Of a stretch of DNA of 64,000 bases, positions 1-64,000 are shown piece by piece. The DNA comes from Gemmatimonadaceae bacterium (GTDB lineage: Bacteria; Gemmatimonadota; Gemmatimonadetes; Gemmatimonadales; Gemmatimonadaceae), in NCBI GenBank assembly GCA_045803545.1, contig JBJMOW010000005.1:832001-896000 (forward strand). The letters run 5' to 3'. The notes under the pieces were generated by a model. It was not told the origin of the DNA, did not search any database, and saw only the letters and a list, made by a program, of their open reading frames with translations. A program made the position numbers and the translations under genes. Positions within the stretch are counted from its first letter, which is position 1, and each line of letters opens with the position of its first letter.

Positions 1-2
1 TG

Positions 3-2519
3 GCCGAGGGTGAGTTCAAGCAGGCGCTGAGTCTATGCCCGAACGAACCGGGTGCGCTGACAGGAGCGGGTTATGTCGCAATGCGTCAGGGTCGGCTGCC
101 CGACGCGCGGGCTCTCTTTGCCAAGGCCATGGCGCGTGACTCCGGCTCTTATGACGCGGTAGCCGGTTCAGGCATGGCGGCGTATCGCGCCGGCGACAAG
201 AAAGCAGCACAGTCACGTTTTGAGCGTCTGCTCCGGATCGCGCCCAACGATTCGACAGCTCGCGACTACCTGACGCGGCTCGGCGCGATCTCGAGCGAGG
301 TAGTGCTTTCCAACCGCGCACGACCGGCTGTGATGACGATGCCCGCGAGGACCGGGCGAAGGATCATCGAGGTGCGAAGCGCCAACGGCCAATGGATGCC
401 GACCTGGATCAAAGCGGTTAACCTCGGCGCCGCTCTGCCTGGCAAGTTCGCGTCGGAGTTTCCGCCGAATGACAGCACGTACGAGAAATGGATCGCTTTA
501 ATCGCGCAGATGGGAGCGAACACCGTGCGCGTCTACACGATCCACCCGCCGCACTTCTATGCGGCGCTGAGAACATGGAATCTGGCGCACCCCAATCATC
601 CACTGTGGCTGATTCACGGAGTATGGACCGAGCCGCCACCCGGCAAATACGAGGAGAAGTACGACGATCCTCAGTGGCTGAACCAGTTCCAGCGCGAGAT
701 GCAGCACGTTGTCGCGCTGGTACACGGGGACGTAGCGATACCGGCGCTACCCGGGCATGCGAGCGGCAACTACAACGCCGACGTGTCGCAGTGGACAACC
801 GGATATATCGTCGGACGCGAATGGGAACCGTATTCCGTGGTCGGATACAACAAGCTGCATCCGCGCAACACGAGTTATGTGGGCAAGTACATCACGATCG
901 CTGGGAGCAATCCGCTGGAATCGTGGCTGGCGCAGCAGTGTGATTTCATCATCTCGTTCGAGATGGATCGTTACAACGCGCAGCGACCGATTGCCTACTC
1001 GAACTGGCCAACCCTGGATCCGCTTGATCATCCCACAGAAACCGGCAAAGCGCAGGAGATCGCGCTACTCAAAGCGCGCGGCGAAAAGATCGTCGAGATG
1101 CCGAAAGAGTACGACAACGATGCCGTTGGTCTGGACGCAGTGAAAATGCGAGCGACCTCGTTGTTCAACGCCGGCATTTTCGCTTCGTATCATGCGTATC
1201 CGTACTATCCGGAGTTCATGGTCGTAGATCCGGGATATCTGACAGCGCGCTCTCCGGAAGGCGCGAGCAACTACTTCGGATATTTGCGAGGGTTGGTATC
1301 GCACTACGGGGACATGCCCGTGGTGATCAGCGAATACGGCGTGCCTTCATCCCGTGGCAGCGCACACGTGCAGCCGCAGGGTTGGAACCATGGTGGATTG
1401 TCGGAGGCAGATCAGGCGCGCATCGACGCGCGACTGACTCGCGACATCTACGCTTCGGGCGCGGCGGGTGCGGGGCTGTTCTCGCTGATCGACGAATGGT
1501 TCAAGAAGAATTGGGTGGTCAGCGAGTTCGAACAGCCCTCGGATCGCAAGCGGATGTGGCTCAATACTCTCGACGCTGAGGAGAACTACGGCGTAGTCGC
1601 GATGCGCGCCGGCGCGCTGGGTGCGGCGCCGGTCATCGACGGCGACACCAGTGATTGGCGTGGGCGTCCGGCGTTGTATTCAGCGCAGAGCGCGCGCAAA
1701 CCGACCGACCCATTGCGACTGAAAGCCCTGCGGGTCGCGTATGACGAAGCCTATGTGTACCTGCGATTGGACGTCGGTAAGATCGACTGGAGCCGCGCGC
1801 ATTACCAGATCGGCGTTGACACTTATCAGCACCAGCTCGGCGACACGCGGCTACCGAACACCGGTTCGAAGTCGCCCGTTGGCGTCGAGTTCGTGATCGA
1901 CCTCGGCGGTCCGAATGCCAGCCAGGTACTTATCGATCATCCGTACAACCTCTCCAAGCCGATGCTGATTCCGGGTAGCAAGCCGATGGCGATTCAATAC
2001 GTGAACAATGCGCCATTCAAAACCGTCGGCAACGACGCTGGCAAGTGGGACTCGCTGGTGGTAGTGACGAATCGCAGACGCATCAGCCGCGACGGAAAAA
2101 TTTTTCCATCGATCAGCTACAATCGAAATCGACTGCTTTATGCGAAGCAGTCAGAGACGACGCTCGCCGACTGGTACACGAACGACGCGACCGGAGTGAT
2201 CGAGATACGCGTACCGTGGGGAATACTGCAGGTGACGGATCCATCATCCCGTAGCGTGCTGTTCGGGATGGCCGACTCCGTAACTCCTGCCACCGCGGTC
2301 ACGGATGGATTTCGGTTCCTAGTGGAGAGCTATGATCCATCAAATCGTGGAACGACGGGCGATCAAATGCCGCGTGGCGGCAGCACCGGAACGTTCGCCA
2401 ATCCGAGTACCTGGACCTGGCCGATCTGGGAAACGCCGCACTGGCACTCCGAGATCAAACCGCTGTTCGGCGCGATGCAGCAGACATTCGGGCAGATACC
2501 CGAACATCCTCAGCGCTGA
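3..2519 (+). CDS. TPR-containing putative glycoside hydrolase (clan GH-A-like TIM barrel plus C-terminal beta-sandwich), 5'-truncated by window edge
   Basis: Frame is open from position 3 (AEGEFKQALSLCPNEPGAL..., TPR-like). Motifs VNLG, MGANTVRVYT, GREWEP, YHAYPYYP and ISEYG fit a GH-A-like barrel. IDGDTSDW begins a CBM/glucodextranase-like domain. Confidence 0.65.
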   Translation, partial: AEGEFKQALSLCPNEPGALTGAGYVAMRQGRLPDARALFAKAMARDSGSYDAVAGSGMAAYRAGDKKAAQSRFERLLRIAPNDSTARDYLTRLGAISSEVVLSNRARPAVMTMPARTGRRIIEVRSANGQWMPTWIKAVNLGAALPGKFASEFPPNDSTYEKWIALIAQMGANTVRVYTIHPPHFYAALRTWNLAHPNHPLWLIHGVWTEPPPGKYEEKYDDPQWLNQFQREMQHVVALVHGDVAIPALPGHASGNYNADVSQWTTGYIVGREWEPYSVVGYNKLHPRNTSYVGKYITIAGSNPLESWLAQQCDFIISFEMDRYNAQRPIAYSNWPTLDPLDHPTETGKAQEIALLKARGEKIVEMPKEYDNDAVGLDAVKMRATSLFNAGIFASYHAYPYYPEFMVVDPGYLTARSPEGASNYFGYLRGLVSHYGDMPVVISEYGVPSSRGSAHVQPQGWNHGGLSEADQARIDARLTRDIYASGAAGAGLFSLIDEWFKKNWVVSEFEQPSDRKRMWLNTLDAEENYGVVAMRAGALGAAPVIDGDTSDWRGRPALYSAQSARKPTDPLRLKALRVAYDEAYVYLRLDVGKIDWSRAHYQIGVDTYQHQLGDTRLPNTGSKSPVGVEFVIDLGGPNASQVLIDHPYNLSKPMLIPGSKPMAIQYVNNAPFKTVGNDAGKWDSLVVVTNRRRISRDGKIFPSISYNRNRLLYAKQSETTLADWYTNDATGVIEIRVPWGILQVTDPSSRSVLFGMADSVTPATAVTDGFRFLVESYDPSNRGTTGDQMPRGGSTGTFANPSTWTWPIWETPHWHSEIKPLFGAMQQTFGQIPEHPQR

Positions 2520-2534
2520 GCCAACTCGAGGCGG

Positions 2535-4316
2535 TTAGAAACCCAGCCGCGCGCGGAGTGAGAATGTGTACCAGTGGTACTCGCTGCCGGTCGTCTGGGT
2601 CGGACCGGCGACGTTTGCGTACAAGCCCGACGCGCTGATTTCGCGCGCGGGATCGAAGCGATAGCCCAGGGATAGGGCGCCGCGCTCCGTCGTTCGGGTT
2701 GTCGCGCTCGACCCGAAGAACTCGATCCTTTGGCTCCCGAGCGCTGCTTCCGCATCGGAGAACCAACCCAGGTTCGCCCCCACGTGCCCGCGGGTACTGA
2801 GCTCGCCGAGGGTATAGCTGCGTGGCGCGAAATAGCCGTCGGTCGTTGTCGTGTCGTAGCCGAAGCGGCGTCCGCCGATGGCCACGCTCCAGTTGCGGCT
2901 CTGGTTCCAGCGCAACGCGCCATTGAAAGCGGCTCGTGAGTTATCGCGGCTGCCACCGGTGAGGCGGGCGTACGACCCCGCTCCCGAGAGGGTGAGGCGA
3001 GCGGGAAGCGCGATCGCCGCTTCACCGCCGTATTCCGAGATCACCACGTTGTTGGCGATGAGCAGCGCGGTTTCGTCAAACGGTGCGCGCACTACGCTCG
3101 CCCCGAGGGTGAGATCGCGTCCTACCTTCCCTGAGATTCCTCCGCCCGCGCTCCAAAGCGTCTTCTTCGGTGGCGTAATAAAAGTCGAGGAGTGCGACGT
3201 GACTCCGCCTTCTGCGCGCAATTGCCAGGATGTCCCAATCGGCTGCCAACGCCCAAAGAGGTTGAAAGCATCGGCACGAGAGTCGATCGCCGCAAAATTC
3301 GCGTGGCGATCGGTGAACCGCGCGCCAACCAATCCTTCCCACCAGGCTCTGCTCGCATACTCTGCCGACAGAATCGTCGAGCGATTGTTGTCGCTGTCGT
3401 TGATACCTGTACCGCTCAGACTAACGCTCGGCCGCAGATCCGCCTGCACCCAGCGCATCAAGGCACGTGCATCACCGTAGCTCGGATTCGAGCGTAGCGC
3501 TTGTTGCAGCGTTGATTCCGCGTCCGTCTGCCGCCCTTCCCAACTCAGCACTTGAGCGAGGCCCGTGAGAGCTTCCGGATCGTTCGGATCGGTCTGGAGC
3601 ACGCGACGCCAGGTGGCCTCGCTGCGTTCCAGGTCTCCTCTCCAACCAATCACACGAGCGAGGCCTTTGGTTGCCGCCGCATTCCCGGTGCGGGACAACT
3701 CTCCGTAGCGCGCTTCCGCCTCGTCGAGCTGCCCATTCCAGGCGAGCGTGCGGGCGTACGCGATCGCAGCGTCGCGATCCGTCGGGTTGTCGCGCAACCA
3801 CGCACGATATGCGTCAAGGGATTCCCTGGTTCGACCGGCCCACGCCAGCGTCTGCGCGCGATCGACATTGGCGTCGCGAACACGTTTGCGGGCGGCGATC
3901 AGGCCGTCATAGATGGCGATCGCCGAATCATAGTGAGCGCCCCAGGCAAGGGTTCGTGCTAGCGCGAGGCTGCCCTCCGCGTCGGCCGGCTCCTGTCGGA
4001 TGTACTGCCGATACAAGGCAACCGCTTCGTCCAGTCTGTTGTCCCACGAGCGCAGGGTTGCGAGTCGGAAAACTGCAATCGAAGCAGGCGGATTGTCATG
4101 CGTGACTACCCACTGGTAAAGATCTGCAGCCATCGAGTACGAACCTGCTCGATACGCACTCTCGGCGCGGGCCAGTGCGACCCTTCCCTGGCCGGGCTGC
4201 AATGAGCCGGTGTAAGGAGAAAGCGTCGAGTTGACCGGAGCCTGTTGCGCCGTAGCACAAGCAGCTAGAACAGCGATGGTGAGTGGTGCAAGGCGAAAGC
4301 TGATTATTGTACGCAT
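2535..4316 (-). CDS. Lipoprotein with multiple TPRs and C-terminal outer-membrane beta-barrel (PgaA/BcsC-like architecture)
   Basis: Lipobox VLAAC; repeated LARxLxW TPR units; amphipathic beta-strand C-terminus ending in RLGF. Confidence 0.7.
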   Translation of the reverse strand: MRTIISFRLAPLTIAVLAACATAQQAPVNSTLSPYTGSLQPGQGRVALARAESAYRAGSYSMAADLYQWVVTHDNPPASIAVFRLATLRSWDNRLDEAVALYRQYIRQEPADAEGSLALARTLAWGAHYDSAIAIYDGLIAARKRVRDANVDRAQTLAWAGRTRESLDAYRAWLRDNPTDRDAAIAYARTLAWNGQLDEAEARYGELSRTGNAAATKGLARVIGWRGDLERSEATWRRVLQTDPNDPEALTGLAQVLSWEGRQTDAESTLQQALRSNPSYGDARALMRWVQADLRPSVSLSGTGINDSDNNRSTILSAEYASRAWWEGLVGARFTDRHANFAAIDSRADAFNLFGRWQPIGTSWQLRAEGGVTSHSSTFITPPKKTLWSAGGGISGKVGRDLTLGASVVRAPFDETALLIANNVVISEYGGEAAIALPARLTLSGAGSYARLTGGSRDNSRAAFNGALRWNQSRNWSVAIGGRRFGYDTTTTDGYFAPRSYTLGELSTRGHVGANLGWFSDAEAALGSQRIEFFGSSATTRTTERGALSLGYRFDPAREISASGLYANVAGPTQTTGSEYHWYTFSLRARLGF

Positions 4317-4434
4317 GACTGCAGGGGCTATTTGTCGGGGGACTCGAACACCGGGAAGTACCGGGGATTGTCCCTATGAACAGACGAAATAGCGGGCGTT
4401 GTATAACGCTTTGGCCACCCGGGCCTTTGGCCGG

Positions 4435-6498
4435 CTAGAGCACGCTCCAGAAATCCCTGCCAACGTCGATCGAGAACGTCCATCGCCCCTGGCGTAGTCC
4501 ACGAGCGACGTCGAATCGCAGCACGTCGAAGACGGTCAGGGCGCCGAGGCCGAGGGCCGGGTACCAACCCTGGCGGTCCGTCTTGAATGTGGCGGACCTG
4601 TCAACCCACACCGCGGTCGCAAATGGAGCAAGTGTGATGGTGCCGGGGGTACGGCCGAACCGTCCCAGCGGAATCGGGACAAACGGGGCCAGGAAACGAT
4701 ACTCGATCCGCTGGCTAACTCCGCCCCGACCGACGAATTCATGGAATTCGTATCCGGGATCAGTCGTCGGCCCGCCGAAGTACACGAGATGCTGAGCCGG
4801 CGCCGCGTCGCTTCCGAAGATTGCGGCGGCCGTTGTGTGCCAAACGAACCGGCTCTCGCCAAAGGGCTTCTGGAGATCGAGCGTCAATGAGGGCCGCAGG
4901 AAATCTCCGCGGAACGAATCAGACGGGTTTTCCTGGCGAATTCCCGCGACGTCGAGATGTGCCGCCATCTCGAGCCCGCCCCACGTCAACGCGGTTGGAT
5001 GGTCGAGACCCATGGTCACTCGCGCTTCGTGCAGCTCGAGCGCGGGAATGGCGAGCTCGAAGCTGCCACTCGCGGGGGTTGCGTGTACCTGAAGCGGTTT
5101 GTGCTGCTCGTAGGCCAGATCGAAAGAAGGCCGCCACCCGAATCCCGCCAGCTCGCCGGAGAGTGAGACCGTTCGAGCGTCATACAGATCGGTGTAGTCG
5201 CTGCCAAATTCCTGTGCAGCAATGCTGTTTCTGACGAGCGACGTTTCCTGCTCATCGCTCACGTCGCGGTATTGTCGCTCCCCGGCGAGCGCGAGAAATG
5301 ACCCTGCACCGGTGCGGTATTCGAGGGCTGCCCGGCCCTTCCACTGCTTATCGCTGAAGCCATAGCGGCCTGAGGCTGCAACGGCGAATCCTGCACCGAG
5401 TCGCTGAATGAGCCCGGTACCCAGCGCGAGCCCCTCGATACGATTGAACCGCACCATATCCGACAGGTGGCGGGCAGACAGCGCGAAACTCCGGCTGCGC
5501 TGCAGCGCCTGACTACGCACCAATGCGCGAGCTTCCTCCTGCACCTTCTTTACATCGGCATCGGTGACGGCGCGAACGTCGGACGGAAGTGAGTCGAGAA
5601 CTTTGCCGACGAACGGATATGGCTTCTGCGCGCGCTCGGCGGGCGGCGCCATCACGATCTCAGGACCGTTGAAATAGGTGGCCGGAATACCCTGGTTGAT
5701 ATCGTAGCAGCAGATTTCCCAGCGGCCACGAATGATTCCGCGCGCCGGATAGTCGAGCCACGATCCGGTGCGCCTGATTTCGATCTCCTGCCTTCGCGGT
5801 AGCCAATAGCGGCCTTCGATCAGTGCGTTCTCGAGCACTACGGAGACATCTTCGAGATCCTTGTCGATCAGCGCCGCGCGCGTGAAGCTGAATGTCATCC
5901 TCACGACATCGCTTGATTCACGGTCGATGTAAACCGAGCCGACGGTGCGGGGCTGGCGATCATCCTTCGGCCTCACGCGCACCTCATAAACATCGAGCAC
6001 GCGATCGCCTAATCGGATCTGCAGCGAGTCGCGGATGGCAAAGTCGTAAACCTGCAACCCGGTTGGCGACAACGGATGAGGAACGTCCTTGACTTCATCA
6101 CCTTCGCCGATGCGGATGATATTGCGGAAGTTGTTCTGAACGATGCCGAGGTGATCGCGGTGATAATTGATGTCGGTAGGTAACAACAGTGTATCGCGGC
6201 GACCCATGATGCGCTGCTTGCTCAGATCGGGCGCGCGCCAGTAGACTTCCAAACCCAACTCGTCCGCCTTTACGATCTTCGGTGGCTCCGGAAAACCCTC
6301 TCCAAATTGCGCCAGGAAAGTGACATAACCGTGCGCCGTCGCCTTGTAGTCGACGAGCGTAGTGTCGGCGATCTGACTCGCTCTGCGCTCAGTGGCACGC
6401 GTAACGAGCGCGAGTGTCCGCGGATCGTTCCACGCCTGCTGTGCAATAAGCGTCTGGGAAAACATCACCAGCGCGACGCCAGGGCCGACCAGTCTCAT
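4435..6498 (-). CDS. Secreted/outer-membrane hypothetical protein with probable C-terminal beta-barrel
   Basis: 687 aa ORF, signal peptide, alternating beta-strand pattern in C-terminal half. Confidence 0.6.
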   Translation of the reverse strand: MRLVGPGVALVMFSQTLIAQQAWNDPRTLALVTRATERRASQIADTTLVDYKATAHGYVTFLAQFGEGFPEPPKIVKADELGLEVYWRAPDLSKQRIMGRRDTLLLPTDINYHRDHLGIVQNNFRNIIRIGEGDEVKDVPHPLSPTGLQVYDFAIRDSLQIRLGDRVLDVYEVRVRPKDDRQPRTVGSVYIDRESSDVVRMTFSFTRAALIDKDLEDVSVVLENALIEGRYWLPRRQEIEIRRTGSWLDYPARGIIRGRWEICCYDINQGIPATYFNGPEIVMAPPAERAQKPYPFVGKVLDSLPSDVRAVTDADVKKVQEEARALVRSQALQRSRSFALSARHLSDMVRFNRIEGLALGTGLIQRLGAGFAVAASGRYGFSDKQWKGRAALEYRTGAGSFLALAGERQYRDVSDEQETSLVRNSIAAQEFGSDYTDLYDARTVSLSGELAGFGWRPSFDLAYEQHKPLQVHATPASGSFELAIPALELHEARVTMGLDHPTALTWGGLEMAAHLDVAGIRQENPSDSFRGDFLRPSLTLDLQKPFGESRFVWHTTAAAIFGSDAAPAQHLVYFGGPTTDPGYEFHEFVGRGGVSQRIEYRFLAPFVPIPLGRFGRTPGTITLAPFATAVWVDRSATFKTDRQGWYPALGLGALTVFDVLRFDVARGLRQGRWTFSIDVGRDFWSVL

Positions 6499-6545
6499 GA
6501 GCGAAAGTTAGTCGCCAGATCAGACCGCCGGTCGGGCGTCTTTTC

Positions 6546-8036
6546 ATGAGCTTCGACGATTTCAAACAGCGGGCGCAAACCGCCACGCTGGTTCCGGTGT
6601 GGAAGGACTGCCTGCTCGACACCGACACGCCAGTGACAGCGTTCGCGAAGATCAAGAGAGGGCCGTTCGCTTTTTTGCTGGAATCCGCGCCCGCCGGCGG
6701 CGAGACGTGGTCGCGTTACACTTTCCTCGGCACCGAGCCGCGCGGCGCGTGGAGACTGAAAGACGGACTCGTCGAAGATTGGACCCCGAATCAGGGGTGG
6801 CACAATTCGCGACGCTCACCCGATCCGATCGCGGATTTGTCATCATTGATCAACGATGTCTGCCCCGCTGACGTCGCGGCACTCGGCCAGTTCTGGGGCG
6901 GAGCGATTGGGTATTTCAGCTACGACATCGTGCGCCTGATCGAGCGGCTTCCCAATCGCCCACCAAACGGCATCGCGGTGCCCGACGCTCTGTTCATCTT
7001 CACGCGATCGCTCGTTATTCTGGACAACCTGCATGGCCGCGCACGTCTCGTGATTTCCGTCCCGGTCAGCCAGGGCGCGAGCGAGCAAGAGCTGCGCGCC
7101 GCGTACGACGACGCCATCGGTGAGCTCGACGATCTATTGAAAAGACTGATGCAGACGGCTCCGATCAAGCCAATCGCGCCGGACTTTGCAGCGAAGCCAT
7201 CCGAGGGCCAGTCGAGCATGAGCCGCACGGAGTTCATGGCTGGGGTGGAACGGATCAAGGAATACATCCGCGCCGGCGATTGTTTTCAGGCACTTCTGGC
7301 GCGGCGCATCGAGGTGCCGGCTGATTTTGCGGCGATCGATCTTTATCGCGCCCTGCGCGCGATCAATCCATCTCCGTACATGTACCATCTCGTTCTCGAC
7401 GGCGTGGAAATTGTCGGTAGCTCGCCCGAGCTGCTGGTGCGCGTGTCCGACGGCAAAATCACTCTCCGGCCGATCGCGGGCACGCGTCCACGGGGTGTTA
7501 GCATCGAGGACGACCAGCGTCTATCGGACGAATTGCTCGCCGATGAGAAGGAGCGCGCCGAGCACGTGATGCTGGTCGATCTGGGCAGAAACGACGTCGG
7601 GCGAGTGGCGAAGTATGGGACAGTCAAAGTCACCGAGCTGATGAAAGTGGAGAAATATTCGCACGTGCTGCACATCGTCAGTCAGGTGGAGGCTGATCTG
7701 AACGACGGAATGTCCGCGCTCGATGTCTTCTCGGCGACGTTTCCAGCCGGAACAATGACGGGCGCTCCGAAGATTCGGGCGATGGAAATCATCGACGAGC
7801 TGGAGCCTGTTGCTCGCGGACCTTACGCGGGAGCACTCGGCTACATCGCGGCCGGTGGGAAGCGGATGGATCTCGCTATTACGATCCGTACGTGCGTGAT
7901 CAACGGCGGAAGTGCTACGGTCCAGGCCGGCGCGGGGATCGTCGCCGACTCGGTGCCAGAGCGCGAGTGGGACGAGACGACGAGCAAAGCCAAGGCGTTG
8001 CTGAGCGCGATCGCGGCTGTGCGCGGCAAATCCTGA
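6546..8036 (+). CDS. trpE: Anthranilate synthase component I
   Basis: FLLES, NPSPYMY, PIAGTRPRG, EHVMLVDLGRND, GAPKIRAM, QAGAGIVADS motifs. Confidence 0.9.
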   Translation: MSFDDFKQRAQTATLVPVWKDCLLDTDTPVTAFAKIKRGPFAFLLESAPAGGETWSRYTFLGTEPRGAWRLKDGLVEDWTPNQGWHNSRRSPDPIADLSSLINDVCPADVAALGQFWGGAIGYFSYDIVRLIERLPNRPPNGIAVPDALFIFTRSLVILDNLHGRARLVISVPVSQGASEQELRAAYDDAIGELDDLLKRLMQTAPIKPIAPDFAAKPSEGQSSMSRTEFMAGVERIKEYIRAGDCFQALLARRIEVPADFAAIDLYRALRAINPSPYMYHLVLDGVEIVGSSPELLVRVSDGKITLRPIAGTRPRGVSIEDDQRLSDELLADEKERAEHVMLVDLGRNDVGRVAKYGTVKVTELMKVEKYSHVLHIVSQVEADLNDGMSALDVFSATFPAGTMTGAPKIRAMEIIDELEPVARGPYAGALGYIAAGGKRMDLAITIRTCVINGGSATVQAGAGIVADSVPEREWDETTSKAKALLSAIAAVRGKS

Positions 8037-8037
8037 G

Positions 8038-8796
8038 ATGATCGTCGCGCTCAGCATTCCGTCGTATGAGCGATTCGAGATTAACGGCGCGCGGGCAGTC
8101 GTCGCCAAGAGCTGCGCCGCAAGTATACGCCAGGTGCTGGAGCGAGAAGCGCTATACGATTACGCCGCGCGGCAGGCTGACGCCGTGCCGCTCATTGGCA
8201 GAGCGCCGGTGTTTGCCGTCACACTGCCGGGAATCGGTGGACGGGCAGTGGTGCGCCACAACATGCGCGGTGGGTGGATGGCCAAGGTCTCGAAGGACTT
8301 GTTCTTCCTTCCAACGCGTGGGTTCCGCGAGCTAATCGCGTCGCTCCGACTGCGGGCGAGTGGCGTCAGTACGCCCGAGGTGCTGGCGTACATCTCCTAT
8401 CCGAAGAATCTGGTACTGCGACGAGCTGACGTCGCAACGCGTGAGATTCCCAATGGCCACGATCTGTCAGTCGCCCTGGCGAAGATCACCGACCACGCCC
8501 ATCGGAGAATGGTGCTCGATGCAGTCGTCGGACTGCTGCGAGCGCTGACCCAGGCAGGCGCGTATCATCAGGACCTCAATATCAAGAACATTCTGCTGAC
8601 GGCCGGCGACGGTCCTGGGCTGGACGCGCATGTCCTCGACGTCGACCGCGTGCGGTTCAGTGCCCCGAGCTCACCACTTGTCGCGCAGGCAAATCTGGAT
8701 CGCTTGATTCGATCGCTGCGCAAATGGCGGGATTTGCACGAGCTTCCTTTTTCGGCGGAAGACGAGGAATACCTGCGGCTGCGGAGCGTGGAGTGA
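8038..8796 (+). CDS. Kdo/lipopolysaccharide kinase family protein (KdkA/InaA-like)
   Basis: VVRHxxRGG, HQDLNIKNIL catalytic loop, LDVD, NLDRLIRSLRK. Confidence 0.8.
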   Translation: MIVALSIPSYERFEINGARAVVAKSCAASIRQVLEREALYDYAARQADAVPLIGRAPVFAVTLPGIGGRAVVRHNMRGGWMAKVSKDLFFLPTRGFRELIASLRLRASGVSTPEVLAYISYPKNLVLRRADVATREIPNGHDLSVALAKITDHAHRRMVLDAVVGLLRALTQAGAYHQDLNIKNILLTAGDGPGLDAHVLDVDRVRFSAPSSPLVAQANLDRLIRSLRKWRDLHELPFSAEDEEYLRLRSVE

Positions 8797-9842
8797 GCGC
8801 GCAAGCCGCGGCAGTTGTGCCCGACAACATTTGCATCGTGATGATGAGCGCTGTCGGAGACGCCGTGCACGTGCTGCCGGTGATCAACGCTCTCAAAAGA
8901 GTGAATCCCGGCGTACGTATCACCTGGATCCTCCAGCCAGGGCCAGCGACCCTCGTCCGGGGGCATCGCTCCGTCGACGAGATCATACTCTTCGATCGAA
9001 CGCGGGGCTTGCGCGCTTTCTCATCTGTTGCGCGAGAGCTGTCCCGCCGCCGCTTCGATCTGGTGATCAATCTCCAGGTTTATCTCAAAGCGGGCATAGT
9101 CACGGGCTTCACCAACGCACCGGACAAGCTCGGCTTCGATCGCGCCCGCGCCCGCGACATGAATTGGTTGTTCACCAATCGGAGAATCGCGAAGCGCGCA
9201 GTGCAGCACGTGCAGGATCAATACTTCGAGTTTCTAACGGCGCTCGGCGTCTCACCGGAGCCAGTCGAATGGGATCTTGGGCCCTGGCCGGACGAAAGGC
9301 CTTGGCAACAAAGCTTCGTCGAATCAGTCGACCGCCCGATAGCATCCATCGTCACTGCGACGAGCAAGCCCGAAAAGGACTGGCCCGCCGAACGCTGGGC
9401 CGAGGTTGCGGACGCGCTAAACGAGAACTTTGGGTTGCAGGTCGTGCTCGTCGGAGGACAGTCTGATCGTGAGCTGGAGGCGGAGCGTGTGATACTGACG
9501 CGCGCCCGACACAAGCCTCGCTCAGAACTTGGCAGCGGATTGCGCAAGCTTGTGTCTATACTCGATGCGTCATCGCTAGTGCTCTCCCCTGATACGGGTC
9601 CGTTGCACATCAGCGTGGCGCTCAATCGGCCGGTGATCAGCTTGATGGGCTACACGAATCCGAGGCGGACCGGCCCATACCGACGCTTCCAGGATCTGAT
9701 CATTGATGCCTATGGCGATCCGGGTGAGGAGTACGCGATCACGATGGAAAACAGGCCGGGCAGAATGAAGCGCATCCAGACGGGCGATGTGCTGGAGAAA
9801 GTCGAGGTTTGGCGCGATCGCTATCAGAAGAGCGGCAGATGA
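8793..9842 (+). CDS. Glycosyltransferase family 9 (LPS heptosyltransferase-like)
   Basis: SAVGDAVH, KDWP, DTGPLHIS motifs; GTG start overlaps upstream TGA (GTGA). Confidence 0.88.
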   Translation: MSAQAAAVVPDNICIVMMSAVGDAVHVLPVINALKRVNPGVRITWILQPGPATLVRGHRSVDEIILFDRTRGLRAFSSVARELSRRRFDLVINLQVYLKAGIVTGFTNAPDKLGFDRARARDMNWLFTNRRIAKRAVQHVQDQYFEFLTALGVSPEPVEWDLGPWPDERPWQQSFVESVDRPIASIVTATSKPEKDWPAERWAEVADALNENFGLQVVLVGGQSDRELEAERVILTRARHKPRSELGSGLRKLVSILDASSLVLSPDTGPLHISVALNRPVISLMGYTNPRRTGPYRRFQDLIIDAYGDPGEEYAITMENRPGRMKRIQTGDVLEKVEVWRDRYQKSGR

Positions 9843-10330
9843 CGCCGCGCAAATCGGAGGGGTCCAAGCCCAAAGGACCGGTGATCAAAATCCCGATCCG
9901 CGATCAGACTTCCGCGGGTGGTGTCGTGTTCCGGCGGGACGCCGATCGCGCAGAAGTCGTGATCGTAGCGGTGGGACCGAACAACCGCTGGCAGCTACCG
10001 AAAGGTCTGGTCGACAAGAATGAAAAGCCCGAGGTGACGGCGGTGCGTGAAGCGCGCGAGGAAGGCGGTGTCGACAGTGAAATCGTTTCGCACATTGACA
10101 CAATCGAATACTGGTACGCGGGCCTCGAGAATGGGATCAGAGTGCGATTCCACAAGCGCGTCCACTTCTATCTGATGCGATATCTGTCAGGCGAGACGAA
10201 GGACCATGACTGGGAGGTCAACGAGGCACGGTGGGTGCCGATCGAAGACGCGGCGGCGCAGCTCGAATTCGACAACGAGAAACGCGTCATGGAGCGCGCT
10301 GCCGAGTTGATCCGCGAGGAGCGGTCGTAG
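9839..10330 (+). CDS. NUDIX hydrolase
   Basis: Nudix box LPKGxxxxxExxxxxAxREAREEGG; ATGA overlap with upstream gene. Confidence 0.9.
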   Translation: MTPRKSEGSKPKGPVIKIPIRDQTSAGGVVFRRDADRAEVVIVAVGPNNRWQLPKGLVDKNEKPEVTAVREAREEGGVDSEIVSHIDTIEYWYAGLENGIRVRFHKRVHFYLMRYLSGETKDHDWEVNEARWVPIEDAAAQLEFDNEKRVMERAAELIREERS

Positions 10331-10348
10331 ACTTCAGATCGGGGTGGG

Positions 10349-11254
10349 ATGGCAGCAAAATCAGGCCGCGCATTCATCGGTATCAGCGGCTACGAATACA
10401 AGCGATGGCGCGATCGCTTCTACCCCGCCGGGCTCCCCGCGCGCCGGTGGTTGGAGTACGCGAGTCGGTGCTTCAACTCGATCGAGATCAACGGGACCTT
10501 TTACAGCCTGAAGTCGCCGTCGGTATTCGAACGCTGGCGTAATGAAGTTCCACATCGGGATTTCGTGTTCGCGTTGAAGGGCGGTCAATTCATTACCCAT
10601 AATCTCAAGCTGCGCCGCTCGGAAGCGGCTCTGGGAAACTTCTTTGCCAGCGGAGTTCTCGCACTCGGCAGGCTCACGGGTCCGATCCTGTGGCAGCTCC
10701 CGGCCACGTACGGCTTCGACCTCGACCGGATGAACGACTTCATGGAGTTGCTGCCGCGCAATTCACGCCAGGTGGAAGAAGTTGCCAGCTGGCACGATCA
10801 CCGGCTAAAGCGTGGCTCGCTAACGGAACTCGTTGCGCCGTTGAAGCTGCGTCACTGCTTCGAAGTGCGACACCCATCGTACTTCTGCCCGAAATTCTAC
10901 GATTTGCTGCGACGGCACAGATGCGGATTCGTCATCGCCGACACCGCTGGAAGATTCCCGTATGCGGAAGAAGTCACCGCCGATTTCGTTTACGTCAGGC
11001 TCCACGGCTCGCGACAGCTGTATGTGAGCGGCTACACTGATCAAGAGCTAACTGTGTGGGCCGACCGAATTCGAGGCTGGACATCCGGCGAAATCGCCGG
11101 TCAGCCGCTCGATGTTTACGTCTACTTCGACAACGACGCGAAAGTCCACGCCCCGCATGACGCGCTCACGCTCACGGATTTCGTTCTGCAGCGGGGAGTC
11201 AACGTCCCGGGAAAGGGTCAACGACTCGCAATCTCCAGCTCACCAAAGGTGTAA
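10349..11254 (+). CDS. DUF72 (YecE-like) protein
   Basis: IGISGY, EINGTFY, YVRLHG, YVYFDND motifs. Confidence 0.9.
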   Translation: MAAKSGRAFIGISGYEYKRWRDRFYPAGLPARRWLEYASRCFNSIEINGTFYSLKSPSVFERWRNEVPHRDFVFALKGGQFITHNLKLRRSEAALGNFFASGVLALGRLTGPILWQLPATYGFDLDRMNDFMELLPRNSRQVEEVASWHDHRLKRGSLTELVAPLKLRHCFEVRHPSYFCPKFYDLLRRHRCGFVIADTAGRFPYAEEVTADFVYVRLHGSRQLYVSGYTDQELTVWADRIRGWTSGEIAGQPLDVYVYFDNDAKVHAPHDALTLTDFVLQRGVNVPGKGQRLAISSSPKV

Positions 11255-11817
11255 CGAACGCCCAGATCACGCAGCAGCATCACCAGGCGCGCTAGCGGTA
11301 GGCCCATTACGGCGAAATAGTCTCCGTTCACGCACTCGACAATCGTTGCACCGAAGCCTTGAATGCCGTACGCGCCCGCCTTGTCCATCGGCTCCCCGGT
11401 AGCGATGTAGGCATCGATCTCATCCGCGCGCAGGCGCCGGAATTTCACCTTCACCTCCTCGATCGCCGAGCGAAGCTTGCGACCGCGCGCGACCGCTACG
11501 GCGGTGATGACAGTGTGCTCCCGGCCGCTCAGCATCGAGAGCATCCGCCTCGCATCGTCAGCGTCGCGCGGCTTGCCGAGTACTTTGCGGTTGATCACGA
11601 CAATGGTGTCCGCAGCTATAGTGACGACCTGAGGCTCGCGACTCGCTATCACCGACGCCTTCTCCCGCGCCAGGCGCTCGGCGTGTCGGCGCGGCGCCTC
11701 GCGTGGTCGCATCGTCTCGTCGATGTTGGATGGCCTCACCTCGTGAGGGATTCCAATCAGCTCGAGGAGTTGGCGCCGGCGCGGAGAGCCGGACGCGAGA
11801 ATGACCTTCACACTCAT
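11218..11817 (-). CDS. maf: Maf family nucleoside triphosphate pyrophosphatase
   Basis: ILASGSPRRRQLL, ADTIV, DKAGAYGIQG. Confidence 0.93.
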   Translation of the reverse strand: MSVKVILASGSPRRRQLLELIGIPHEVRPSNIDETMRPREAPRRHAERLAREKASVIASREPQVVTIAADTIVVINRKVLGKPRDADDARRMLSMLSGREHTVITAVAVARGRKLRSAIEEVKVKFRRLRADEIDAYIATGEPMDKAGAYGIQGFGATIVECVNGDYFAVMGLPLARLVMLLRDLGVRYTFGELEIASR

Positions 11818-12251
11818 CGCTCCAGCCAGAGCGTCACTGGTCCGTCATTTACCAGCTCGACGTCCATCATTGCCCCGAACTCGCCGCTCTCGACCTGGAT
11901 GTTCTTCCCGGCGAGTGCTGCCTTGAACCGCTCGTAAAGAGGAATCGCCTCTTCCGGGCGCGCAGCGTCGATGAAGCTCGGTCGCTTTCCTTTTTCGGAG
12001 TTGCCGTAGAGTGTGAATTGCGATACGACGAGAACCGCACCACCGACTTCCGCGAGGCCCAGGTTCATCTTGCCTTCACTGTCGCCGAAGAGTCGGAGTC
12101 CCGAGCATTTGTCCGCCATCCAGTCGACCTTCTCGACGGTGTCGCCATGCGTAAAACCGACGAGGAGGAGAAAGCCCCGTCCGATCTTGCCCGCCGTACG
12201 ATCACCAATGCGGACTTCTGCCCGCGAGACCCGCTGCAGCAGGACTCTCAG
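11814..12251 (-). CDS. dtd: D-aminoacyl-tRNA deacylase (probable CTG start)
   Basis: N-terminus (M)RVLLQRVSRAEV, SQFTL, GKRPSF, NDGPVT. The only start-like codon at the conserved N-terminus is CTG at 12251. Confidence 0.9.
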   Translation of the reverse strand: MRVLLQRVSRAEVRIGDRTAGKIGRGFLLLVGFTHGDTVEKVDWMADKCSGLRLFGDSEGKMNLGLAEVGGAVLVVSQFTLYGNSEKGKRPSFIDAARPEEAIPLYERFKAALAGKNIQVESGEFGAMMDVELVNDGPVTLWLER

Positions 12252-12254
12252 TAC

Positions 12255-14081
12255 CTACTCCACCGTCACTGACTTGGCGAGGTTCCGCGGCTGATCGACG
12301 TTGGTTCCGCGCTTGACCGCGATGTAGTAGGCGAGAAGCTGAAGCGGCACCGACGCCAGCACAGGCGACAGCATGTCTTTCGTCTCGGGAATTCGGAACT
12401 CGTAATCGAGCTTCCCTTCGAGCGCGTGTTCGTCGCGGGTGGTGATTGCAATCACTCGTCCACCGCGCGCTTTCACTTCCTGGACGTTGGACACGACCTT
12501 GTCGAAGACCGAGTCGTGCGGAGTGATGAACACCACCGGCATCTTCTCGTCGATCAGTGCAATCGGTCCGTGCTTCATCTCCGCTGCCGGATACCCCTCG
12601 GCGTGGATGTAGCTGATCTCCTTCAGTTTCAGAGCGCCCTCGAGCGCAGTCGGGAAACTGTAGCCGCGGCCGAGATAGAGGAAGTTTTGCGCGTTCTTGA
12701 ACTCCTCGGCGATCTTCTCGATCTCGGGAGCGCGGTCGAGAATGTCTTTGATCTTCGCAGGCAGCGCCTGCATTTCCTCGATGATCGCCTTGCCGTCAAC
12801 CATCGATAGCGCGCGCAGCCGAGCGAGTTTGAGCGAGAACAACATCAGCGCGATGATCTGGCTGGTGAACGCCTTGGTCGAGGCCACTCCGATCTCGGGG
12901 CCAGCGTGCACGTAGATGCCACCGTCGCTCTCGCGCGCGATCGTCGAACCGACGACGTTCACGATACCGTAGGTTCTTGCGCCACGCGCTTTAGCCTCGC
13001 GCATCGCGGCGAGAGTGTCGGCAGTTTCGCCAGACTGCGAAATCACGATACAGAGCGTTCTGTCGGTGACGATCGGGTTTCTGTAACGCAGCTCCGATGC
13101 GTACTCGACCTCGACGGGGATGCGCGCAAGGGTCTCCAGCATGTGCTCGCCGATGAGCGCGGAGTGCCAACTCGTGCCGCATGCAGTAATGAGAACGTTG
13201 TCGAAGCGCAGCATCTCTTCATCGGTCATGTTGAGACCGCCCAGCTTCGACGTTCCCTGCTCAGGCAACAGACGGCCGCGCATGCAGTTCTCGACCGTCG
13301 CCGGCTGCTCGAAGATCTCCTTCAGCATGAAGTGGTCGAAGCCACCACGCTCTATCTGATCCAGATCCCAATCGATCTTGCTGACCCGCCGCTCCAGTTG
13401 CTGCGCGCGCTGATTGAGAACCGTGTAGCCTTCGCGTGTCAGAACCGCGACGTCACCGTCGTCGAGGTATACGACTTCGCGGGTGTGGGCGAGGATCGCG
13501 GAAACATCGCTGGCGACGTAGTACTCGCCGTTGCCCAACCCGATCAGGAGCGGACTTCCCTTTCTCGCAGCAACGATCTTGTCCGGATCGAGACTCGATA
13601 CGACAGCAATGCCATAGGTGCCTTCGATCTGCCACAGCGCCTCGATCACTGCGTCCTCGAGGTTTCCGTCGAACGCCTCTTCGATGAGATGTGCAATGAC
13701 CTCTGTATCGGTCTCTGAGGCGAACTTGTGGCCGCGCACCTGCAGCCCCTGCTTCAGCGTGCCGGAGTTTTCGATGATGCCGTTGTGAACGACGGCGATC
13801 TCTCCTTTGCAGTCAGTGTGTGGATGGGCGTTGCATTCATTTGGCACGCCGTGCGTCGCCCAGCGCGTATGACCAATGCCGGTGTCACCGTGAACCGGGC
13901 TGGCCGTCAGTGCCCGCTCCAACTGTGAGATTTTGCCAGCTGCCTTTCGCGTCTCGACACCGTTGCCGTTCATGACCGCCACGCCCGCCGAGTCGTAGCC
14001 GCGGTATTCCATCCGCTTCAGGCCTTCGATCAAAAGGGTCGGCGCCGAGCGACTGCCGATGTACCCGATAATGCCACACAT
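12255..14081 (-). CDS. glmS: Glutamine--fructose-6-phosphate aminotransferase
   Basis: MCGIIG N-terminus, GHTRWATHG, C-terminal PRNLAKSVTVE. Confidence 0.98.
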   Translation of the reverse strand: MCGIIGYIGSRSAPTLLIEGLKRMEYRGYDSAGVAVMNGNGVETRKAAGKISQLERALTASPVHGDTGIGHTRWATHGVPNECNAHPHTDCKGEIAVVHNGIIENSGTLKQGLQVRGHKFASETDTEVIAHLIEEAFDGNLEDAVIEALWQIEGTYGIAVVSSLDPDKIVAARKGSPLLIGLGNGEYYVASDVSAILAHTREVVYLDDGDVAVLTREGYTVLNQRAQQLERRVSKIDWDLDQIERGGFDHFMLKEIFEQPATVENCMRGRLLPEQGTSKLGGLNMTDEEMLRFDNVLITACGTSWHSALIGEHMLETLARIPVEVEYASELRYRNPIVTDRTLCIVISQSGETADTLAAMREAKARGARTYGIVNVVGSTIARESDGGIYVHAGPEIGVASTKAFTSQIIALMLFSLKLARLRALSMVDGKAIIEEMQALPAKIKDILDRAPEIEKIAEEFKNAQNFLYLGRGYSFPTALEGALKLKEISYIHAEGYPAAEMKHGPIALIDEKMPVVFITPHDSVFDKVVSNVQEVKARGGRVIAITTRDEHALEGKLDYEFRIPETKDMLSPVLASVPLQLLAYYIAVKRGTNVDQPRNLAKSVTVE

Positions 14082-14101
14082 ATTTGCTTTGGTTGACTGT
14101 T

Positions 14102-15478
14102 CTATTTACCGAGCGCTTCGACCGGTTTTCGGCAGTCGCGGACTAATTGTTCCGCGGCTTCGGCCGTCGGCGCTTCCGCTATTACTCGCACGATTGGTTC
14201 CGTTCCAGAGGGCCGGATGTGCACCCAGCGATCCGGCCAGGTCAGCCGGAGCCCGTCCTGTGTATCCGCCTCGGCATCGGGAAAGTGCTTCGTTAGGGCT
14301 TCGTACACCGCGTCGAGGGGTGCGCTCGGACGCTCCAGCTTGTCCTTCACAATAATGTACCGGGGATACTGGGCGACAATTTTTGACAGCGGCTTCGACT
14401 CTTCCAGCAGGAGTTGTAGCATGAGCGCTGCACCTACTGGGGCGTCACGGCCGAGGTGAAGCTCGGATAGAATGACACCGCCGTTGCCCTCTCCGCCGAT
14501 GGGTGCGTTTTCGGCGCGCATGCGTGTAGCGACGTTGACCTCGCCGACCGGCGCGCGGATCACGCGAGTGCCCGCTTCCTTCGCGATATCGTCGAGGATG
14601 CGGCTGGTGGAAAGATTGGTAACGATGACTCCCTCGCGATGACGAAGCACTTCCTTGGCGGCAAGCGCGAGCGTGTAGTCTTCACCGATTGCTACGCCTT
14701 CGTCCGAAACGAGCGCGAGCCGATCGACATCAGGATCGACGGCCATCCCGATCTCGCAGTGCGAATCCTGCACGAGCTTCTGAAGCTCTCCGAGATTTTC
14801 CGCGACTGGCTCCGGCGGCCGCGGGAATCTTCCATCCGGCTCCATATTGATGGTCGCCAGCTTGCAGCCAAGCAGCTCGAGCAATATCGGCATGAACGTA
14901 CCGCCGGCTCCACGCACACAGTCGAGGGCGACGCGAAACTCCTTTTTGCGAATGCCGTCGACGTCGAGAAACGGAAGCGCGAGAATCTGATCGATGTGCC
15001 GGCGTGCCGCGTCCTTGTCCTGGGTCACCGTTCCGAGCTTGTCCCACGTCGCGCGTGGGAAGTTCGACTCGACCACCCCACGCATCTCGTTACCTTCATT
15101 GCCATCGAGGAATAGACCGGACGCCCCAATGAACTTGAGGGCATTCCACTCGATCGGGTTGTGACTGGCAGTGATCGCGAGGCCTCCATCGGCGTGGTGA
15201 TGTTCGACCGCGAGCTGTACCGTCGGTGTCGGGACCATTCCGACGTCGATCACGTCGCATCCGACTGATTGCAGTGCGGCATGCACCACCGGCTGAAACA
15301 TCGGTCCCGATACCCGGCTGTCGCGACCAACGACGATTCGCGGCTTCCGCCCCTGCGCGCGGGACATCGCCCAGGCGCCGAAGCCTGCCGCAAATTTTGC
15401 AATGACCTCAGGTGTCAGCGCTCCCCCTACGCGGCCGCGCACACCGGAGACACTGACCATCAATCCTTCATACGCCAT
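14102..15478 (-). CDS. glmM: Phosphoglucosamine mutase / alpha-D-phosphohexomutase
   Basis: TASHNP, DPDVDR, GGEGNGG, RPSGTEP; directly upstream of glmS. Confidence 0.85.
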   Translation of the reverse strand: MAYEGLMVSVSGVRGRVGGALTPEVIAKFAAGFGAWAMSRAQGRKPRIVVGRDSRVSGPMFQPVVHAALQSVGCDVIDVGMVPTPTVQLAVEHHHADGGLAITASHNPIEWNALKFIGASGLFLDGNEGNEMRGVVESNFPRATWDKLGTVTQDKDAARRHIDQILALPFLDVDGIRKKEFRVALDCVRGAGGTFMPILLELLGCKLATINMEPDGRFPRPPEPVAENLGELQKLVQDSHCEIGMAVDPDVDRLALVSDEGVAIGEDYTLALAAKEVLRHREGVIVTNLSTSRILDDIAKEAGTRVIRAPVGEVNVATRMRAENAPIGGEGNGGVILSELHLGRDAPVGAALMLQLLLEESKPLSKIVAQYPRYIIVKDKLERPSAPLDAVYEALTKHFPDAEADTQDGLRLTWPDRWVHIRPSGTEPIVRVIAEAPTAEAAEQLVRDCRKPVEALGK

Positions 15479-15577
15479 TCGCGAATCGTCCTCTGTTGTT
15501 TCCTATTGGGCACCGCGCGAAGCCGATAATTTACTCGTGGTTAACTTCGGTATGACAATTCCATCAGTTGAACGGAT

Positions 15578-16741
15578 ATGACACGAATCTTCGACGAAGA
15601 TCTCAATTCGGCATTCGGAACCCGCGCCATTCACGCCGGGCAGCGCCCGGACATCCTGTCTGGCGCAATCATGACGCCGATTTACACGACGTCGACTTAC
15701 GTACAGGAAGCGCTCGGCAAGAACAAGGGCTACGAATATGCCCGCGGGCGCAATCCGACGCGCGAAGCGCTGGAGAGAAACGTCGCAGCCCTGGAAGGCG
15801 GCAAGCATGGTTTCGCGTTCAGCAGCGGCATGGGCGCAACGACGTCGATCATGATGTTGCTCAAGTCCGGCGACCACATCGTCGCGAGCGAGAGTAGCTA
15901 CGGCGGGACGTTCCGTTTGTTCGACAAGGTGCTACGCAACTATGGGCTCTGTTTCACCTACGTCGACATGCGCGATCCGGAGAACGTCGAGAACGCGTGC
16001 AACGAACATACGGTTGCGATCATGACCGAGACGCCGACTAATCCGTTGATGCGAATTACCGATCTGGCAGCGGTGGGTGAGATCGCAAAACGCAGGGGGG
16101 CGCTTTTCGTAGTGGACAACACTTTCGCGACGCCGTTCTTTCAGCGCCCCTTCGACTACGGCGCGGATATCGTTTATCACTCGTCGACGAAATACCTGAA
16201 CGGGCACAGTGACATGGTGGGCGGCATTGCGATCGTGCGGGACGACATGCTCGCGGAGCGGCTGCAGTTCGTTCTGAACACCGCCGGCGCCGTGCCCGGC
16301 CCTTTCGATGCGTGGCTGGTGCTGCGCGGGACCAAGACATTGCACTTGCGTATGCCCCGCCACGACGAGAACGGAGGTCAGATCGCCAACTGGCTGGCCG
16401 CGAAGATTGGTCATGAGAACGTCATTTACCCGGGCCTGCCCTCTCATCCCCAGCACGAGCTGGCAAAGCGACAGATGAAAGGATTCGGCGGAATGATCTC
16501 GATTCTAGCCGGCAGCAAGGAGAAAGCAGCTGAGATCCTCGGCAAGGTACGAGTTTTCTCGTTGGCAGAGTCCCTGGGTGGGGTCGAGAGCCTGATCAGT
16601 CATCCGGCAACCATGACCCATGCATCGGTGCCAGCCGAAACACGCGCGCGACTCGGCATTCGTGATGATTTGGTGCGCCTTTCTTGCGGAGTTGAAGACG
16701 TTGGAGACCTGATCGCGGATCTCGAACAAGCCTTCGCATGA
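15578..16741 (+). CDS. Cystathionine gamma-lyase/synthase (PLP transsulfuration enzyme)
   Basis: YARGRNPT, ETPTNP, VDNTF, SSTKYLNGHSD, AESLGGVESL. Confidence 0.92.
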   Translation: MTRIFDEDLNSAFGTRAIHAGQRPDILSGAIMTPIYTTSTYVQEALGKNKGYEYARGRNPTREALERNVAALEGGKHGFAFSSGMGATTSIMMLLKSGDHIVASESSYGGTFRLFDKVLRNYGLCFTYVDMRDPENVENACNEHTVAIMTETPTNPLMRITDLAAVGEIAKRRGALFVVDNTFATPFFQRPFDYGADIVYHSSTKYLNGHSDMVGGIAIVRDDMLAERLQFVLNTAGAVPGPFDAWLVLRGTKTLHLRMPRHDENGGQIANWLAAKIGHENVIYPGLPSHPQHELAKRQMKGFGGMISILAGSKEKAAEILGKVRVFSLAESLGGVESLISHPATMTHASVPAETRARLGIRDDLVRLSCGVEDVGDLIADLEQAFA

Positions 16742-18024
16742 AATTGTTGATCGTCGGCGGTGGCGGGCGAGAGCATGCTCTCGCCTGGAAACTGTGTCGC
16801 GATGACCCCTCCGTGGAGATCATCGCTGCACCAGGCAATCCAGGCATCGCATCGCTCGGCCTCTGCGTGCCGATCGGCATCGACAAGATTAAGGAGCTGG
16901 CGGTGCTGGCCGAGGACGAGTACGTCGACCTCACCATCGTCGGGCCCGAGGCGCCGCTCGAGGCTGGTATCGTCAACCTTTTCCAGAGTCGCGGGCTGCC
17001 GATTTTCGGACCGACCCGTGAAGCCGCCCGGATCGAAACGTCGAAGCGGTTTGCTAAAGAGCTGATGGTTCGCGCCGGAATTCCGACGGCGCGCGCGAGT
17101 CAGCACAGCGATGCGAAGGAAGCGAAGGCCGCGCTGGAAGATTTCTCTACTCCCGTGGTGATCAAAGCCTCCGGCCTCGCCGCAGGCAAAGGCGTCATCG
17201 TCGCGCAGAGCTCTGCGGAAGCTGAACGGGCAATCGATGCAATGTTGGGCGACCGGATCTTCGGAGCTGCGGGCCGTGAGATTCTCATAGAGGAATTCAT
17301 GGAAGGCGAAGAACTGTCACTCTTCGCCATCACTGACGGGCAACAGGCGCTCCCACTCCTGGCGGCCCAGGATCACAAGCGGCTGCACGAGGGCGATCTC
17401 GGCCCCAACACCGGCGGAATGGGCGCGTACGCACCTGCCTCGCTCGCGACGCCGGAGCTGGTGACCCGAGTGATGTCGGAAATCGTCCGACCAACATTGG
17501 CAGCCATGAGAGAGGCCGCATCGCCATTCAAAGGACTGCTATACGTGGGACTGATGATCACCGACGACGGCCCGAAAGTAGTCGAGTTCAATTGCCGATT
17601 CGGCGATCCGGAAACCGAGACCATTCTCCCGCTGATGGATTCGTCTCTGCTCGAGCTTATCGCGTCAGTTGCCGGCGGTGGATCATTGAGCCGCACCCGG
17701 TACCCGGATTGGAAACCCCTCGCAGCGGTGACGACGGTCATCGCAGCGGCCGGATACCCCGATCAGGTGCAGCGCGGTGAGCCAATTCAACTTCCTCCGC
17801 CGGAGCCTGGTGTTGAAGTCTTTCACGCAGGAACCGGGAAAGATCCGTTGGGTCAGCTGGTGACCGCCGGCGGGCGCGTCCTGGCCATTACGGGTGTTGC
17901 AGAAACCTTGTGGGAAGCCGCTGAACTGTCGCGAAGCCACGCCGAGCAGGTTTCGTTCAGAGGAAAGCAGATGCGTCGCGACATCGGCTGGCGCGAGCTC
18001 TCGCGAAGTGCCCGAGCTACCTGA
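16738..18024 (+). CDS. purD: Phosphoribosylamine--glycine ligase
   Basis: GGGGREHAL, GLAAGKGV, QDHKR, GPNTGGMGAY, EFNCRFGDPE. Confidence 0.97.
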   Translation: MKLLIVGGGGREHALAWKLCRDDPSVEIIAAPGNPGIASLGLCVPIGIDKIKELAVLAEDEYVDLTIVGPEAPLEAGIVNLFQSRGLPIFGPTREAARIETSKRFAKELMVRAGIPTARASQHSDAKEAKAALEDFSTPVVIKASGLAAGKGVIVAQSSAEAERAIDAMLGDRIFGAAGREILIEEFMEGEELSLFAITDGQQALPLLAAQDHKRLHEGDLGPNTGGMGAYAPASLATPELVTRVMSEIVRPTLAAMREAASPFKGLLYVGLMITDDGPKVVEFNCRFGDPETETILPLMDSSLLELIASVAGGGSLSRTRYPDWKPLAAVTTVIAAAGYPDQVQRGEPIQLPPPEPGVEVFHAGTGKDPLGQLVTAGGRVLAITGVAETLWEAAELSRSHAEQVSFRGKQMRRDIGWRELSRSARAT

Positions 18025-18835
18025 GACTGAGACGATCGCCCGCGATCTCGACGCTGCTATTCGCGGACGGCAAATAAAAAAGGTGTCTGTAAAAAAAGCG
18101 GACGTATTGCGCGAGGTCACCGCCCGCTCCTTCGCGAAGCGTCTGCGCGATACCCGCATAGTGCGGAGCTGGCGACGAGCGAAGCTGGTGGTTCTGGATC
18201 TCGACAACGGCGACCGCCTCGTGGTGCAACCACGATTTACCGGTGCGCTGCTGATCGAAGACGCGAAACTGGACGTCTCTCAGCTCAGCTACTCGACGAT
18301 GAAATTGGAGCTCGACGATGGCCGAGCTCTGCACTACGCCGACGTGCGTCGACTCGGTACAGTCGCGCTTATGAACGCCGCGCGATTCGATGAGTATTCT
18401 GCCGCTCTTGGTATCGAGCCTCTTGACCGTGCGTTTACCACCGCGCATCTATCGGGAGTTCTTCGGGCTACTGGTCAGCCCGTCAAAAAAGTTTTGATGG
18501 AGCAGCGAAAAATCGCAGGCATCGGAAATATCTACGCGAACGAAGCGCTTTGGCGGGCACGGATCGACCCTTCGCGTCCGGGAGCGTCGATCACCTTGGA
18601 AGAAGCAGCAAGCCTCCGCGACTCGATCGTCGCCGTTTTGAGCGAAGCGATAGCGGCTCGCGGCACCAGCTTTCGCGATTATCGCGATGCCCGCGGCGAA
18701 CGCGGCGGATTCGTCGAGAAGCTGGACTCCTATGGTCGCGGCGGACTCCCTTGCCATCGGTGCGGCTCGAAGCTGGTCGCGACGCACGCCATCGACGGCC
18801 GCGCGACGGTCATTTGCGTTAAGTGCCAGCACTGA
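18008..18835 (+). CDS. mutM: Formamidopyrimidine-DNA glycosylase
   Basis: GTG start giving PELPETE; H2TH motif GIGNIYANE; C-terminal zinc finger CHRC...CVKCQ. Confidence 0.93.
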   Translation: MPELPETETIARDLDAAIRGRQIKKVSVKKADVLREVTARSFAKRLRDTRIVRSWRRAKLVVLDLDNGDRLVVQPRFTGALLIEDAKLDVSQLSYSTMKLELDDGRALHYADVRRLGTVALMNAARFDEYSAALGIEPLDRAFTTAHLSGVLRATGQPVKKVLMEQRKIAGIGNIYANEALWRARIDPSRPGASITLEEAASLRDSIVAVLSEAIAARGTSFRDYRDARGERGGFVEKLDSYGRGGLPCHRCGSKLVATHAIDGRATVICVKCQH

Positions 18836-18836
18836 C

Positions 18837-19937
18837 GTGATCCGCGGCACCGCACGGCTGGAGATCCAGCCAACGACCGACGCGCAACTGGCTCTGATGA
18901 GGGTGAACGTGCGCGACACCGCCAAAGACCGGCCCGGTGTATACCGCATGCTGTCGAGCGACGGCGAGATCGTGTACGTCGGTAAATCCAAGCGCGTTCG
19001 CTCGCGCTTACTCAGCTACTTCCGCTGCGAGTACCCGGAGGAGAAAGGCGCGCGCATTCTGCGCTCGGCCGAAAAGATCGAATGGGACTACACTCCCAGT
19101 GAGTTCGCGGCACTGCTCCAGGAGCTGCGAATGATCAAACGCTTCCGGCCTCGCTACAACGTGGCGATGAAGCGTGACGGCAGAAACTATTCGTTCATCA
19201 AACTCACCAGGGGTCCAGCGCCGAAGCTGATGGTGGTGCGCGGCCCGACCGGTGAGGACGCCGACATCTACTACGGTCCGTTCGTTGGCGCGCAGAGGGT
19301 GGAAGAAGCGCTGCGTGAGCTGAGCGACGCGCTATTGCTGCGAGACTGCAAAAGTGACCTGAGGATGTTCTTCAACGATCAGACGGAGCTGTTTCAGCTG
19401 GCGCGCACGCCCGGCTGTATTCGGCACGAGATCGGGAAGTGCCTCGGCCCGTGTATCGGTGGCTGCACTGAGACGCAGTACAATCATCGGGTTTCCCTGG
19501 CGCGAGCGTTCCTGGATGGATCAGACGATGGACCGATGAATATGCTGCGCACGCAGATGGAGAAGCTGAGCGAAGATCTCCAGTTCGAGCGCGCAGCGCA
19601 TTATCGCGACAAGCTCGAAAGACTCGAGGCGTTGCGCGCGCAATTTGGTCGCCTGCGCTTTGCAGTCGAGAATCTCTCTTTCGTTTACACGGTGCCCGGT
19701 CACGAAGGAGAGGACAAGGTCTATCTCATTCGTCGAGGTGTGGTCCGCGCCGAGTTGTCGAAGCCGCGATCGTCGAAGGATCGACGGTCGATGAAGCATC
19801 TGGTCGATGACATCTTCTCGCAGCCTGTGTCGTCGAACGCGCAGGTCCCGACGCACGAGATCGACGAGCTGCTGCTGCTATCGTCGTGGTTTCGAAGATT
19901 TCCCAGCGAGATGAAGCGGACGAAGCAGGTCAGCTGA
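18837..19937 (+). CDS. GIY-YIG nuclease with UVR domain (UvrC N-terminal/Cho-like)
   Basis: PGVYRM...YVGKSKRVRSRL, PRYN, Cys cluster C..CIRHEIGKCLGPC, UVR motif FERAAHYRD; no UvrC RNase H or HhH C-terminus. Confidence 0.85.
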   Translation: MIRGTARLEIQPTTDAQLALMRVNVRDTAKDRPGVYRMLSSDGEIVYVGKSKRVRSRLLSYFRCEYPEEKGARILRSAEKIEWDYTPSEFAALLQELRMIKRFRPRYNVAMKRDGRNYSFIKLTRGPAPKLMVVRGPTGEDADIYYGPFVGAQRVEEALRELSDALLLRDCKSDLRMFFNDQTELFQLARTPGCIRHEIGKCLGPCIGGCTETQYNHRVSLARAFLDGSDDGPMNMLRTQMEKLSEDLQFERAAHYRDKLERLEALRAQFGRLRFAVENLSFVYTVPGHEGEDKVYLIRRGVVRAELSKPRSSKDRRSMKHLVDDIFSQPVSSNAQVPTHEIDELLLLSSWFRRFPSEMKRTKQVS

Positions 19938-19942
19938 CCTGC

Positions 19943-20548
19943 TCAGGCCCTCGAATCTCCCTTCCATCTGGTTACCAGATGCTGGTCGACCTCCAGATGG
20001 TCAAGCATGCGCGCGACCATGAAGTCGACTAAATCCGATATCTCTTTCGGCCGATGATAGAATCCGGGCGCGGCGGGCATTACGACCGCACCGGCGCGGG
20101 TGAGACGCAGCATGTTGCCGAGGTGAATCGCGCTGAGCGGAGTCTCGCGGGGAACCAGCACCAGTTTTCGCTGCTCTTTCAAAGTCACATCTGCCGCGCG
20201 CTCGATCAGCGAGCGCGACGCGCCAACAGCGATCGCCGACAGGGTGCCCATCGAGCACGGGCAGATGATCATCCCAGACGTCTTTGCAGAACCTGACGCC
20301 GGCGCCGCGCCGCGATCGTCGTTGGAAAACACTTCCACGTAAGAAGCCCACGCGTCGATGCCAACCGTATCGCGCAACGCATCAATCGATTCGATTCCCG
20401 CCTCGGTAGCGAGTAAGCGGAGGCCGTACTTGGAGACGATGAGCGATACCGGACGATGGGCGGCCGTCAGAGCCTGCAGCAACCTCACTGCATACGGTGC
20501 CCCGGACGCACCGGTGATTGCGACGACGATCGGCGGAATGGTGGTCAT
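19943..20548 (-). CDS. ubiX: Flavin prenyltransferase UbiX family
   Basis: ITGASGAPY, ASGS, PCSMGTL, RAADVTLKE, PRETPL, PGFY. Confidence 0.95.
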   Translation of the reverse strand: MTTIPPIVVAITGASGAPYAVRLLQALTAAHRPVSLIVSKYGLRLLATEAGIESIDALRDTVGIDAWASYVEVFSNDDRGAAPASGSAKTSGMIICPCSMGTLSAIAVGASRSLIERAADVTLKEQRKLVLVPRETPLSAIHLGNMLRLTRAGAVVMPAAPGFYHRPKEISDLVDFMVARMLDHLEVDQHLVTRWKGDSRA

Positions 20549-21465
20549 CTAAGCAACCGCTCGGTGAAAACGAACCCGAGAAATACGATGCTGATCACGC
20601 CGTTCATCGTGAAAAAGGCCGCGTCGAGACGCGAGAAGTCGTCGACTTTGACCAGGGAATGCTCGTAAAGAAGCAGCGCCGCCGCTACGATCACACCGGC
20701 GAAGTAAACCATACCCGCGCTGGCTCCAATTCCGGCCAATGCCAGCGCGACGACGGTCGTCAAATGCAGCATGCGCGCGATTCCCAGCGCGTTGGCCTCG
20801 CCGAACGTCGATGGCACCGAGTACAAGCCATTCTCGCGATCGAACGAGACGTCCTGCAGTGCGTACAGAATGTCGAAGCCTGCGACCCAGGTCGCCACCG
20901 CGATCGCCAGCGCGATCAACATCCACCATGGACTGCTCCAGCGACCCGTAATCGCCAGGTATCCGCCAACTGGCGCGATCGAGAGACCAACGCCGAGCAC
21001 CAGGTGCGACCAGCGCGTGAAGCGTTTGGTGTAACTGTAGAACAGCACCCACGCCAGGGCTACCGGCGCGAGCATGAGGCACAACGGATTCAGCTGCCAG
21101 GCGGCAACGAAGAATACCGCCGACGCGACACTCACTGCGACCGATGCCTCGCGCACAGTCATCTTGCCCGACGGAATCTCCCTCATCCGGGTCCGGGGAT
21201 TTCGCGCATCGATCTCTCGGTCCACGATGCGATTGAATCCCATCGCCGCAAATCGGGCGGCGGTGAATGCAACGACGACCCACGCCACAGCACTGACCGT
21301 TATCGGCGCGACATAACTCGCGAGCACCACGCCGACAAGTGCAAACGGAAGCGCGAACAATGTGTGCGGCAACCGAACCAGATTAGCGTGACGGAGCAGC
21401 ATGCCGCGCCCTACGAAAGTCTGGCCCTCGCGCACCGAGACTGCCGGGTCTTTATCGCGGAGCAT
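20545..21465 (-). CDS. UbiA-family polyprenyltransferase (MqnP-like)
   Basis: HTLFALPFA, NRIVDREIDARNPRT, YSYTKRF, FDILYALQD. Confidence 0.92.
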   Translation of the reverse strand: MLRDKDPAVSVREGQTFVGRGMLLRHANLVRLPHTLFALPFALVGVVLASYVAPITVSAVAWVVVAFTAARFAAMGFNRIVDREIDARNPRTRMREIPSGKMTVREASVAVSVASAVFFVAAWQLNPLCLMLAPVALAWVLFYSYTKRFTRWSHLVLGVGLSIAPVGGYLAITGRWSSPWWMLIALAIAVATWVAGFDILYALQDVSFDRENGLYSVPSTFGEANALGIARMLHLTTVVALALAGIGASAGMVYFAGVIVAAALLLYEHSLVKVDDFSRLDAAFFTMNGVISIVFLGFVFTERLLR

Positions 21466-22969
21466 TCTTGTTGAACCGCTGCGCCCGATCGTCCGGACCT
21501 AGTCCCAGCTTCGACCACATTTCGTCAATCCGCCTTTTCGTTTCCGTATTCATCTCGATTACTTTCGGCCAGTTCCGCGTGAAGCCCTCTTCCGGCCATT
21601 TGCGCGTCGCATCAATTCCCATCTTCGAGCCATACGTGAATCCGCGGCTGGAATGGTCGAGCACATCGATCGGCCCCATCGAGAAGCGCGTGTCACGCTC
21701 CGGGTCGATATGGTTGAGCGCCACCCACCAGGCCTCCTGAACGTTCCGCACATTCACTTCCTTATCGAGCACCACGATCACTTTGGCCAACGACATCAAC
21801 CCCTGGCCCCACAGCGCATTCATCACCTTGTATGCCTGACCAGGATACTGCTTATCGATTGATACGAACACGAGGTTGTGAAAAATCCCCTCCGCCGGCA
21901 TGTGATAGTCGACGATCTCGGGCACGGTGAGCTTGAGCAGGGGCAGGAATATCCGCTCGGTAGCGTGACCCAGGTAATAGTCTTCCATTGGCGGGCGGCC
22001 GACAATCGTCGTCGCGTAAACCGGATTGCGACGCATGGTCACCGCCGATACGTGCACCTGCGGATAAAGATCCGCCTCTGAATAAAAACCGGTGTGATCG
22101 CCGAATGGTCCTTCGACTACCAGATCCTCCGCCGGATCGATGTAGCCCTCGATCACGAATTCCGCTTCAGTCGGAACCTCGAGATCGCATGTGACAGCCT
22201 TCGCCAACGGGACCGGAGACTTGCGGAGGAATCCGGCAAACAGAAACTCATCGATCGTCGGTGGCAGCGGCGCCGACGCCGCGTACACCGACGCCGGATC
22301 CGCGCCGATCGCGATCGCCACCGACATCTTTTCGCCCTTCTCCGCCATCTCGCGCCAATGCGCGGCACCCACTTTATGCCGCTGCCAGTGCATGGCAAGG
22401 GTGCGCGGACCGAGCACCTGCACGCGGTACATACCGACGTTTCGAATCCCGCGCTTTGGATCCTTCGAGATCACCATTGGCAGCGTGATGTAGGGACCGC
22501 CGTCCTCAGGCCAGCACGTAATGATCGGAAGGTTCGCTAAATCGATGTCGTCACCCTGCAACACGATCTCCTGACAGGCGGGCTTTCCACTTTTCACCCG
22601 CGGCGGAAACTTTCCGATCTCCAGCAAACGAGGCAGCATTGCCAGCTTGCCGATCAATCCTTCCGGGACCTTGAGATCGAGCATTTCGGTGATCCGTTCG
22701 CCAATCTCGTCGAGATTGTCCACGCCTAATGCGAGTGACATACGACGCATCGACCCGTAGAGATTGATCGCGACCGGGTATTTCGACCGCTCACCATTAT
22801 CGAGGATTACGTTCTCGAAATAGAGCGCCTTGCCGCCATCGGGCTGTTTCATGACGCGATCGGCAATCTCGGCGAGCTCGAGCCTTGCCTTTACCGGCTC
22901 GCTGATGCGCGCCAGCTCGCCGGCACGATCGATCGCCGACAGGAATTGCGAGATGTTGTCGAGACTCAC
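21452..22969 (-). CDS. ubiD: UbiD-family decarboxylase (menaquinone biosynthesis, MqnL-like)
   Basis: DGGPYIT, RNVGMYR, EGPFGDHTGFY, GRPPMED, KMGIDAT; GTG start overlaps ubiE stop. Confidence 0.92.
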   Translation of the reverse strand: MSLDNISQFLSAIDRAGELARISEPVKARLELAEIADRVMKQPDGGKALYFENVILDNGERSKYPVAINLYGSMRRMSLALGVDNLDEIGERITEMLDLKVPEGLIGKLAMLPRLLEIGKFPPRVKSGKPACQEIVLQGDDIDLANLPIITCWPEDGGPYITLPMVISKDPKRGIRNVGMYRVQVLGPRTLAMHWQRHKVGAAHWREMAEKGEKMSVAIAIGADPASVYAASAPLPPTIDEFLFAGFLRKSPVPLAKAVTCDLEVPTEAEFVIEGYIDPAEDLVVEGPFGDHTGFYSEADLYPQVHVSAVTMRRNPVYATTIVGRPPMEDYYLGHATERIFLPLLKLTVPEIVDYHMPAEGIFHNLVFVSIDKQYPGQAYKVMNALWGQGLMSLAKVIVVLDKEVNVRNVQEAWWVALNHIDPERDTRFSMGPIDVLDHSSRGFTYGSKMGIDATRKWPEEGFTRNWPKVIEMNTETKRRIDEMWSKLGLGPDDRAQRFNKNAPR

Positions 22970-23736
22970 TTCGATACCAGTGCGTTGATCGGCCGCTCGC
23001 CAACGTGAATTGCAGCAATACCGAGCGAGAGACTGGACCAACTCACTTTGGCGAAGCCCGCACGCTGCATTCGGGTAGCCAGATCCTCCTCGACCGGAAA
23101 ATTTGCCACCGAGCGCGGCAGGTAGCTGTAAGCCGTCGAATGACCGCTGATCAAACCGCCGATCCGCGGCAGGACGTGCTGGAAATAGAAGTTGTATGCC
23201 GCACGCAGCAGCGGCGTTCGCGGGGTCGAGAATTCGAGTATGACGAATCGCCCCCCGGGAACCAGCACTCTGAACGCTTCGCGCAGCGCGGCGTCCAGAC
23301 CCGCGACGTTTCGAATCCCAAAAGCAACGATCGCTCCGGCGAGCTTTCCCGAAGGCAACGGTAGCTGGAGTGCGTCCGCTGTCACCGGAACCACTTTCCT
23401 TCCGTTCACCTTGCCCTTCCCCGCCCTCAACATCGGCTCTGCGAAGTCTGCTCCTATAACTGCGCCGACAAATCCGGGGAGCATCGCTATTTGCTGCGCG
23501 ACATCCAGAGTTCCCGCGCAAAGATCGAGATAATTACCAGACTTGTCGCGCTCGACGGCAAGCGAAGCGATGGCTTTACGTCGCCATCGCTTGTCGATAT
23601 TGAGACTGAGAAGGTGATTGAGGAGGTCGTAGCGCGGAGCGATCTCAGAGAAGATCTGCTTTACGTACTCGCGCTTCTCCGCACCACCGGCAGCGGCGGC
23701 ACTGGCGGTCGCCCTGTCGATGTCAGTTGCCAGCAT
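22966..23736 (-). CDS. ubiE: Ubiquinone/menaquinone C-methyltransferase UbiE/MenG
   Basis: FSEIAPRYDLLN, LDLCAGT, AFGIRNV, YSYLPRSV. Confidence 0.92.
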   Translation of the reverse strand: MLATDIDRATASAAAAGGAEKREYVKQIFSEIAPRYDLLNHLLSLNIDKRWRRKAIASLAVERDKSGNYLDLCAGTLDVAQQIAMLPGFVGAVIGADFAEPMLRAGKGKVNGRKVVPVTADALQLPLPSGKLAGAIVAFGIRNVAGLDAALREAFRVLVPGGRFVILEFSTPRTPLLRAAYNFYFQHVLPRIGGLISGHSTAYSYLPRSVANFPVEEDLATRMQRAGFAKVSWSSLSLGIAAIHVGERPINALVSK

Positions 23737-23797
23737 TGCTCGAAAGTTGACCGGCAACGAGTCGTGGGGCAAGCTATCTTTGGAGCGCGTGCCAAGC

Positions 23798-24394
23798 ATG
23801 CCAGCACGGTCCTATACCGACGTTTCCGACCAACAGGTCGTTGTTTTTGCCCAGGAAGGGCGCGAGGACGCCTACCGTGAGCTAATCAAGCGGTACGAGC
23901 GCCCCGTGTTCTCGCTCATCTATCGCATGGTGCGCGATCGCGAGACGTCCGAAGACCTGTCGCAGGAAACCTTTATCAAGGTCCTCAACAACATCGATCG
24001 TTATCGGCCAGAGTTCAAATTCTCCAGCTGGCTGTTTAAGATCGCCAACAACATCACGATCGATTACCTACGCCGCCGGCATGTGGACACGGTGAGCATC
24101 GAGGGTGCCCCCGATGCGGTCACCGCCGAGCGGGCGCGCGCGACTGCGGTTACTGTGACGAGCGGCGGCGAATCGCCGCTCGAGGAACTCGAATCACGCG
24201 AGCTCGGCACCCAAATCGAGAAGGCAATCGCGAAGCTGAGACCCGAGTACCGGGCCTGCATAATCCTGCGTCACGTCGAGGATTATTCATATGACGAAAT
24301 CGCCGAAATCGTGAAGCTCCCGCTAGGCACGGTTAAGACCTACATCCACCGCGCCAGGCAGGAATTGAGGGAGTATTTGGCGGACCTCAAATGA
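23798..24394 (+). CDS. ECF RNA polymerase sigma factor (SigW/SigE-like)
   Basis: EDLSQETFIK, FSSWLFKIANN (region 2); SYDEIAEIVKLPLGTVKTYIHRAR (region 4); start uncertain. Confidence 0.92.
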   Translation: MPARSYTDVSDQQVVVFAQEGREDAYRELIKRYERPVFSLIYRMVRDRETSEDLSQETFIKVLNNIDRYRPEFKFSSWLFKIANNITIDYLRRRHVDTVSIEGAPDAVTAERARATAVTVTSGGESPLEELESRELGTQIEKAIAKLRPEYRACIILRHVEDYSYDEIAEIVKLPLGTVKTYIHRARQELREYLADLK

Positions 24395-24490
24395 GGGACG
24401 CGAGGGGCGGGCAGGCGGGAGGCGCAGGGTCGGAAAAAGGTTCCTTTTTTCGCATTCCCCGCCTCTCCCCTCTCGCCTCCCGCCTCCTCT
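24395..24490. repeat. G-rich/C-rich palindromic heptamer-type repeat with central hairpin; possible terminator
   Basis: GGCGGGAGGCG arm, CGGAAAAAGG-TT-CCTTTTTTCG core, CGCCTCCCGCC arm. Confidence 0.65.
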
Positions 24491-24522
24491 GTTATTCCAG
24501 GCAAATATTTTGACAAAAACCC

Positions 24523-24550
24523 TGAAACCAACCCCGTACCGAGCCCGTAA
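24523..24550 (+). promoter_or_regulatory. Putative ECF-sigma promoter TGAAAC-N17-CGTAA
   Basis: Resembles B. subtilis SigW consensus TGAAAC-N16-CGTA; lies 20 nt upstream of the gene following the sigma factor. Confidence 0.5.
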
Positions 24551-24569
24551 GCTCTGACGTGAGGCACAC

Positions 24570-25088
24570 ATGATCGAGCACGACTTCGACGAGGAATTTG
24601 TACCCATTGCGGCCGAGCTGCAGCGACTGCCGTATATGTCGCCATCTCGGGACTTTGCCGATCGTGTGATCGCCGGGATCGATCGTTTGCAGCCCGCCAT
24701 GGATGCAAAGTCCATGGTAGCCTCCAGGCATCATTTGGAGCTGCACCGTGGCGGGCAAGCCGTCGCTCAGCGTCGCCCGATGGGAGTCGCCCGGGCTACG
24801 GGAACCGCCGTCGTTGGCGTCGCCTTCATCGCCGCGGCCGCGTTCATGTTCTTCGAAGTCGACGTGCTCACCGCGATGATGAGCGCCGCGGTCAGCCAGT
24901 ATGCCTTCACAATCGCCGCGGTCGGAACGCAGCTGGGCGCTTTGGTGCTCGGCGCTGACACGATCGCTTACCTGCAGGCCGGTGCCGTTCAGGCGATGCT
25001 CCTCTACATGGCGCTGTTCGTCGGACTGGTGAGCGGATACGCGGGTATCCGCACGGCCGCACAAATCGCCAAACGAAAGGCCGCCTGA
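24570..25088 (+). CDS. Membrane protein, putative anti-sigma-factor-like
   Basis: LQRLPYMSPSRDFADRVI motif (anti-sigma-linker-like) then transmembrane (TM) helices; follows ECF sigma gene. Confidence 0.6.
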   Translation: MIEHDFDEEFVPIAAELQRLPYMSPSRDFADRVIAGIDRLQPAMDAKSMVASRHHLELHRGGQAVAQRRPMGVARATGTAVVGVAFIAAAAFMFFEVDVLTAMMSAAVSQYAFTIAAVGTQLGALVLGADTIAYLQAGAVQAMLLYMALFVGLVSGYAGIRTAAQIAKRKAA

Positions 25089-25089
25089 C

Positions 25090-26040
25090 GTGAACAAGAT
25101 TCTGATTCCCGCTTACTGCATAATGGCGCTCGCCACTGCACACCAGGCGAGCGCGCAGGATGGTCGCAGCGTTCGACTGGCGGGGCTCAGAAAGTACGCG
25201 CAGGTAGTCACTGGCGATTACACGATCCCAGCCGGCGCCAGCACGTCGGGCTCGGTGATGGTATTGCGCGGCAATCTCGACATCTATGGCAACGTCGATG
25301 GCGCCGCGACCGCGGTGCTTGGCGACGTTGTGGTCCACGACGGGGGCCGAGTCCGAGGCGGCGCCGTCGCGCTCGGTGGGCGAGTAGTGAATGAAGGTGG
25401 CTCGATCATGGGTGTGGTCAAGGAAGTTGGTCCGACCCACAACAGATCGACCGTCAGCTTCGGCGGCCGACCGCGCACCACACTTGGCTCGTTGATCTCC
25501 GCGTTCATATGGCTCCTCGTGCTGCTGCTCGTCGGCACCATCGTCGCGCTTTACATGCGTGACTACTTCAAGCGCACGGTCGAAGTTGTCACCAACGAGA
25601 GCGGCAAGTCCCTGCTCGCCGGAATCCTTGGCGGATTGATTTCGATTCCGGCGCTCGTCGCGATCGTCGTTGCATTCGCGATTACCATCATCGGCGTCTT
25701 CTTCATTCCAATTGGCGTCGCTGCATTTCTGATTGCGATCTCCGGAATCGCGATGCTCGGATTCCTCGCCGTCGCTCAGGTGACCGGAATCGCGATCGCC
25801 GGCAAGCGGGCGGCAGAGACGCCAGCGGGTCAGGAGCTGCAGTTCCTCTACACGGGTATCATCGCATTCAGTGCGCTGTGGATCATCGCCGCCGTATTCA
25901 CGTGGTTCCCGGTGCTCGGCACGATCCTGCGGATGTTCGCCTTCTCGGTCACCCTCGTCGCCGTGGCAACCGGGTTCGGCGCGGTCATACTGACACTGTG
26001 GCGCACTCGCGCCAGGAAAAACTCAGTAGCAACGGCCTGA
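25090..26040 (+). CDS. Membrane protein with short beta-helix (polymer-forming/bactofilin-like) repeats and multi-TM C-terminus
   Basis: GSVMVLRGNLDIYGNVDGAATAVLGDVVV repeats; about 5 TM segments. Confidence 0.65.
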   Translation: MNKILIPAYCIMALATAHQASAQDGRSVRLAGLRKYAQVVTGDYTIPAGASTSGSVMVLRGNLDIYGNVDGAATAVLGDVVVHDGGRVRGGAVALGGRVVNEGGSIMGVVKEVGPTHNRSTVSFGGRPRTTLGSLISAFIWLLVLLLVGTIVALYMRDYFKRTVEVVTNESGKSLLAGILGGLISIPALVAIVVAFAITIIGVFFIPIGVAAFLIAISGIAMLGFLAVAQVTGIAIAGKRAAETPAGQELQFLYTGIIAFSALWIIAAVFTWFPVLGTILRMFAFSVTLVAVATGFGAVILTLWRTRARKNSVATA

Positions 26041-26071
26041 ATGGCCTGACGCTTGCCGCCGCTGTGAGCCC

Positions 26072-26992
26072 ATGGTCATCCTGGGCTACCGAGCCGGAGC
26101 ATTACTAAAGAAGACCTGGAAAGAGACTCTCGAGGATAACGTCCTCGGTATCGCGTCTCAGGTCGCATACAACTTCTTCTTCTCGCTTTTCCCGCTTCTC
26201 CTCTTCCTCGCGCCGATGCTGAGTTTGCTCGGCGCCAAGCGGACGGTCGTGTCGGATCTGTTGAGCCGCTTCTCCGAATTCATGCCGGCCCCGGCGTTCG
26301 CGCTCTTCTCAAAAGTCGTGACGGATATCGTGTTCGCGCAGAACGCGCCTGGCTTGATCTCGCTCGGATTCGTGCTCGCGATATGGTCCGGTTCCAACAT
26401 CTTTACGACTTTCATGGATGCGCTCGACACCGCGTACGACGTAACGGATCCGCGACCGTGGTGGAAAAAGCGGCTGATCGCGATCGCGGTGATGTTCGGC
26501 TGGGCAATCATCATCACGCTGGTGACCGGAATCCTGCTGGCCGGCGACACCATCATCGGATTCATGCGCGACCGACTGGGAATGGGGAGCGCCTCCCTTA
26601 CAGTCTGGGCGTGGCTGCAATTCCCGTTGGCGATTGTGCTGCTGGTGTCGTTTCTATTCCTGATGTATTGGGCGCTGCCCTATGTCAAACAGGACAAAAC
26701 GCAGATACTGGTCGGATCGGTCGCCGCGGCGATTCTATTTATCGTGGCGACGCTCGTCTTTCGATTGTACGTCCAGCATTTCCCGCCCAACAAGACCTAC
26801 GGGACCATCGGAGCCGTGATGGTGTTGCTGACCTGGATGTACGTGATCTCGGTTGTGATTCTGATTGGTGGCGAGCTCAACTCAGAGCTGCACCTCGGAA
26901 CCGGATCAGTTGCCTCAAAGAAGGGCAGCGTTTACGCGGGCCGAATCGCCAGCGGGGAGCAGCCCGCTCAGTCGTCGAGCAAGATCGATTAG
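26072..26992 (+). CDS. YihY/BrkB family membrane protein
   Basis: AYNFFFSLFP, TYGTIGAVMVLLTWMY, GGELN. Confidence 0.9.
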   Translation: MVILGYRAGALLKKTWKETLEDNVLGIASQVAYNFFFSLFPLLLFLAPMLSLLGAKRTVVSDLLSRFSEFMPAPAFALFSKVVTDIVFAQNAPGLISLGFVLAIWSGSNIFTTFMDALDTAYDVTDPRPWWKKRLIAIAVMFGWAIIITLVTGILLAGDTIIGFMRDRLGMGSASLTVWAWLQFPLAIVLLVSFLFLMYWALPYVKQDKTQILVGSVAAAILFIVATLVFRLYVQHFPPNKTYGTIGAVMVLLTWMYVISVVILIGGELNSELHLGTGSVASKKGSVYAGRIASGEQPAQSSSKID

Positions 26993-28099
26993 CGCTTTGG
27001 CAGCGTCGGCATTCGGATCCGAGACAACTATCGGCTCCCCGCGGTCGCCACCCTGAAGCACTCCCGGGAAGAACGGAATCTGGCCAAGCACGGCAACGCC
27101 GAGCTCCTCGGAGAGTCGCTTGCCCCCGCCTTCGCCGAAGATGAAGTGGCGCTGTTCGCAGTGCGGGCAGATGAAGTAGCTCATGTTCTCGACAACGCCG
27201 AGCACCGGTACCGCCACTCGCTCGAACATTTTGGCGCCGCGAAGCGCATCGCCTGACGCAACTTCCTGCGGCGTGGTGACGATGATCGCGGCGTGCACCA
27301 TCGTCGCCTGCACCAGCGACAGCTGCGCGTCTCCTGTCCCTGGCGGCATGTCGACGAGGAAGTAGTCGAGCTCGCCCCATTGCACGTCGCGCAGAAACTG
27401 GGTGATGATCTTCATGATGATCGGCCCGCGCCAGATTGCCGGCTGATCGCGCTCGATCATGAAGCCGAGGCTCATGATTTTGACGCCGTGCGCCTGAAGC
27501 GGGATGATTTTTTCATTTGCGACCGGCGGCGCGGCGTTGATGCCCATCATGCGCGGGATGTTCGGCCCGTAGATATCCGCGTCCATCAGGCCGACGCGTG
27601 CGCCTTGCTGGGCGAGGGCTACAGCGAGGTTGGCGGCCACAGTCGATTTGCCGACGCCACCCTTTCCGCTGGAGACAGCGATGATGTTGCCTAGGTGCGG
27701 ATAGGCGACGGGCGTCGGTGCGGGAACGCCGGCGCGCTTCGACTGGGGTTCCTGTCCCATCACTGGCAAGGCACGCGGCGCCGGTTTCGGAGCGGCGTGC
27801 TGCACACGAGTGTTGTCCGGCTGGGCGATTATTGGAGAGCGTTGAGTGGTGGCCTGCGATGCGTCCTTCACATCAACGCGCACGTCCGTCACGCCGGGTA
27901 CCTGCTGCAGCGTTTGTCTAACCTCGCGCACCACTGTCGCGTCGTCATCGGCAGAGAGAAAGAGACTGAGTCGGACTTTGCCGTCAGTGGTTGTCGCGAT
28001 GTCGCGCACCATTTCCGCTTCGAGGACGTTGGCGCCGACGCGGTTATTCCGGATGCGTGAGAGCGCGTCCGTGATACGTTCCTGAAGGTTCAGGCTCAT
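26915..28099 (-). CDS. apbC: Mrp/NBP35 (ApbC) Fe-S carrier ATPase
   Basis: SGKGGVGKST, DADIYGP, DMPPGTGD, ENMS..CPHC. Confidence 0.93.
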   Translation of the reverse strand: MSLNLQERITDALSRIRNNRVGANVLEAEMVRDIATTTDGKVRLSLFLSADDDATVVREVRQTLQQVPGVTDVRVDVKDASQATTQRSPIIAQPDNTRVQHAAPKPAPRALPVMGQEPQSKRAGVPAPTPVAYPHLGNIIAVSSGKGGVGKSTVAANLAVALAQQGARVGLMDADIYGPNIPRMMGINAAPPVANEKIIPLQAHGVKIMSLGFMIERDQPAIWRGPIIMKIITQFLRDVQWGELDYFLVDMPPGTGDAQLSLVQATMVHAAIIVTTPQEVASGDALRGAKMFERVAVPVLGVVENMSYFICPHCEQRHFIFGEGGGKRLSEELGVAVLGQIPFFPGVLQGGDRGEPIVVSDPNADAAKALIDLARRLSGLLPAGDSARVNAALL

Positions 28100-28377
28100 G
28101 CTGTCGAGTCGACGTTTGCGACGACGAACTTGAGCTCGGTGATACGTCGTTTGAGCTGGACTTCGATGCCTTGCATGAACGTCACGACGGACGCGTTGCA
28201 GTCCTGGCAGCCGCCGGTGACGTGAAGGATCGCAGTACCGGTGGCGGGATCGAATCCATCGAGCTCGATTGCGCAGTCGTCGATGCGGAGGATCGGCAGT
28301 ATCTCAGCGAGACCGCGACGGATGTCGTGCTCTATATCAGCCTGCGGCCGACCTCGTTTGCGGCGAAGAACGCTCAT
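28096..28377 (-). CDS. NifU C-terminal (Nfu-type) domain protein
   Basis: GGCQDC CxxC and GIE motifs; ATGA-coupled to Mrp gene. Confidence 0.8.
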   Translation of the reverse strand: MSVLRRKRGRPQADIEHDIRRGLAEILPILRIDDCAIELDGFDPATGTAILHVTGGCQDCNASVVTFMQGIEVQLKRRITELKFVVANVDSTA

Positions 28378-28416
28378 GACGGCAAGTTAGATGGGAGCCA
28401 TCGGAGTTGCTACCGT

Positions 28417-29469
28417 TCAGGCCGCGCCTTCACCCGCCGGATCTTCGTCCTTGTCGTGCATGGCGAGAAACTCACGCGCCGCAGAAACGACTTTCTTCTG
28501 CACTGCTTCGAGACTGCCCTCGATCAGGGCCCCTGCCGCGCGCGCGTGACCGCCGCCGTCGAACTGACGCGCGAACGTATTAACGTCGACATCGCCGGTG
28601 CTGCGGAACGAAACCTTCACTTTTTCGTGGCCGAGATCCCGGAAAAAGAGTGCCAGCCTCGTTCCACCGATGGAGCGCGGATGCTCGGCGATTCCCTCGA
28701 GATCTTCGGACTTGAGGCCATACTGCTCGGCGGCGCCCGCGGCAACCGAGATCCACGAAATGCCGTACTCGGGATCGACCTCGAGCGTCGCCAGCGCGTC
28801 GCGCAAAAGATGCAATCGACCAACCGGCATCGATGCGTAGAGCCGGCCGTACATCTCCTCCGGCTCGACACCCGACGCGATCAACTGACCGGCGATGCTC
28901 AGGCAGCGCGCAGTGGTGTTGCTGAAGCGGAAACCGCCCGTGTCGGTCAGTAAAGCGACGTAAAGCGACCGCGCGATATCGGGCGTCAGCTCGAGGCCGA
29001 CGCACGTCGCGAAATCGTAAATGAGCTCCCCCGTCGCGCACGCCGCGGTATCAGCCAGCAACAGCTTGCTGGGCGGCTCGTCGCTTGGCAAATGATGATC
29101 GATCACCAGCTTCGGAATCGTCAGGCGCCGCACCGCCTCGGCAAGCACACCGAGCCTCTTTACATCCGAGATGTCGAGCACGACCAGCACATCGGCTTCC
29201 TTGAGTGCCTTGGCGCCCATGTCACTCGCGTCGCGGACGTCATCGCCGAGCAGGAACTTGTACATGTCCGGCCACGGTGTCGGGTTGACGATTCGAGACC
29301 GAATTCCCATCTGACCGAGCAGTCGGGCGAGCGCGGTCTCTGAACCGCAGCCGTCGCCGTCGGCATTGATGTGAGTAGATATTGCGACAGAGCGTCCCGC
29401 GCGGAGCTCCTGCGCGAGACGCTCGATCGACTCCCGTCGCTGCTGGGGAACGGCTAGGAGATCAAGCAC
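28417..29469 (-). CDS. nrnA: DHH family phosphoesterase (NrnA-like oligoribonuclease/pAp phosphatase)
   Basis: [32 protein letters not shown]. Confidence 0.88.
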
Positions 29470-30967
29470 TGCCTTCCGCTTGCGCAAGCTTCGAATTCTT
29501 GCGGCTGTACGTGAAGTAAATGACGAAACCGAGGATCATCCAGTAGATCAGTCGCTCCCAGGTCGCAGCCGGCAGGCTGTACATCATGTAGCCGCAAATG
29601 AGGATGCCCAGGATCGGAACCAGTGGGACGAGCGGCGTACGGAACGGACGCGCCAGATTCGGCGACTTGTAGCGCAGCGCGATGACGCCGGCGCACACGA
29701 TGACGAAGGCCAACAGCGTGCCGATCGAGACCAGCTCGCCGAGCAGGCCGATTGGGAACAGACCGGCCATCACCGCCGCGACGATACCGGTGAGAATCGT
29801 CGTCACGTACGGAGTCTTGAACCGCGGGTGGACTTTGCCGAATACCGGCGGCAGCAGACCGTCACGCGCCATCGAGTAGAACACGCGCGGCTGTCCCATC
29901 AACATCACCAGCACCACTGACGCGAGTCCGGCGATCGCACCGATGTTGATGATCGAAGCGAGCCACGCCAGCGCTGGTCCAGCCTTGTCGATCGCGACGA
30001 ACACCGGGTGTGGAACGTCGAGGTCTTTGTAGTTCGCCAGTCCCGTCATCACCAGCGACATCAGGATGTAGAGCACGGTACATATACCCAGCGAAGCGAG
30101 AATCCCGATCGGCATATCCTTCTGGGGGTTTTTGGCCTCCTGCGCCGCCGTCGACACCGCGTCGAATCCGATATAGGCGAAGAAGACTACAGCGGCGCCG
30201 CGCACAATCCCGCTCCAGCCGTAGTGTCCCCTCTCACCGGTGTTAGCGGGCAGGAATGGATGCCAGTTCGCCTGATTTACGTACATGAAACCGAAGCCGA
30301 TCACCAGCAGAACGATTGCGACCTTGAGAATGACGATGAAGTTGTTGAAGCGCGCCGACTCTTTGATTCCAATCACCAGCAGCGTGGTCATCAGGGCAAT
30401 GATGAAGACCGCGGGAAGATTTACGACGGCGCCAGGAACGTGGGAGAAACCAGCTGGATGAAGAACGGCCTGCGTAACCGGATCGAGCTCCGGCGCATCG
30501 GCGTAGTAGTAGGGCGCGCTGGTAAACGCCGTTGACATTTTTATTCCTATTTGCTGCATGAACGCGTCGAAGTATCCTGACCAACCCACCGCCACCGTCG
30601 ACGCTCCGAACAGATACTCGAGGATAAGATCCCAGCCGATGATCCAGGCGACGAATTCGCCGAGCGTCGCGTAGCCGTAGGTGTAAGCGCTGCCGGCGAC
30701 CGGAATCATGCTCGCGAATTCGGCGTAGCAGAGTCCCGCGAAAAGGCATCCCAAACCGGATACAATGAACGAGAGAACGATGGCGGGACCGGCGTACTTG
30801 GCCGCCGCGGTTCCCGTCAGGACGAAAATTCCGGCGCCGATGATGGCGCCGATTCCCAGCGTCGTAAGGTTCAGCGCGCCAAGAGCGCGTCGAAGGGTGT
30901 GCGCCTCGCCTTCGCCTGCCGCTTCCTGCTGCAGTACGGCGATGCTCTTCTTCGTCCCTAAGCCCAT
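29462..30967 (-). CDS. APC-family amino acid permease
   Basis: [30 protein letters not shown]. Confidence 0.93.
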
Positions 30968-31072
30968 TAGAAAGCTCCGAAATCGTTGGGTGTTTGACGC
31001 GCGAACACGAACTTCGACACTGCAACGCCGCCAGAAGTTGTGGCGGCGTGAGAAAACCTGTCAAGCGAATCG

Positions 31073-32877
<1,805 letters not shown>

Positions 32878-32879
<2 letters not shown>

Positions 32880-33135
32880 AGTCCCTTTCAGGTCCTGGCT
32901 CGAACTCCGCTCCGCCACTACCGGCCGATCCAAACTTCGGCGCTGTGATTCCACCGGAGGTCGTGTGCGGCGGGTTCGATACGTCGTTACGACCCTCGGC
33001 CGGGTCTTCGTCGCGCGGATCGCGAACGCCGGGCTCTTCGACTCTCGATTTGGTGTTCGGCTCGCGCCCGATGCGCGAGTTTTCCTCATCGGTGCCGTGC
33101 GGTAGGTCGGCGCCTCTATTTCTCTCGTCTGCCAT
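32878..33135 (-). CDS. Small acidic hydrophilic hypothetical protein
   Basis: AGGAG ribosome-binding site (RBS) before ATG; 85 aa ORF with NPPHTT..GITAPKFGSAGSGGAE segment. Confidence 0.7.
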
Positions 33136-33183
33136 CACATCTCCTTGGGAAATCTGAGGGTAGTGGCGCATGCAACGTGCCCG

Positions 33184-33228
33184 AAAGAAAAAAAGCCCGG
33201 TACTGCATCTCGCAGTACCGGGCTTTCT
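33184..33228 (-). terminator. Rho-independent terminator downstream of the TonB-dependent receptor
   Basis: Perfect stem AAAGCCCGGTACTGC / GCAGTACCGGGCTTT with U-tract on minus strand. Confidence 0.88.
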
Positions 33229-33243
33229 GTTATCGGAATTGCT

Positions 33244-35733
33244 TTACGGGAAGACCGGCGCCGGTGCCGGCTGATCCTGCTGCGGCTGGCGGATTCTGGG
33301 TGGCTTGCCGTAGTTCCACTGGAATGTGAAGTACGTCGCGCGCACGCCGAACTGCCGCTGCGTGACCTGCTCTAGATAATCGTCGCCCGCCTTGATCTTG
33401 AATTTCATCTGGTTGAACGGATCCGCGAAACGAACCGCGACGCTCATGTTGTCGCCATCCAGCTTCTTCCGAACGGTGATGTTGGTCATCTGGAAGGACG
33501 AGAACTTGCCCTTTTCGATCTTCATCGGACCGCGATAGAAGTAGTTCGCCTGCAGAATCACCGTCGGATTGATCTGCGTCGTGGCATTGAGACGTGCCGA
33601 CCACGCAATCGCGTTCGATCCGAGCGCCGACTGTGATCCACCATCGGTCACCATCTTGAACACGTTCAGGCCGGCGAGCGCATTGAGCTTCGGCCCAAGG
33701 CGCAGGTTGCCATTCAGGTCGGTTCCCCACGAATCACTCTTGGCGAGATTCTGGAAGCTCACCGACGTCACCTCACGATTGTCAACCGTGTCGGCAGTGT
33801 TGATGTCCACGCGAATGACGTCCTTGGTGTGGCGGTAGAACGGTGACAGCTGAATCGAGCCAAGCTGGCCGGTCTTGCTCGCGCCCAGCTCGATCGCGTC
33901 GGTGTACTCCGGAGTCAAACGAGGATTACCAATGAACACGTTTTGCTGATCGAAGAACACCGGGAATGGATTGAGCTCCTGGGTTCCGGGCCTGCGAATG
34001 CGTCGTGAGTAGCTGGCCTTCAACTGCGTCTGTTCACTCGGCTTGAACATGATCGCGCCGCTCGGGAAGAGCGCGTGATAGTTGAACGGGACAGCCTGTG
34101 CACCGGCGAGGTCGAAGTTGCGCGACGACCACTCAGCGCGAAGACCACCCTGCAGATCGAACTTGCCGACGCTCTGGCTGAGTACCCCGTAACCGGCGTG
34201 CGTCTGCTCATCGAAGTTGAAGGTGTTGCTCAAATTGCTCGCCGCCCAGGCACCGTTGCCGAGGGCATCTTTGTAGACCTGATAGCTCTTGTCGTACCAG
34301 CGATCGGTTTCCTTGAGGCCGGTTTCGAGCTTGGACTTCGCCCACAGCGGGCGCGTGTAGTCCGTCTGCGCAGTCAGCTGGCGGGTGAGCGCGCTGTTGG
34401 AATCAATCTCACCCTGAATCGGCGAACCGGCTGTGCTGCCATCCTGGTTCTGCGGCTCGCGCCACAGCAAAGTGTTGTCTTCATCGCGTGAGCGATTAAA
34501 GCGCACTTCGCTGGACAACTCGTGGGTGCGAGGAGTGATGGTATGCTTCCACGACAGTGAGTTGTCCCAAGTAAGACCACGCGCCTTGGTGTTGCGATCC
34601 ATCACATAGCGATCGAGGAATGTCTGGCTCGCGTCCAGATCCTCATAGCCCGCCAGCGCCGCGTCGTTGTTGTGACGACGGTTTGCCGTAAGCGAATTGG
34701 ATACGACGTCCTTGTCGGTGAGCTTGTAGTCAATGTTTCCGGTGAAGTTGTGACCGCCGTTGCTGGTGGCACCGTCGATGTCCTGGTTCTGATAATCCTG
34801 TGGTGCACCGGTCGGCGTGAAGCGCGAACGATCGTTGAGGCCAGTGATGGCGCGATCATCCGCGTTGAAGCCGTAAGTGCCGAACAACGTGACGGGGCCG
34901 CTCTGATAGCCGACGTTAGCGCCAGTGTTGAAGCGGCTCGGCGTCGCGAACCCAGTGTTGAGGCCCGCGCTCAGACCAAGATCGGCGTTTGTCTTGAGCA
35001 CGATGTTGATGATGCCGGCCATTCCGTCCGGATCGTACTTGGCGGAAGGATTGGGTACGACTTCGACGCGCTCGACGATGTTCGCCGGGATCTGCTTGAG
35101 ATACGCGGCAAGCTGAGTGCCCTTGATCGGCGTCGGGCGGCCGTTGATCTGAATGACGACGTTTTCGTTACCGCGAAGACTGACCTTGCCATCCTGATCG
35201 ACTTCGACGGACGGCGTCGCCTGCAGCACGTCGCTCGCATTTGCCGCTGCCGGAGCGACGTCCTTGGCGCGATAGGTGTTGCGGTCGGGCTCGATGACGA
35301 CGGTCGGCTTTTCGCCAGTCACTTGCACGGCCTGCAATTGCACGGAGACGCGCGAGAGCTTGATGGTCCCGACGTTCGCGACCGGCGCAGTCGGCGCGAT
35401 CGTGAATTCAGGGGTGTTCATCGGAGTAAATCCAATGCCCGAGACGCGCAGATAGTATGTGCCGGGTCGGAGACCCTGCACGCGGAAGCTGCCGTCTTCG
35501 GCGCCATAGGTGCCGGTGACGAGCTTGCCATCGGACTTGTTGCGGACGGCGACCGCCGGGCGCGCAACGGCGAGTCCAGTGCTGTCGGCGGCGACGATCG
35601 AACCGCGTACTTCACCCGCGGGGGCGGGAGGTTGACCTTGGGCAGCCGGGTTAGCCCCGGGATTCTGGGCAGATAAAGGTGCGGCGGCGAGGTTCAGGAG
35701 GAGTGCGAGTACTGCGAACAGGATACGCTTCAT
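33244..35733 (-). CDS. TonB-dependent receptor / outer-membrane beta-barrel with N-terminal carboxypeptidase-regulatory-like domain
   Basis: Signal peptide MKRILF; plug motif VERVEVVPNPSAKYDPDGMAGIINIVLK; GNPRLTPE. Confidence 0.9.
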   Translation of the reverse strand: MKRILFAVLALLLNLAAAPLSAQNPGANPAAQGQPPAPAGEVRGSIVAADSTGLAVARPAVAVRNKSDGKLVTGTYGAEDGSFRVQGLRPGTYYLRVSGIGFTPMNTPEFTIAPTAPVANVGTIKLSRVSVQLQAVQVTGEKPTVVIEPDRNTYRAKDVAPAAANASDVLQATPSVEVDQDGKVSLRGNENVVIQINGRPTPIKGTQLAAYLKQIPANIVERVEVVPNPSAKYDPDGMAGIINIVLKTNADLGLSAGLNTGFATPSRFNTGANVGYQSGPVTLFGTYGFNADDRAITGLNDRSRFTPTGAPQDYQNQDIDGATSNGGHNFTGNIDYKLTDKDVVSNSLTANRRHNNDAALAGYEDLDASQTFLDRYVMDRNTKARGLTWDNSLSWKHTITPRTHELSSEVRFNRSRDEDNTLLWREPQNQDGSTAGSPIQGEIDSNSALTRQLTAQTDYTRPLWAKSKLETGLKETDRWYDKSYQVYKDALGNGAWAASNLSNTFNFDEQTHAGYGVLSQSVGKFDLQGGLRAEWSSRNFDLAGAQAVPFNYHALFPSGAIMFKPSEQTQLKASYSRRIRRPGTQELNPFPVFFDQQNVFIGNPRLTPEYTDAIELGASKTGQLGSIQLSPFYRHTKDVIRVDINTADTVDNREVTSVSFQNLAKSDSWGTDLNGNLRLGPKLNALAGLNVFKMVTDGGSQSALGSNAIAWSARLNATTQINPTVILQANYFYRGPMKIEKGKFSSFQMTNITVRKKLDGDNMSVAVRFADPFNQMKFKIKAGDDYLEQVTQRQFGVRATYFTFQWNYGKPPRIRQPQQDQPAPAPVFP

Positions 35734-35812
35734 GGCCAGCTCAGTGTAGGAGTGGTCTTCAATTGTAGGGCGAGCAGGGAAAAACCCCCAGCTTAGTCTT
35801 CCCGCACTACGA

Positions 35813-35843
35813 TTTTGACGCTGCGGGGTTTCAAAAGGTTGGC
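35813..35843 (-). promoter_or_regulatory. Putative ECF-sigma promoter CCAAC-N17-CGTCAA
   Basis: Minus strand CCAACCTTTTGAAACCCCGCAGCGTCAAAA, about 80 nt upstream of receptor ATG. Confidence 0.4.
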
Positions 35844-35931
35844 GCTGGTTTGATAAGAGCAGACGAGAAAGTCTGCGAACGGTCAAAGGCTCGCGGCCAG
35901 CGGTCACGGGATGTCGTTCAGCAGCATCCGG

Positions 35932-36411
35932 TTAGCTCTTGGCAGGCTTCGGAGCTGGCCGATTCCTCGATTTTGCGGACTCGCGCATCACTGTGCGAAC
36001 CAGGCGGTTCCATCCGGGGTGTTTTCGTTCCAGCTCAGCTGTAGCCCAGCCATTTAGATCGCAAAGCCCCAGCGCGACAGCAGGCGATCGGCTGATGCCC
36101 ATGTTGCAGTGGAGAATGATGCGGTCGAAATCAGGCGCTCCTTCGATGAAGTCGCTGATTGCGCTCGCGTGGTCCGTCGCGAACAAGACGTCGAGCGGAT
36201 CACCGCTTTCGGTGACATCACTGAAGTACATGCGGACCACTGCCTTGAATCGCGAAGACAATCGAGCCGGCTTGGCGTACGGATCCGAAATCGAAATGCA
36301 GATTTCTTTTCGCCGCGGCTCATAGCGTTCGACTTCTTCCCGCGAAAGCACGATGAGCTCTGGATCCGTCCTTCGCTGTCCGTTGTGCGACGTTCCTTTG
36401 GTGCGCGCCAT
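35932..36411 (-). CDS. Predicted protein-tyrosine-phosphatase-like protein
   Basis: ISISDP and HCNMGISRS (CX5R) motif; TAATG overlap with upstream gene. Confidence 0.75.
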   Translation of the reverse strand: MARTKGTSHNGQRRTDPELIVLSREEVERYEPRRKEICISISDPYAKPARLSSRFKAVVRMYFSDVTESGDPLDVLFATDHASAISDFIEGAPDFDRIILHCNMGISRSPAVALGLCDLNGWATAELERKHPGWNRLVRTVMRESAKSRNRPAPKPAKS

Positions 36412-36899
36412 TACTTGGGCGGAGGCCAAGCGCCCAGAACGCGCCGAGTCGATACGATCTGTCCAACGTGATAAGCGGCGTGATCGAGGGCCACCAGCAC
36501 GGTACGGAGGTACGTCTGGCCGGTGCCGTGGGGAATCTTCGTCGTCAGATCGATTTCGGTCTCCGTGATGAACCTCTCCAGAGCCATGCGGTCCTTTCGC
36601 CACGAGGCGACGGTCTCGTTCCACGCCTTGTCGCTGGCTGGGGCCTGGGTCTTTGGCCAGTAGTCGTCAGGCCATTTGAGCTTTTCTTCGTAGTCTGGAT
36701 TCTTGACGAAGTCGAGCAGGTCGTGCTGGGTGATTCGAATGTGCTCTAGCAGCTCCCAGACTGAGTGAGGCAATCCCGGTGGGCGTCGTCCCCGCAGCTC
36801 GGACGACAAGCCCTTGATCGAACTTTCGAGCGAGCCGTGCGACTGCTCCCAGTTCAGCGAAGAAGCCACGATCGCGCGCCAGTCCTCCTTCTTCGCCAT
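36411..36899 (-). CDS. DinB family protein
   Basis: HSVWELLEHIR, DHAAYHVGQI; GGAGGAG RBS. Confidence 0.88.
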   Translation of the reverse strand: MAKKEDWRAIVASSLNWEQSHGSLESSIKGLSSELRGRRPPGLPHSVWELLEHIRITQHDLLDFVKNPDYEEKLKWPDDYWPKTQAPASDKAWNETVASWRKDRMALERFITETEIDLTTKIPHGTGQTYLRTVLVALDHAAYHVGQIVSTRRVLGAWPPPK

Positions 36900-36998
36900 A
36901 CTCCTCCATTAGGTGAGACCTGAATGATGCGCCACTTGCGCAACGACGCCAGCCCTCTCAACATTGGCCGCCCTGCCCCTGCCGTAACGGAGAAGCCG

Positions 36999-37115
36999 AT
37001 GCCCGACGTCCGACCGAGCCGCAGCGTGGTGAAAGCAGTCCTGACCGACCTTCAGTTCTGGGTGCCTGTCGCGGTTCTGGCTGGCGGCTTGTTTGTCCTG
37101 CGCTGGATCTCGTGA
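36999..37115 (+). CDS. Small single-TM protein (38 aa) coupled to transporter
   Basis: GGAG RBS; LTDLQFWVPVAVLAGGLFVLRWI; GTGA overlap with next gene. Confidence 0.65.
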   Translation: MPDVRPSRSVVKAVLTDLQFWVPVAVLAGGLFVLRWIS

Positions 37116-38428
37116 GCGCGGTCGAAGTCGAGGTAGTCGAGCCGGACCCGCCCGGCGTGCTTGCACCGCAGCGACTGCGGACCCTGCAAAGCGTCGGCAT
37201 GCTCTGTGGGCTGACCGCTGGAGCATGGCTCGGCGCCGCCGAAGCACCGACGAAGCTGGTGACGCTTGGCCTGTCGCCGGTGGTGATTTCGTTGACGATG
37301 GTGATCGGCGTTTTTCTGGCGCGCTGGACGCTGCCGGCGCTGATACAAGGAACGTCATACATCGCCGCCGACTTGCGTCAGGCACCGCATCTGATCGTTT
37401 GGGCTATACTCGCTGGCTGCTTGTGGGCAGTGGCCAACACGCTAACCGTTTTCGCGGTGCGCGACGTCGGCTTGAGCATCGCGTTCCCACTCTGGAACAG
37501 CAACAGCCTGCTCGGAATCCTCTGGGGGGTTGTTTTCTTCAAGGAACTGCGTGGGGCCGATTGGCGTCGATGGCTCGGAGTATTGGGGGGAGCGCTGTTG
37601 ATGTTCGTCGGCGCCACAGCGCTGGCGATCGCATCCGCGTCGCAGGTCCCGGGGAAAGATGCAGCGCGGGGAATAGTCGCTGCCCTGTCGGCAGGCGTGA
37701 TGTGGGGAACGATGTACATCCCATATCGCAAAGCGTATCTGACCGGTATGAGCCCGCTGTCGTTCGTGACGTTTTTCACAGTCGGCGAGCTGGGAATGAT
37801 GACCATTCTCGCGCTCACCTATTCCGGCGGAGCCGGCGCATTGTGGACTCAGATCTCGGGAGCGAGACAAATTCTTTTCTGGCTGCTCGCGGGCGGATTC
37901 ATCTGGGTCATCGGCGACCTGTTTCAGCAGTACGCGGTCAAGTACGCCGGCATCACCCGCGGCATCCCGCTATCGAACACCAACCAGCTGTGGGGATTGC
38001 TCTGGGGAATTCTCGTTTTTGGCGAGCTCCACGCTGCTTCAGGTTCCGTACTCGCGCAGGTAGTCGGTGGTTCGCTGGTGATGGCGATTGGAGCGGGCGT
38101 GATCGCATTATCGTCGGTGAGTCGGAGCGAGCACGCGAGCTGGCAGGAAGCGGCCGAGCGGGAAGGCGCGCGTTACGGGGTCCGGGCGGAGTACACTCAG
38201 GCGCGGATTGCGGGAGAAGGCGGTGCAATTGGAGCGACACGCCGACGCAGCGGACTGGACTGGGCGGTCGTTGGAGTCGCGACTGCGATCATCGTCGGCT
38301 TCGCGCTCGTCGCTCGACCGCCGCAGATCAGCATTCACGTCGGCTGGTCGATGGCGTTGATCGTTGCGACGGTTGCGATGCTGGTCGCTGCCGGTTCAGC
38401 CCTCTGGAGAGCGACGCGTTTTAACTGA
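37112..38428 (+). CDS. DMT-superfamily (GRP-like) sugar/solute transporter
   Basis: Two internal repeats (VGLSIAFPLWNSN / AGITRGIPLSNTN; WGVVFFKEL / WGILVFGEL); about 12 TM. Confidence 0.82.
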   Translation: MSAVEVEVVEPDPPGVLAPQRLRTLQSVGMLCGLTAGAWLGAAEAPTKLVTLGLSPVVISLTMVIGVFLARWTLPALIQGTSYIAADLRQAPHLIVWAILAGCLWAVANTLTVFAVRDVGLSIAFPLWNSNSLLGILWGVVFFKELRGADWRRWLGVLGGALLMFVGATALAIASASQVPGKDAARGIVAALSAGVMWGTMYIPYRKAYLTGMSPLSFVTFFTVGELGMMTILALTYSGGAGALWTQISGARQILFWLLAGGFIWVIGDLFQQYAVKYAGITRGIPLSNTNQLWGLLWGILVFGELHAASGSVLAQVVGGSLVMAIGAGVIALSSVSRSEHASWQEAAEREGARYGVRAEYTQARIAGEGGAIGATRRRSGLDWAVVGVATAIIVGFALVARPPQISIHVGWSMALIVATVAMLVAAGSALWRATRFN

Positions 38429-38469
38429 GTTCTCTCCGAGCGATATCGCGTCCACGCGAGTCGAGTCGC

Positions 38470-39177
38470 TTACTTTTTCCGAAGAGCCTGGCTGATGGCC
38501 GCTTCCACAAGCGGGACCATGACGCGGTATCCGGCCTCGGTCGGATGGACTCCGTCGGAAGCGAGTCCGGCTCTCATTCCGCCTTTGTCGTCGGACATCG
38601 CCGAGTGGTAGTCGAGATAGACCGCGCCGCGCAACGCAGCGTAGTCCTTGATCCACTTGTTGAGAGCAATGACCTTGGGTGCCGGATCGAGACCGGGGCG
38701 CCAGGGGAAATCGGCGGCTGGAAGAACCGACGAGAGAACGACGCGAATTCCGTTGGACTGCGCCAGCTCGGTCATCGAAGCGAGATTGTCCTCGATCATC
38801 TCCAACGTAGACGGGCCGGTATTGCCCGCGATGTCGTTGATACCCGCCAGAATCACGACCACTTTCGGTTTCAACGCGATAACGTCCTGACGGAAGCGAA
38901 GCACCATCTGCGGTGTCGTCTGGCCACCGATGCCGCGATTGACGTACGGCTTGCCGGCGAACTGGGTCGGGAAATACTGCGTCCACCCTTCTGTGATGGA
39001 GTTCCCGAGGAACACCACGCGGCTCTCATCGGCAGCCGGCGGTGATAGCTGCGCATTCGCGTCACGATACTTGGCAAGATTTGGCCAGTCCGTACGAAGC
39101 GGATCGGTCTGGGTCTGACCGTTCGAGTTAACAGCGTTGATCATGAGCAGCGCTACCGCGACCAGGATTTTTTTCAT
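38470..39177 (-). CDS. SGNH/GDSL hydrolase, secreted
   Basis: GNSIT, NRGIGGQ, GIND, DGVHP. Confidence 0.93.
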   Translation of the reverse strand: MKKILVAVALLMINAVNSNGQTQTDPLRTDWPNLAKYRDANAQLSPPAADESRVVFLGNSITEGWTQYFPTQFAGKPYVNRGIGGQTTPQMVLRFRQDVIALKPKVVVILAGINDIAGNTGPSTLEMIEDNLASMTELAQSNGIRVVLSSVLPAADFPWRPGLDPAPKVIALNKWIKDYAALRGAVYLDYHSAMSDDKGGMRAGLASDGVHPTEAGYRVMVPLVEAAISQALRKK

Positions 39178-39211
39178 CGGTGACCTCGCAGGGAAACAAT
39201 CTCCCTGGAAT

Positions 39212-39463
39212 TCATTGCCAGTTGCAATAGATCACGCTGTGCAGCGCCGCGGATTTGTACACATCCGGCGCCACTCGGCAGATCGTCGCGTCGGGAGCGA
39301 CAAGCGTGTCGGGGTCCTTCTTCGACATGACTTCCTTGTGGTACATGCCGAGCTTCGCGCCGGTGAGGACGACTCCATTGGGCGAAGGCTCCACGTAGAT
39401 CGGCCGATGCGTGCAGGCGATAACGCTCGCAGCTGCAGCTGCAACGAGGATCCAGGCTTTCAC
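39212..39463 (-). CDS. Small hypothetical lipoprotein
   Basis: GAGGTG start, lipobox VIAC, two further Cys. Confidence 0.6.
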   Translation of the reverse strand: MKAWILVAAAAASVIACTHRPIYVEPSPNGVVLTGAKLGMYHKEVMSKKDPDTLVAPDATICRVAPDVYKSAALHSVIYCNWQ

Positions 39464-39464
39464 C

Positions 39465-39731
39465 TCAGGCAAACCGCTTGAGAGACCGCTCACGCGCCTT
39501 CACCATCTCCACTTCCCGATTACGCGGCGGCGCGGTGGTTTTGAGAGAGTGAATGAGTTTGTTCGCGACGGCTGTGACTTCCGCCACCGCCTCGTTGAAC
39601 GCCGCTTCATTGGCGCGCGACGGCTTGGTGGTGCCACTCAGCTTGCGCACGAACTGCAGCGCTGACGCCGCGATTTCGTCGTGGGTTGCTGGAGGCTCGA
39701 AGTTGGCGAGGGTTTTGATGTTTCGGCACAT
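39465..39731 (-). CDS. DUF2277 family protein
   Basis: MCRNIKTL.NFEPPAT, ALQFVRKLSG. Confidence 0.88.
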   Translation of the reverse strand: MCRNIKTLANFEPPATHDEIAASALQFVRKLSGTTKPSRANEAAFNEAVAEVTAVANKLIHSLKTTAPPRNREVEMVKARERSLKRFA

Positions 39732-39744
39732 ATTGAAATTCCGG

Positions 39745-40185
39745 CTAACGGACGCACTGAAAGTAGATGGGTCGTAATGCTACTGTGTCGACTTCGCCCG
39801 CTGCAACATTGACATCGCTCGAGTCCGCTTTGTGGGCGAAGGCGCGAACAAATAGACGATAGCGGCCGGGCGCGAGCCCGTCGAGAACGAACCCGCCGAG
39901 GCTGTCAGCGGTCGCAGTATTGTGGGCGCCGTTGGGCGAATCACCCGGCGTTAGTGCGAGGATTGGATAGTGCGGTAGCGCTCCGCCTGAATCGGAGAGC
40001 GTTCCGATGACTGCGCCGGTGCCCGAACGCAGCGAGGGTGCGCGCGGGAGCTGAGCGGCCGTGCCTTTGGTGCGCACGTGCGTCGTGCAGCGTCCTGTTA
40101 ACAGCGATACATCTGTCGAGGTGCGGCGGTTGCAGGCGCTCGCAATTACGAGCGCCAGTAAGAGAAGGCTATACTTCGCGGCCAA
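39745..40185 (-). CDS. Lipoprotein with carboxypeptidase-regulatory-like domain
   Basis: Lipobox ASAC; ADSLGGFVLDGLAPGRYRL. Confidence 0.7.
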   Translation of the reverse strand: MAAKYSLLLLALVIASACNRRTSTDVSLLTGRCTTHVRTKGTAAQLPRAPSLRSGTGAVIGTLSDSGGALPHYPILALTPGDSPNGAHNTATADSLGGFVLDGLAPGRYRLFVRAFAHKADSSDVNVAAGEVDTVALRPIYFQCVR

Positions 40186-40690
40186 TCGTCCTCAACCGCC
40201 GTCTCACGCGCCGCGGCAAGAAAAACGCGGCGGCGACGAGCACGCGCTCGAGATCCATTGAGCGAAGCTGCGCAGGATCTCCCATCCAATGGTCTTCGAT
40301 CACGCCGCGCCCGGCATTGGCGATCAACCGTTGCAGCGCCAGGACGAGGACGAACAGATCGTCGATCTCACCGAGGAAGGGGATGTAGTCGGGAATGAAA
40401 TCCATCGGCAGCAGGATGTAAGCGATAGCACCGCCGACGAGCAGCTTGTCGGTGTTCGAGACCCGCTTGTCTGCCATCAGACCGCCGAGCAGGCGCAGAA
40501 AGTTGGGCAGCTCTTTCATCGTCGACATGATGGTGCCGCGAGCCGGAGTCGCCGGCGCGCCGGACGCATTGGAACTCGAGCGCGCACTCTGCGGTCCACG
40601 AGCAGAACGGGCTGACGATGACGAGGTCGTGGAAGACCGGCGCTTTTTTGCGTTCGATGCGGACTGCGAGCGCGCTGACTGTGTTCTCAC
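40169..40690 (-). CDS. YkvA/DUF1232 family membrane protein
   Basis: YILLPMDFIPDYIPFLGEIDD. Confidence 0.9.
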   Translation of the reverse strand: MRTQSARSQSASNAKKRRSSTTSSSSARSARGPQSARSSSNASGAPATPARGTIMSTMKELPNFLRLLGGLMADKRVSNTDKLLVGGAIAYILLPMDFIPDYIPFLGEIDDLFVLVLALQRLIANAGRGVIEDHWMGDPAQLRSMDLERVLVAAAFFLPRRVRRRLRTIGREV

Positions 40691-41112
40691 TTACGCTGAT
40701 CTCCAGGTGGCGGCGTTGGTGGAACGTCGGTCGATGCCGACTCTGGCGCCGACGCAGCCGACGTGGGCGGACCGGAGGGTGCGCCCGGCGACGGCTTCGG
40801 AGCAGTTACCGAAGAAACGACTCCCGCAATCTCACTTGCAACTGACTTGCCAGCATTGGCCACGTCTGTCACGACCCCGACGGCCTTGTTCATCACGTTC
40901 ATGGTGCCGGCGATCGCTGTCGCCGACATTTTGCCGGCGCGCAGAGTGTCTTCCACTCCCTCGGCGAAGCGCTTCAGCGGGTTCGGCGACGTCGAAGGCT
41001 TCGGCGCGTACTTCGACTCCAGAAAATCGATGTAGTCGAGGATCTGGTAGATCCGCTCTTCCGGAAGCGTGGCGAGCTTCCGAATCAGGCGCTCGCGCAG
41101 GATGTCGTTCAT
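40687..41112 (-). CDS. Hypothetical protein (DUF2281-like N-terminal helical segment)
   Basis: LPEERIYQILDYIDFLESKY; GTGA overlap with downstream gene. Confidence 0.65.
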   Translation of the reverse strand: MNDILRERLIRKLATLPEERIYQILDYIDFLESKYAPKPSTSPNPLKRFAEGVEDTLRAGKMSATAIAGTMNVMNKAVGVVTDVANAGKSVASEIAGVVSSVTAPKPSPGAPSGPPTSAASAPESASTDVPPTPPPGDQRK

Positions 41113-41155
41113 CGTAGGACTAATCTCAATTACGGGAACCCGTTGCGCCAGCTAC

Positions 41156-41337
41156 GACCGACTGAGGACTAATGCACAAAAGGTAGGCAGTCCACAGAGT
41201 AGCTCAGGGTTGGGTTCGCAGCTACGATCGTGGCCGTGTCAGACTGACGAATCTACGAATCGCGAGAACATCGCTGTGAACTGACTCCTGTGCTCCTCTG
41301 CGGACTGCCTACCTTTTTGTGGAGTTGGTCAGCGGTC
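41156..41337. repeat. About 180-bp intergenic palindrome / candidate structured RNA
   Basis: CACAAAAGGTAGGCAGTCCACAGAG pairs with CTCTGCGGACTGCCTACCTTTTTGTG; inner GTTCGCAGC / GCTGTGAAC. Confidence 0.75.
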
Positions 41338-41349
41338 ACCAGTGAACCA

Positions 41350-42426
41350 TCACCCGCCGCCGCGCCACCTCGCCCGTCTCCCGCGCACATCGATGTGTAC
41401 GTAATTCGTGCTGGAGTGACCGGTGGTGTAAATGCCGAGGCCGCCGACGAGCTCGGGGTGCTTCAGCTCGACGATCTCGACGGCGAGTCCGACCATGCGG
41501 CTGTCGATCGCGGTGATCTTGCCGTCGCCGTTGGCGTCGATCGCGACGTCGGCGGCATCGCCGTACTGGTGTTGACTGTCGCTCGCCGCGCGGCGCACAC
41601 GATTGTTGTGCGCGGGCGCGCGGAAACCTGAGTGAACGTCCAGCTCCACGTCAGCCACCGCTTTGTCGCCGTGCCAGCGCGCGATCTCCTGAATCACCAG
41701 CTCCAGCTTGTCCAGCAACTTCGGATTAACCGCGGCGAAACTGGGCCAAACGCCCTGCTGATCGTGATTGAGGAAGTCGCCAACTCTGAGATGTTTGGTG
41801 ATAGGAATATCGAGGTCGGCGGGTCTGATCTCCAGAAATCCCTCGGGCGGCGGCTGCTTGCCTCGAATGCGCTCGGCGAGGTAGGTGCCGATGCGATATC
41901 CGTGCAGCATGCTGCCTTGCTTCTCCTCGAACGGCACCAGCACCGCGAGTGTCAGTCCTTCGACCGCGCGTTGCTGATCTGCCTTGATCAGCGCCATATG
42001 GAAGAAGCCGGCTTCCGGCGGCGCGTTGACCTTGTCGCCCGCGAGCGGCTGCGGATTGGTCGCGAGAGCAGTATCGCCGACACGGATCCACGCATACTCC
42101 AGCGCTGTCGGATCACCATGGACGTCGAGCGGATAAGAAATTTCCTGGGCCGGCATCGCGAAGGCGAGCTTCACTTCCCCGCTGGCGCCGAACGCGCTGA
42201 CCGACGGGTTTGCGAGCGGAACTACCGCGCGCGTAAAAGTGCCGATCGGCTTCTCGGTGGCGTCACCCGCTGCCTGCAGAAACTGGAACGCTCCGACGGC
42301 CGCGATGGCAGCGACCGCGAGCCAGATAAGTCGGCCGACATGGCGCCTCCTGACCGGTAGATCATCAGGAAGAGCGAGCTCTTCGCCGGTTGGACGGCGT
42401 CTGTCGCCTACAACTGCCGATGTCAA
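41350..42426 (-). CDS. Membrane-anchored peptidase M15A (YcbK/DUF882-like) peptidoglycan peptidase
   Basis: SGFR...N, SQHQYGDAAD, YVHIDVRG zinc motifs; N-terminal TM. Confidence 0.85.
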   Translation of the reverse strand: MTSAVVGDRRRPTGEELALPDDLPVRRRHVGRLIWLAVAAIAAVGAFQFLQAAGDATEKPIGTFTRAVVPLANPSVSAFGASGEVKLAFAMPAQEISYPLDVHGDPTALEYAWIRVGDTALATNPQPLAGDKVNAPPEAGFFHMALIKADQQRAVEGLTLAVLVPFEEKQGSMLHGYRIGTYLAERIRGKQPPPEGFLEIRPADLDIPITKHLRVGDFLNHDQQGVWPSFAAVNPKLLDKLELVIQEIARWHGDKAVADVELDVHSGFRAPAHNNRVRRAASDSQHQYGDAADVAIDANGDGKITAIDSRMVGLAVEIVELKHPELVGGLGIYTTGHSSTNYVHIDVRGRRARWRGGG

Positions 42427-42438
42427 AAGACTTCTGTT

Positions 42439-43290
42439 TTAGTAGATGTAGACCGGCGTGCCGACCGCGACCATCGGGTAGAGGCGCTCGATGTCTGCAT
42501 TGCGCATACGGACGCAGCCGTGGCTGACCGACTGTCCGATCGTTTCCGGATGGTCGGTGCCATGGATCCCGTACCCGTCTCCAAGCTCAAGGCGGCGGGT
42601 GCCAAGGACTCCCATATATCTGCGCGCTGTGGTGCCGTAGGGCGGCACAACGATGTTTCCATTGACGACGATCTCCTTGCCTTCAACCCCTCCACCTAAA
42701 GACACGGCTTGGCCGCTGGAGTAACGCCTGACGACCTCTCCGTTCTGGGTTGTGATGACGCCGCCATCGCCCGTCGGCAGTGCCTCGCCGGGATCCAGAT
42801 GAACAATACCAAGTCCTTTCTTGTGAGCCTGTTCGACGTAGTGCCAGTCGGGGGGAACCCAGGCCGGGTTCTCATCCTTTGCTTTCACCGTCAGCCGGCC
42901 GCGCGGGGTCTCGAATCTCCACTGCCCGTTCGATCCGCCAACGAGCTCTTTACCGCTACCCGTTGCCACCGGCGCCTCGAACAGAACCTCCTTGCCCTGC
43001 TTATACCAAAGGTGATGGTCCGCCATGCTGACCACGATGTACGGCTCGTTAGCCGCTTCCGCGGCGGTCTCGCTCATCAGCGACTTCAGGCTATCGGTCG
43101 TCATCCCGAGCTTGCCCTTGATCTCGTTGAGGACGCCGAGGTTGTCGTTGTAGACCATCCGGTTCACATCGCGCTCGTAACGAAGCTCGGCAGTTTTTGT
43201 CAGCAGCATTACGCTGAGAATCGCGGCGAGCACGAATCCGAAAACAAGCATCCAGACCGTTCGGCCGCCGTATGAAAAGATTTTGCTCAT
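42439..43290 (-). CDS. L,D-transpeptidase (YkuD family)
   Basis: PVATG, TPRG, YGIHGT...SHGCVRM catalytic motif. Confidence 0.92.
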   Translation of the reverse strand: MSKIFSYGGRTVWMLVFGFVLAAILSVMLLTKTAELRYERDVNRMVYNDNLGVLNEIKGKLGMTTDSLKSLMSETAAEAANEPYIVVSMADHHLWYKQGKEVLFEAPVATGSGKELVGGSNGQWRFETPRGRLTVKAKDENPAWVPPDWHYVEQAHKKGLGIVHLDPGEALPTGDGGVITTQNGEVVRRYSSGQAVSLGGGVEGKEIVVNGNIVVPPYGTTARRYMGVLGTRRLELGDGYGIHGTDHPETIGQSVSHGCVRMRNADIERLYPMVAVGTPVYIY

Positions 43291-43952
43291 TAGTAAAAGT
43301 ATACCTTCATACCAGCGCTAAGGTTCGGCATTATCGCCTTCATGTCCTCGCTGCTGATCCGCAGCGAACCAGGCGGGACCGGCGTCGAATCATTGGCGTT
43401 GCTCGCCGACAGGATTTGGGTGCCTCCATCGAGCACGATACGCGTGTCGCCCAGATCTGCAATCGTACGCTCACCCCGCGGCACCGCCTCCGGTGGAGCG
43501 CTGTCAGTCGCTGATGGTGTTCGCTCAGGGCCGAATTGCACTGGCATCTCGCGCAGCACGGCACCTTCGCGTGTGAGGTACATGCGCGAGCTGTCGACCG
43601 ACACGTTGAGATGGAGCCGCTTATCAAACTTGGCCTGACGTTTGGCGAGCTCGATGGCGATACGAAGCTTGTTCTGCTCCGATGCCACGATCGCGTCGGT
43701 GCGCTCGCGCTCAGCCGACGTCATGTGCTCGCGAAGCTGGGTGACGTCGTGGTTGTATTTCACGCGCTTCGCCATCAGCCAGCCATCGACCGCGATCATC
43801 GCGGCGAGGCCAAGACCGAGCACGAACACGAAGCCGGGATAGGCGCGACGAAAGTCTTTCCAGCTGCCGCGTCGGCGGTCACCTTCACTTGCACGGTCCG
43901 GCCGTCGTCTCGTCTCGGGGCCGGTCTCCTGTTTGGGTCTCAAGAAAGCCAT
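43290..43952 (-). CDS. YkuD-fold paralogue lacking catalytic His/Cys
   Basis: TM plus coiled coil, VSVDSSRMYL, VPRGERTI, GSLRI in place of GCVRM, terminal GMKVYFY. Confidence 0.7.
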   Translation of the reverse strand: MAFLRPKQETGPETRRRPDRASEGDRRRGSWKDFRRAYPGFVFVLGLGLAAMIAVDGWLMAKRVKYNHDVTQLREHMTSAERERTDAIVASEQNKLRIAIELAKRQAKFDKRLHLNVSVDSSRMYLTREGAVLREMPVQFGPERTPSATDSAPPEAVPRGERTIADLGDTRIVLDGGTQILSASNANDSTPVPPGSLRISSEDMKAIMPNLSAGMKVYFY

Positions 43953-44001
43953 CTCGGTCTGCGCGCCCTCTCGTCGGGGTAGGATTACATTACGGGATAT
44001 A

Positions 44002-45584
44002 ATGGCGAGCAGACAACAAGCGCGGCCAGTCGCGCTGATAGTACTCGATGGCTGGGGCTACCGCCCGCAAACTGAAGGAAACGCAATCGCACTCGCCAAC
44101 ACGCCCACCTGGGACGCGTTGTGGTCGCGCGGGTCGCGCACCTTGCTCGAAGCGTCCGGCCTCCGTGTCGGTCTGCCCGAAGGGCAAATGGGCAACAGCG
44201 AGGTCGGCCATCTCAATCTCGGCGCTGGTCGCGTGGTAATGCAGGATCTGGTTCGCATCTCCACTGCCATCACTGATGGCAGCTTTTACACCAACCCGGC
44301 GCTGGTGGGTGCATGCGACCAGGTCAAGAACAACGGCGGCACCCTTCATTTGATGGGTTTGATCGGTGCGGGCGGGGTGCATGCGATCGACACCCATCTA
44401 TTCGCGCTGATCGATCTTGCCAGGAAGCGGGGGGTGAAGCGCGTCGCCATCCACGCCATGCTCGATGGCCGTGACACGCTTCCGAAGTCCGCGCTCGGGT
44501 ACACTCAGGAGCTGCTGAAGTACATCAAGAAGGTCGGATCCCCGGCCAAGATCGCCAGCGTGTCGGGCCGGTATTACTCAATGGATCGCGACCGCCGCTG
44601 GGATCGTACCCAGTTGGCCTACCGAGCGATCGTACTCGGCGAAGGAACACCCGAGACCGATCCGCTCGAGGCAATTCGCCAGTCGTATTCCGCGGACAAG
44701 ACCGACGAGTTCATGCTGCCGGTGGTGATCGTCGAGAATGGGAAGCCGGTCGCCCCAATGCGCGACGGCGACGCCGTTATCTGCTTCAACTACAGATCGG
44801 ATCGCATGAGGCAGATTGTGGCCGCCCTGATCGATGCGGGAAGCGGGAAGCGGGAAGCGGGGCGAGCCATTTCGATGGGTTCGACGTTACGCGCGGTCCG
44901 AAAGTTTCTGTCACTACGCTCACGAATTACGACAAGACGTTTCCCGTTCCAGTCGCATTTCAGCCGACATCGATGGCGCGGATCCTGGCGGAGGTTCTCT
45001 CGTCGCAGGATCTCGGCATCCTGAAGACGGCGGAAACCGAGAAGTATCCGCACGTGACTTATTTCTTCAACGGCGGTGTCGAAGCGCCATTCCCGTGCGA
45101 GCAGCGGGTGCTTGTCCCAAGTCCCAAGGGGGTGGCGACTTACGATTTGGCGCCGGAAATGAGCGCGGCTGGTGTCACCGATGCGCTGGTGAAGGGTATT
45201 ACGACGAAGGAGTTCGACTTCATTCTTTGCAACTACGCCAACGCCGATATGGTGGGACACAGCGGATCGATCCCCGCGACGATAAAAGCCGTCGAGACAG
45301 TCGATCAATCGCTGGCGAGAGTACTCAAGGCGGCGGAGTCGGCGGGAATGCGACTGATCGTGACCGCTGATCATGGTAACGCGGAGATGTTGATCGACCC
45401 GGAGACGGGCGGGCCGCACACCGCGCACACCACCAATCCGGTGCCGTTTGTCGTAGTCGATTGGGAGCAGGAGACGCAACTACGCCCGGGCGGCGCGTTG
45501 TGTGATGTCGCGCCAACTATATTGTCGATGCTCGGTGTCGAGCAGCCGGCCGAGATGACCGGCGAAAATCTTGGAGTGGATTAA
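44002..45584 (+). pseudogene. gpmI: 2,3-bisphosphoglycerate-independent phosphoglycerate mutase, frameshifted at a heptamer repeat
   Basis: First frame: LDGWG, GNSEVGH, GRYYSMDRD, NYRSDR. After 44868, in the -1 frame: AETEKYPHVTYFFNGG, NADMVGH, TADHGNAE. Confidence 0.9.
44836..44862 (+). repeat. (GCGGGAA)3 GCGGGG tandem heptamer inside gpmI
   Basis: Direct reading of the sequence. Confidence 0.95.
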
Positions 45585-46271
45585 GTGAAAGTATTTGTCA
45601 GCGCGATCGCGCTTGCCGTATTTGCGACCGGTGTCGACGCCCAAGTCGGGCATCTTCCGCAGAACAGTCCGTATCGCGACCTCGAGACTTCGCAGGAGCT
45701 CACGTTCTTCGGTGGGCATTACCGAGCCGGAAAGGATCCGATCGGCATCGCTCCAGGTGACGGGTCGATGTTTGGCGCGCGCTATCTGGTGCACGTTGGC
45801 GGACCTGCGTTTCTGATGGCGCGCTGGTCGCACGTGAACAGCGATCGCTTGACGATCGATCCGACGAAGACCGGAACGGCGCGCCAGCTTGGCAGACGGA
45901 ATGTTTCAGTGAATCTCTACGACGTCGATCTCGCGCTCAATCTCACCGGCCAAAAGAGCTTTCATCACATTGTGCCGGTGATAAACCTCGGGGGAGGCGT
46001 AGCGAGCTGTAGTTGTTCGGTAGCAAATGATCCGTACACCTTCGGCACCCCGTTTGCGTTCACATTCGGTGGTGGGCTCAGGTACGTTCCCGGCGGAAGG
46101 TTTCAGCTGACGGCAGACTGGAACGACTATCTCTATCAACTGAAGTATCCGACGGCATACTACCTGGCGCCCACGGGCGGAACGGCGGCGGTTTCATCGA
46201 GCCAGGCCCGCTCTTTCTGGAAGGGCAATCGAGCACTGACGATCGGCGCTTCGCTGTTGTTCTTCCGGTAA
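45585..46271 (+). CDS. Outer-membrane beta-barrel (porin-like) hypothetical protein
   Basis: Signal peptide; PVINLGGG, FTFGGGLRY strands. Confidence 0.65.
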   Translation: MKVFVSAIALAVFATGVDAQVGHLPQNSPYRDLETSQELTFFGGHYRAGKDPIGIAPGDGSMFGARYLVHVGGPAFLMARWSHVNSDRLTIDPTKTGTARQLGRRNVSVNLYDVDLALNLTGQKSFHHIVPVINLGGGVASCSCSVANDPYTFGTPFAFTFGGGLRYVPGGRFQLTADWNDYLYQLKYPTAYYLAPTGGTAAVSSSQARSFWKGNRALTIGASLLFFR

Positions 46272-46311
46272 CCTGAACTTCCCTCGCAGCGGGGGAAGCT
46301 GCGGAGGAAGC

Positions 46312-46827
46312 ATGGAACGCGATTACGAGGACATCAGGTCTACCGACGAACTCAGCGACAACGAGCTACGCGCGCTGGTGCGTGACACCTTCGACCAGCA
46401 ACTTGCATTTGATCCCGACGATGTTCAGATCGCGGTAAAGTCGGGAGTCGTTTATCTCGGTGGCAGAGTCGGGACCGAGGAAGAGTTCCGTATCATCGAG
46501 CGAGTCGTCACCGATCTCGTGGGCCTCAAGAGCCTGCGCAATGAAATGGTCGTCGACCCCATTCGCCGTGCCGAGAGTCCGGAGGCTATCGACGAGCATC
46601 TGGTCGACGAAGAGCTGCACGAGGGCCTTTTGCTCGGCGACAGACCGCGCAACGAGGAGCCGGAAGCCGAGCATATCCGTGAGGATCTCCGGTCTGAGCT
46701 GTTTGGGACGACCGATGTCCAGAACTCAATTGCCAACGCAATTCCGTGGAATCCGCCGGACGGCCCGACGCCCGAGGGCCTGAGCGGCGACGACGCGAGC
46801 CCGAACGTGATGAACGACGAGCACTAG
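46312..46827 (+). CDS. BON domain protein, highly acidic
   Basis: IAVKSGVVYLGGRV...GLKSLRNEM; GGAGG RBS. Confidence 0.85.
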   Translation: MERDYEDIRSTDELSDNELRALVRDTFDQQLAFDPDDVQIAVKSGVVYLGGRVGTEEEFRIIERVVTDLVGLKSLRNEMVVDPIRRAESPEAIDEHLVDEELHEGLLLGDRPRNEEPEAEHIREDLRSELFGTTDVQNSIANAIPWNPPDGPTPEGLSGDDASPNVMNDEH

Positions 46828-46988
46828 CGGGAAGCGGGAAGCGGGAAGCGGGAATCGGGAAGCGGCAGGGGGCATACGGGAGGAGGGAGGCGTTGGGCGG
46901 GGGATGCGAGATGGGGATGCGAAGCTAGATTCTAGACCGCGTCCCCATTTTTTATCTCGCTTCCCGCTTCCCGCTTCCCGCCTCCCGC
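46827..46988. repeat. Palindromic heptamer element: (GCGGGAA)4+ / central hairpin / (TTCCCGC)3+
   Basis: Left arm starts in BON stop codon; core ATGGGGATGCG / CGCGTCCCCAT; right arm ends immediately before queD ATG. Confidence 0.9.
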
Positions 46989-47408
46989 ATGCCAGCTTCT
47001 CTCACTCGACGAGTCTCCTTCTCAGCGGCGCACCGCTACAGCAGGCCGGAGTGGGACGATGCTCAGAACACGGCCACGTTCGGAGCGTGTGCGTGGCCAA
47101 ACTTTCACGGGCATAGCTACGTCTGCGACGTAACGGTCAGCGGACCGATCGATGACAAAACCGGATTCGTCGTCGACCTCGGGGTGCTCGACAGGATACT
47201 CAAGGAGCAGGTGAAGGACCGATTCGATCATCGCAACATCAATCTCGACGTTGCGGAATTTGGTGACGGCAGACTCGTCCCAACCGGCGAGAACCTCGCG
47301 CGTTTCATCTTCGAGCGAGTGGACAAGGAGCTTCCCAAGCCGGCCAGGGTGATGCGCGTCACCGTCGGTGAAGACGACACACTGAGCGCCACCTACAACC
47401 GGGATTGA
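46989..47408 (+). CDS. queD: 6-carboxy-5,6,7,8-tetrahydropterin synthase / PTPS family
   Basis: FSAAH, C...HGHSY, GFVVDL, DHRNIN, PTGENLA. Confidence 0.85.
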   Translation: MPASLTRRVSFSAAHRYSRPEWDDAQNTATFGACAWPNFHGHSYVCDVTVSGPIDDKTGFVVDLGVLDRILKEQVKDRFDHRNINLDVAEFGDGRLVPTGENLARFIFERVDKELPKPARVMRVTVGEDDTLSATYNRD

Positions 47409-48748
47409 GTCGAATGTCGATTCATGGAACGCGCTCGTTGCGCGCTCTGATGTATCTCGTGTTGTCAGCCACACTTTCGTCGTGTGTGACGATGTCGCGA
47501 GTGGTGCGCCCCGCGTCCGGGCGCAACGATCTGGCTCGATTGATCGACTCGCTGACAGCGCAGCCGCAGTTTCGTGGCGGACACTGGGGCGTGCTGGTGG
47601 TGAACCCGCGTACAGCGGACACACTGTATTCACAGAACGCGGGTAAGTTGTTCATGCCTGCGTCCAACATGAAGATCATCACCTCGGCGACGGCGCTCAC
47701 GCTACTTGGCCCTGACTACACCTACAAGACGACCTTTCTCGTCGACGGGCCGGTACAGGATTCATTGCTCGACGGCGACCTGATCGTGATCGGTCGCGGC
47801 GATCCGACGATCAGCGACAACATGCGTGGTGTCGCCACAACTGTCATGGATGCGCTCGCCGATTCCATTCGCGCGCACGGCATCTCACAGATCACTGGCC
47901 GCCTCGTGCGCGTCGGCAACGCCTTCCCCGACTCCGTCCATGGCTATGGCTGGGAGTGGGACGATCTCGGCGAATACTACGGGTCGGGCGTCGACGAATT
48001 GATCTTCAACGAGGGAATGGCGCCAACCACGCCTCGCCCTCCACCGGACAGCGCCCGCGACAGCGCGTATTCAGGCCCAGCGAAGGATCCGGCGACGGGC
48101 TATCTCAACGCGTTGAACGACGCGCTCGTCCGCAAGCGAATTACGCTCGATGCCGGCGTTCTCGACAGCATTCTCCCGACGCCGATCAAGATGGACACGT
48201 TGTTCACGTTCACGTCGCTGCCGATGCGGAACATACTCCCGGCGCTTCTCAAGCCGTCACAGAACCAGATCGCGGAGATTTTGTTGAAGACGATCGGTCT
48301 GGAGCGCGGGGGCATGGGCACAGCAGACAGCGCGCGCAAGATTGTGGGCCAGCAGCTTCTGGCGTGGGGAGTGAACCCCGATGAGTTCGTGATTCGTGAT
48401 GGCAGCGGACTCTCCAGACACGATCTCGTGGCCCCGGAGACGCTGGTGCGTGTGCTCGATCGAATCCAGCAGGATACGGCCTTCGCCGTCTTTTACAATG
48501 CGCTGCCGATTGCCGGCGTCGACGGGACGCTCCAGGACAGAATGAAAGGCACCCCTGCTGAAGGAAACGCGCATGCGAAAACAGGCTCCATCTCCAACGC
48601 GCGGACCTTGTCCGGTTATGTGACGACAGCCGACGGAGAGCGGCTGATCTTCAGCATCATGGCCAGCAATTGGACCGGGCCGACTTCGGCGGTGACCAGC
48701 GTCGCCGATCAGATCGTAGCGGCGCTCGCCGCATACCGCACCCACTGA
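47405..48748 (+). CDS. dacB: D-Ala-D-Ala carboxypeptidase/endopeptidase PBP4 (S13)
   Basis: PASNMK (SxxK), SQN, DGSGLSR, KTG; start uncertain. Confidence 0.93.
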   Translation: MSRMSIHGTRSLRALMYLVLSATLSSCVTMSRVVRPASGRNDLARLIDSLTAQPQFRGGHWGVLVVNPRTADTLYSQNAGKLFMPASNMKIITSATALTLLGPDYTYKTTFLVDGPVQDSLLDGDLIVIGRGDPTISDNMRGVATTVMDALADSIRAHGISQITGRLVRVGNAFPDSVHGYGWEWDDLGEYYGSGVDELIFNEGMAPTTPRPPPDSARDSAYSGPAKDPATGYLNALNDALVRKRITLDAGVLDSILPTPIKMDTLFTFTSLPMRNILPALLKPSQNQIAEILLKTIGLERGGMGTADSARKIVGQQLLAWGVNPDEFVIRDGSGLSRHDLVAPETLVRVLDRIQQDTAFAVFYNALPIAGVDGTLQDRMKGTPAEGNAHAKTGSISNARTLSGYVTTADGERLIFSIMASNWTGPTSAVTSVADQIVAALAAYRTH

Positions 48749-48757
48749 GATAGTTCT

Positions 48758-50035
48758 GTGGCGCGTTTGCGCAGTGATCAGGAATCGCTGAAGCTCGCCG
48801 AAGCGAGCGAGCGCATCCTTGCCGACATCAAGCCGCTGGAGATCGAAGCCACCCCGCTACGCCAAGCGCTAGGCCGCGTGCTGGCGGAGGACATCTCGGC
48901 GACGGTGACGATGCCACCGTGGAGCAATTCCTCGATGGACGGTTACGCCGTGCGGTCAGCGGACATCACCCCGGTAATGACCGGCGAGAAGGTGAAGCTG
49001 CGAGTGGTGGGCACGATCGCCGCCGGCGATTTCGCCAAGCGGCCGATCAAGCGTGGGGAAGCGATGCGCATCATGACAGGTGCGCCCGTTCCGGACGGCG
49101 CCGATTCGGTGATTCGCAAGGAAGACACCGATAACGGCGTGGAGAAAGTAGAAATCCGGGACGCGCGCGATGTGTGGAAGAACATTCGGCCCGCCGGCGA
49201 GGACTACCAGCGTGGCGATGTTCTCGCCAAACGCGGGCACGCGATCAAACCCGCGCTTCTCGGCGTCCTGGCATCGACCGGCATCGGCAAGGTCAAAACC
49301 TTCAGGCGGCCGCAGGTAGCGATCGTCAGCTCGGGAGATGAGCTCGTAGATCTCGATGAGTTCGATCAGGTGGCGGACGGTAAGCGCATCGTTTCTACCA
49401 ACAGCTACACCCTCGAAGCGCTGACGCGAGCGGCGGGCGGAATTCCTTCCGATCTCGGCATTGCCGCCGACACCAAAGCGTCGCTGCGCCGAAAGCTGGA
49501 GAGCGCAGAAGGTTGCGATCTGATTCTGACTTCTGCCGGTGTTTCCGTCGGCGACATGGATCACACCCGCGACGTCATCGAAGAACTGGGCGGGGAGATA
49601 AAGTTCTGGAAGGTTAGAATGCGGCCGGGAGCGCCATTGGCCTTCGGGTTGTTGAACGGCACGCCCTGGATAGGCGTATCCGGAAATCCGGTTTCAGCGA
49701 TGGTGAGCTTCGAGCTTTTCGTCCGACCGGCACTTAGAAAGATGCAGGGCCATGCGGCGCTGTTTCGCCGCACTGTCACTGTCACCGTCGACGAAGACAT
49801 CAAGATCGCCGCTAAGCTGACTCACTTTCTGCGAGCGATTGTGACCCGCGGCGAGGACGGTACTCTAAGTGCACGACTGACCGGTCTGCAAAGCTCCGCC
49901 GCGCTGACTTCGATGGCGAAAGCAAATGCGTTGCTGATCGTTCCCGACAAATCGCCACAGGTGTCGAAAGGCTCGAAGCTCCACGCATTGATGCTCGATC
50001 AGAGTCTCGACGAGACTTCAGCGTTCTCTCTGTGA
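48758..50035 (+). CDS. moeA: Molybdopterin molybdotransferase
   Basis: SSMDGYAV, IMTGAPVP, SSGDEL, GVSVGD, GNPVS. Confidence 0.95.
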   Translation: MARLRSDQESLKLAEASERILADIKPLEIEATPLRQALGRVLAEDISATVTMPPWSNSSMDGYAVRSADITPVMTGEKVKLRVVGTIAAGDFAKRPIKRGEAMRIMTGAPVPDGADSVIRKEDTDNGVEKVEIRDARDVWKNIRPAGEDYQRGDVLAKRGHAIKPALLGVLASTGIGKVKTFRRPQVAIVSSGDELVDLDEFDQVADGKRIVSTNSYTLEALTRAAGGIPSDLGIAADTKASLRRKLESAEGCDLILTSAGVSVGDMDHTRDVIEELGGEIKFWKVRMRPGAPLAFGLLNGTPWIGVSGNPVSAMVSFELFVRPALRKMQGHAALFRRTVTVTVDEDIKIAAKLTHFLRAIVTRGEDGTLSARLTGLQSSAALTSMAKANALLIVPDKSPQVSKGSKLHALMLDQSLDETSAFSL

Positions 50036-50742
50036 GCGTGCCGGACTCGTCAGGAACGACCAAGCAAGAGGTTCTGCAGGGTAAAGCCCTGATCACGTCG
50101 CTGAAGCGACGGTTTCGCACCGCCGAGATTGAAGCGGTTGTCGGTGAACGGAGATACCAGATCCTTAAGCCGGCGAATCCCGACGATCTCATTCGCGAAG
50201 AAGATTTCGTAAAGGACGAGCGACTCCCATACTGGGCAGACATTTGGCCTTCGTCACTGATCCTCGCCGCCAAACTGCTCGAGACCGATGGTCGAGGTCT
50301 CACTGCACTGGAGCTCGGATGCGGCGCCGGCTTGTGCACCATCGCCGCGACGGCCGCCGGGTTCGAAGTGCTGTCGACCGATTACTACGAAGACGCGCTC
50401 GATTTCACTCGCGCCAATACGTTCACCAACCTCGGCGCAGAAACACGGACGACGCTGTTCGACTGGCGGCATCCGCCGGCCGATCTCGGTCGGTACGATC
50501 TGGTGTTCGCCTCGGACGTTCTGTACGAGCTGGAATACGCGAGACTGCTGCCTGAGATCCTGCGGCGTACGATGAGCGTCGATGGTTACGGACTCATCGG
50601 AGACCCAGGCCGTGTCGCCGCTCCCGCTTTCGTCGAGTCGTGCGCAGATAACGGACTCGTCGCCGAGAAGATCGAGACGCGACCGTTTGAGGCGGGCGAG
50701 ATCAGGCAGAGCATTGATATTTATCTGGTCAAGCGGGGATGA
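50032..50742 (+). CDS. Class I SAM methyltransferase (Methyltransf_16-like)
   Basis: PYWADIWPSS, LELGCGAG, ASDVLY. Confidence 0.88.
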   Translation: MSVPDSSGTTKQEVLQGKALITSLKRRFRTAEIEAVVGERRYQILKPANPDDLIREEDFVKDERLPYWADIWPSSLILAAKLLETDGRGLTALELGCGAGLCTIAATAAGFEVLSTDYYEDALDFTRANTFTNLGAETRTTLFDWRHPPADLGRYDLVFASDVLYELEYARLLPEILRRTMSVDGYGLIGDPGRVAAPAFVESCADNGLVAEKIETRPFEAGEIRQSIDIYLVKRG

Positions 50743-50796
50743 GGGATGAGGGATGGGTTTCGTGCACTCATCCCCCATCGCCTTATCCCCCATTCC
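50736..50796. repeat. (GGGATGA)-type heptamer palindrome between convergent genes
   Basis: GGGATGA GGGATGA GGGATGG ... TCATCCC CCATCGC CTTATCCC CCATTCC. Confidence 0.7.
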
Positions 50797-52466
50797 TACA
50801 TCTGCCGATACTTCGGCCCCGACCCGCCTTCGCGCGGAGTCCAGCGGGGACCGAGCACGTCGGTGGCCTTGCAATCGATACAGTTAGCCGGGTTTACGAC
50901 CAAGCGATCGCCGTCGCGTTCGTACACACCGGCGGGACACATGTGCGCGTAAAGCGCGGCGACTTCGGGAGTGATGTCCGGACCGACGATCAAGTGCGAG
51001 GGAATGTCGTCGCGCGTGGCGTTGCCCGATTTGAACACCGCGTCGAGCTTGCTGAAGGTGAGCTTGCCGTCAGGCGTGAACGGTGGCGGCGGAGTTGCTT
51101 CGCGCACTACTTCGGCGTCGGCGTGCGACTTGATCCTGCCGCCGAACAACGCACCATTGCTCAAGTTCATCAAACCGACTTTGAGACCGCTCAGGTAATA
51201 GTTGCTCTCCTGAAAAGCGACTCTCATGTTGCGACGATGGTATAAGTCGCTCGCGATGAAGCTACCGTCCACCATCGCATCGTATTCCTTTAGCGTCGCA
51301 GCGGACGTGTCTTTTTTCTTGAGCGCATCGAACGCAGTGCGGGCCGCAAACATGCCGGACTGCATCGCGTAGTGAATTCCCTTGAGTGACGCTACTTCTA
51401 CGAATCCGGCGGCATCGCCGACGAGCATCACTCCATCACCGTGGCGGCGTTTGGGTAGAGCGTAGAAACCGCCTTCGGGAATGGTCTTCGCGCCCCACTC
51501 GACCATCTCGCCGCTCTCGAGGATCTCTCGGAACAACGGGTGCAGCTTGATCCGCTGCAGCATCTCGTGGATGTCGTCAGTCGTGCGCTTGTAGTCGAGG
51601 CCGACGACCATGCCGAGCGCGATCTGATTTCGGGTCAGCGGATACATGAAGCTGCCACCGAAACAGTCCTTGGGGACAGGCCAGCCGAGCGTATGCACCA
51701 CTGCGTCGAGCGGCTTCAGCGTCTCCCAAATCTCCTTCACGCCGAGCGCGAAGATCTGCGGATTATCCGAAGATATTTTTTGCCATTCGAGGTACGCTTG
51801 CGACAGCGTCCCCCGGGTGCCTTCAGACAGGACCGTGATCTGTGCCGTAATATCGGTCGGTGGGGTATATCCGCTTCCCTGCTCCCCGCTTCTGCTGAGG
51901 CCGGACGGTGTAGTGCGCACTCCGGTGACACGCGTTCCTTCGGTGAGCAGTGACGCGGCGGGAAAACCAGTGAAGATGTTGACGCCCAGTGCTTCTGCTT
52001 TTTCACCGAGCCAGCGCACCATCTCGCAAATCGACGCGATGTAGTAGCCGTGATTCTTCATCGTCGGCGGCGTCGGCATCCTGAACGCGCGGTTCTCGGT
52101 CAGGAAATGGACGCGCTCGTGCGTCACAGGCCCGCGAAACGGGAAATCCTTGTCTTTGAGCTCCGGGAACAGGGTGCGCATTGCAACCGGATTCACTACC
52201 GCCCCCGAGAGCGAATGCTCACCCAGCGCACCTGCTTTCTCGAGCACCCCGATCTGCACTTCTCCAAGATCGCCGCCCGCTTCCTGATCCGCCTTGATCA
52301 ACTGGGCCAGAGCGATCGCGCCGGCGAGACCTGCAGGACCGCCCCCGACGAAGAGCACATCCATCGCGACTGCTTCCGCGTCCGGTTTGTCGGTGAGAAT
52401 CAGCCGATCGAGCGGAAGCGGAGCCTGATGGATGCTTGGTAGGACTCTCCCGGCGCGATCAGGCAT
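50796..52466 (-). CDS. Electron transfer flavoprotein:quinone oxidoreductase
   Basis: VGGGPAGL, SLSGAV, GVKEIW, GAKTIPEGG, KGIHYAM, CPAGVYE. Confidence 0.92.
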   Translation of the reverse strand: MPDRAGRVLPSIHQAPLPLDRLILTDKPDAEAVAMDVLFVGGGPAGLAGAIALAQLIKADQEAGGDLGEVQIGVLEKAGALGEHSLSGAVVNPVAMRTLFPELKDKDFPFRGPVTHERVHFLTENRAFRMPTPPTMKNHGYYIASICEMVRWLGEKAEALGVNIFTGFPAASLLTEGTRVTGVRTTPSGLSRSGEQGSGYTPPTDITAQITVLSEGTRGTLSQAYLEWQKISSDNPQIFALGVKEIWETLKPLDAVVHTLGWPVPKDCFGGSFMYPLTRNQIALGMVVGLDYKRTTDDIHEMLQRIKLHPLFREILESGEMVEWGAKTIPEGGFYALPKRRHGDGVMLVGDAAGFVEVASLKGIHYAMQSGMFAARTAFDALKKKDTSAATLKEYDAMVDGSFIASDLYHRRNMRVAFQESNYYLSGLKVGLMNLSNGALFGGRIKSHADAEVVREATPPPPFTPDGKLTFSKLDAVFKSGNATRDDIPSHLIVGPDITPEVAALYAHMCPAGVYERDGDRLVVNPANCIDCKATDVLGPRWTPREGGSGPKYRQM

Positions 52467-53455
52467 CAGTGATGCTTCTTCGCCTCGCGCACCGCGTCGG
52501 TAAGTGCGGGCACAACTTCAAAGACGTCGCCCACGATTCCGTAATCGGCAACCTTGAAGATTGGCGCGTCCTTGTCCTTGTTGATGGCGACGATGGTTTT
52601 CGAGGTGCGCATTCCCGCCAGATGCTGCACGGCACCGGAGATTCCTACCGCGACGTAGAGCTCGGGGCTGACGAGTCGTCCGGTCTGGCCAATCTGGTCG
52701 CTGTGAGGCCGCCAGCCGTCGTCGGTGACTGCGCGCGTGGCTCCAACCGCGGCGTTACCAAAGGCAGATGCGAGATCTTCAATGAGCTTGAAATTTTCCG
52801 CCGCCTTCAATCCGCGACCGCCCGCGACGACGACCGGGGCCTCGGCAAGATCGAGCCTGTCTCTGCTTCCCTGTTTCGTCTCCAGAACTTTGACCCGAGT
52901 CGATCCGGGATCTGTCGCGGGCTGAGCGGTCTCGACCCGTCCAGCCTTTGGGTTCTGGGCCGGCGCGATCACATTCGGCCGCATCGCGATAATCGCCGGC
53001 GTGCCGGACATCGAGATCGTCGCGATGACCTTGCCGATGTTCATTGGATGCCGCACGACCAGATTCTGACCCTGAACGTCGAATGAGAGAACATCGGTCA
53101 CCACACTGACGCCGAGCCGCGCGGCCACGCGCGGCGCCAAATCGCGACCTTGAGCCGAGGTGCTGAACACTGCGGCGCGATATCCGCCCGCCTTGATGCG
53201 CTCGGCCGCGGTGGCCGTCGCAGCTTCGGGGTTGTAGTTGGCAAGGGCAGGATTCTCTACGATGATCACGACATCCGCGCCGTGTTGTCCAAGCTGCTGC
53301 GCTTTCGCGGCGATTCCGGCGGGCCCCAGCACGAGAGCGTGGACTTCCCCGCCTCCGGTTTTGTCGGCGAGCGTTCGCGCCGCGGTTACCGCTTCGAGTC
53401 CAACTTTCCGCACTTCGCTGCCGCGGGTTTCGACAAAAGCAAACACGTTTGCCAT
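52466..53455 (-). CDS. etfA: Electron transfer flavoprotein alpha subunit
   Basis: [28 protein letters not shown]. Confidence 0.96.
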
Positions 53456-54222
53456 TACAGAACCTTGGCTTCGGTTTGCAGCAGTTTCACGAGCTCCGGA
53501 ACGGCGGCAGCGCCTTCACCGATGATGCGTCCCGCCTGTCGTTCGGGTGGCAGCTCGAGGCGCGTCACGGTGAGCTGCGGCTGTGGCAGTTGCGCCGCTC
53601 TCGATTCGAGCGGCTTTTTCTTGGCGGCCATGATTCCCTTGAGGGACGGCAGTCGCGCGGTGTTGAGGCCTTCATCAACTGTGAGCACGGCGGGGAGTGG
53701 AAATTCCACGATCTCCTGCGCTCCTTCGAGCTCACGTTTGGCGGTTCCCTTCCCGCTGGCGATCTCCAGAGACGAGATCGCACTCACACATGGCAGCTCG
53801 AGCATCTCGGCGACCATCTGGCCGACGACGCCGTTGGACGAGTCGGGAGACATCTTTCCGAAAAGAATGAGATCATAGCCGCCCGATCTGAGCTCGGCGG
53901 CGAGCGCGCTGGCGACAGCGAACCCGTCGAATGGCACCTTGTCGGCCTTGAGATGAACTCCGCGGTCGGCGCCCATGCTGAGCCCTTTGCGAATGGTCTC
54001 CTGGACGACGTCGGGACCGAGCGAGATAACGGTCACCTCGCTGCCGGCGTTCTTGTCCTTGAGCTGCAGCGCCGCTTCGACTGCCCAGGCGTCGAAATCG
54101 TTGAGATCGAACTTCAGCCCAGCTTCATCGACCGAGACGTTGTCCGCACCGATCCTGAAGCGGACGTCCATATCGGGCACCCGCTTGACGCACACGGCAA
54201 GCTTCACCGCGGGAATCTCCAT
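53455..54222 (-). CDS. etfB: Electron transfer flavoprotein beta subunit
   Basis: CVKRVPD, AVEAAL, MGAD, RELEG; start may be GTG at 54207. Confidence 0.95.
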   Translation of the reverse strand: MEIPAVKLAVCVKRVPDMDVRFRIGADNVSVDEAGLKFDLNDFDAWAVEAALQLKDKNAGSEVTVISLGPDVVQETIRKGLSMGADRGVHLKADKVPFDGFAVASALAAELRSGGYDLILFGKMSPDSSNGVVGQMVAEMLELPCVSAISSLEIASGKGTAKRELEGAQEIVEFPLPAVLTVDEGLNTARLPSLKGIMAAKKKPLESRAAQLPQPQLTVTRLELPPERQAGRIIGEGAAAVPELVKLLQTEAKVL

Positions 54223-54264
54223 GTGAGTGATCGGGGAAATATATCTAGGCGAGACTGGCGTCCG

Positions 54265-54333
54265 GCGGGAGGCGGGAAGCGGGAGGCGGGAGGCGGGGGT
54301 GGGAAGTGGGAAGCGGGAAGCGGGAAGCGGGAT
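54265..54333. repeat. About 10-unit GYGGGAR heptamer tandem array
   Basis: GCGGGAG GCGGGAA GCGGGAG GCGGGAG GCGGGG GTGGGAA GTGGGAA GCGGGAA GCGGGAA GCGGGAT. Confidence 0.9.
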
Positions 54334-54383
54334 GGATGCGGGATCGACAGCTGCCGATCTGACCGCACCAAATTCTCGCCGAC

Positions 54384-54411
54384 AAAAAAAGGCCCGGCGC
54401 TTGTCCGGGCC
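54384..54411 (-). terminator. Rho-independent terminator after MEDS gene
   Basis: GGCCCGG / CCGGGCC stem followed by T7 on minus strand. Confidence 0.8.
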
Positions 54412-54451
54412 CCTTCGCTCCGCTCGACTGCAGTCGGAGGAGAAGGTAGAG

Positions 54452-55165
54452 CTATAGCGTCAGAGAGTCGTCAGTGGTGCGAATCGTACCGCGGAACGCC
54501 GTGTCGCCGTGGTGACTGAGTCTGATGTGACGCTCCTTGGCGCGAGTCTCCATGTCGTCCAATGAGGCCAGATACTCCTCCATTTTGACGAAATACGGGT
54601 TTTCGCGAAGCACGTTGCGCGAGATCGTGAGCGGATGCGTCTCGTAGGCACCGTGAACCATCACGCTCCCCGACAAGGATGCGACGTCGTACATGCAGAC
54701 CACGACACAGGGAAACTGCTTCGCGGCCGATGTTACTTTCGCTTCGAACGACAGGATGTCGATATCGGCCGGCCATCCCGAGCGCGCCCATCCGATGTTG
54801 CCGAGCAGACGGATGCAATTGCAGCCCGTATCAACCGCGCGCTGAAAGGTGCCGCCGATATTGGCGAGCAATTCACTGCCGTCCGGATTGCCGGAGACGA
54901 CGGAGAGCCGGCCAGCTTTCCGTACCTTCTCGACATCGACCTTTTTTCGACGCAGCACGTCGAGCACGCGCGAGTTGGCATCATCGTGCCCGAACACGAC
55001 CAGGTGGTCGCGCTTCTTGAGTCCGGCGAGAAGAAACTCTACGGCTTCGTCGAACTCCGAATCCCTCTCCCAGAAGTACGCGATGTGATCGCCGAGATGT
55101 ACTCGTTCACCACGCAGACCGAGCTCGACGGAAGCTTCAGTGGAGCGAGTGCGACGCCTGGTCAT
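54452..55165 (-). CDS. Stand-alone MEDS domain protein
   Basis: GDHIAYFW, IRLLGNIGW, FEAKV, VVCMYD, THP, ENPYF. Confidence 0.82.
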   Translation of the reverse strand: MTRRRTRSTEASVELGLRGERVHLGDHIAYFWERDSEFDEAVEFLLAGLKKRDHLVVFGHDDANSRVLDVLRRKKVDVEKVRKAGRLSVVSGNPDGSELLANIGGTFQRAVDTGCNCIRLLGNIGWARSGWPADIDILSFEAKVTSAAKQFPCVVVCMYDVASLSGSVMVHGAYETHPLTISRNVLRENPYFVKMEEYLASLDDMETRAKERHIRLSHHGDTAFRGTIRTTDDSLTL

Positions 55166-56334
55166 TCGAACGCACTGAGGCCGGTGACTGCCTGGCCGAG
55201 GATCAGCGTGTGAACGTCATGCGTGCCCTCGTAGGTGTATACGCTTTCGAGGTTTGCCATGTGTCGCATTGAGGAGTATTCGGCAAGGATGCCGTTGGCG
55301 CCGAGCAGTCGGCGCGCTTCGCGAGCGATATCGGTCGCCACGCTGACATTGTTACGCTTGGCGAGCGAGACCTGTTGAGGAGTGAAGGTCCCGGCGTCCT
55401 TGAGACGGCCCAGGTGCAGCGCGAGCAGTTGTCCCTTCACCAACTCGGTCAGCATATCAGCCAGGCGCTGCTGCTGTAGCTGGAATCCGGCGATCGGCTT
55501 ACCGAACATCACCCGGTTTCCGGCGTAGGCGAGGGCTTCCTCGTAGCACGCCTGTGCCGCGCCCATCGCGCCCCACGCAATCCCGTATCGCGCCTGGGTG
55601 AGACACATCAGTGGGCTCTTGATGCCGCCCGATTTCGGTAGCAGACAGTCTGCTCCGACTTTCACATCCTGGAGGACGAGCTCGCTGGTGTCAGATGCGC
55701 GCAGCGAAAGTTTTCCCTTCTGGTCCCTGGCAGTGAAGCCGGCAGTGTCGGTTGGAACGATGAAGCCGCGGATCGACTTGTCGGATTTGTCATCGCCGGT
55801 CTTGGCCCAGACGATGGCGACGTCGGCAGTCGATCCGTTGGTGATCCACATCTTGGCACCGCTGATCACCCAGCTGCCGTCCTTTTGCTCGCGAGCGCGG
55901 GTGATCATGCCCGATGGGTTCGATCCGTAATCGGGCTCCGTCAAACCAAAGCATCCGATTAATTCCCCTTGTGCCATTTTGGGGAGATAATGGCGCTTCT
56001 GTTCCTCGCTTCCGAACGCGTAGATCGGATACATCACCAGAGCGCCCTGCACCGAAGCAAAGGAGCGCACGCCGGAATCACCGCGCTCGAGCTCGTGCAT
56101 GATCAACCCGTACGCGACGTTGTTCAGTCCTGCGCAGCCGTATTCCTCCGGCAGATTGGCGCCAAACATCCCCAGCTCCGCCATCTCCGGGATCAGCTCT
56201 TTCGGAAATCTTCCGTCTATATAGCAATCGCCGATGACGGGCAGGACCTTCTCATCGACGAACGATCGTATGGTATCGCGGACCGCGCGCTCCTCTTCGG
56301 AGAGGACGCTATCCAGATTGTAGAAATCAGACAT
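55162..56334 (-). CDS. Acyl-CoA dehydrogenase (glutaryl-CoA dehydrogenase-like)
   Basis: ELERGDSG, GCFGLTEPDYGS, GAKMWITN, TYEGTHDVH. Confidence 0.92.
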   Translation of the reverse strand: MSDFYNLDSVLSEEERAVRDTIRSFVDEKVLPVIGDCYIDGRFPKELIPEMAELGMFGANLPEEYGCAGLNNVAYGLIMHELERGDSGVRSFASVQGALVMYPIYAFGSEEQKRHYLPKMAQGELIGCFGLTEPDYGSNPSGMITRAREQKDGSWVISGAKMWITNGSTADVAIVWAKTGDDKSDKSIRGFIVPTDTAGFTARDQKGKLSLRASDTSELVLQDVKVGADCLLPKSGGIKSPLMCLTQARYGIAWGAMGAAQACYEEALAYAGNRVMFGKPIAGFQLQQQRLADMLTELVKGQLLALHLGRLKDAGTFTPQQVSLAKRNNVSVATDIAREARRLLGANGILAEYSSMRHMANLESVYTYEGTHDVHTLILGQAVTGLSAFE

Positions 56335-56369
56335 GCGGGAAAGTTAGCGAAAGATTGCGGCTTTACCTA

Positions 56370-56492
56370 AGGACAACTGCAACAGAACGGGATGCGGGTT
56401 CCCAGTTTATGGTTCCGGGTTTTCGGAGCGTTTAACCGACAACCGGAAACCAGTAACCGGCGACTCGCATCCCGTTCTGTTGCAGTTGTCCT
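56370..56492. repeat. MITE-like palindrome with perfect 27-bp terminal inverted repeats
   Basis: AGGACAACTGCAACAGAACGGGATGCG (56370-56396) / CGCATCCCGTTCTGTTGCAGTTGTCCT (56466-56492). Confidence 0.85.
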
Positions 56493-56496
56493 CAGT

Positions 56497-57183
56497 CTAG
56501 GCCACCGCCCGACAAGCGAGTGGAGTAATCCCCACCGCGCGTGCTTTGGCTCGAAATGATGCCCCGTGATCGACGCCGAGTCCCTGCTCGTCCTGCCACT
56601 GGTGCACCATCTCGTGCAGCAGGGTGTGCAGCGCTTCGTCCCAGCCGTCGCGGCGGATGTGACGGCGACTGAGGACGATCTCGGGCTCGCAACCTTCCGC
56701 GGCCGGGCTGTAGTGGCCGAGTCGGCTGCGCATGCGCCGCGAAATACGAATTGGAATCGTGCGCAGCTGGCCCGAGAATCGGTCGCCGTTGTAGGCCTGG
56801 TGCCACCGTACCAGCTCGCGAACGAGTGGCACATCGGCAGGATGCGTTTTCTCCGGCGCCCGTCTACGACGCGGGACTTCGGGTCGCGCGACCGGAAACT
56901 CGAGAATGGTCCGGCGAGCGGCGTTGCGCGCCACGCGAGTGCGGCCGTGGACGAAGGTGATGATGGCGCTCCACACATCCTCCTCCGCCTGAAGGAAGCT
57001 GTTGTGGATGCGCAGCTCGCCACCGCTGTAGCTCACGACTACAGTGCGATTGGATGTCAGACGCACCCGATACTGCGACCCGAGCCCGAGACGCTGGAGC
57101 CGCGCGCGCAATTCTTCCGCATTTGAGGGTTGTTCTTCCGCCAGCTCCAGCATCAGCTGGTCGCGATCACTCAGGCGCAACAT
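56497..57183 (-). CDS. SprT-like zinc metalloprotease
   Basis: SRRMRSRLG, LLHEMVHQW, HGASF. Confidence 0.88.
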   Translation of the reverse strand: MLRLSDRDQLMLELAEEQPSNAEELRARLQRLGLGSQYRVRLTSNRTVVVSYSGGELRIHNSFLQAEEDVWSAIITFVHGRTRVARNAARRTILEFPVARPEVPRRRRAPEKTHPADVPLVRELVRWHQAYNGDRFSGQLRTIPIRISRRMRSRLGHYSPAAEGCEPEIVLSRRHIRRDGWDEALHTLLHEMVHQWQDEQGLGVDHGASFRAKARAVGITPLACRAVA

Positions 57184-58009
57184 ACTCCGAGCGTTGAAAG
57201 CACTGGTGCGGACCTTCCACGAAGGTGCGCTGTTCTTTCGACCACACGTGGGTCGTGACGTCGATGGTCGTCGTACCGATCTCGATGACGTTGACTGAAG
57301 AAGGCCTGCCTCCGCGCGAGCGGTTGGAGATGGTGCCCGCCGTCGAGATCACTGTCCCCTTCCTCGTGTGCTCGATGTAGTGCACCGACTCCTGATGGTC
57401 GTGTCCACAACAGACTACATCGACACCCATCTCAGCGAAAGCCCCGAGAATCTTCTGCGTGTTCTTGAGTCCGTGCCTCTGCGAGAGCTCGCCACGCACA
57501 GGGTTGTGGTGCATCACGATCACCCGCGCATCACGCGGAGCTGCTTTCTGAAAGATCTCCTTCGCCTCGTCCAGTTGCTTCTTGTGGATGTCTCCGATGA
57601 TCGAGATGTCCCGCAGATTCCAGGTGAGCGTGCGCAGCGTTACACCATGAGCGGTATTGAGACCGACGAAAGTCGCGCCCGGCGCGTGCAGCACCGGCTC
57701 CAGATCCTTGTCGATGAAACTGCGGTAGTTCGCGTAGACTTTCGGCTTGGTACCGAAGCCCAATGGAGCACGCCACCATTTTACATCGTGATTGCCCGGA
57801 ACGGTGATGACGCGACTGACCCTCTTGGCATCGCGGATGAACGCTGCAGCCCGCTGGAATTCGCCGGCGCGTGCGCGCTGCGTGAGATCGCCGGAAATAA
57901 CCACCACATCAAACTTCGCGGCCGCAATGATCTGTTCGATCGCCTCGATCTGCTCGGGGACCGCCGGCCAGCCGAAGTGAAGATCAGAGACGTGGAAAAT
58001 GCTGGTCAT
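57167..58009 (-). CDS. Calcineurin-like metallophosphoesterase
   Basis: SDLHFG, SGDLT, PGNHD, HH, GHDH. Confidence 0.92.
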   Translation of the reverse strand: MTSIFHVSDLHFGWPAVPEQIEAIEQIIAAAKFDVVVISGDLTQRARAGEFQRAAAFIRDAKRVSRVITVPGNHDVKWWRAPLGFGTKPKVYANYRSFIDKDLEPVLHAPGATFVGLNTAHGVTLRTLTWNLRDISIIGDIHKKQLDEAKEIFQKAAPRDARVIVMHHNPVRGELSQRHGLKNTQKILGAFAEMGVDVVCCGHDHQESVHYIEHTRKGTVISTAGTISNRSRGGRPSSVNVIEIGTTTIDVTTHVWSKEQRTFVEGPHQCFQRSEYVAPE

Positions 58010-58010
58010 G

Positions 58011-58043
58011 GCGGAGGCGAGAGGCGGGAGGCGGGAGGCGCAG
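58011..58043. repeat. Short GCGGGAG heptamer array abutting the metallophosphoesterase start
   Basis: GCGGAG GCGAGAG GCGGGAG GCGGGAG GCGCAG. Confidence 0.7.
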
Positions 58044-58081
58044 GCCGGTTCGAGGCGAGGACTGCGGCAACACTCGCATGC

Positions 58082-58714
58082 TCAGGGCGCGACGACGAGA
58101 TCCGCGAAATGCCTCGCCACACTGGCGGCAAGCTCTGGTGAGAACGTTGTCATCGGGTCGCTCGGAATCTCCCAAATTCCCTTGAGTTGGGCCATGCGCG
58201 AATCGATCAGCACGACGCGCAAAGTCGCAACGCCTGTACCACCCTGACTCGACAGCCTGAGCTCCACCGGAAGAAGCGCGTAGCGAGAGCCCTTGAGACC
58301 AACCAGTCCCCGCACCTGCGATGCCAAAGGATCACGGACCGCGGGATCCTGTGGTGGTCGGCCGCGCAGCCACTCCGCCGACAAGGAGCGCGCGTCCGTC
58401 ATCAGGATGCTGTTCACTTTGGACGCACGCTCCACTTCACGACCGAACGTCCACGCCGAGCCCAGACCGCGGGCGCTCAGCTCTCGCTCGATCTTCGCAT
58501 CGAGGTCATCGAGAAAAACGGCGCGGTTGGGAATGTTCTTCATCCAACCCAGACTGTCGGTGGTCGACAGATACTGGACGGGCAGCACGAGCATCTCCTG
58601 GCCGGCAAGCCGCTCGAGCGGACGCAACTGGGCCGCCGGGGGAGTTGTTTCGGGAGGCTTCGAGGCGCAGGCAAGCGAAAAAGCGGCTGCTGCGGGAATT
58701 AAGTAGTGTCGCAC
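58082..58714 (-). CDS. Hypothetical lipoprotein
   Basis: Lipobox SLAC; 210 aa ORF. Confidence 0.65.
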   Translation of the reverse strand: MRHYLIPAAAAFSLACASKPPETTPPAAQLRPLERLAGQEMLVLPVQYLSTTDSLGWMKNIPNRAVFLDDLDAKIERELSARGLGSAWTFGREVERASKVNSILMTDARSLSAEWLRGRPPQDPAVRDPLASQVRGLVGLKGSRYALLPVELRLSSQGGTGVATLRVVLIDSRMAQLKGIWEIPSDPMTTFSPELAASVARHFADLVVAP

Positions 58715-58782
58715 CGGTAGTGTGTGGATTGCGGCGAAAGTTAACGCATACTCAATTTCAATCCTACGCTGTCAATCGAGTG

Positions 58783-60846
58783 ATGCGACAACTCCGCAGC
58801 ATCGTCATCTGGACTCTGGTTTCGATACTTGGCGCGGCCAGCTTCGCCACGCTGGCGCTGTCGCGCGGCGAGAGCGTAAACGCTGCCTGGCTACTCATCG
58901 CGGCCGTATGCACCTACGCCGTCGCGTACCGGTTCTACAGCCGCTTCATCGCCAGCAAAGTGTTCGCGCTCGATCCGGCTCGGCCGACGCCTTCGGTGCG
59001 TCTCAACGACGGACGGGATTTCACACCTACGAACAAGTGGGTGGTGTTCGGCCATCACTTCGCCGCGATCGCGGGGCCAGGTCCGCTCGTCGGTCCGACG
59101 CTGGCCGCGCAATTCGGTTTTCTTCCCGGCGCACTCTGGATAATCGTCGGCGTCGCGCTCGGCGGCGCGGTACAGGACATGGTGATTCTGTGCGCGTCGG
59201 TCCGTCGTGATGGCAAGACCCTCGGCCAGATGGCGAAAGAGGAAATCGGAACCGTCGCCGGCTACACCGCTCTGGTCGCAGTGCTCGGCATCATGATCAT
59301 TCTGATCGCAGTGCTGGCGCTCGTCGTCGTCAACGCTCTCAAGGGAAGTCCCTGGGGCGTCGTCACGATCGGGCTCACGATTCCGACGGCGCTGATCATG
59401 GGCATTTACATGAGGTGGCTCAGACCGAACCGGGTGCTCGAGGCCACTGCCATGGGACTGGTGCTGTTGCTGCTCTCGTTGCTGGCCGGCAGATGGGTTG
59501 CGCAAAACCCGGCGCTCGCGCCGACGTTCACTCTGACCGCAAGAACGCTCGCTATCCTGGTCATGGCGTACAGCTTCTTCGCGTCGGTGTTGCCGGTGTG
59601 GCTGCTGCTCGCGCCCCGCGATTATCTGTCAGCGTTTGTGAAGATCGGGGTCGTGGTCGCGTTAGCACTCGGCATCGTGATCGTGCTGCCGCCGATGCAA
59701 ATGCCGGCGCTGACGCAATTCACTGATGGCACCGGTCCCGTCTTCGCCGGCAAGATATTCCCGTTTGCGTTCATCACCATCGCGTGCGGTGCGATCAGCG
59801 GCTTCCACGCTTTGATTTCATCGGGCACAACGCCGAAGTTGCTCGCGAACGAAGCAGATGCGCGTCTGGTTGGCTATGGCGGCATGCTCACCGAATCACT
59901 GGTAGCGGTGATGGCGCTCATTGCCGCCTGCGTATTGACGCCCGGCGTCTACTTCGCGATCAACGCTCCGGCGAGTGCAATCGGCACCACTGCAGCGAGC
60001 GCCGCCGCTGCGGTTCAGCACTGGGGATTCACGCTCGATCCCGCGCAGATGCAACAACTGGCCGATCAGGTTCAGGAAAAAACGTTGCTGTCGCGGACTG
60101 GCGGCGCGCCGAGTCTCGCGGTCGGGATGGCGCACCTGTTCTCGCGGGTGCTGGGCGGATCTACGGCGATGGCGCTGTGGTACCATTTCGCCATCATGTT
60201 CGAGGCGCTGTTCATCCTGACGACGGTGGACGCGGGTACGCGTGTCGGCCGCTTCATGCTGCAGGATTTGCTGAAGCACGTCTGGGCGCCGATCGGGCGG
60301 GTGTCGTGGTACCCCGCAGTGGTGGTGTCGAGCGCGCTCGTCGTCGCAATGTGGGGGCACTTCCTTTATCAGGGAGTGATGGATCCGCTCGGCGGGATCA
60401 ACTCACTGTGGCCCCTGTTTGGAATCTCGAATCAGCTGCTCGCTGCGGTCGCGCTATGCGTCGGTACAACTGTCATCATCAAAATGGGCAAGGCTCGCTA
60501 CGCCTGGGTGACGATTCTGCCACTGGTGTGGCTGGTAGTCGTAACGATGACGGCCGGGATCGAGAAGATTTTTTCGGCCGACCCGAAGCTTGGATTTCTT
60601 TCACACGCCGGCGTAGTGAGCGCACAAATCGCGAGTGGCGCGCTCCCGGCAGGGGTGCAGACGATCAGCGATGCGCACCGACTGATCGTCAACGACTACA
60701 TCGACGCGGCGGTCGCAGCGTTTTTCCTGGTTTCGGTCGTCGTAATTCTGGTCGCGTCGGCGCACGAGTGGTTTGTCTGTGTCACGGGCCGCAAGGTCCC
60801 GCGCACCACCGAGATTCCGTTCGAGCCCACCACTCGCGCCGCGTGA
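58783..60846 (+). CDS. cstA: Carbon starvation protein A (peptide/pyruvate transporter)
   Basis: FGHHFAAIAGPGPLVGP, LLAPRDYLS, IACGAISGFH, SRTGGAPSLAVG. Confidence 0.96.
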   Translation: MRQLRSIVIWTLVSILGAASFATLALSRGESVNAAWLLIAAVCTYAVAYRFYSRFIASKVFALDPARPTPSVRLNDGRDFTPTNKWVVFGHHFAAIAGPGPLVGPTLAAQFGFLPGALWIIVGVALGGAVQDMVILCASVRRDGKTLGQMAKEEIGTVAGYTALVAVLGIMIILIAVLALVVVNALKGSPWGVVTIGLTIPTALIMGIYMRWLRPNRVLEATAMGLVLLLLSLLAGRWVAQNPALAPTFTLTARTLAILVMAYSFFASVLPVWLLLAPRDYLSAFVKIGVVVALALGIVIVLPPMQMPALTQFTDGTGPVFAGKIFPFAFITIACGAISGFHALISSGTTPKLLANEADARLVGYGGMLTESLVAVMALIAACVLTPGVYFAINAPASAIGTTAASAAAAVQHWGFTLDPAQMQQLADQVQEKTLLSRTGGAPSLAVGMAHLFSRVLGGSTAMALWYHFAIMFEALFILTTVDAGTRVGRFMLQDLLKHVWAPIGRVSWYPAVVVSSALVVAMWGHFLYQGVMDPLGGINSLWPLFGISNQLLAAVALCVGTTVIIKMGKARYAWVTILPLVWLVVVTMTAGIEKIFSADPKLGFLSHAGVVSAQIASGALPAGVQTISDAHRLIVNDYIDAAVAAFFLVSVVVILVASAHEWFVCVTGRKVPRTTEIPFEPTTRAA

Positions 60847-60880
60847 TTGCTCTTCACTCTTCTCCATTAAAGATCCGTTA

Positions 60881-63205
60881 ATGCCGAGATTTTTCACTTT
60901 GCTGGCTCTGGTTTGTCCGGCTGCACTCGCCGCTCAATCGAGGCCGTTCGATTTTTCGATCAAGAACATCATGCGTGGGCCGGAGCTCTATGGCCGGCAG
61001 CCGCAGAACCTGCACTGGAGTGCCGACAGCAAGTGGATCTACTTCAACTGGCTCGAACCGGGCACTGACTGGCGCGAGGCGCCGAAACAGTTCCGGGTGC
61101 GCGCTGTTTCCGGCGCAAAGCCGGAAAGAGTGTCGATTCGCGAAGCCGATACCACTTCGTCGCGGTATACTGAAGGCGCGCTGTCGCACAGCGGCAGATA
61201 CTCGGTGGTCGCCGCGCGCGGCGATCTATACATCAACGATCTCGCTTCCGGCACCACGCGCCGGCTTACGCAAACGGTCGAGGAGGAGTCGAACCCGCAG
61301 TTCTCGACCGACGATCGCCAGGTCTTCTTCGTTCGCAACAATAATGTCTACGCGCTGAATCTCACCAATGGATTCCTGAGACAGATCACCGACATCAGGC
61401 AGGGGCCCGCGCCGAGCGATTCGTCGCGGGCGCAGGGACAACGTGGCCGTCTCGAACAGCAGCAGCGCGATCTTTTTGAATCGGTGCGCGATCGCCTGCG
61501 CGCCGACAGCATTGCCCGCGCCGAGCGATTGCTGCGCGACTCGCTGGCGCTCAAGCCGATCTATCTGCAGAGCGGCGAGCAGGTGAACGACTTCTCCATT
61601 TCTCCCAGCGGTAATTCACTGCTCATCTCCACTCGCAGCCCGGCGAGCGGTCAGCGCACCAACGACATCCCGCAATACGTCACCCGCAGCGGTTACACCG
61701 AGGAATTGCGTGTGCGCACCAAGGTGGGCGACTTCGAGCAAAAAGGACGAGTCGCGCTGATCACGCTGCCGGCGGCGACGGTGAGCTGGCTCAAACCGTT
61801 TCCAGCGGATACGACAACCGGCGCCTTCCAGCTACTGGGATGGAATGACGCCGGAACTCGCGCGGCGTTTTACGCCTACAGCGGCGACAACAAGTGGAGC
61901 TACCTCGAGACTCTCGATCCCAGCGGTAAGCTCACCACGCTCGAAGCTTTGCGCGACTCGGCGTGGGTCGGTGGACCGTGCGGACCGTGCGGCGGCTGGT
62001 ACGGTCCGGGTGATGGACGGGTTTGGTACACGTCGGAGGCCGAAGGCTTCTCTCACATCTACACCGCCTCTGCAAGTGGAACCGACAGACACCAGCTGAC
62101 GCACGGCCGTTGGGAGGTGCGCAACGTCGCGCTCTCCCAGGACAAGCGCTGGTTCTATCTCACCACCAACGAAGTCTCGCCATTCGAAGAACATCTCTAT
62201 CGTATGCCGACTGGCGGCGGTGCGGTCGAGCGCATCACCACCAAAGTCGGCAGGCATTCCGCGACGGTCTCGCCCGACGGTCAGCTGATCGCGGATGTCT
62301 ATTCGTATGTGAATCGGCCGCCCGATCTTTTCCTGATGCACATGCGACCGAACGCAGAAGAGTCGCAGCTGACGACGTCGCCGAGTGCAGAGTGGCTGTC
62401 GTTTCAGTGGGTGGTGCCTGAGATCGTGATGATCCCTGCGTCGGACGGCGTGAATGTGCCAGCGCACATCTACCGTCCGGCCGACATGAAGGCGCAGCCC
62501 AATGGAGCAGCCGTCATCTTCGTCCACGGCGCCGGGTATCTGCACAACGTCGGCAGTTTCTGGTCGGAGTATCCGCGTGAATACATGTTCAACCAGTTCC
62601 TCGCATCGAAGGGCTATACGGTTCTCGATGTCGACTATCGCGGATCGGACGGTTACGGTCGAGATTGGCGGACGGCGATCTACCGTCACATGGGCGGTCG
62701 CGACCTGCAGGATCAGGTTGACGCGTCAAAGTACCTCGTACAGAATCTTCAGATCGATCCGAAGCGAATCGGTATTTACGGCGGCAGCTACGGCGGGTTC
62801 ATCACGCTGATGGCGTTGTTCACCGAGTCATCGCACTTCGGCGCAGGTGCCGCGCTGCGCAGCGTGACCGATTGGGCGCATTACAATCAGGGCTATACGT
62901 CCAGCATTCTGAATCTGCCGCAGAACGACACGCTCGCCTATCGGCAGTCGTCGCCGATCTATTTCGCTGACGGACTGCAGGATCCGCTGCTAATGGCGCA
63001 CGGCATGGTGGACACCAATGTCCATTTCCAGGATATCGTGCGGCTGACTCAGCGATTGATCGAGCTCGGCAAGACGCGGTGGGAGCTTGCGGCTTATCCG
63101 GTCGAGGATCATGCATTCGTGAGACCTTCTTCGTGGGCCGACGAATACCGCCGGATATTCGAGCTGTTCGAACGCTACCTGCCGACAAGGGCAACCGGAC
63201 GATGA
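60881..63205 (+). CDS. S9 family (dipeptidyl-peptidase IV-like) serine peptidase, secreted
   Basis: Beta-propeller N-terminus, DYRGS, GGSYGG, HGMVDTNV, EDH. Confidence 0.93.
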   Translation: MPRFFTLLALVCPAALAAQSRPFDFSIKNIMRGPELYGRQPQNLHWSADSKWIYFNWLEPGTDWREAPKQFRVRAVSGAKPERVSIREADTTSSRYTEGALSHSGRYSVVAARGDLYINDLASGTTRRLTQTVEEESNPQFSTDDRQVFFVRNNNVYALNLTNGFLRQITDIRQGPAPSDSSRAQGQRGRLEQQQRDLFESVRDRLRADSIARAERLLRDSLALKPIYLQSGEQVNDFSISPSGNSLLISTRSPASGQRTNDIPQYVTRSGYTEELRVRTKVGDFEQKGRVALITLPAATVSWLKPFPADTTTGAFQLLGWNDAGTRAAFYAYSGDNKWSYLETLDPSGKLTTLEALRDSAWVGGPCGPCGGWYGPGDGRVWYTSEAEGFSHIYTASASGTDRHQLTHGRWEVRNVALSQDKRWFYLTTNEVSPFEEHLYRMPTGGGAVERITTKVGRHSATVSPDGQLIADVYSYVNRPPDLFLMHMRPNAEESQLTTSPSAEWLSFQWVVPEIVMIPASDGVNVPAHIYRPADMKAQPNGAAVIFVHGAGYLHNVGSFWSEYPREYMFNQFLASKGYTVLDVDYRGSDGYGRDWRTAIYRHMGGRDLQDQVDASKYLVQNLQIDPKRIGIYGGSYGGFITLMALFTESSHFGAGAALRSVTDWAHYNQGYTSSILNLPQNDTLAYRQSSPIYFADGLQDPLLMAHGMVDTNVHFQDIVRLTQRLIELGKTRWELAAYPVEDHAFVRPSSWADEYRRIFELFERYLPTRATGR

Positions 63206-63393
63206 TCAGGCGCATTGCTGGCATGTTCTCGCGCACCGCCTCTTTCGTGCGTGCGGTACTCGGCGTGCCCGACTACGACCGGTACCTCGACCACATGCGC
63301 AGCGCGCATCCGGGCGACCGGGTTATGAGCGAGACAGAATTCCGGCATGCCCGGATGAACGACCGCTATAACCGCACGTCTCGCTGCTGCTAG
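63202..63393 (+). CDS. YbdD/YjiX family small protein
   Basis: GVPDYDRYLDHMRSAHP...RCC; ATGA overlap. Confidence 0.88.
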   Translation: MIRRIAGMFSRTASFVRAVLGVPDYDRYLDHMRSAHPGDRVMSETEFRHARMNDRYNRTSRCC

Positions 63394-63459
63394 CGCGGAC
63401 CAGATGTGCAAGACTCGGATTGGGCAACGTCTCCCTAAAGACACCAACCGAGCCAACAA

Positions 63460-64000
63460 ATGCGAAAAATCGGACTTGCACTCATTCTCGTCGGCGGCCT
63501 AGTCGCCTGCAAAGACAAACAACTATTCAATGACAAGAGCGATGCGGTCGCTGGAGGCGCACGGGTCGAGGAGCGGGCTGCGACTCTCCAATCCAAAGCA
63601 ATGGCGCCACCGCCGGTGCCGGCAACAATGGCGTACGGGGTAGTTACCGGTGTAGCAAGTGAGGTCGCCGCGACATCGGACGCCGCTGCCCCGGCTAGAG
63701 TAGCGCCGCAATCCTCCGATGCGCTGCAGGGAGTCAGCTATGCGACGACTGCAGCCAACACCATGATCATCCGGACGGGCCAGGCGTTCATCGAGGTCGA
63801 CAAGGTCGATCCGGCCATACTCAAGGTTCGGCAGCTCGTGACGCAGGCGGGCGGCTACATCACCAATTCCTCGATCAGCGGCGGGCACGATCAAATCCGC
63901 CAGGCGGCGATCGAGATCAAGATTCCGAACACCAAGTACGATGAAGCGGTCGGTTCACTCAGCTCGATCGGCAAAGTCGAGACGGTTAGCTCCAACGCCC
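63460..64000 (+). CDS. DUF4349 domain lipoprotein, 3'-truncated by window edge
   Basis: Not in ORF track because it has no stop. MRKIGLALILVGGLVAC lipobox; MIIRTGQAFIEV, GGYITNS, IKIP...SIGKVE. Confidence 0.85.
   Translation, partial: MRKIGLALILVGGLVACKDKQLFNDKSDAVAGGARVEERAATLQSKAMAPPPVPATMAYGVVTGVASEVAATSDAAAPARVAPQSSDALQGVSYATTAANTMIIRTGQAFIEVDKVDPAILKVRQLVTQAGGYITNSSISGGHDQIRQAAIEIKIPNTKYDEAVGSLSSIGKVETVSSNA

Follow-up and report, generated by a model that had tools for sequence, protein, structure and literature searches.

The closest described counterparts of the repeats considered here are the GGGNATC repeats of Xanthomonas and Nostoc, which, as presented in the main text of Rehm et al. 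(2015; PMC4692102), consist of 7-nt GGG units that are dispersed on both strands, occur most commonly as arrays of four units, form convergent pairs, show a strand bias and lie mostly between genes. The terms "in-frame" and "amino acid" are absent from that main text, and the supplements may list the frame of the intragenic repeats. In Geobacter metallireducens a GC-rich element of four heptamers occurs in 49 places within and between genes, as outlined in PMC2700814, and beyond this element no report of in-frame heptamers was found. Simple sequence repeats are hotspots for the insertions and deletions that cause phase variation (PMC12721329).

The family analysed here resembles each of these systems in part. 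It was found in G000, the Gemmatimonadaceae genome (3.70 Mb, 6 contigs, 93% complete, and presumably assembled from long reads in view of this contiguity) that holds the window, by which is meant the whole stretch of 64,000 nucleotides that was analysed; the sequencing runs in which the region is present are metagenomes from soil. Its units, GGGAAGC and GGGAGGC, are one base away from GGGAATC, and the family shares all the features of the GGGNATC repeats listed above, but position 6 is occupied by G and not by the conserved T, and neither GGGANTN nor GGGAATC describes it. Because the consensus fails at this position, the family is a look-alike of the GGGNATC repeats as the main text defines them, and not a member. 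The Geobacter element differs in its unit (GGGACCG / GGACCGG), in its phylum and in being a predicted regulatory element. The phase-variable repeats of Haemophilus and Neisseria are likewise coding tandem repeats with a unit length indivisible by three, in which slippage would shift the frame, but the G000 arrays are short (four units) and degenerate, their hosts are core enzymes of a bacterium from soil, and their coding sites are in frame in 18 of 19 cases with no recurring OFF allele found. No report of this repeat in the Gemmatimonadota was found in a literature search outside which most subscription papers fall.

The interrupted gpmI gene

The one coding site that is out of frame lies in gpmI, the gene for cofactor-independent phosphoglycerate mutase (iPGM; TIGR01307; PDB 1EJJ and 1O98). 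Its parts in the window are as follows.

44002..44835, plus strand: 5' half of gpmI, 278 codons beginning with ATG at 44002; matches TIGR01307 positions 2-269, E 1.8e-106
44836..44867, plus strand: heptamer tract of 32 nt, made of three GCGGGAA units, a partial fourth unit and a 5-nt tail
44838..44862, plus strand: four G-tracts within the heptamer tract, spaced G3-N4-G3-N4-G3-N4-G4, a G-quadruplex match at the level of pattern alone
44868..45584, plus strand: 3' half of gpmI, 238 codons and a stop; matches TIGR01307 positions 272-503, E 3.7e-92
44868..45024, plus strand: shifted tail of the 5' frame, to the TGA at 45022-45024

Both halves match the iPGM family, with the catalytic Ser and the metal-binding motifs present and with all but a few positions of the 504-position profile covered (271 of the 278 residues of the 5' half were scanned). 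The tract, which reads GCGGGAA three times and then GCGGGG and CGAGC, lies between a GAT that ends at 44835 and closes the LID codons and the CAT at 44868 that opens HFDGFD, and in the assembly the motifs of the 3' half (AETEKY, NADMVGH, TADHGN and HTAHT) are out of frame with those of the 5' half (LDGWG, GNSEVGH and NYRSDR). The 5' frame runs on to its TGA as a product of 340 aa that contains none of the four 3' motifs. A single continuous reading frame, present in the closest database protein found (P0004) and in the relatives, is absent from the window assembly. The junction measures 98 nt here and 69 nt in most relatives, which amounts to a net gain of 29 nt rather than 32 because the tract also replaces one codon, and the tract is one unit (7 nt) shorter than the loop length in P0004. 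Neither half shows decay, and both are 99% identical to P0004. The first-pass annotation, which had described the tract, the break in frame and two otherwise intact halves, was accurate on these points, and also in stating that the unit is common to intergenic arrays of the window (46826-46865, 46958-46988 and 54265-54332).

A split enzyme whose second part starts at ATG 44973 was considered and rejected, since the corresponding Met of relatives is simply part of the interior of the protein and no obvious ribosome-binding site accompanies it. Two genes at 42439-43952 on the minus strand are transcribed away from gpmI; the downstream gene of this pair has weak L,D-transpeptidase profile matches and the upstream gene has no NCBIfam match.

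A phosphoglycerate mutase null would cut both glycolysis and gluconeogenesis, and gpmI is on these textbook grounds probably essential. Neither gpmA (TIGR01258), nor an archaeal-type mutase (PF10143), nor a second gpmI was found in the 93% complete genome, and the search for a backup that had been proposed along with the switch was thus negative; a backup mutase could lie in the missing part of the genome. The second PF01676 match proved to be phosphopentomutase, and eno and pgk are intact. Two PF00300 proteins are present, one of which has weak dPGM profile matches that score 38 bits against a cut-off of 316 and 40 bits against a cut-off of 261.

The heptamer family between and within genes

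Exact arrays of at least three copies number 100 at period 7 and 44 at period 4 in G000, compared with 0 to 4 at periods 5, 6 and 8 to 12. When one mismatch per unit is allowed, the GGGAAGC/GGGAGGC family comprises 118 arrays, 59 on the plus and 59 on the minus strand, distributed over four of the six contigs; the commonest size is four units (42 of 118), and arrays of three and of five units number 22 each. Inverted pairs within 300 nt are convergent in 13 cases and have the opposite order in none. According to the gene calls made for this analysis, the G-rich strand is sense in 36 and antisense in 16 of the arrays that follow stop codons, while before start codons it is antisense in 23 and sense in 12. 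On a looser count with the same calls, 83 of the 118 arrays lie outside open reading frames and 35 (about 30%, gpmI included) lie inside them, as against the intragenic shares of 7-11% in Xanthomonas and about 32% in Nostoc given in PMC4692102. The unit is free of stop codons in all six frames and is read as a rotation of AGSGKRE/AGGGRRE or, from the other strand, of FPLPASR/LPPPASR.

In the window the three-unit pattern has 14 matches and in each of 100 shuffles it has 0, and an origin of the arrays by chance is excluded. The arrays of the window outside gpmI are the following, and those at 46826 and 46958 form a convergent pair.

24395..24487, no single strand: degenerate convergent pair of the heptamer family, between two plus-strand genes
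46826..46865, plus strand: array with its G-rich strand on the sense strand, beginning at the stop codon of the open reading frame 46312-46827
46958..46988, minus strand: inverted array that extends to the start codon (46989) of a QueD-like open reading frame
54265..54332, plus strand: intergenic array of about 10 degenerate units
58013..58040, plus strand: GCGGGAG-type intergenic array, directly preceding a start codon on the minus strand

The family is unevenly spread among the relatives. Four of the five genus relatives tested are equally repeat-rich (128-253 matches) and one is poor (4 matches), and across the phylum an exact match occurs in 35 of 301 genomes and in none of the other 266, with more than 40 matches in four genomes only. 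A second type of heptamer (GTAACGG / GTAACGC) forms a cluster of often palindromic arrays at G000:C4:1501957-1521949, where it grades into GCGGGAA units within one array. A genome of the same bacterial family, G167, has 12 matches to the reversed pattern and 0 to the pattern itself, which hints at a different heptamer family.

Under strict criteria, 19 of the 118 arrays in G000 have coding sequence on both sides, and 18 of these are in frame, with gpmI the only one shifted; the hosts of the in-frame arrays include alaS, sucA, gltB, ftsK, pnp and rplD. If a random two thirds of array lengths disrupted the frame, the probability of at most one shifted array among 19 would be 3e-8, a figure that shows selection and is not a rate, because arrays in the same gene are non-independent and broken genes decay from view. 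Among 19 host reading frames that were scanned, a single profile match spans the array in 12 (gltB, sucA, alaS, a 2-oxoacid dehydrogenase E2, rplD, UgpC, a LytTR regulator, a Dpp5-like peptidase, an asparaginase, a DUF1800 protein, an aldehyde dehydrogenase and an F5/8 domain protein), and two further hosts, FtsK and an FG-GAP protein, carry domains to either side of the array.

Several of the host genes have features of their own. The FG-GAP / ASPIC-UnbV gene at G000:C4:1268785-1272312 contains three in-frame arrays, two of which face each other as a convergent inverted pair with about 250 nt of coding sequence between them. Ribosomal protein L4 (G000:C6:49077-49916, a "sunset domain" variant) has two in-frame arrays in a C-terminal extension, and the aldehyde dehydrogenase reading frame at G000:C2:93216-94118 encodes 300 aa that match the first half of the family profile only, with an in-frame array near the start.

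In the relative G014, of which 1.44 Mb were surveyed, the 43 arrays include 8 that lie in frame within genes and none that breaks a gene, one apparent shift having turned out to be a stop codon followed by the start of the next gene. Among the 32 arrays of G014 whose flanks map to G000, 19 have an array at the same place. The sucA junction is 51 nt long in 11 of the 14 relatives measured and 72, 96 (G000), 99 and 117 nt long in repeat-bearing genomes; one of the relatives, G115, keeps the ancestral 51 nt and yet has three heptamer-like units. This series suggests that Ala-Gly-x-Gly codons can give rise to arrays on the spot, without the arrival of an element. The alaS junction is 99 nt in G000 and 96 nt in G014, and length changes are accordingly not always of 21 nt.

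The gpmI junction in relatives, database proteins and short-read contigs

The gpmI gene is in frame across the junction in all 51 other genomes examined (58 loci, with 7 genomes represented twice), a set that includes two unpublished genomes, G050 and G051, on neither of which any claim rests. The site is occupied by a 33-nt array of the GCGGGAG type in G014, by a short remnant in G060 and by an unrelated in-frame insert in G001; only two of the 51 genomes therefore carry the array or a remnant of it, which gives weak power to any test for OFF alleles. The 224 distinct database proteins divide into 196 with a plain junction, 8 that lack the region, 3 that are frameshifted nearby and 17 with in-frame inserts. 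The three frameshifted proteins (P0143, P0154 and P0187) lack the heptamer peptide, and breaks near the junction therefore also arise without the repeat. The comparison with close relatives that the first-pass annotation had called for thus shows an insert that is absent in most of them, and variable in length and in frame in some. An NRHGDDD-like in-frame insert of 14-15 residues is present in the same loop of other relatives (locus L007 of G001, and P0027, P0039, P0050, P0080, P0101 and P0116).

The closest of the proteins found is P0004, in which 78 of 78 and 220 of 223 compared flanking residues (298 of 301) are identical to those of the window and the junction reads ...LIS-AGSGMREAGSGPS-HFDGFD, a loop of 13 residues that has the four-unit length. 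P0004 is a single partial sequence whose source is a different strain or a different species (IVRSLIS in place of IVAALID). Another close protein, P0034, is 97% identical and has no insert in the loop. In-frame loops among the close proteins add 2, 4, 8, 9, 10, 12, 15 or 17 residues, and three sister pairs, paired by eye and at the protein level only, are separated by 7 residues, the equivalent of three units (+8/+15, +10/+17 and +2/+9). When the shifted gpmI tail was used as a query, it was common to no protein among 113 matches nor to any of the 224 related proteins; the window's own gpmI products are absent from the protein collection. A scan for the junction pattern returned 50 loci in genome contigs, of which one is gpmI (L102), and 46 loci in metagenome contigs, of which none is.

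An alignment-based structure model of the G014 enzyme (mean pLDDT 79) places the insert after helix 267-278, in coil, where pLDDT falls to 58 between blocks of 85 and 87. The model matches the iPGM structure 1O98 (E 7e-61), and the G014 ortholog matches 1EJJ (E 9.7e-157), in which the position of the repeat-derived loop corresponds to a 5-residue alignment gap.

The locus was also compared with contigs, as distinct from raw reads, from four runs (X1-X4), none of which bridges the gpmI array. Record 18 of run X3 (408 nt, depth 3.2) has 0 differences from the window over 44458-44861 (404 nt) and then four unmatched letters, so that it departs from the window inside the fourth unit, at 44862. The final 31-mer of the record begins with T44835, the base that immediately precedes the array, and this is where a contig built with k=31 would be expected to end if four full units and GC followed; the "four units" are read from the length of the record and not from its four unmatched letters. 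In G000 the core formed by three units and GCGGG is followed by AAGC at 40 of 54 places and by G at gpmI only, and 0 of 40 four-unit cores are preceded by T. Record 18 speaks for a different allele at 44862 but does not prove how long that allele is, and its path may at depth 3 derive from another organism. Record 25 of run X4, from another study and from a 95% relative (23 differences in 444 nt), also ceases to match at 44861.

The quality of the assembly was assessed by a screen for single-base frameshifts, which left 6 further genes among 843 orthologs in G000, none of them at a heptamer, and 0 among 809 in G014. The screen had initially produced 17 calls in G000, of which 9 were aligned at the DNA level and 6 kept; the other 11 were set aside as upstream extensions of the called reading frames (3 on alignment and 8 because they fall within the first 45 codons). 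In G014, where the screen covered 120 stretches (1.44 Mb) of about 3.4 Mb, each of the 6 calls was situated at the likely start codon, ahead of it or within the first residues. The six G000 frameshifts, at C6:253666, C4:1284745, C4:1491242, C2:884680, C4:1216190 and C2:23909, are probably consensus errors of the assembly. At 6 in about 0.97 Mb this background rate is far too low to strike the 32-nt tract by chance, and an assembly error at gpmI therefore requires that an error specific to the repeat be assumed.

What the break in gpmI represents

The reading that is favoured, with a probability of roughly 65%, is that gpmI contains a tolerated four-unit in-frame loop of which one unit was lost in assembly. 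It is favoured because of the four-unit loop of P0004, the point at which record 18 ends, the 18 of 19 coding arrays that are in frame, the intact gpmI frame in 51 of 51 genomes, the lack of any other mutase in the search, the six assembly frameshifts and the position of the site in coil. The fact that the 18 other coding arrays of G000 were assembled in frame counts against it. Under this reading gpmI would be a working single-copy gene in which the surface loop after helix 267-278 holds a short heptamer array. Arrays would grow and shrink through slipped-strand mispairing, with only those totals that preserve the frame being retained by selection, often in steps of three units (21 nt, 7 residues). 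The working gpmI allele would then have four units and the tail (39 nt, 13 residues), of which the assembly consensus dropped one unit. The interpretation offered in the first-pass annotation is in this way divided: its fallback, that a four-unit array had entered a conserved enzyme as an in-frame loop and that one unit is missing from the assembly, gains support from P0004, from the relatives G014 and G060, from the short-read contig and from the 18 other arrays, while its headline, a reversible ON/OFF switch, is not supported.

A less probable account, though one that deserves to be taken seriously, is that the 32-nt allele is real and that a recent slip removed one unit, producing a harmful, short-lived or minority null that serves no purpose. 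The variation in loop length among close proteins, including the three pairs that are 7 residues apart, and the gap to the P0004 loop of exactly one unit are what this account would predict. A metagenome consensus, on the other hand, shows whichever allele predominates, and a null allele of the sole mutase that was found is unlikely to predominate; the X3 contig, otherwise nearly identical to the window, departs from it at 44862, and both halves of the gene are still 99% identical to P0004. The 32-nt tract is read from the assembly and is a candidate for an allele carried by living cells.

A bolder version, which is improbable on present evidence, holds that in repeat-rich Gemmatimonadaceae a process remakes G-rich coding stretches on the spot as GGGAAGC/GGGAGGC units and afterwards enlarges them, so that core loops would change in 7-residue steps, frameshifted alleles would arise at a measurable rate, and the gpmI break would be an example of these alleles, sampled from a natural population. 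It fits the data because of the sucA series and the patchy spread of the repeat through the phylum.

Adaptive phase variation, in which the array would be kept as a reversible switch on iPGM, is very improbable. An intragenic tandem repeat whose length is not a multiple of three and which varies between lineages has the expected form, and repeats of this kind are known hotspots of phase variation (PMC12721329). No second OFF allele caused by the repeat was found in 51 genomes or 224 proteins, the search with the shifted tail included, and ON and OFF alleles did not recur among strains, although the few genomes and proteins that carry the array make this a test of low power. With no backup found in the 93% complete genome, the gene does not look like the dispensable or backed-up target that a switch calls for, the same repeat is in frame in alaS, ftsK, sucA, gltB, pnp and rplD, and close relatives such as P0034 have no array at all. 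Rehm et al. thought phase variation unlikely for the look-alike repeats they describe in the main text of PMC4692102. A switch on the only phosphoglycerate mutase found would, if true, be striking.

Recoding of a real 32-nt allele, by a -1 slip on the terminal G4 run with the aid of an RNA G-quadruplex that would yield some full-length enzyme, is hardly credible. The tract has four G-tracts and ends in GCG GGG CGA, on which a Gly tRNA in the P site could move back by one base and pair again, and -1 frameshifting induced by G-quadruplexes appears as a title in the reference list of Rehm et al.; the G-quadruplex likeness in G000 is one of G-tract pattern. These features are outweighed by the G-GGG-CGA context occurring in frame 38 times in other genes, by the location of the G-tracts upstream of and within the slip site and not downstream of it, and by the conservation of the shifted arrangement in no relative. 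A variant that invokes a hungry codon was rejected, CGA not being rare (13% of Arg codons). It is equally hard to credit that gpmI is being lost while a divergent protein of the histidine phosphatase family substitutes for it, since, for all that there are two PF00300 proteins and one has weak dPGM matches, their scores are far below the dPGM cut-offs, TIGR01258 finds nothing and the gpmI halves are without decay.

If the four-unit loop with a unit lost in assembly is the correct reading, a frame break at an array in an assembled genome should be compared with the reads before the gene concerned is taken to be broken or phase-variable. Together with the graded series at sucA, the steps of 7 residues that separate sister proteins would offer a workable system in which to study how repeats arise inside genes. 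The dispersed four-unit heptamers known from Xanthomonas, Nostoc and Geobacter would then also occur in the Gemmatimonadaceae, where they would be translated as loops of core proteins.
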